Source of the DNA: Eledone cirrhosa
Lineage: Eukaryota
Assembly: GCA_964016885.1 (NCBI GenBank)
Contig: OZ024740.1
Location: 191,890,001 to 191,954,000 of the forward strand
Direction: 5' to 3'
DNA length: 64,000 nt
Shown here piece after piece: positions 1 to 64,000 of the stretch; the first letter of the stretch is position 1, and the number at the start of each line of letters is the position of its first letter. Made by a program: the position numbers and the translations under genes. The notes under the pieces were generated by a model, which worked only from the letters and a program-made list of their open reading frames with translations, had not been told where the DNA came from and made no database searches.

Positions 1-62
1 AGAAGAAGAAGAAGAAGAAGAAGAAGAAGAAGAAGAAGAAGAAGAAGAAGAAGAAGAAGAAG

Positions 63-92
<30 letters not shown>
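1..92. repeat. (GAA)n microsatellite, truncated by window start
   Basis: Pure agaagaaga... run. Confidence 0.97.
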
Positions 93-93
<1 letters not shown>

Positions 94-2724
94 GTTTAAA
101 GGGGAGTGCATATTCGTTTTTATTCCTATGAAAGTTCAAAAAAAAAAGAACGATAATATTAATCTACTTTTAACTAATTCAAAATACATTTTATGAATCT
201 TCATTCGTTTCTTGACGCGTCAAATATCTTATGAGTAGCCATCGTTTTATATTTAAATTAATATTTATGTAAATGAAACCTTCATTTAAAACCAACAGTA
301 CATTGAATTAATTTGAAGAGTCGAAGTCCGTATGGATATTCGTAACTGCTATAGAAATACATTGTGCCATTCTAAAGGGTAAATACAAAAACAAATGATT
401 TCATCTTTTTCAAATACTATATAATTCTTAGTGGTCCCGTGATCTGGTGATTTTGCTGATGCTGGTGGGAGTATACATATTAGCGCCATTTGATAAACAA
501 CCGAATTACAATTGATAGAATCATACTTATTGTTTTGCCTTAAATACGCTAAATTGCTCTTGCTTTGTATGTTATGTTAATTCGAGCGGGTATTTATTTC
601 CTTACATATTTGATGAACATATAAATCTAGATTTTGATAAAAATTAACTCACTAATATGAAAACTAAATGCGAAACGAGAATCTATGCATTACACATTAA
701 TTGATTGCATGTGTATGGCGGAAATACAATATAAATGAGTAAATAGACAATTGTGGAATCAGTGTACAGAAAATAGATTAGTATGTTGGCATATGAGCAC
801 CCATAACAGTGCAAATAGGTATCTGTTTCCGTTATGGGTGTTCATCTACTTTTAATTCTATTTTCAAGGTTTTCATTTCCCACCGTATTCTATTTGACTC
901 ATGTTTATGTACTCAAATATATGTGGCGTACAAAAGGCGGCTTTCGGTATTTAAACGGATGAAGTTGGTGTATAGAGCAAAGCGCTACTTGAAGAATTGA
1001 ACAAAAACATCAACAATTACCGTTGTTCCAATTATAGAATGCAAGTAGTTAATAATATGTTTATTATTTCATTTGTTTGTACTATAAACGACAGTCCAAC
1101 TATCAAAAACTCTATATTTCTTTTCCTGAATAAATGTAACAATGTGAGGGGAAATACGATTTAACCCCGAAATACAGACCAACCTTCTATGCATCACTTA
1201 CATCTTTATCGCTATTATCTAACATTCCATGATATTTTTCCCTGGCCAAATGTAGTTCTTTCTGATTTTCATCCTGCAAGCCCTTCTATATTCTAATGTT
1301 CAGTTGTGTATCGCATATATTTGCCTCTGCTTTCCATCCCACCCCTCACAAATTTACAAAACACTTCAGTTTAAGCATCTTACTCACTCGTTAGGATACG
1401 CATGTATGTCTTATTCATAGCAAACTCAATATAAGAATGCATTTCAGCAAAGTACAATGGACGTGAAAATATTCAATTGGTAACTAACAACCTATTTACA
1501 TTCAGCACATTAGAATACAAATTCTAAAGGGGCAAATTTTCCAGAAATTTCTACGCACAAATATTCCACATACGACTCTCAATGACACGTCAATTATTTG
1601 CTGGTCTGTTAGGTCAACCTCATAAAAATGATGATGCCCAAATGGCATCACAAAATATACACTTTCACATAAAGTTGAGAAAAATAGTTCATGTACAATC
1701 GAGCGTTTAATATTTTAGTTGTGGTATCATGAAATGAATAAATGTTTTACTAGGACACTCTGTATGGCATGTGTAATAGACTGCACACATTACATCCTAA
1801 AAAAAGTGTTGGTGTCTAGTTTTCTTGGCCAGAGAAAAGTGTAGCAGTTTTAGAAATAACGGGACTCAGTGGAAGTAAAATAATTTTTCCTGTTCGAGAA
1901 CATGAGCAAGAAACTTGTGTGGCGACCTGAGGTTTATTATTATATCATTAACCTGTTCAAGCCGCATTCACTTGTAGGTAAATGTAATCCTGCTTTCCTA
2001 ATGATCCTTAACGTTGTACATATTAATTGAAAACTATATCAAAATTAATGGACGTACCAGTGATATGTATTTCGTATATTTAATATAAAAATGCATTAAC
2101 TGTATTAGTTTCATTTCTTACACACGAAGAAGTCAATATTTCTATGGTACTTCATGTTTAAGTTCGAAAGGCATAGTTAAAGTCTCTGGGTAAATAAGCA
2201 TCATAATGTCATGCAAAACATATTCTGATTCCCTGAGTAATTTATATGAGTAGTAATTATGTTATACAGAAATTGACACTGAAACATTATAACTATCTAC
2301 AATCCGTGCTATTTTCAATATATATACAATACTATATCAGAGTGTCGATAAGATTAGTTATGTCAGGTGTCAGGTTGAACACCGAGCGTATATATAAATG
2401 ATAATTTATTTCTACTTTATAGAATGTTGGAAAATCAAAATTGCTTGTCTTAGACGGAATTGTGACGAAGAAGACAACTTATATCTGCAAGGGTAAATTG
2501 GAATGACTCTTAACAAAATGTACAGAGCATAATCGATCATAGACCATGTGAGAATTGATGTTGATAACTATTTATTTGGTTTTGTTGTAGGTCTGATAGT
2601 TTTCATAAACGAAGAACTACATTTAAACATGTGCTCACACACACTCACATACACACACATACACCCACGCACCCACACACATACACACACCCGTACACTG
2701 ACACACACACACATACACACAGAG

Positions 2725-2769
<45 letters not shown>

Positions 2770-2851
2770 TATGTATGTATACATATATATACATACACAT
2801 CCTAAGTATCGATTACTCTGGTGCGTTATGTTCCACCTGGTATCTTCTTTG

Positions 2852-2891
<40 letters not shown>

Positions 2892-3971
2892 TGTATGTGT
2901 GTATTCAGTAGAACTTGTCAGGAGTAAGCAGAATAAAGGTCTCTATATTCGTAGCTTGTAGTTAAAATGGAGATATATGAAACATCAGCATTTTTATTAA
3001 TGTAATTCTCATATATATATATAACCATTTAAAATATTTCTACTACTGGTGATTCTGCTATTACACCATTTACGTTTGAATTGATATACTGTGATATAAC
3101 GTCGAATCGTATTATGTGTTGACATAAATTTCTCGATTATACTACAATCCAGACAGATTCTAGTACTGTCCTTGCAAGTTCAACTAAATATGTATTGTCT
3201 TAAGTGCAGGGTAGGGATTACTCAAAATTACGCTTTTCCATGAAATGTGTGGACATGTGCCAATGTTAAGATCGCCATTATAGCCATTTGATAACAAATA
3301 TATCAAACGTTTCTCATTAAGTTTTATTTAAACTTTCCAATCTTTGCTACATTATTTACAAATGTGTTAGTTTCACTTTATAACATATTTTTATCTCATT
3401 CGTGTACCCCCACCTACATCAATAACCTTTATCTACTTTCGTAAATGAAATCATATAAAAAGCACACATTTTCACCTCTTGTCGCTTTCATTATCTCCTA
3501 ACGTAAATTCTTCTGACGCCTTTTTTTACTATCGGTTTTATTAACTTTCAGGTTCTATTTAAAGATTCTGGCTGATCGTTCAATAGGTTTATTGTTTTCT
3601 TGTAGATTGGGGTTGTCTGCGAGCGGATGAACTTTTCTAAATTACGCAGTTTCAATCAACTGAAAATCCATATATTGGAGAAATATTGATTAAAACCTTT
3701 CACGTTTACTTAATTCAGCCGCGTAAATTTTGATTACAAGATATTCAGCCAACAAGCTATTTCCTCTCCGTATACATCTCTCTTGCAGATTATTTTGTGA
3801 GGGGAAATAATTAGGTTTTTTATAAAGCAGAAATGTCTAATTACAAGACGATGATATATCTTTAAGCGATAGTAGTGTTGGCTTCTGATTATAAAATACT
3901 TAGTATCTAAAACGTAAAACGAATATTTGTTATAATAAAAATATATATATAAATATATATTTATATATATA

Positions 3972-4987
3972 CTAGCATTAAAGCCCGGCGTTGCTCGGGG
4001 TCAGTAAGTTACCAAAGTTAGGTTGCACCACCCATTTTATGGCAGCACTTTTTTGTTTGCCAGGCACTGGGTGAATGAATTGCAGACCTGGACTGCCGAA
4101 GCAGGAGCTGCGCCAGCAGTGACAATTGTAGTTTCGCCTATGGATATTATCTCTGTGCAAAGAAGTGTTGAAATGTATTGTTTCACAGTACTTGCGCAAC
4201 ACGCGCGTAGACGATGCCAGTCGAACAACAGAGCTGCGATGGAGTTGTTCTGCATGGTTATCTAATGTGTGTTTTCTGAATTTAAGACAGTAGGGAGGGG
4301 TATGATATGGGGGAGAGTTAGCTACTGTTTCTAGCAGGCTTATTGACCTCATAGAGGATATGTTTTCTAAATTTAAGACAGTAGGGAAGGGTGTGATATG
4401 GAGGAGAGTTAGCTGGTGTTTCTAGTAGGTTTAATGACCTCATAGAGGATATTATTGTGTATAGTAAATAAACTGATACTTCTTTCTTCCACGTTCGTTG
4501 AGAGGTTTTAAAAAAGATTTATCGCTATTTTTGTTGTTGTTGAATAAATGTATCTGTTGCTTTTGAATAATTGATGTTTCGTATGAAATGTAATAAGTTC
4601 TCTGTGTCATTGAAGTAAATAAATGTTTGACCGTTCCACACTCAAAAACACACGTTCTCTCTCTCACTCTCACTCTCTTCGGCGTTCCAAATGGAAGTTT
4701 GTAAGCATGTATGTAGTTTTATCGAATTTTAAGAGGAGTAGAGAGATGTTATCATATTGAATTAGAGGTGTAAAGCGTCATGTATTTAGTTTTATTGATT
4801 TTTTCCGTAACTGTTGGGGAATTGGAATGAAATGAATAGTCGCTGACCTGAATCAGAACATTTCCAATATTCGTACAGAGGTTGAGTCGAATCCATTTGA
4901 AATTGTGCAAATGCATAAACATGGAACATGCACACACACACTCACACAAAACAACAACAACAACAATCTGCCTTTTATAAATAATGA
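3972..4987 (-). mobile_element. Non-autonomous Helitron-like element
   Basis: Minus strand starts A^TCATTATTTATAAAAG and ends with GC-rich hairpin CCCGAGCAACGCCGGG, then CTAG^T; inserted between A and T, no TSD; internal ~90-bp duplication at ~4270-4451. Confidence 0.7.
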
Positions 4988-5055
4988 TATTTATATATAT
5001 ATATATATGTATATATGTGTGTGTGCGCGTATGTGTCTGTGCGCGCGCGGCGGTT

Positions 5056-5252
5056 TGTATCCTGGGTTCATTCGGGGCAATCCACAGTAAATAAGGTACT
5101 CAATACATAGTAGGGTATATACAAGATTTAATTTAGAAATGGCTTCTACAGGATTAGATATGTTTCATTTGAAGGAAATCATGAGGAAAGCCCTGATGAT
5201 TTACTTCGAATGAAACAGTTCTAGTCCTGTAGAAGCCATTTCTATATTAAAT
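5056..5252. mobile_element. Small fold-back element next to (TA)n with HHR-like core
   Basis: Arms tagaaatggcttctacagga...tcatgagg / cctgatga...tcctgtagaagccatttcta; CTGATGA...GAAA CAG..CTG TA in right arm; related terminus at ~45218-45306. Confidence 0.6.
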
Positions 5253-5286
<34 letters not shown>

Positions 5287-5894
5287 CACAAACATGTAAA
5301 CAGTACTATATATGTAAATAAAATATAAATGTAAACAAAAATAAAAAAAAAAACTCCTAGTACAATGAAGAAATATATTAAGTTATCACATGAAATAATC
5401 GAACGGTTTGGACACTATTTATTCAAGTCATAGAATATCATATAAAATATGAAATAGAAAAATGAAGATTGAAGAGGAAGGAACGGAACAAATGCGAAAT
5501 AATACAGATGGCTATTTATTGAGCCATTTTGAATATACATATGTATCTATGCGGTTGTGTGTTTTTGTATGTATGTGTGTGTATGTGTGCATGAGTGTAT
5601 GTGTGCGTGTGTATGTGTGTATGTGTGTATGTGTGTATGTTTAAATTCTTCAGTAGGAGATAGCTGCCATTATGTAATGCCTTGAAACCGTTATACAGCA
5701 GGACACCGTATTAGTATTTTGGTATTTGAGATACTTATTCTCAGGTGGGTAGTGGTCTGTCATTCAGTTTATATTCAGCAGTGCCCTATTTCAATTCACA
5801 CTAGCAAGCCCCCATTAGTGCATAGCTGCAATGAATCGACAGACCGTTGTGTGTAGCCGGCTGAGGGACATCCACACCATTCAAGATAATTTAG

Positions 5895-6235
5895 AGCCTG
5901 TAGGAAGGCGGTATTAGTTCCGAGAAACAGTTGGGTGAGTCAGGATGTCAGTTACTTACAGCTTTGATGGTAGCTGAGAGAAAGAACGGCTTGCTATGAA
6001 TCCTTGTAAGTCCCACAGCTGAGAATACTAAGGCATTTCATGGTGCGGAAGACATGGGTCTATTGCGGTATTGGATACCAATATACCAGTATGGTGGTCT
6101 GGTAGTACGGAGGCATCCGCTGTTGAGATTTCACGTGTCCGTGTAATGGGGCCTGGGAAATGACCTCTGATTTTCATCTCGATCAAGCGATCGACAGCAA
6201 CCTGAAACATCAGTAGCAATTCGACAAGCGTGAAC
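5895..6235 (-). pseudogene. Possible highly decayed Tc1/mariner transposase remnant
   Basis: Fragments AVDRLI..REIS and DILTHP resemble mariner N-terminal and HPPYSPDLAP regions; frameshifted, weak. Confidence 0.3.
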
Positions 6236-6291
6236 CTAATATCTAACTAACACCTTTCGTAACTGTACTCCTTGTTGTTCTTATTTACTTT

Positions 6292-6334
<43 letters not shown>

Positions 6335-6338
<4 letters not shown>

Positions 6339-8575
6339 TTTAGATTTGTTGGTTCACTCATGAATAGAACTGGTCATTCGTATAGTCAACCATCTTGTAA
6401 TATTAGGAAATGCACTCGATGCTATGCAACTCATCCATCTTCAATGTTGAATTTTGATGGTCCGAGAACGGAGTTAATTATAATTGAGTAAAATGACAGG
6501 AGGACGGACTGGTGAAATTCCTTTAAATATTTAATATAGCAACAATTTGTACATTTCAGTGACCGATTCCGTAAGAAGCTGGTGTCATCATCAGGTGTTT
6601 ATTGCATAGAAGTTATATAATAAAGGAATAATGGTAAACACTAAACCACATTCTGTTATTAACAGCAGTGAATAAGTCTACCTCACTACTCGGACCACAC
6701 CTTGCTACACATCTCCATCTGGACTTCAAACATTCTTTGAACAATCCACAAGTTCTACTATACCCTGTATTTTATTGACTGAATTTTATATTTCACAGTT
6801 TTTAGGTATTTATGATGGTTAATACTCGAACCTACACTACATATCAGCTGATACCACCTCTATTATTCTATCCTGTATAGTTTTAACCATATATTATTCA
6901 ACCTTATTATCTTTTGTTTACTGTTTATTTGTTACACTTTCATTTTTTTGTTTTTTATATCTTTAATATTTTCGTATTTACTTCCATTCTTAGTCCCATG
7001 ATTACCACTCTGTGTATGATTACATTTTAAATTCTTTATATACTTATCCGTTGTTTTACTAGACTGTTACCTAAACTTATTTCACTACACTAGACTATTG
7101 CTTTCTATACTGTCTTTTTTTTATATCTATTTATTTTTATAGTTACTACCCCCACCCACTTAGGATTCACTCACCATGTACCGTGCGATATAGTTTACAT
7201 ATTATAATAATTACATCAGGAAGTTGTAGTATTAAGGTATATATCTATATCTCACCTATATTTACTATGATATGGGATGGGATCATATCCCATATGAATT
7301 AAACATTGAACAACACATGAAACGCCGGTTAGCTTGAGATTGAGTACAGTTTATTTGCTTATTTCATTAAATGTTACTACATTTAAGCTTCCCACGATTC
7401 ACATGACTGATTTGCATAATTAATAATCATTTGGTATGCGTTGGAGAATCGACTGGCAGTGACGGCTTTCCTACTTGCACTCGCAGCGTCTGGACCTGTC
7501 CACCTTCCTGGAGTGCTTGGAAAAATAAATGTCCCTTTCTTTCTGAAGACAAAAATACTCGGAACGGTTGGTAGGCCCTTGAGCCTTGGGTACCCCGGTA
7601 AATCGTCACGTCATCGGTTATTGATTGTCAAACCACACTCTTTTATATAATGTAGTTCATAATTATTTCACACCCACTAGGAATATAATGTCGATCAATG
7701 CAAAGAACGCAATCCTGGATAATGATCTTGTCTAGTTTAATTTAGCTTTATTTTGTATGTTTCTTACGTCTCAGCTTTACACTATTCTGTCTTTGGAATC
7801 ATTAACATAACTAATAGTTATAACTAATAACTGTCTGGCATACGTCGCTTCACCAGCCAACAGCACTGATTATTCTGGTCACATGGGGAGTGAGCCTGTG
7901 GACGTGCTTGGAAATAATAGAAATTTCCCCATTCCCGATATAAGATTTTACCCGGAAGTGTTTGCGATGTTATGGACCTACGGTGATTGTGGATCCATTA
8001 TTTCAGTAGCTAACGAAAGACAAGCCACACTCATTTCTCTACATCACAAACCTAATTCTTTAATTACATCTTTCAATTTTAAACTTAAATTTTACGTTTA
8101 TAATCTTAACTTTAGATTCTAGCTTAAAACGTTTTAGGTTCTAGTTCGGAATTTAATCCCATCCACTATATTTTTGTCGAATTTTAGCCTGAACTCAACT
8201 GAACATCTGACTCTGTAACCTGATCTCATTTACACTAGTATGTATCCAAATGACAGTGAGTAGCAGCGTGGTAGTAGTAGGTGCACTACGTATACAATCC
8301 TAATAGGCAGGGTGGGAGTAGTGTCCATACTAAATATACTGCCGCCTAACCAAAAAGCCAAGACGAATTTGATGAGAATCCCCACGCGCAGGCGGTCAGC
8401 CAAACTGACAACAACTGGTCCTGTCCGCCTTCGTGTCATCAACATTTTTCTAAGTTTTTTTTATCCTCTTGTATTGTGTTTACCATTATTCCTTTATTAT
8501 ATAAGTTTTATGCAATAAACGCCTGTTGATATTACCAGGATCTTACGTAAATGGTTCACTGAAATGTACACAATA
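6335..8575. mobile_element. Old (TA)n-bounded PLE-like relic with inverted degenerate HHR motifs
   Basis: 6541-6606 is the reverse complement of ~8512-8572 (gcaataaacacctgatga...ggtcactgaaatgtaca); both ends abut (TA)n. Confidence 0.5.
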
Positions 8576-8666
8576 TATATATATATATATATGATATATA
8601 TGATATAATATATATATGATATAATATATATATATATATATATATATCTATTATATCATATATTAT

Positions 8667-8737
<71 letters not shown>

Positions 8738-9013
8738 AATTAATATATCTACCAACATATATATACAGATGCATACCTATGCTAGCAAATATATAGATTA
8801 AATTCTAGTAAGTAAGTTAATTTTTATAATTTTCTTATTTTACGTCTTTCATATATATATATATGCAGAAGTTATATTTAATTTGTTGGGATTCCAACAA
8901 ACTTAAATGTTTATAACTGATATAGAGTACTCAACAAATTACTGGAGTAAATATTAAATATATTAATAAAAAGAAGCTATATTTATAAAACCATAATTAT
9001 GTTATTCTATATA

Positions 9014-9197
9014 AGGCAGTGATTGGCAGTATCGGTAGAGCGTCGGACGCCATGCTTTCCAGCATAGATACGTCCCCTTACGATCTAAGTTCAAATTCCG
9101 CCGAGGTTAACTTTGCCTTTAATCCTTACAGGGTCGATAAAATAAAGTACCAGTAATGCACTGGATAAGTGCTGGCCTTGTGCCTAAAGTAGAAACA
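9014..9197 (+). mobile_element. tRNA-derived SINE, family A (Octopus-type)
   Basis: A-box-like tggcagtatcggtaga, B-box-like gttcaaattcc, tail ggccttgtgcctaaagtagaaaca; six copies in the window. Confidence 0.9.
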
Positions 9198-9299
9198 ATT
9201 ATATATATTTCAGCGACAACAAAATTTATTTCATAAATAGTGACATAACCGTGGAAATCAACCTTGACGGTTATGTCAGTATCTATAAAACAAATTTTG

Positions 9300-9364
9300 T
9301 ATTTTATCTGATGAAAGCCCACCAAGATTGCCTTGGTTGCCCTTGAAATATGTATAATAAAATA
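9300..9364 (+). ncRNA. Minimal type I hammerhead ribozyme motif
   Basis: TATTTTAT CTGATGA AAG..CCAAG/CTTGG..CTT GAAA TATGTA TA ATAAAATA: 8-bp stem I, intact core, AUA site. Confidence 0.8.
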
Positions 9365-9956
9365 ATTATGGTTTTATAAATACAGTTTCCATTTATCAAT
9401 ATATTGTATATATATATATATATAATATATATACTATATATACGGATCTAGCTGTCTAAATGGCCTGAGTTCAGTCGTTCAGTGCCTGAATATTGTTATA
9501 TTACCCATTCTACTCCCGCAAGTATTGAAGTATTGTACTCTGGTGGGTTATGACAGACCTAGAAACACGATGGACGTGTGCTGATGTTTTCCTGCCAGCA
9601 GTACATTACAAATGTGTATTTCATCTGAGGCTACCGTTCTCATAACAATAACAAATGGATTAATTACATATTGATTGCATGGGAGAATCATTGAAATAAT
9701 TATAATGAATCAACAATTTTTGTAATATTAGTATCTTTATTAATGTTATAATAATACTAATAATTGTTATTATTATTATTATTGCAGTTGCATTTATCTT
9801 GCTTTATGTTCATACGAGTTATCACCAAGTTACAACCAGTGACCTCAAGAGACAACAAGAAAGAACATACATACACACACATGCATCTTTAAGTGTTTAG
9901 ACTTGTGATGTAGTTATATTGACAGAACCTTCCTTAGTATATGGGCATTTCCCATT

Positions 9957-11530
<1,574 letters not shown>

Positions 11531-11537
<7 letters not shown>

Positions 11538-11920
11538 CAAACACTATACACACACGCATGCGCAAGGAAGATACAATTAAATAAACAAACAAACAAATAA
11601 ATAAATAAATATATAGACAGACTAAATAAAAATGGCGTAGACATACAATGTAACGGGAGGAAACAATAACACCACTGACGTGTTGCAGATGTGCAACGAA
11701 AGAACTTTGATAAACTATATATATGTAATTGTGTCTATATTGTGTCTGTATTATTTTTGACCGTGGGTCAGTCAATGGCAACATTGAGGACCGAATAAAT
11801 TAGATTACCGATATAAAGGACACAGAAGCGAAAAGCGAAAACCAACCAAACAGCGAGTGTGTTCTGTTATTAATTCTGGCAATATTACACAAATATGACC
11901 CTCCCCAAGTATAACAATAT
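11531..11920 (+). mobile_element. Solo diverged pseudo-LTR related to the 57.3-58.7 kb PLE
   Basis: Ends atgaccctccccaagtataacaatat(TA)n versus atgaccctcccagagtataacaatat at ~58675-58700; shares cgcatgcgcaa and atggcgtag. Confidence 0.55.
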
Positions 11921-12007
11921 ATATATATATATATATATATATGGAAAAGAGTCAGCGTCCCGACGGTTGAACTCCGGCGTATGGACTGCTAGATACGAAT
12001 AAATATA

Positions 12008-12062
<55 letters not shown>

Positions 12063-15000
12063 GTATATGTATGGGTGTGTATGTGCACGCGCGCGTGCAC
12101 GTGTGTGTGTGTGCATCTAAGTATCGAGCTTCAAAAACCTGTTGTTTTTTTTTATTAAAATCCTAACTGAAATCTCTTCACCTGAAAATTCTGAACCAGT
12201 AATTCTACAATTTATTAACCGTTCATTCACAACACCAGTGCAAATACTCAGATGATGTGCGGGGCTTACGAAACACTTACAAACACATGAAATTACTCCA
12301 GCTGAGTGGATTTTCTCCTTTAAAGTTTTCTGCTTTAAAGTTTTTGATATGTGCTTATTCATCATACCCCTGCAGCTATGCTGCATCGTATATCTTAGTC
12401 GGTTCCTTCGGTCCATCGACAAGTTGATATCAACAAATTTCCTCTGTTCTTTCTAATAAACACACCCGAAGCACATCGCTTCCATATCTTAGAGCGAAGT
12501 GTAAATGTCTACAAGTGACTGATCGTTCTCCCATTCAACAAATACAATGTTCAAAGAAAATAACATCCGTAGCTGATTTCTATATATACTCATTCTATCA
12601 CGTAGGACACAACATCGTACATACGATTAATGCGGTAACACTACACAGTAGGTGCAGTGGAATCCAACCGTTCCGTGCTATATAAGCCATTGGAAATAAA
12701 TGAATTATAATTTTTTATATAAATAGTTTAGACTGAATATTGCATCATATAACATTGCTTAATATTATATCAGTATTATAAACATAACTAAAAAGAGATA
12801 TATTTATCCAAATACAATTTAAAACCTCTGAAGTGTAAGTTTTCTTTACATAAATTAATACTGAGCATGTATTCAGAATTCATAGAGCAGAATCGTCATT
12901 GCTGGATATGTGTTTTTCAAATATTCATATGTCATATTTGTAGCTGTATGACATAGATCTTATAAAAATATTCGATTGACTGTAATGCCGCTATAGGCTA
13001 TTTACACTTCAATAGAATCATCGACTTTGTGCATGAAATCTACTGCAATTTCATTAATGAAAGTCAATAGCTCTATGTATGTAAGGTTATTTTGTGTATT
13101 TCTTTTTTCGACTATGGAAACGGTATTGTATAACTATATAGTATCGGTAAAAATCTGAAAAAGTTTATTATAAGATTCTCATAAATGCTTGAATAAATGT
13201 GATATTTATTGCTCTATTCCAGTCAATTGGCAAATGCATGTAGATATTATGTGCGGAGTAGGCGTAAAAGAGTAACTTTATAGGGAATTTCTTTTCCCAG
13301 TTAATTTGTTTTCATGCGGATGAGGAGTAAAGTTCAGGGATTCATACATTTAGTGGCAACTAATAATATTTATTGATTTGATAGTTTACCGCCTACCCAG
13401 TCGGCAAGTATATAGTTCGTATCTTGTCGTTTCCGATGTTCTGTGTCATTCAACATTATATGATTCAATTCAGTCCTACTATTTCTGACAGGTATATTTA
13501 TAAACACTGGACGGCCATTGATTAATACGTGAAGAGATTGTTCCTTCGCAAGAGTTAGTATAAACGAGACAGACTAAGGCAGCATATGGTTCTCAATACA
13601 TGTCAAACCGAATTACCAGGAAGTAAATATTAGTGGCATGAATTGGCTCCTATAGCGTGAATATGTAATGTAGAAGAAAGATAGTTTTAATCAATGGACC
13701 TAGATTGTATACCTCTTATATATAACCGGTATAAACATACACACACACACACGCGCGCAAACATACACATACAAACACACACACATACATGCATACAAAC
13801 ACACGCACGCACACACTCACATATATATAATAGCTCATTTGGTCGTCTATTTGTTTCGTATGCACTTAAGAAACAGTGGACTAATCATGTTGAATCTTCA
13901 CATTTGAGTTCCTTAGAATTAGGGATAGGTTTTCCGCACGCTTGGAACTATATTCATTTCTGTGTATGTTTGTTTTTCAATCAGTATTAACGTTTGTCCT
14001 CATGAGCTATTGTTTTCACTACGAATGAATATGACAGAAAATAAAGAAAATAAAGTTATGATAATTTGAGACAAATTCAACACACCTGGAATTAAATAGT
14101 TTGCTGAAAGCCAATGATTGAACTAAGCAAGTAAGTTAACCATGCATGAATGAGTAGAGAAAGAACATAGATAATGGAAGTGAATTAAGTCAGCGACAAA
14201 CATGCAACATTGTAGCCGATGCTTAAGCAACAAATACACGATTGCTTTACTATTGAATATCCCACTCTCTGCCCTGCATGGTAGGTATGACTAAAACAAA
14301 TGAGCGCTATGCAATGAATCAATATAAAGCAACAAGACACGCCTGCTTTAATATAAAAATTCGCCCTCTTCTCTATCAGCTGCAGTAAATTTTTTAAATA
14401 TTTTCCCATGCGAGTGTATATGTCATAACTATTTCAGATTTAGCCCGTGAACAAAATCGAACACCATAACATTAGAGGGCAATGTGTTTTATTTTAACAA
14501 ACACTACGTAAATTAACTCTGAATAATTCATGTCTGCAATTGGTGGCGGTGGTAACAATGTCGTCGTTTAACAATCACCACGACTACCAACGTTATTTCC
14601 CAAACTCAGAAATGTTTCAAGTATTATGTTTGAAAGAAGAGGCCACGAAGCGGATTTCCATCCAGATCTGTTCAGCAAAATATCCATAAGTGTTAAAAAC
14701 AAAGTCTCCAACATTTAAATACCAAAATGTCAGTGAATGAGCACACAGTAGTCATGACCAAGATGCGTCCCGGCCTCCTTTGAATGTAAGCAGTTAAGTT
14801 ACAAAGCACTTTCTCTGAAGACCTTCTGCTGTCTAGTTTTCCTGAGAGTTTCTTACCACTATCTTCTTCATTCCTATCTCGTGTGTATGCCACGATTTCG
14901 TGAATACCTCCATGTGTATATATGTGTGTACCAGCTTGTCATAAAATATTGGTTTCCTTATTTTCTTTATGGAAACGCTACTAAAGGTAACATTTGTGAG

Positions 15001-15147
15001 AACTGTAATATATGTGACATATTCATTTCCGTTAATTTTTGGTTGTTGTAATAACTGACGTTTAATGCAGTGAGTGCCAATTCAATGGAATTTTACTCGA
15101 CTTAAATCCATAATTGACAGAAACATTATTAATCTTTAGATAAATAA

Positions 15148-15264
15148 CTGTTTCTACTTTAGGCACAAGGCCAGCAATTATCCAGTACATTACTGGTACT
15201 TTATTTTATCGACCTCGTAAGGATGAAAGGCAAAGTTAACTTCGGCAGGATTTGAACTCAGACG
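15148..15264 (-). mobile_element. 5'-truncated SINE, family A
   Basis: 3' two-thirds of the SINE with 12-bp TSD ttagataaataa (15136-15147 and 15265-15276). Confidence 0.9.
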
Positions 15265-15875
15265 TTAGATAAATAATAGTGATATTGGAGGCTGCAAGCA
15301 AAACATTCGCCCGAAGAAATAATCTTCACTTCTAAGAAACTCTCATAAATCTATGGCAAACAGCTAGAAGAAAGACTCCAAAATCAAAGAAAAACAACAG
15401 CGAAATAGAGGCAAAATGGACAATGAAAGCAATTATATGTCAATAGAGTATATAATTATGTGCAAGCAATTATATCATCAATAGAGCAAATGGAGTTGAG
15501 TAGAGCTACTTAAAGGTGGCATGAAGAAACTGAAGCTCAAACAACTCAAAAGCTATGTCCACAGAGGTTAAGAACTGGAGATTTACGACTTAAAGAATGT
15601 TTCGAGTGGAAATTTGCTCCTTTTAGTAACAACCCATATCAAGAATCTTCAATTAGAAATCCCTCGATGTACAAGATGTTTCAAACTTGTGCTAAAGAAT
15701 GGAATGGTTAGTCAACTGGATTGTGCTGTTTAAATCGAAATATTCGATTTAAAGTATTACTTTAATCACCTTGAAGTGACTGCTGATTGTTAAATTACTG
15801 AATCAAAATACATTCTTCAACATTTCTAGAATTTCAATAATGAATTCCAAATGCCATCATTTGATTCAAATGTCA

Positions 15876-15960
<85 letters not shown>

Positions 15961-16499
15961 GAAAAGCAGGGCTGATTGGAAATATCCCGACCTTTGCTTA
16001 ACATTGTTAAGCACTCAACAATTTTTGTTCATCCAGAGATGTATCATAATAATAAACAAGCCGGTTTCATGTTTACATCCCCTACTCAATTTGTTATACC
16101 TATTTCAAAGACATTGTGTCAGACAAAAATCCAAACAAGATGTAAATATCCATGCGTGTTATTCCCTTCACCGACCAGTAAGCTTATGTCAGGAATTTTC
16201 AAGTAGTAGTTCTTTTATGTGTGGGAGATAGATATTCCAATTGGCGTTGCTGCTGGTGAACTGGCTAGGTTATCAAGTTAGCAGATTGGCCATTTGATTC
16301 CTATTGAGTCATCTATGAACTGTTCTATCTTTTACTTATAATTTTTTATATATACTAGATTCGATTCACTTAGACACTAATTTTAAATTTAGATATTTGT
16401 ACTTTGATGATGATGTTATATGTATCTATATAATTAATGAATGTTGAATAAGTTATTTCCTGGTCTATTTAACATTGTTTCAGTTTTATCTATATAATC

Positions 16500-17185
16500 T
16501 ACGAATTGTCTTATTAAGTTTGTGTAAACAACAATTAATAATGTCAGGGCATTTATTAATAATTTATGATGTGAAGAGTCTCAGTAGTACTGAGGTCACA
16601 CACGCTAGATATAGATTAATTTATATATGGAAACGCATGTGAGAGTTTTGACCACGAAAGGGAGTATTCCACTTTTTTATTTATTAGTGAACAAATCACT
16701 TCCGACAGGGCCGTGCTAGATCTTTTATCAGCGCTTTTTAATGAGTAGCGATGGCTTTACTACCTTTCCCTAAATCTAGTAGATGTCTTAGTAGTCGTTT
16801 GTACTTCTCATTCATAAAGAATATTATCTTCTAAACAGTTATTATTCAATGAGTAACTATTACCATTTCTGCAATTGCAATTATTTATGTTACCATTCAT
16901 TGTTCCTTCCCTGTGTCTTTGTGACCAATATATCATTTATGTTAATCCCTATTATTCGAGCTCTGTTTACTCTATTAGTGTTTCTGTGCTTACTATTGGG
17001 TCTTATCACCTTATGTTTAATTCCGAAATGTTTATTGTTAATTGTCGCTATATTCTGGGCTATGCTTTTTCTAGTCGAGTAAGAAAGTTTAATTGTGTGT
17101 TGATTAAAAATGTGAATATGTATGTTATCTAGAGCGTTAAACAAAGGAGTGAGAATGTTGAAATGGGTATAACAAAATAAACAAG
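16500..17185 (-). pseudogene. Decayed Hydra-type PLE linker/GIY-YIG fragment
   Basis: Frameshifted HIFNQHTIKLSYST..IAQNI, SADKRSSTALSEVI and ACDL match the C-terminal part of the 737-aa ORF. Confidence 0.8.
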
Positions 17186-17264
17186 GATGTACAAATGAAA
17201 CCATCTTTCTTGCTTATTATTATCATTTTTATTATTATTAATATATATATATATACATATATCT

Positions 17265-18070
17265 TCTAAGATTTTTAAAAGTGGAAGGATCGCTAATTGT
17301 TACATCTACTGATGAGAAGAGAGTTGGTGGTAATGCCTTCGCTTAATATACTTTTGGGAACCAGTTTCTATAACTGTCTAGGTATTTTCAGGCAGTTGTC
17401 CAATATAGGTTCGTTATTCTTTTTCTTGATTTACTACTTTAAATTAAGTCTAGCAAACCATATTTTTAGAGTTAATATTTTTTTACCCTAGCAAACCTGA
17501 TCCTGTACAATTCGAACACATGTATGTTTATATTTGTGTTTGTCTCTCATGTATGTTCAATTATATTACACGTCTCAGAAAAACTTCTCTTTTAGAGATA
17601 TTTAATTGTAAGAGACTATTTTGAGTTTCTAACTCAGTATATGATTGTCGGCTCCATCATGATGAGCTAATTTTAATTTCGTTTTAACCAAGCTGGTATT
17701 TTTTGCGACATATCTCTTCGAGACGAGCTTGGCTCCGAAGATATGTGCGTTATTTCATATCGCAAACAATTCAGTTTTCTAAGATTTTTAGAAGAGGAAA
17801 GATCGGTAATGTTTACACCTACTGATGAGCAGAGAGTTGGTGATCCCTTCGCTTAATATAATTTCGCAGAACAGTTTCTATAACTGTCTAGTTTTCAGGC
17901 AGTTGCCCAATATATGATTGCTATTCTTTTTCTTGATTTACTACTTTAAATTAAGTCTGGTCAACCATATTTATAGAGTTATTATTAATTCACCCTAGCA
18001 AGCCTGGTCCTTTACAATTCGAACACATGTATGTTTATATTTGTGTTTATCTCTCTTGTATGTTCAATTA
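17265..18070 (+). repeat. Two diverged direct copies (~285 bp, ~510 bp apart), each with a degenerate HHR
   Basis: ~17265-17548 matches ~17777-18072; each has CTA CTGATGA ... CAGTT TCTAT AACTG TC TAG with GAAA mutated. Confidence 0.8.
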
Positions 18071-18081
18071 TATATATATGC

Positions 18082-18158
<77 letters not shown>

Positions 18159-18168
18159 AACCAGTAAG

Positions 18169-18262
18169 ACCCCGACAGCTGAGCTCAAGCCGTTTCGACG
18201 GCTAATTCTGGACTAAATGAAAATTTATCCTGGTATTTAAATAGCCGATCTTCTCAAGGGGT
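18169..18262 (-). ncRNA. Type I hammerhead ribozyme, U3-A8 core variant
   Basis: ACCCC TTGAGAA GATCGGCTA...TAGCCGTC GAAA CGGCT TGAGCTC AGCTG TC GGGGT: all three stems pair, GUC site. Confidence 0.8.
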
Positions 18263-19374
18263 AATTCCATATATGGTCAAAGTGATTGTCAAAAATCAGT
18301 AGTAATTCTGTGGTTGCAAATTAGTAGGGGAGATGGTGGCTAAACCTGCCAGTAGGAGAAAGAGGGGAGGGGGTGGAGTAGACCCAATCAAGCGTTGGTA
18401 GTGCCAGCTACAGCTGGGCATGAGGTCAAAGAAGATACAGGGGAGGGGGAGGGGGAGGAAGTCGGAACGGTAGGTAGAACAATGGGGGGTAGAAATAGGA
18501 AAGAAAAAAAAAAAAAAAAATACTGAGAGTGAAGAAAGGCAAATAAGTGTAAAGAAAAGTAAAGTAAATTAAATTCTACGACCTAGGTGTCAGGCTATTG
18601 TTAGGCGAGAATAAAATAAAGAAAGAAAGAAAGAAGTAAAAAAATAAATAAATGAATAAATAAGGAAATAAGTAAGAGAACTAGGTGGGACGAATAAGGC
18701 AAGGACCCTTTTAAGAGGTATAAGTACGTAAATGATACGGTGACGGGTCAACAAAAGGGGCCAAAATACTAAAGAGACTACCACGAAATAAACAATAAAG
18801 GTTTCCATCCCGGGCCAGCAACGACCCAGTGCAGCAAAGTGAACTTGTACGAGATAATAATTCTGAGTCCCGAGAAAAATATATACTAATGCTAACTCTA
18901 AAAGATCTAAAACAAGCTACATGAAAGTTCGTACGAAATAAAGGTAGAATACGGAGAAATAAATTCAGAATCCACCCCGCCCAGAAGAAGAGCGAAGCAA
19001 GAAATACTGAAACGAAAAAATAAGGCATGTGCCACTAAGAAATATAGAGGGCACAGAGAATAGTGGGAGCGGTCGGAAAAAGGGGGAAAGTATCCGGGGT
19101 CTAAGCCAGCTGCTATAAAGGGCGGAGTCCGCCAAATCTATCAAAGACTAGGGGAGGGGGTGGGGGTACTAAGGCTACATGGGGCCAAAGGGCAGCCTCG
19201 GGTGGGCGAGAAAAGACGCCGACAAAGGAGAAGAGCTGGGGTAGAAGGACAAAGGGGAGAGGGGGGAAGGAAATAAAGGAAGCGATAAAAGAATACAAAG
19301 AAGATCTTACGTCTTCCTTGGCAAGCAGGGGTTACCTATTGCAAAATCGGCAACTGGGGTGTTATAGCCCTAGT

Positions 19375-21411
19375 CTACCCCCCCGGGTCATTATGGGGTT
19401 TGAGGGCGAGGTAAGTCCTACGCAATCTATGTTTACATGCAGTAACCAGTTCATCTTTCTTGTTTAGGAGTTGGTCCGTCGAAAACAGCATTTGTAAAGT
19501 TTCCTCCGAGCATAAATTGCACGGACGGCGTCTTCCCGTGTAAGAATTGGCTCTGGACAGTAATCTCCAAGTGAGATCATAGGTGATGTTGTTGTCCTTG
19601 AGGTCCCATATGTGGCCCGAAAGTGTAGTGGCGTGACGCCGGGCCGGGTTTCGGAAGGTATGTCTATGTTGGTATAGCCGGGTCTTGAAGTCACATGCGG
19701 TAAGTCCTATATAGGCTTTGTTGGAGGTATCCGTCCTCACGTTGCACTGGTAGATCACATTACGGTCTCTGCATCTATTGTCGAGTGGGCAAATAGATCT
19801 ATCCGGGCAGTTACACCTCCTGGTCGGTTCTCCACTGCTAATTAGGTTATTTCTGCCATCGGGGTTGAGTTTTTTGTTGTTAGAGGAGACGATGTTTTGT
19901 GCGAAGTTTGGTGTAGTGCTGTAAGAGAGTTTGATGGTATTTTTGTTAATTATGTTGTGGTAGCGGTGTTGTAATGGGAAGTGTTTTTCAATGAGCCTAA
20001 AGAATAGTTTCCCGATGGGAGTAGTCACCTCTGCGTTGTGGGGAGGATTGAACCATGTTACATTGCGTGAGCGGCGGTGTCTCCTGCTGGTTCCGCTAAT
20101 GGGAGCTGGACAGTAGGATATTTCCTCCCGGAAACCACTCCGCTTGAGGGCCTGGTTGTAATAAGGCGCATGTTCATCGAATATCCGCTCATTAGCTGAC
20201 AAACGGGATATGCGGAGGGAGATGTTTTTGACCAGGTTGTTTGTGATGTTCCTAGGATGGTTTGATCGGCGGTGGATGTAGTGCAGATTGTCATTAGGTT
20301 TCCTGTATGGGTAGTACAGGTCGTTTTCGAGGTCGAGGGTTACGTCCAGGAAGTTTACTCGGGTCAGGGACGTTTGTAGGGTTATTTTAAATCCCCAGTC
20401 GCGGAAGAATCTGATTAATTGTTTCCGGACCCGATCTGTACTACTGGGGTTGTACCCTTTAAGGGTAAGGAGCCCATCATCACGGTACAATCCACCACCG
20501 AATGCAGGAAACATATCAGTGAGTTTGGCTATTAGGAATAATCCTATAAGATCAGTGACCTCCGCCGAATCCGTGGCGCCCATGCTGACGTCGAAGGGTG
20601 AGTCGGGAGCTCTTTTTATCCATTTAGAGTCGTCAAAGAGTAAGACTGTCTTCCTGGCGTGGAGGATGATTTTTCTTTCCTGGTCGGTGATGGGCACGAG
20701 TGTTTCGGCGAAGTCCAAGGCGGCAGTAAGTAGCGGTAAGGTGATAGAAGCATAGTAGCTCTCTATGTCGAACTGTATGAATTTAGTTTCTCGTTTATCC
20801 TCCATATTGCTGAACCAGGAGATTACTTCCTGGGTGTTGATCCATAGGCTAAGTCGGGTGTGTTGCTTGACTTTTGGTATCACGCGGTCTAGGATTATTT
20901 TGCTGATTCTCCCTATGTCGGACTTCGTTGGGTTAATAAGCCTGATGGAGGGTTTACGGTCAAAATCGGATTTATGGTCCTTCAGTGTGAAGTATGGTGT
21001 CCGTGGGTCTAGAGGTTCCGTGCGGTCGGCGACCCCGAGGCTGGAGGTGATTTGTTGTCCATCTCGATTTATGTCCTCGATACAAGAGTGGTTGGCCTTT
21101 TTATAGGTGGAGTTTAGGCTGCTCCTAATCAGTGTGTGGTATCTGTCAGGGTTGACAAAGTATAGGTTCCCAGTTTTATCCGAATGCACCATGATGTCAT
21201 TTGTGTTATCATACTCTGTTAAGTTGCTACGGAGTTTTTGTAGGAATCGGTTGTGTCTGGGTTTAAATTTAATGTTCTTGACCAGTTGGAAGAGGTCATT
21301 CTCGAAGGGTGCGAGCAAGGGGTTCAGGGGCGGAGATTTGTAGGTAATAAATCCGAATCTCTCCTTGGTGCCGAAGTCTTGGTTGTCGCAATATCTGTCA
21401 TAGAAAAAAGT
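19375..21411 (-). CDS. PLE reverse transcriptase-GIY-YIG endonuclease (N-terminus missing)
   Basis: SDKT, KDHK, RLINP, FDIESYY, MG, GLYRDD, FLD; CxC-x5-C linker; VIY..YIG, CNLC, CKH; frame stays open upstream of 21318 (TFFYDRYC..KSPPLNP) to the (TA)n junction. Confidence 0.93.
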   Translation of the reverse strand, partial: TFFYDRYCDNQDFGTKERFGFITYKSPPLNPLLAPFENDLFQLVKNIKFKPRHNRFLQKLRSNLTEYDNTNDIMVHSDKTGNLYFVNPDRYHTLIRSSLNSTYKKANHSCIEDINRDGQQITSSLGVADRTEPLDPRTPYFTLKDHKSDFDRKPSIRLINPTKSDIGRISKIILDRVIPKVKQHTRLSLWINTQEVISWFSNMEDKRETKFIQFDIESYYASITLPLLTAALDFAETLVPITDQERKIILHARKTVLLFDDSKWIKRAPDSPFDVSMGATDSAEVTDLIGLFLIAKLTDMFPAFGGGLYRDDGLLTLKGYNPSSTDRVRKQLIRFFRDWGFKITLQTSLTRVNFLDVTLDLENDLYYPYRKPNDNLHYIHRRSNHPRNITNNLVKNISLRISRLSANERIFDEHAPYYNQALKRSGFREEISYCPAPISGTSRRHRRSRNVTWFNPPHNAEVTTPIGKLFFRLIEKHFPLQHRYHNIINKNTIKLSYSTTPNFAQNIVSSNNKKLNPDGRNNLISSGEPTRRCNCPDRSICPLDNRCRDRNVIYQCNVRTDTSNKAYIGLTACDFKTRLYQHRHTFRNPARRHATTLSGHIWDLKDNNITYDLTWRLLSRANSYTGRRRPCNLCSEETLQMLFSTDQLLNKKDELVTACKHRLRRTYLALKPHNDPGG

Positions 21412-21879
21412 TATATATATATATATATATATATATAAAGCTATGCTTCAATCGAAATCCTATTTCTTTTTTATTATAAACTGAGCCAACTTATGCAGCT
21501 TCATATGCAAATGAGATTAATCACCTCATTTACACAGACGAGAAAAGTATATATTCTCGCCTGTCTTCTAGTCTAGCAGTCACAAGCAGTGGGAGGGACC
21601 GTCCTGACCAAGACCAGTTAAGCCTGAAATGCATAGAAGGTTGTCCCCCTTTCTTCTGCTCGACACAATCAGAGGGCGTCAGCCCCCCCCCCCCCGGTGA
21701 TTGCATAGCTACGGCTTCCTAAATGCGTATTTCTTTGGAGATACGAAACATTTATACATATATATATATATATATATATATATTCATTAGTTAAGCAAAA
21801 CAAGACCACAAACTTCACATATATATATAATATATAGATAGATAGATAGAGAGAGATAGAGTTGTAGATTAGCATTGTT

Positions 21880-22630
21880 TTGATCAGTTGTCATAGACTT
21901 TGCTTTGGAGATATTGATGTGTAAGCCAGCCGCCAGTGAATGTTTTGCCAGTTCATTCAGAAGGTCTTGCAGGTCAGTTCTAGCGTAACTCAAGATGGCC
22001 AGATCGTCTGGCCATTTGATAGCCAGAGGAGCATTCTTCTTCACTTTGGTACATAAGTGCAGCTATAACTATACAGAAAAGAAGTACTGATAGTACATCA
22101 CACTGCTTAACTCCCTTCAATAGTTCTATAGAACCTGTAGCTCCTACATCTGTTTTGACATATTCTGTTGAGTTGTTGTAGGTTTCTTTGAGTAGGTTGA
22201 TGTATGTTTTTGTTAATTAAGGTCTTGTTTAAGTAAATGAAGGTGATGTGCACAGGGTTGTTGAATCTTATTGATTTCTCAATAGCTAGGATCAATGGTT
22301 CCTCTTGCAGGTTGATACGCAGCTTGTGTTTCAGGAAATGAGGCGTAATGATCTGACTTCACTCGTGCTGCAATGATACTCATCAAAAGCTTGCAAACGT
22401 TACTCAATCGTCTGACAACACGATGTTCCCCCAATCATGCCTGCTACACTTTTTGTAGAGTACAAATATCAATGACTCTTTGAACATGTCTACGCTTTTC
22501 CCTATAGTTATAACACAGTTAAAGAGATGTTGAAGTGCTTTGATAATTGGTTCAGCTCCAGCTTTCATGAATTCTGAGTATATGTTGTTCAGTCCAGGGC
22601 TTTTTCTTCGCTTCAAATTGTTCAAGTTAA
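21880..22630 (-). pseudogene. Decayed LINE (RTE-like) reverse transcriptase fragments
   Basis: LKRRKSPGLNNIYSEFMK..LQHLFN..LYKK; WPDDLAIL (xADD-like); GLHINISKAK. Confidence 0.85.
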
Positions 22631-23060
22631 GGAGTCACAAACGATCATCAAACAACAATGGAATGTACGTCTGTATACATATATGTACGTATACATACTT
22701 ATATTTAAGTAACAGCCGTACGAACAGTGGGAAATGAAATTTCCTTTCATTTTTTCGGTTTATATATTTTATATATATGTGTATATGTATTTGGTGTTTA
22801 CGTTTGTATATGTGTGGGTACAGGCTTTGCGTGGGTTCTGTATGTGCGTGCGTTTTTAGTTTTGTACGTGCTTGTATTTGCATACTCATGTCGGGTGTTT
22901 TCGCGTATGCATGTGTATGTACGTATATGGATGCGCGCATGTATATATATTTAATTTTTGTTGATTTCAATTACCTCTGTAATTTAATTACATCATTCTT
23001 AACGCTGAAGCCTAGAATCATTCGATTTCCTAAATAGAATTTTAGTCTACGACTTCAGGT

Positions 23061-23312
23061 ATACCATAAACGTGGTGTTGTCTTTGCGCGTAATTGTTCT
23101 CACCGCTGCACATAGTGACGTATTATCTTCGTTTGTTTTCGTTCATTGCCAGAGAACGTCTGCACGAACCTCCTAATAGAATATCAGTCTATGATTTCAT
23201 TTATACCATAAACGTAGTTTTGTCTTTCAGTGTAATTGTTTTCACCGCGCCAAATTATGACGTATTATCTTCGTTTTTTTCCGTTCTTTGCCAGGGAACG
23301 TTTCCACGAACC
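23061..23312. repeat. Diverged tandem duplication, period ~141 bp
   Basis: ataccataaacgt...gacgtattatcttcgttt...cacgaacc occurs twice. Confidence 0.75.
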
Positions 23313-23461
23313 AAAAGTATCGTCTTCCCGTCTTCCGTCGGTTGCAACGTATTTCGAAATATTTACTTCTGCATTCACAGATTGATTTTGATTAGTTTCA
23401 GAAGATCCTGTTAAGGGTGAAAGCACCGATTCTTTGCTTAAACTTCAATCTGTTATCTCTC

Positions 23462-23605
<144 letters not shown>

Positions 23606-23841
23606 GTATTAATACTAATATTTATTCTTATATATGTTTTATATACAAATATAAATATGGAGGTACAAGCCAGTAACCGGTAGGAGAAAAGGCCCAATGT
23701 AGAATATCAAATGTATTACAGAGCCGAGTTATGTATCTATCTAAAAGTTCTGAAGACAGGGATTTTAATTACCTACCTCTTTAAACATTCGCTATGCTCT
23801 GATGATACCAAACATAACTCTGAAAGAAACAATTCCCAGCA

Positions 23842-23914
<73 letters not shown>

Positions 23915-24094
23915 TGTGAGTGTGTGTGTGTGTATATATGTATATGTGTGTTTCAGTGTATGAATGGTTATGTATGTGTATTTGTGTGCATATATGTTTG
24001 AGTTGAGTGTGACTGTATATATATATATATATATATAAATTATTAAAAAAATAATGAATAACCAAAGAAACAGTTCCTTATATTAAAAAAATTC

Positions 24095-24232
24095 ATTATT
24101 TTACGATCGTTTCTAGGATATATATGTGTTAGAGTTGGTATGCATATTCTATAGATCTATGTACAATATTTATACAAACTATCAGAGGGAATATACATAC
24201 CTACACATATATATGCTGTCTTCAGAAATAAT
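24095..24232 (-). ncRNA. HHR motif with ~110-nt extended stem II (inverted copy)
   Basis: Reverse complement of 28041-28178, uninterrupted. Confidence 0.72.
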
Positions 24233-24689
24233 GATACTTGTTTATTGATAAGAACAAAGATTCAATACAATAGGTCTGTTTGGGAACAGATTTTGAATTG
24301 ACCAATCAGGAGATAGTGAGGGTCAAGATAGTGATATAGAATTAGTAGAACCTTAAATTATGGGTGGAGGAAGGTAGATTTAAGTTTTGGATGGAAAAGA
24401 GTATTATAATGAAGGATTACTTTAGGGAAGAAGTAGGTCATATGTTAACCTCAGAAATAATTTTATTTATTCATTGAATAAAACCAAACTAAGATCCAAT
24501 ATAATAATGCATTACTTTAGGGAAGAAGTAGGTCATATGTTGACCTCAGAAATAATTTTATTTGTTCATTGAATACAACCAACAAAGATCAAATATATTC
24601 TGTCTGTTTGGTAAGAGGTTTAGAATTAACCAATAGAAAGTTAATGATTGGCAAAATAGTAAAATAGTAGTAATTGAAACTTATTTTAG

Positions 24690-26106
24690 GGGTGACGACT
24701 GTCTTCTTCTTTCCAATAACCTTAGCCTCTCAGAGATAGAAAAAAATATGAGAAGCTTATGAGAACTTTTCTTAAAGACTATTATAGTCTAGATATTTCA
24801 TTTTAAAACACAAGTAAAGTAGTTAATTTCCTAGATATAACATTAGACTTATCTACGGGTATCTACCAACCTTACCATAAACCCAACCAAAATTTACACT
24901 ACTAACACTCACAATATGATCACCCTAAATCTATCCTTAAAAACCTTGCATATAATATATCACTTAGAATTTCTAACCTTTCGTCTAACCAAGATGTATT
25001 TGATAAAAATGCGACCTTTTATAACGAAGCTCTAGCTAGAAGTGGCCACAAAAATAGATTAGTATATATACCTTCTACAAATAATACTACAATCATACAA
25101 CCTAATATTAACAACAAACACCAAATGAAACGTACACACCTAATTGCCACTCACACTATACCCCAAAATACCAACATAAAACCAAATTTCTCTAACTCTT
25201 CTAATATACAGTATAGTAACTCTCAAAAAACTACTCATCCTACAACTCTAATAAATGTTAATAATAAAACTCCTAATAAACAAGCTAAAACACCTAAGTC
25301 AATAAATCTAACTAACAACGTGTGCGGAGAGGTTATTAACAATAATTCTCCTAGTAAACATCAAGATGCATCCTATAAAAACAATAAACAACATAGAAAC
25401 CGTAATAGACAAGTTACTTGGTATAATGCTCCATTTAATTTACAAGTTAAGGATAATATACCTAAACAATTATTTAATATCCTAGAGAAAAACTTCCCGC
25501 CAAACCACAAATACCATCAAATCTTAAATAGATCAGCAGTTAAATTCTCCTACTCAACAACCAAAAACATAAAACAAAATATAAGTGCCTATAATGCATA
25601 TAAATGTAAAAAAACCATAAGTATACCATCAGTACATCAAACTAACCATAATATCTCCTCAGATACAGGATTCAAAAAAGTTGTAACTGTAGAAACAAGG
25701 CAAACTGTCCATTAAAAGGAAATTGCCTTGTTAATAACATAATATATCAATGTAAAGTTAACACTAAGGACTCTATTTATTCATATATAGGAGCTCCTCT
25801 AACAATTTTAAGGTAATATTTAATACCCACAAACATAGTTTTAAAAATGCCGCACTAGCTAATACAACATCTCTAGCTGAAAAAATTAATAGTTATAGAA
25901 CGAGGAATATAGAATATGACCTGACCTGGAGTGTGCTCAAAAGGGCCACCTCTTATCAAAATAGTAGAAATGAATGTAGATTGTGTTCCCAAGAACTTTT
26001 CGAAATAATGAAATCTAAGGATATCCTATTAAATAAGCGACAGGAATTAATAATATCGTGTAATCATAAACTGAGAAAAACATTTAAATATTATAAACCT
26101 AATTAA
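24690..26106 (+). pseudogene. PLE RT C-terminal half plus GIY-YIG, frameshifted
   Basis: Starts at the catalytic DD; VNFLDITLDL, PYHKPN, VTWYNAPF, KFSYSTT, CNC..CPL, IIYQC..YIG, CRLC, CNH. Confidence 0.9.
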
Positions 26107-26600
26107 TATACACTTTAGAAATTAATATATAAATTAATTTTAATTTAGTTAACCTATAATTAATATTCTACTACAGATGAACTGCAAAATTCTGCTTTAA
26201 ATATTAAAAACCTAATTAATATACACTTTAGAAATTAATATATAAACTATTTTTAATTTAGTTAACCTATAATTAATATTCTACTACTGATGAACTACTA
26301 AATTTGGCTTTCCTTCTTACAAACTTCATTTCCTAAAACTGATGCCATTAAGTAAACATATGTAATTATTTTTAATTTAGTTAACCTATAATTAATATTC
26401 TACTACTGATGAACTACATAATTCTGCTTTAAATATTATAAACCTAATTAATATACACCTTAGAAATTAATATATAAACTATTTTTATTTTAGTTAACCT
26501 ATAATTAATATTCTACTAATGATGAACTACATAATTTGGCTTTCCTTCTTACAAATATCATTTCATAGAACTGATACCATTAAGTAAACATATATAATGC
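26090..26600. repeat. AT-rich ~120-bp tandem units at PLE ORF end / 3' UTR
   Basis: tttagttaacctataattaatattctactactgatgaact repeated four times. Confidence 0.85.
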
Positions 26601-26767
26601 TTTAACTTCAGGTTATGACTCTATGTTCCTTGAAACCTATGTATATTTACTATTCCCACTAATAAATTTACCCCCCCCCCCCAATAAATATATGCATATG
26701 TAAGTGTGGATGTGTGTGTATATAAGTGTGTATGTATGTATGTGTGTATGTATGTGAGTGTAAAAGA

Positions 26768-26810
<43 letters not shown>

Positions 26811-26814
26811 TATA

Positions 26815-26879
<65 letters not shown>

Positions 26880-26977
26880 GTATATGTACATGTGTATGTG
26901 TGTATATATATATATATATATGGGTATATATTTGTGTGTGTTTGTGTATGTGTATATATAGATATATATATATATAA

Positions 26978-27043
<66 letters not shown>

Positions 27044-27853
27044 ATGTGTGTGTGTATGTATGTATATATATGTAGGTATATATATGTATATATATATATA
27101 TATCATTTTTATATTCTTTTAATCTCCCCTCATCCTTAACAGCACTTTTCAACTGCATCTAACTCTTATTTATCATATCTATATGTATTAGTATAATTTT
27201 ATCAATATAAATATACCCATCAATTTAATTAATTTTATATCCTTTTCATAGATGTATTTTTTTCACTAACATCCTTATCTTAAAACTCTGGTCACCTTAG
27301 ATATCTGTATTGACATTACTATTTTATAACAGCAACTGCTTGTATACCTTCTACAGACCACCTGACCTAGTTTCAAGCCTAAAATAAGTTTCAATTACTA
27401 CTATTTTACTATTTGGCCAATCATTAACTTTCTATTGGTTAATTCTAAACCTCTTACCAAACAGACAGAATATATTTGATCTTTGTTGGTTGTATTCAAT
27501 GAACAAATAAAATTATTTCTGAGGTCAACATATGACCTACTTCTTCCCTAAAGTAATCCATTATTATATTGGATCTTAGTTTGGTTTTATTCAATGAATA
27601 AATAAAATTATTTCTGAGGTCAACATATGACCTACTTCTTCCCTAAAGTAATCCTTCATTCATAATACTCTTTTCCATCCAAAACTTAAATCTACCTTCC
27701 TCCACCCATAATTTAAGGTTCTACTAATTATATATCACTATCTTGACCCTCACTATCTCCTGATTGGTCAATTCAAAACCTGTTCCCAAACAGACCTATT
27801 GTATTGAATCTTTGTTCTTATCAATAAACAAGTATCATTATTTCTGAAGACAG

Positions 27854-28040
27854 TAGGGCAGTGGATTGGCAGTATCGGTGGAGGGTCGGACGCCATGCTT
27901 TCCAGCATAGTTATGTCCCTTTACGATCTGAGTTCAAATCCCGCCGAGGTTGACTTTGCCTTTCATCCTTACGGGGTCGATAAAATAAAGTACCAGTAAT
28001 GCACTGGGTAGTTGCTGGCCTTGTGCCTAAAGTAGAAACA
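27854..28040 (+). mobile_element. tRNA-derived SINE, family A, with 17-bp TSD
   Basis: TSD attatttctgaagacag at 27837-27853 and 28041-28057; absent from the inverted arm. Confidence 0.95.
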
Positions 28041-28178
28041 ATTATTTCTGAAGACAGCATATATATGTGTAGGTATGTATATTCCCTCTGACAGTTTGTA
28101 TAAATATTGTACATAGATCTATAGAATATGCATACCAACTCTAACACATATATATCCTAGAAACGATCGTAAAATAAT
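28041..28178 (+). ncRNA. HHR motif with ~110-nt extended stem II
   Basis: ATTATTT CTGAAGA CAG.ATATATATGTGT...ACACATATATAT.CTA GAAA CGATCG TA AAATAAT. Confidence 0.72.
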
Positions 28179-28436
28179 GATTTTTTTTAATATAAGGAGC
28201 TGTTTCTTTGTTAATTCATTATTTTTTTAATACTTTATCTTGACTCTGTTTTCCGTTTATTTTTCACCGAAAGTAGTTTTTGAATGCATCCTCTCTTTTC
28301 ATGATATCCGGATTACATTGAGTTCTTCATACGGATTGGACACTACCGTAAACTGTTGGTAGATTGTTCTACATATATATATATATATGACAAGTAAGTA
28401 TGTTTTGAAACAGTGAGCAGGTTTGAAATTAGAAAC

Positions 28437-28603
28437 TAGAATAGCTTTCACCGTATCTCTGACTAAAGAATTTTAGTCTGATAATGGGGTTTAGAACCCT
28501 CAGATAAATGGGTCAATACTCATCTTTTTCCATTTATCTGAGGGTTCTAAACCGTATTATCAGACTAAAATGTATTTAGTAAAAAATACGGTAAAAGCTA
28601 TTC

Positions 28604-28605
<2 letters not shown>
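28437..28605. repeat. Fold-back (hairpin) element at (TA)n
   Basis: ~75-bp arms with loop gtcaatactcatcttttt; related to ~29528-29595 and 59273-59457. Confidence 0.85.
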
Positions 28606-28638
<33 letters not shown>

Positions 28639-28651
28639 ATCTGTGTGTGTA

Positions 28652-28689
<38 letters not shown>

Positions 28690-29596
28690 CGTGTGTGTGT
28701 GTGTGTATGCGTGGGTATGTGTGTGTGTATTTATCTAAAGTTACGCATGTGTACTTGTGTGTATATATATATAGTTAAGTATATGTGCGTGCGTTCGTGT
28801 ATGTGCACATATGTATATATATGTGTATATGTGTGTACGCACATATATATATGTATATTTGTGTGGTGTTAGTTTCTATTATATCTATAGTATAATAATC
28901 CACTTTTCTGTTTAATTTGATCTCCTTATCGGCGCTATCGTAGTCAGCATTGTCACTTTTCCATTATTTTATTTTCTACTGTTTCATATTTTACATCTTA
29001 ACTCCCACACTCCTTACTTTTCAACAGCAATGCCTACTTTATCTCACTAATGATGACTTCAAACACTCGGCCAATCGATGCCAGGCAGACGCGCATCGAT
29101 TTGACCGGGATTGTGAGAATAGCCGCTAATTTATAAAGGGACCCCGCCGTTATCTCTGCGAAAATAAACCACAGATCAAATACGGTGGAATGCCACTATG
29201 ATAGAATGTGTGCTAACTTTAAGAAGGATTTGGGAAACACTCCTCCATTCTCAGACGCGAGCCTATACATTTAAACATATCCGAGGAACTTCCGATTCCA
29301 GAGTCATTTTCGATCGTTAATATATCGTTCCTCGAGCTGATCGACAGTGAAACGTATATCATATGTAATTATAATATATATGTCATGCAACACTGATTCT
29401 TTGTTCCGTTATATATATATATATATGTGTGTGTATGTGTGTGTATGTGGGGGGGGGGAGTATGTGTATGTGTGTGTATATGTATGTGTGTGTGTGCTTA
29501 AGTGTGTGTGAGTGCGTGTGTGCTTATGCCGTATTTGCCTAATGGAGTTAGTCTGATAAGTGGGTATTCTTAAAACCCTCTGACCGGAAATAAATC

Positions 29597-29697
<101 letters not shown>

Positions 29698-29883
29698 CAT
29701 ATATATATATCTTCCTCTTTCTCTATTTCTCTCTTCCTCTCCAAAGATTATATGATTCATTGATTAATCAATGAATATAGATTTACAATAGATTAAAAGC
29801 CCTCTACGAAAAAGGTTTTCTGGAGTTAGTAATATCATTCAAAATATTAATACATGTATACGTTCACATAATCAAAATATATG

Positions 29884-29945
29884 TTTTATTATATATATTT
29901 CGGAGGTACTGTGCTGTTTTTTCAGTACGCCCTCATCAGATAAAA
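29884..29945 (-). ncRNA. Minimal type I HHR in inverted 5' pseudo-LTR
   Basis: TTTTAT CTGATGA GGGC GTACTG..CAGTAC CTCC GAAA TATATA TA ATAAAA. Confidence 0.8.
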
Positions 29946-30064
29946 TATATGAATTGATGCATGACATACCTGCAGTTTCCCTATAACCATTAATATCATG
30001 TGAAATATACATTATTAATCCATTTGGCTAAAAAGAAAATGATATACGAATTATCTATTAATAA

Positions 30065-32563
30065 ATGATGGAATTCTTTAGGTTTCCTACATCACTCAAA
30101 GATATACATTTACCATCTAAAGAAGAATACACGAAAACACTTATTGGACAAACTAACTCCTTCATAAGTAGAGTGCGGTGGCGGGGTTTTCATTTTGAAA
30201 AGAAGAAAGAAAGAAATAGTAAAACAACCAACCATAATTTCGAGAACATCTTTAAATCCAGGAAAAAATCTTCCGTACAAAAACTCTTGGAAAATTCCGA
30301 AAATGAAATTCTTAATATATTAAGGAATATAAAATTTAAGAAAAACCAATATAAAGGCCAAGAATACCTTAGAAATCAGAAAGAAATAATTATTGATATA
30401 AAAAAAAGTAAATAAAATATTAGTAAAATCAGACAAAATCAACAACTTATATGGGATAGAGAGAACAAAATATAAGCACTTAATTTTAAAAGAATTGAGA
30501 AAAAAATTACAGAATAGCCCCGAATGAAGATCTAGTGGTTATCGATAATGGTGCTTTTGAAATAATCACGAACCTTTCATACCAAGGCAACCGCGAATAC
30601 ATTTTAAAGACCATAAAGGACATTTCGAAGTGGACTTACCTGTTAGACTTATCGAACCTTCGAAATCAGACCTTGGAATAATTAGTAAAAACATAATAGA
30701 TAGGATTTTGCCAACGCTAAAATTGAGGTCAAGGTTTAACTTATGGAAGGGCACCAGTGAAGTCATAGATTGCTTCAATAACATCGAATATAAGAAAAAT
30801 CATAAATTCATTCAAACGGACATAGCGAGTTATTGCTCCCCAATAACTCCTAACCTTTTGAACAAGGCACTTCCATACGCATATAAACACACTGATCTAT
30901 CCATTGATGAGATTAATATTATTTTAACGGCAAGGCGAAACTTGATTGATTTTAATGATTGTTTCTACTTTAGGCACAAGGCCAGCAATTACCCAGTGCA
31001 TTACTGGTACTTTATTTTATCGACCCCGTAAGGATGAAAGGCAAAGTCAACCTCGGCGGGATTTGAACTCAGATCGTAAAGGGACGTAACTATGCTGGAA
31101 AGCATGGCGTCCGACCCTCCACCGATACTGCCAATCCACCGAATGACTTCTGAACTCGTTCGGATAGGCAGAACAAAATCGATATTACTATGGGTTCGTC
31201 CGATTCTGCGGAAGTGGGAATTTACATCCTTAATATGATAAAAAGAAAACTGTCGGAGGTTACCGGTGGTTTATATAGAGATGACATATTATTAACTGTA
31301 GTTAGACATAATAATTGCGAACTAAATAGAGTAAAGAAACTAAAATTACGACATGAAATTAGAAGTATAAATTAACAGTAAAATAGTTGACTTTTTAGAC
31401 GTAACCCTTAATTTAAATTCAGGCCGTTATTACCCATTCCAGAAACTCAATAAAAATCTAAATTATGTTAACGTTTACTCTAATCATCCTAAAAGTATAA
31501 CAATGTAATAATCAATAGTGTCCAACAACGAATATCCAGACTTTCTGCAAACAGATCCATTTTTAATAGTAAAGCTGGATATTACAGTGAAGGGTTACAT
31601 AAAAAAGGATATAAAAATAATATTGAATATGTAGGAAAAAAAATTAATTATAAACACTATATTCATGATAATAATAATAAAAATAAAACTAACTGTAAAA
31701 ATAACATCTTAGAGAATCAATCGGGGAAACAAACTAAGACTAAATCTATAATTTGGTACGCCCCACCTGCATCTTTAGCTATTAATACACCTTCAGCGCA
31801 TTTATTTTTTAAAGCCTTAGATAAATGTTTCCTTAGATCACATATGTATTACCCTATCTTCAAAAGACACGCAGTTAAACTCTCTTATTCAACAACTATG
31901 AATATTTCTCAAAATATTGCGAAAATTAATAGCAACATTCTTAACTTGAACCAGCATATAATTAGCGATAATAATAAAAATATTAATAATAATAATAATA
32001 CAGTAGCTAATGTGAATAGCAATAACAATAGTTTAAATACGTATAATAGTAGAACAACTAGAAATAATAACAATGATAATACAAATACATTAGGTTATAG
32101 AAATATCACGGAATTGAACTGTAAATGTAGAAGAAAATCTGAATGCCCGTTACAACACAGCCGTGATCAGAATTTAGTATATAATGTACCATTAAGACAA
32201 ATAATAATAATACTTATAACTACATTGGTGCCACTTCATCGAACTTTAAGTTTCGCTTTTCCAATCATAAACAGTCTTTCTCAAATCCAGATGACAAACA
32301 TTCTACTACATTATCACAATTAATATGGTCTTTAAAGAGAAAAATATTAAATACTCAATTTCTTGGTGTAAACTTAGAAACTCTGAGTCCTATCGGAATG
32401 CTTCCATCTCAGCAAATTACAATCTTTTCAATTTTGAAACTATATTAATAATTACCAATTATGGTAATTTAATTAACAAATAAAATGCGAATTATTTGCA
32501 AATTGCCTCCATAAATCTAGGAAAACATTTCAAGCAACATACAAATTTAGAAAAAAATACTGA
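30065..32563 (+). pseudogene. Full-length but disrupted Hydra-type PLE ORF (RT + GIY-YIG)
   Basis: MEFF..SLKDI.LP, RVRWR, RLIEPSKSDLG, MGSSDSA, GGLYRDD, KLSYSTT, CKCRRKSECPL; many frameshifts; paralog of 45974-48187. Confidence 0.92.
30959..31141 (-). mobile_element. tRNA-derived SINE, family A, inserted in PLE RT
   Basis: Nearly identical to the reverse complement of 27854-28040; short aatga duplication. Confidence 0.93.
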
Positions 32564-33729
32564 CTAAAAGGAGAAAAAAATATGGACTACTATTATTATT
32601 ATTAATAATTCTTGAATTATTGTTATTATATATACAATGTTTTGCCTTGCCTTAAAATTGTATATCGGGTTTTTATATAGTAAATTAATCTCATGAGGTG
32701 ATTGGAAGAATGAAATTTAGAGGACTACATAAAATCGCCGATAAAAGAAAATATAAGTTGAAAGTCAGACAGGTCAGAGAGATAATGATATGAAGAGTCT
32801 CCTCTAGTATGGAAAGCAAAAGTCCTGGGCCGACGAAAATGACCATTGGGAGCAATTTAAATCATCCAAAATCACAGCCGGTCTGAGATCTGAAGACCTT
32901 AACATTCTTGTATGTGTGAATCTTTCTCGTTCATTTACTTCCTTTAATCTTTCTTTGTGTCATCTGAGGCAATTGTTACCTGACGCTATCATTCACGGAA
33001 TTTTCCTATATTAATAGCTATTCTTGCGTTGCATTTTCTCACTATTCTATGAATTTTAATAGTCTCGCTCCATCTCACTCTTCGAGAAAACGTCTATATT
33101 TTTATCATCGCTATATGAGGTTTTTCTTTTCGACGGATACCATTGCTTGAGGGTTCTTGGTTATTTTTCTTTTTTTTCTTCTTTTCCGTACGTTTTCTCT
33201 CTCCGCCATTCCCTTCTCGTTCTAGCTGCTTCTTGCCTTTTCCTCTTATACAATCCTTTATACCTATTTCCAATGTTATCTTCCCCTTCTTCCTACCCAC
33301 TTCTTTTGTTTGTCATTTTCCCCGCACCAAGACTTTTCTTGTCAATTCTAGCAGCGATGCGTTGCCGAAAAAAATCAATTTACTTATCTCTTTCTGATCT
33401 GTCTATCTAATTGGATTGTTTTATAATGCACACATCATACCAACATAAATATATTTTTTCTGTTTTTCGAGCTTGTAATGTGATGCAGTCCTCTCAATTG
33501 AAATAGTGCGAAAGGACTGTAGGTCTGAGAGTTGAACAGGTTAAAATGTGTGTGATCCTGTAGAATTCATTTTTTTTTTGTCCCATTCTTCCTATACACT
33601 TCTGCGAGCCGACACATTTCTAAGAACTGATTTCCTTTTTTTTGTGTGGTTTAGTTAATTCTTACCCGACGCTCACATGGATGACAGTTTGCTGTTTTGA
33701 CAGCTATTCTTGGGTTGAGTTTCCCATAT

Positions 33730-33865
<136 letters not shown>

Positions 33866-33984
33866 CTCTCAATCTAACTGTCGTCTGTTCTACAGCGTAG
33901 ATGTAATTCACTTCGCGCAGAAGATTTGTTCAAATTTATTGCGGAAATTTTGTAGGTTCAATTTTAATTTTGATACTATTGTGT

Positions 33985-36205
33985 AGCTTGACCCCCCGTC
34001 TGAACTGTCAGGCGGTGGGTCAGCTCATCTTTACCCCTCCTAGGGGTGAACAACCTGTTTTTAAAAATGTTGTGGCAAAAAAATTTCAATCGTCTGACAG
34101 AAATGTTAAACGAAGCTAACGAAAATAGTGGTGGGGGACAGCGGTAAGAGTTGTAAGCTCGCAAGCTTTAGTCCCCCTTTCCTTCCCAACTAACGTCATA
34201 GAGAAGGAAAAAATAAAATAAAAACAGACAAATCTGCGGAGAAAAATGACGAAAACACAAATCTGGACTTGGATACCAACACCGGAAAAAAAAATTTGAA
34301 AAATTGCATGACAATATTAACACCACAGACAAAGACACGACAAACACAAAAATAACATTTGAAAACAACATCATAACAGAAAGCAAAGCAGACGACAAAG
34401 TCAACACCAATAATATTTCATTTGCACAAACAACAAAGAAATCTTTGACATGTATACATGACAATATTTCAGATGTGGCACAAAGTATAGCAGACGCCAA
34501 ACAATATATAACTGAAGGAGAGAATGGTATTTTATCGGTAAAACTGCCTCAAGAACTCACCAAAGACATTGAAAGTCGAACGGGGGTTTTCCGCACCATC
34601 AACAACACTTCAAAAAAACCTGAACAGCCAACTCAAACAGAAATCAAAACAGTACTTACAGAAGTACTTAATGAAACTACGTTCATAAGAAAAGACAGAC
34701 TGTATGGAAGCCTAGCGATTATTATGAAGAACGAATCGGCGGCAAAAAAATGTGCTTTGTCACCGATTCCTTCAAAAAATTTTACTTTTTATCCATCTTA
34801 TATGGGTAAAATAACTCAACGCATATGGCTGGATGCAATGATGCCAGATGTGGACTACTGCTGGCTCATAGCTGGCTTCATCGATCCAGTGAATGACAAC
34901 GTGATTTCCATTGGGAAAACCACAGGCAATGCGTTCAGTGGAACAGGTATAGAACTTGTAGTGCAAATGAAGCCTGAACGCATCGCCCAAATACCCGACA
35001 GAATCCAATTAGAGGGCCACGGGTATATAAACATTAGCGTGGAGGGGAGAAGGCCGTCCTGTCATATCTGTGCAGGTAGAGGGCACCTGAAGGCCGCTTG
35101 TCCCCAACTCAACAAAAAGAAAACCCTGCTACCAATACCAGCTCCACCACCACCACCACAACAGATAAACAAACAACAAAACTCAGTCCCACCCAACCCG
35201 TCCCTCAGTAAAACTACACCACCACCACAACACAAACAGTCACAACACATTACCCCAAAACAAAATACAGGCCCACCCAACCCCTCACTCAATAAAACAA
35301 CACAACCACCGCAAACACAACACACAACACAGTCTAACATAGTGACATCCATCTCCCCCACAAAGAAAACCAACACGGAAACATTACCAGGAAACATACC
35401 TCTTCCCTCCAACACTGAAGATAACCCAACGAATTCGGAGGAAGAAACGGAGTCCTTCAGACAGATTAAAAGGAAAAAAAGAAAACATGTGCAAAACACA
35501 CAAGGCCAAACAACCCCCACCCAAATGTTAACACAATCCAACAAAACACAAAACACCCCTCCAGCAACAAACAAAACCAAACCTGCACCTCCCCTCTTCG
35601 AAACACTCACACCATCCGAAAAAACGACATTACACTATACTTACATCAACAGAAACAATAATAAATTAAATGAACTCATAAACAATAATCCTTCGGTACA
35701 AACGAAGGTGTAAACTTTGTTTCTTCAGAAAACTACCCACATTTAAAACTAATAAATATCCCAATGAACCTCTTCAAAAAACTAAAAAAGGATTTTAAGG
35801 AGGACGTAGGACCACCCTCTGTCAAACCCATAAACCGCGTCCTACTAAAAAGCTTCCCCCTCCCCTTCCCCTCCCCAACACAACTCCAAACACCCTAACC
35901 CCACCACACACTGACGACCCCACACCACCACAAGACACCCCTTCACCCAACACCCCCGACCCCATGGAAGTTGTGCGACCCGAACCCCGGGAAGCAGAAA
36001 GGTAGGTCTCTACACTCACCTTTGGCTCTGTCGCCACATGGATGTGTTAAGAGTAGGATGTTTGAATGCACGTGGCCTGGGCTCAACTTGGAAGCAGGCA
36101 AAGCTTCTAAATGACCTCAGGTCATGTGGTATAAATGTAATGGTTATCTGTGAGACTCGGATCAGCGTCGTGCGGCAGCTGGCCCCTACCTTCGATGACT
36201 TTGAG
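33985..36205 (+). mobile_element. 5' portion of L1/Tx1-like LINE (5' UTR, ORF1, start of ORF2)
   Basis: Gag-like ORF1 followed by APE endonuclease start; 5' boundary approximate. Confidence 0.75.
34304..35713 (+). CDS. LINE ORF1 gag-like protein with CCHC zinc knuckle
   Basis: VEGRRPSCHICAGRGHLKAACP (C-x2-C-x4-H-x4-C), Pro/Gln/Thr-rich tail; true start probably upstream. Confidence 0.8.
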   Translation: MHDNINTTDKDTTNTKITFENNIITESKADDKVNTNNISFAQTTKKSLTCIHDNISDVAQSIADAKQYITEGENGILSVKLPQELTKDIESRTGVFRTINNTSKKPEQPTQTEIKTVLTEVLNETTFIRKDRLYGSLAIIMKNESAAKKCALSPIPSKNFTFYPSYMGKITQRIWLDAMMPDVDYCWLIAGFIDPVNDNVISIGKTTGNAFSGTGIELVVQMKPERIAQIPDRIQLEGHGYINISVEGRRPSCHICAGRGHLKAACPQLNKKKTLLPIPAPPPPPQQINKQQNSVPPNPSLSKTTPPPQHKQSQHITPKQNTGPPNPSLNKTTQPPQTQHTTQSNIVTSISPTKKTNTETLPGNIPLPSNTEDNPTNSEEETESFRQIKRKKRKHVQNTQGQTTPTQMLTQSNKTQNTPPATNKTKPAPPLFETLTPSEKTTLHYTYINRNNNKLNELINNNPSVQTKV

Positions 36206-36208
36206 GTA
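36038..36208 (+). pseudogene. Truncated LINE ORF2 apurinic-endonuclease N-terminus
   Basis: LRVGCLNARGL...INVMVICETRI (N-x-x-G and ET motifs), cut off by the tandem array. Confidence 0.85.
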
Positions 36209-36295
36209 TGTAAACACACAGACAAACGGATTTTAGAGTCATACTGGTTTTCCGGGGGAACACCTTCCCCCTATTCTCCAGAAAGCCAGACAAGG

Positions 36296-36340
36296 AATAT
36301 TGAACTCGTTTCGTTGTTGTTACAACTCATCAGCAATATT
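36296..36340 (-). ncRNA. Minimal type I HHR, unit 1 (loop III CGAG, non-palindromic)
   Basis: AATATTG CTGATGA GTTGT AACA ACAAC GAAA CGAG TT CAATATT. Confidence 0.85.
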
Positions 36341-36763
36341 TACCTATCTACCGGCCTTTCTGGAGAATTGTAAAAGCACATATCGTTATATGCTTTTTCT
36401 ATGAAAATTAGTAGTGGGCAGACTAATTTGCATAGAGTGTGAGTACGTACCGGTTCAGCGGAGAGGATAAAAACAAATAACGAAACGAAATTAAATTTCG
36501 TTTCGTTTGTAACTCACTTTTGTATGACTGACGCTTAAACAATTAAGTTAAAAATGTACATCTACATATGCATACTGAAATACTAGTGTGTATATGAATA
36601 CACACACGTATACATATGTAGGTGTACGAAGTCTTTCACTGGTCGCTTTACAGTGAGCGGCCCAGCTATTCTGTATGTAAACACACAGAGAAACCGGTTT
36701 TTAGAGTCATACTGGTTTTTCGGGGGAACACCTTCCCCCTATTCTTCAGAAAGCCAGACAAGG

Positions 36764-36808
36764 AATATTGAACTAGTTTCGTTGTTGTTACAACTCATCA
36801 GCAATATT
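36764..36808 (-). ncRNA. Minimal type I HHR, unit 2 (intact)
   Basis: AATATTG CTGATGA GTTGT AACA ACAAC GAAA CTAG TT CAATATT. Confidence 0.9.
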
Positions 36809-37231
36809 TACCTATCTACCGGCCTTTCTGGAGAATTGTAAAAGCACATATCGTTATATGCTTTTTCTATGAAAATTAGTAGTGGGCAGACTAATTTTCA
36901 TAGAGTGTGAGTACGCACCGGTTCATGGGAGACGATAAAAACAAATAACGAAACGAAATTAAATTTCGTTTCGTTTGTAACTCACTTTTGTATGACTGAC
37001 GCTTAAAAAATTAAGTTAAAAATGTACATCTACATATGCATGCTGAAATACTAGTGTGTATATGAATACACACACGTATACATATGTAGGTGTACGAAGT
37101 CTTTCACTGGTCGCTTAACAGTGAGCGGCCCAGCTATTCTGTATGTAAACACACAGACAAACCGGTTTTTAGAGTCATACTGGTTTTTCGGGGGAACACC
37201 TTCCCCCTATTCTCCAGAAAGCCAGACAAGG

Positions 37232-37276
37232 AATATTGAACTAGTTTCGTTGTTGTTACAACTAATCAGCAATATT
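37232..37276 (-). ncRNA. Minimal type I HHR, unit 3 (G8U core mutation)
   Basis: Same motif but core reads CTGATTA. Confidence 0.8.
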
Positions 37277-37699
37277 TACCTATCTACCGGCCTTTCTGGA
37301 GAATTGTAAAAGCACATATCGTTATATGCTTTTTCTATGAAAATTAGTAGTGGGCAGACTAATTTGCATAGATTGTGAGTACGCACCGGTTCAGCGGAGA
37401 CGATAAAAACAAATAACGAAACGAAATTAAATTTCGTTTCGTTTGTAACTCACTTTTGTATGACTGACGCTTAAACAATTAAGTTAAAAATGTACATCTA
37501 CATATGCATACTGAAATACTAGTGTGTATATGAATACACACACGTAAACATATGTAGGCGTACGAAGTATTTCACTGGTCGCTTTACAGTGAGCGGCCCA
37601 GCTATTCTGTATGTAAACACACAGACAAACCGGTTTTTAGAGTCATACTGGTTTTTCGGGGGAACACCTTCCCCCTATTCTTCAGAAAGCCAGACAAGG

Positions 37700-37744
37700 A
37701 ATATTGAACTAGTTTCGTTGTTGTTACAACTCATCAGCAATATT
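37700..37744 (-). ncRNA. Minimal type I HHR, unit 4 (intact)
   Basis: Identical to the unit 2 motif. Confidence 0.9.
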
Positions 37745-38076
37745 TACCTATCTACCGGCCTTTCTGGAGAATTGTAAAAGCACATATCGTTATATGCTTT
37801 TTCTATGAAAATTAGTAGTGGGCAGACTAATTTGCATAGAGTGTGAGTACGCACCGGTTCAGCGGAGACGATAAAAACAAATAACGAAACGAAATTAAAT
37901 TTCGTTTCGTTTGTAACTCACTTTTGTATGACTGACGCTTGTATGATAACGAAACTACTTTCTACTAATGTATTTCGTAAATTTCGTAACTGTGGTTGCC
38001 CCCCACCACCTTCTAATTTTACTCGAGATATGCATATATATATGTGTACATATTTATATAGATATACATACATACA

Positions 38077-38112
<36 letters not shown>

Positions 38113-40348
38113 TATATATATCAGTGTGCATGTATGTATGTATGGAAGTACGTATATGTTTGAGAGTGTGCGCGTTTGTGTGAATATGTCTCTGTTTATT
38201 TACATAAGTATTTTTGCCAAGATTTGAAACTTTCCACAAGCATTAATAAACAGAATAAAGAAAGTGAAACCAACATATCCATTTTACTTTCATTTCAGAC
38301 ACTGAACATATTTATTCATATTTATTAAACCGATAAACTATATTTATGTACGATATTATATTTACTAGCATGAATCATATATCATTAGAATTATAATGTC
38401 GGAGTGTAAAATAGTAATAAATATATTTTTATTTAAAAAATTACGGGTCGAAGGACGAATAAGTGGAAGACATAAATCTTATTTTCTCATCTTTTCTAAA
38501 TTTGTTTTGAAATAAACGGAAATATTGTAAGATAATGTTATAGGTCTTGTAAGTAAATATGGCGTCCAGCTAAGGGTGTAGAGTCTGCTCCCTCCCTATT
38601 TGTATCAACAAGTTTTTCTTTCGTATTTTCTCAATTTTTGACATTCATAAATAAAATCTCTGTATATACTCATAACGAAATAATGACAATTGTCGAACAA
38701 ACGCAATGCATCCCTTTATCATAATGAAATATTTAATATATCAATATTTTTGCTATAACCGATTTGGGAATATCAGCGTTGTTCTCAGATAAAAACCCTC
38801 TCGGTTTCTTGTAGATGACTCAATATCGAATCCCAGCCAAAGAAACTAAATTCATGTTCATAAACATTAAGAAAATGCGAGTTAGCAATATGAATCACTG
38901 ACGGATGCTGCAAACTGATTTAGAATTTTCAAATTCTAGCAAGATCTATATCGACACAAACTGCACTGAACTATTTGTTTCGTAAGGAACACCTTCTAAC
39001 GAATGCCTCTTCCCATATTGGTAAATTAAGTGTGCATTCTATCTCAACGTAATTGATAGCATGCATCGTTGTATATGATTCTTCTTATTTTCCTGTAAAC
39101 CTTATGTTCTTAGGTGTTGTCCTAACTTTTACAAATACGGACACACATATGTCTTCTGAGCTCACTGTACGTCTAAACTTAGTGAATTGTCCTCAGGTAA
39201 CTTCGAAGCCCTTCCCTTCTCATATGATTGTAAGTGTGATGAAACTTTCCGACATATATAAGAATCTTTTGTATCTCAATAGCTCATTTCCATACACCCA
39301 TACAATCTCCGTATAGCTCCAGTAGATTTAAACCTGTGCTAACATTATTAAAAGTTAAAGTAACAAAAATATCTCGAGATTAGAAAAATTAATTAGCTAT
39401 CCAAAGTAATAAGTTGGTGACCGCTTAGAATGCAACACACTGTCAAAAACATACATGTCTGTGAAATGTATGAATCTTAAAGTAATACCGTCTTCTTACC
39501 GAAGCAAGAACGACTTGAGAGGTTATCAGTTACGGTGGTAACTCGGAGTACACTAGTGTCTGCAATCCAAGAAAATCGACACATTCATTCAAGCTGAAGC
39601 CGAAGAATTTAGAAAAGCCTCGGTAAGATTTCTCTTCCCAATTCAGTGTCATTTACTATTGTTTCTAAATTATTTCATCCCTCTATTAGCCTGAATATTT
39701 GACATCCTTTTAGCAATGGTGTTTTCCGACTCCTTTCGTAGAGTGACAAATTATGCCTACTTAAAGAGAAGTGTCAACACGTCTCAGGTTAATAAGAATA
39801 TGCATAACATTTTCAGAGTGCATGTTTTCAAATCACGTTACTATTTGACAGATGCTTCTAAACTTAATTAGATATCTCTTCTTTCCTCATGCAATTCTTT
39901 CAAAAGTCGTATTTATTTCTTCTTTCCTGTCAATACATCGCAATACACCTCCCATTTTTTTACAGCTCTAAAGTAGTAATTTAATTGTGTTTTTCTGGAT
40001 TTATTCTTCGTGCCATTATATTTGTTTTATTGTCAACATTTCATTACTGCTATTAATTTCTTTCAGATGTTGTCACCACTGTCATTGTTGTTTTTGCTCT
40101 CATTAAATTAGTCCTCGTTTTCTTCTTTCCGTATTCTCATTATTTTATTATTGACATAAATACTGGTGTTTTGTTAGCGTTGGAAATATTGCTATAGTTT
40201 ATGCAACCCCTCTGTATACACAACATATTCATATATACCTTCACCTTCTCTAAAGGGGGCTTTAGGAAACGTGAGAAATACATGTCTTCTTCTTCTTCTT
40301 CTTCTTCTTCTACGGTGAAGTAAGTTAAAATAAAAACCACAACAATAA

Positions 40349-40537
40349 TTGTTTCTACTTTTGGCACGAGGCCAGCAATTATCCCAGTGTATTACTGGTT
40401 CTTTATTTTATCGATCCCATAAGGATGAAAGGCAAAGTTAACCTCGGTGGGATTTGAACTCAGAATGGCAAGGGCCATAACTCTTTGCTGCAAAGCATGG
40501 CGTCAAACCCTCTACCGATACTGCCAATCCACCCCTC
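40349..40537 (-). mobile_element. tRNA-derived SINE, family A
   Basis: Full-length diverged copy. Confidence 0.9.

Positions 40538-64000: not shown

What the first reader, a model, noticed from the sequence alone, without database searches (positions are those of the whole stretch)
36673..37140. Repeat unit is almost entirely self-complementary (branched, viroid-like fold)
Visible helices within one unit: ggtcgctt/gagcggcc; ggggaa/ttcccc; ttctccagaaag/ctttctggagaa, which encloses and extends the HHR; aaaagca/tgctttt; ctatg.aaattagt/actaattt.catag; aacgaaacgaaatt/aatttcgtttcgtt; gtacatctacatatg/catatgtaggtgtac; long-range agtcatac/gtatgact and two accggt sites. This helix density, with G-U-compatible pairs, suggests selection on an RNA structure rather than neutral satellite.
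Basis: partly seen in the sequence, partly recalled or inferred. Interest (0 to 1): 0.75.

Follow-up and report, generated by a model that had tools for sequence, protein, structure and literature searches.

The report
Twin-primed hammerhead retrozyme with conserved fold
This is one unit of a 468-base non-coding repeat, present thousands of times in an animal genome, whose minus strand carries a hammerhead ribozyme motif and a predicted branched fold whose pairings are kept between related families; it likely forms a small RNA circle that a Penelope-type jumping-gene enzyme likely copies into TA repeats from two fixed start points.

Summary
The helices exist and the fold is far beyond shuffles (z about -9.5, both strands, linear and circular), but 'almost entirely' is overstated: 66-70% paired against 60% in shuffles. 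A type I hammerhead lies on the minus strand, and that strand folds better in 46 of 46 family loci. The fold is under selection: subfamily changes avoid paired sites, and hammerhead stems and a long-range helix covary with a sister family about 60% identical. It is a non-LTR retrozyme (9,201 exact cores genome-wide), not a viroid. The added value is the insertion anatomy in 73 copies of this subfamily: 111 of 118 outward ends fall at two fixed sites about 70 nt apart, 100 of these in (TA)n, and 41 of 45 two-armed copies have one end of each kind. That is a Penelope-type footprint. Variants shared by all units of an insertion are A-to-G rich (11/25 versus 18/195), and units cross the cut site without scars, pointing to a circular, sometimes edited, RNA template. 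Cleavage, expression and the partner enzyme are not shown. The scan noted the same pattern before, in this genome and others.

The parts
36206..37940 (-). Tandem array of 3.7 units of 468 nt (retrozyme subfamily A1); one arm only, canonical 3' end lost
   Evidence: TRF; BLAST map; 1.3% from the subfamily majority
36673..37140 (-). The unit of the finding; unit position q = 37141 minus window position
36764..36808 (-). Type I hammerhead motif: 7-bp stem I, CUGAUGA, 5-bp stem II, GAAA, 2-bp stem III with palindromic ACUAGU; predicted cut after GUU between 36771 and 36770
   Evidence: Rfam HH9 36748-36819, E 1e-7, 38.6 bits, below gathering score 52; motif scan; covariation
36280..36351 (-). Hammerhead of unit 1 (stem III loop no longer palindromic)
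37216..37287 (-). Hammerhead of unit 3, core changed to CUGAUUA (G8 position; likely inactive)
37684..37755 (-). Hammerhead of unit 4, intact core
36743..36835 (-). Long helix enclosing the hammerhead (36824-36835 with 36743-36754); different sequence, same architecture by eye in family B
36722..36739 (-). Hairpin GGGGGAA/UUCCCCC with two G-C to A-U compensatory changes between A1 and A2/A3
36705..36997 (-). Long-range 8-bp helix (36705-36712 with 36990-36997; closes round the unit junction on the minus strand); 100% paired in 12 sequences, 2 pairs with two-sided change
37004..37009 (-). Fixed 3' end site 1 of family insertions (q132/q137), in the CUUAA/UUAAG hairpin; inferred reverse-transcription start
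36935..36935 (-). Fixed 3' end site 2 of family insertions (q206); 36935-37003 is the Penelope-type 'tail'
36894..36901 (-). ATGCAAAT motif kept in families A and B although its C is a mismatch in the hairpin; mutated (36898) in this unit; role unknown
34250..36205 (+). Truncated LINE (ORF1 and start of an APE-type endonuclease ORF2) joined to the array with 2-nt microhomology; likely deletion junction, not part of the retrozyme
37941..38035 (.). 5' junction scar with 7-10-nt patches matching the unit, followed by (AT)n/(ATAC)n
   Evidence: TRF

Best explanation
The unit is a non-coding, non-autonomous retroelement (non-LTR retrozyme) whose minus strand carries a type I hammerhead motif and a conserved predicted branched fold; its RNA likely self-cleaves into 468-nt monomers that are likely ligated into circles and likely copied into (TA)n DNA by a Penelope-like reverse transcriptase/GIY-YIG endonuclease. 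Shown: hammerhead motif in every unit, conservation of pairing on that strand, thousands of dispersed young copies, two fixed 3' ends, one per arm in inverted insertions, TA targets, variants shared by all units of both arms, no scar or stop at the cut site. Inferred: tandem transcripts self-cleave (probably as double hammerheads through the palindromic stem III); a host ligase closes the monomer; the enzyme cuts both strands of a TA repeat and primes one cDNA at q132/137 and the other at q206 on the same template; each runs round the circle for a variable length; the two cDNAs are joined at their far ends, leaving back-to-back arms. Some templates were probably A-to-I edited before copying. 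The window's own array lost its canonical end by a later deletion.
For: Hammerhead on minus strand in all four units. 23,662 cores of the A/B type and 9,201 exact family-A cores genome-wide, reversed-pattern controls 0; core intact in 131 of 139 A1 units. Minus strand folds better as a circle in 46 of 46 loci (about 40 insertions, related to each other), by 8-34 kcal/mol. Subfamily changes: 3 compensatory, 8 wobble-consistent, 5 mismatches, 3 gaps on 113 confident pairs; neutral simulation 1.5/13.8/20.3, 0 of 2000 as few mismatches. Hammerhead pairs 93% kept, 7 of 16 with two-sided change, slid controls 33-50%. 73 A1 insertions: 111 of 118 outward ends at two sites, 100 of 111 TA-flanked, 41 of 45 two-ended copies one of each, none the same twice. 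Family B has the homologous two ends. Host Penelope-like families (RT plus C-terminal GIY-YIG) also end at two alternative sites in (TA)n. Two internal start sites and priming on both strands are shown in vitro for a lizard PLE (PMC11167929). 5' ends not piled at the cut site, 1 of 70 versus 1.65 expected; 0 of 146 units with an indel within 5 nt of it. One 9.2-kb insertion has 7+13 identical units on two arms sharing 12 differences from the nearest subfamily. Shared-by-all-units substitutions are A>G in 11 of 25 versus 18 of 195 unit-private ones, p 4e-5; 8 of 18 for those seen on both arms.
Against: Cleavage, circles and expression are untested; in one study 8 of 9 predicted Xenopus retrozyme dimers did not cleave (10.64898/2026.07.22.740005). 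A1 has a GUU triplet and a 2-bp stem III, and Rfam scores are below the gathering cut-off. No autonomous partner sharing sequence was found in 50 of about 10,600 GIY-YIG candidate loci. Compensatory pairs alone within family A are not clearly above chance (P 0.18 and 0.048), and the count of covarying hammerhead pairs is reached by 264 of 500 shuffles. In the finding's own unit the strand difference is small and reverses in the linear fold. The A>G excess rests on 25 sites, is not significant against T>C (11 vs 5, p 0.14), shows no significant neighbour or pairing preference, and singly covered sites give no independent support (5 A>G vs 3 T>C). The lizard PLE used uncleaved RNA as its main template in vitro. 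One non-A1 copy (L177) has both ends at site 2.
Confidence: 0.72

Rival explanations
1. Same retrozyme and same Penelope-type enzyme, but the template is a linear RNA: an uncleaved multimeric transcript of a homogeneous genomic array, or a cut monomer copied repeatedly by template jumps. The fold then serves enzyme binding and the hammerhead, not a circle.
For: Unprocessed RNA was the main substrate of the lizard PLE; PLEs form tandems without known circles; homogeneous arrays exist that could be sources; read-through of the cut site is also expected on uncleaved RNA.
Against: Variants shared by every unit have a spectrum unlike DNA mutation (transitions 21/25 vs 102/195; A>G 11/25 vs 18/195), which editing of one unit of a multimer cannot spread to all units; no scar in 146 junctions and no 5' pile-up argue against jumping on cut monomers.
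Confidence: 0.2
2. A genome-encoded viroid-like RNA that also replicates RNA-to-RNA through an opposite-strand intermediate, the chromosomal copies being by-products.
For: Branched fold and size resemble hammerhead viroids; shared variants include T>C (5 of 25; 5 of 18 on both arms, p 0.051), which would be A>G on the opposite strand; cloned mussel circles differ from genomic copies.
Against: No ribozyme found on the + strand; structure selection is one-sided; T>C excess is not significant overall (p 0.19).
Confidence: 0.05
3. A neutral satellite or DNA-level element (MITE- or Helitron-like) whose hairpins come from microsatellite expansion or single-stranded DNA intermediates.
For: TA-rich DNA alone can reach z -7; one hairpin is microsatellite-like and expands in family B.
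Against: Conserved hammerhead core with covarying stems, strand-specific wobble, variable 5' truncation with fixed 3' ends, dispersal over many chromosomes.
Confidence: 0.03

Closest known systems
Metazoan non-LTR retrozymes (Cervera and de la Pena 2020, PMC7229834, parts 2-4 of 6 read; review PMC7761336, passages; Li, Clavereau and Pollet 2026, 10.64898/2026.07.22.740005, parts 1-3 of 5 read)
   Same: Tandem non-coding units, each with a type I hammerhead with short stem III, GC under 50%, highly self-paired predicted circle, thousands of copies, co-occurring with Penelope-like elements.
   Different: Unit of 468 nt (above the 150-450 given in 2020, inside the 51-972 range of the preprint). 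In the parts read, the mobilising enzyme and priming are hypotheses, and no fixed double ends, inverted arms, TA targeting or shared edits are described. Cleavage and circles were shown there, not here.
Penelope-like elements (Frangieh et al. 2024, PMC11167929, parts 1-2 of 4 read; Craig et al. 2021, PMC8557442, passages; Arkhipova et al. 2013, PMC3846280, passages)
   Same: Two internal start sites separated by a tail, adjacent inverted 5'-truncated copy with the tail on one end only, AT-rich or (TA)n targets, tandem copies.
   Different: No ORF; tail of 69-74 nt rather than 30-40; arms of up to about 31 identical-length units; no sequence shared with the PLE loci examined.
Hammerhead viroids and viroid-like circular RNAs (PMC7761336, passages; Avsunviroidae details recalled)
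   Same: Small, non-coding, branched fold, hammerhead.
   Different: Type I hammerhead in one polarity only; chromosomal retrotransposon with target-primed ends; no evidence of infection or RNA-RNA replication.
Newt satellite 2 and axolotl retrozymes (PMC7229834)
   Same: Weak stem III with palindromic loop, compatible with double-hammerhead cleavage.
   Different: The snRNA-type promoter reported for the newt repeat (cited in PMC2220036, passage) was not supported here: host U1/U2 promoters lack the octamer and no convincing PSE match was found.

Membership tests
Metazoan non-LTR retrozyme | Tandem repeats with a type I hammerhead in each unit | tested here: met
   4 of 4 units match HH9 on the minus strand, 3 with intact core; 131 of 139 A1 units intact
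Metazoan non-LTR retrozyme | No protein coding | tested here: met
   Longest stop-to-stop frame inside the array 84 aa; these short frames were not scanned against Pfam
Metazoan non-LTR retrozyme | Few hundred nt, GC below 50%, highly self-paired monomer | tested here: met
   468 nt, GC 38-39%, z about -9.5
Metazoan non-LTR retrozyme | Dispersed mobile copies without LTRs | tested here: met
   Copies on many contigs, ends mapped, no terminal direct repeats; PBS and PPT not looked for
Metazoan non-LTR retrozyme | Target-site duplications | tested here: inconclusive
   Ends lie in (TA)n, where a duplication cannot be read
Metazoan non-LTR retrozyme | Self-cleavage in vitro | not testable with these tools
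   Needs transcription assay
Metazoan non-LTR retrozyme | Expressed as circular RNA | not testable with these tools
   Only contigs of runs of unrecorded kind were available
Penelope-like element (autonomous) | RT plus GIY-YIG ORF | tested here: not met
   No ORF in the unit
Penelope-like insertion footprint | Two alternative 3' ends (tail), inverted 5'-truncated arm, microsatellite target | tested here: met
   the window's own array has lost this end
Penelope-like insertion footprint | Terminal sequence shared with an autonomous PLE of the host | tested here: inconclusive
   None in 50 loci of 8 families out of about 10,600 candidates
Hammerhead viroid / viroid-like RNA | Ribozymes in both polarities | tested here: not met
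   No + strand ribozyme by Rfam at E up to 10 or by motif scan
Hammerhead viroid / viroid-like RNA | RNA-only life cycle without chromosomal copies | tested here: not met
   Thousands of genomic copies with retrotransposition ends
Rfam Hammerhead_HH9 (RF02275) | Score at or above gathering threshold 52 | tested here: not met
   35-39 bits

The most novel reading that the evidence does not exclude
Each two-armed insertion is a fossil of one RNA circle, sometimes already A-to-I edited, that a Penelope-like enzyme copied from both ends of a double-strand break at once, starting at two fixed sites and rolling round the circle up to 30 times. This would be direct genomic evidence for the unproven step in the retrozyme life cycle and would explain the tail and inverted arm of Penelope elements as twin target-primed reverse transcription, with RNA editing feeding heritable variation into the family.
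Probability: 0.5. Interest if true: 0.75.

Novelty: new member of a known kind. Interest (0 to 1): 0.55.

Why it matters
A highly paired fold is expected of a retrozyme and is not news. What matters is that this young family records its own insertion chemistry. The papers read propose, but do not show, that Penelope-like enzymes copy retrozyme circles. Here there are two defined start sites, a defined target and a defined 468-nt substrate, so the long-standing question becomes directly testable in vitro, and circular versus linear templates can be told apart.

Tried and rejected
RNA evidence: no RNA holder listed; contigs of four runs (organisms A, B, C) cover 28-30 of 30 bins with family-A variants but cannot show strand, circles or expression. 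Autonomous partner: BLAST of the unit against 50 GIY-YIG loci, hammerhead scans and comparison of 3' ends of 8 families found none; a pattern for other stem II types gave 30 mostly single hammerheads, no partner recognised (output was cut). Promoter: host U1/U2 upstream regions (12 loci) share TCAGT near -58 and have no canonical octamer; no convincing match to the unit, so an snRNA-type promoter is not supported. First mutation-spectrum test on 23 insertions without separating shared from private variants showed no clear A>G excess (12 vs 7). ADAR neighbour and pairing context not significant. Pile-up of 5' ends at the cut site: absent in A (1 of 70) and B (2 of 46). Insertion of the array into the LINE was rejected: the rest of the LINE is not within 4 kb on the right. 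miRNA hits in Rfam are hairpin/microsatellite noise far below gathering scores. Family B rows are misaligned in several helices of alignment A1, so understates or blurs their pairing. Host species not identified; named hits of a host PLE protein include bivalve molluscs. Literature searches for the combined mechanism found no paper describing two fixed ends or shared edits in retrozymes; no supplements were read and could hold such observations.

Full report
Observation. The stretch is the second of 3.7 tandem 468-nt units at 36206-37940. Folding is far better than dinucleotide shuffles on both strands: z -9.66 and -9.79 linear, -9.6 and -9.5 circular. The paired fraction is 0.70 and 0.675 against 0.60 in shuffles, so the fold is a branched set of hairpins, not near-complete self-complementarity. 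In 25 other stretches of the window the median z was -1.0 and the lowest -7.3, in TA-rich DNA, so energy alone is not decisive.

Which strand. Rfam gives Hammerhead_HH9 on the minus strand of all four units (E 1e-7 to 1e-6, 35-39 bits, below the gathering score of 52) and no ribozyme on the plus strand; a motif scan agrees. The motif is type I, with a 7-bp stem I, a 5-bp stem II and a 2-bp stem III whose loop is palindromic; unit 3 has a change at G8 and unit 1 in the stem III loop. Across 46 family-A loci (about 40 insertions, not independent) the circular fold of the ribozyme strand is better in all, by 8-34 kcal/mol; the alignment fold gives -151 against -127. In the finding's own unit the gap is only 4 kcal/mol and reverses in the linear fold.

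Family. The 3.0-Gb host genome holds 9,201 exact family-A hammerhead cores and 23,662 cores of the wider A/B type, with reversed-pattern controls at 0. The window's subfamily A1 is small (191 exact matches to its diagnostic hairpin) and young (most copies under 1% from the majority). Subfamilies A2 and A3 are 87-95% identical to it, and family B (429-511 nt) about 60%, colinear round the whole unit. Contigs from three organism labels hold family-A sequence.

Selection on structure. With a structure from A1 alone (113 pairs above 0.8 probability), differences among six subfamilies give 3 compensatory, 8 wobble-consistent, 5 mismatched and 3 gapped pair types; random placement of the same changes gives 1.5, 13.8 and 20.3, and none of 2000 runs had as few mismatches. 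Variable columns are 20 of 226 paired and 53 of 242 others. Compensatory changes alone are weak (P 0.18; 0.048 with A3 as reference). Unit-private mutations, which arose after insertion, hit paired sites at the neutral rate (125 of 195, paired fraction 0.66). Between A and B the hammerhead keeps 93% of cells paired, with two-sided changes in 7 of 16 pairs; slid controls give 33-50%; the covariation score beats 500 of 500 shuffles but the pair count does not (264 of 500). The long-range helix agtcatac/gtatgact is 100% paired with two two-sided changes. B rows are misaligned in several other helices.

Insertion anatomy. I mapped 73 A1 insertions: 36 from best hits to the window unit, 37 from the first 100 listed of 191 pattern matches. 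111 of 118 outward 3' ends (ribozyme strand) fall at q200-208 or q129-138, and 100 of the 111 are followed by (TA)n. Of 45 copies with two outward ends, 41 have one of each and none has the same site twice; 25 have a single canonical end and 3, the window copy among them, have none. Family B has two homologous ends about 51 nt apart. One non-A1 copy has both ends at site 2. The host has about 10,600 GIY-YIG candidates; those examined include RT plus C-terminal GIY-YIG elements whose families also end at two alternative sites in (TA)n. Inverted 5'-truncated arms, a tail on one end and microsatellite targets are known PLE traits (PMC8557442, PMC3846280, passages). A lizard PLE protein cuts and extends both strands and starts at two internal sites that bound the tail (PMC11167929). 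No PLE sharing sequence with the retrozyme was found in 50 loci.

Template. 5' ends are scattered; 1 of 70 lies within 5 nt of the cut site, 1.65 expected. None of 146 units crossing the site has an indel there. Variants confined to one or a few insertions are often present in every unit of both arms. One 9.2-kb insertion has 7 and 13 identical units on its two arms, with canonical ends; assembly polishing could add to such homogeneity. Distinct substitutions shared by all covering units are A>G in 11 of 25, against 18 of 195 for unit-private ones (p 4e-5; 10 of 22 for single insertions, 8 of 18 for those on both arms). This fits a monomeric circle carrying A-to-I edits better than DNA mutation or gene conversion. 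Against: n is small, A>G versus T>C among shared variants is not significant, context preferences are not significant, and singly covered sites show 5 A>G and 3 T>C. Transcription-linked mutation bias at source loci (recalled) could add to the skew.

The window copy. It has one arm. Its left end joins the endonuclease start of a young LINE with 2 nt of microhomology, and the rest of the LINE is not on the right, so a deletion likely removed the canonical end. The right end is a 5' truncation with a patchwork scar before a microsatellite. All three units covering q45 share one variant.

Comparison. The element meets every testable feature of the metazoan non-LTR retrozymes (PMC7229834, parts 2-4; PMC7761336, passages; 10.64898/2026.07.22.740005, parts 1-3). 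Those texts show cleavage and circles for other species and propose PLEs as the mobilising partner; in the parts read they describe neither fixed double ends nor shared edits. Seven literature searches found no such description; supplements were not read. It fails the viroid tests (one ribozyme polarity, chromosomal retro-copies). My reading and the counts above up to one search were in hand before the scan's notes returned anything (blank); searches then showed that the scan noted the same two-ended pattern and edits on other DNA in this genome and in others. These are unchecked AI notes and are not counted as support. One of them suggested an internal promoter; my test against host U1/U2 promoters did not support an snRNA-type one.

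Verdict. A real, selected RNA fold on the minus strand, belonging to a new member of a known class. The fold itself is ordinary for that class; the insertion record makes the retrozyme-Penelope link and the circular template testable. Interest 0.55.

Noticed in passing
window 9308 (+) and 29939 (-): Two further hammerhead-like motifs of another family, with AU-rich stem I and an AUAU(A/G)UAU stem III; similar motifs at L064:1033, L068:9289, L071:7851, L077:4462.
   Followed up: no
window 63492-63752 (+): GIY-YIG endonuclease fragment of a Penelope-like element.
   Followed up: no
window 34250-36205 (+): Young LINE family (1,415 candidates, top 40 at 98%) with a 487-aa ORF1 frame and an APE-type ORF2, truncated here.
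   Followed up: partly
window 59306-59377 (+): Weak tRNA match (31 bits), possibly a SINE head.
   Followed up: no
window 26083-26598: AT-rich tandem repeat of period 113/232.
   Followed up: no
L071:8579-9901, L072:2190-2764, L091:1145-1968: Sister family B, 429-511 nt; one hairpin has grown by a (TA)n expansion; base of stem II is often a mismatch and the triplet is GUA or GUU.
   Followed up: partly
window 36894-36901 and all subfamilies: ATGCAAAT is conserved in A and B although its C mismatches in the hairpin; host snRNA promoters examined lack it. Unexplained.
   Followed up: partly
L203-L204 (G000:C1:5.738-5.753 Mb): Strongly unequal arms: about 31 units on one, under one on the other, with partly shared later variants.
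   Followed up: partly
L261-L286 upstream regions: Host U1 and U2 genes share TCAGT near -58 and a (T)TACCTCCCTT/TATTTCCCTT element near -255, no octamer.
   Followed up: no
L062:7510-8419: Another two-copy 459-nt tandem next to TA repeats with a CUGAAGA...GAAACCGUC motif and long stem II.
   Followed up: no
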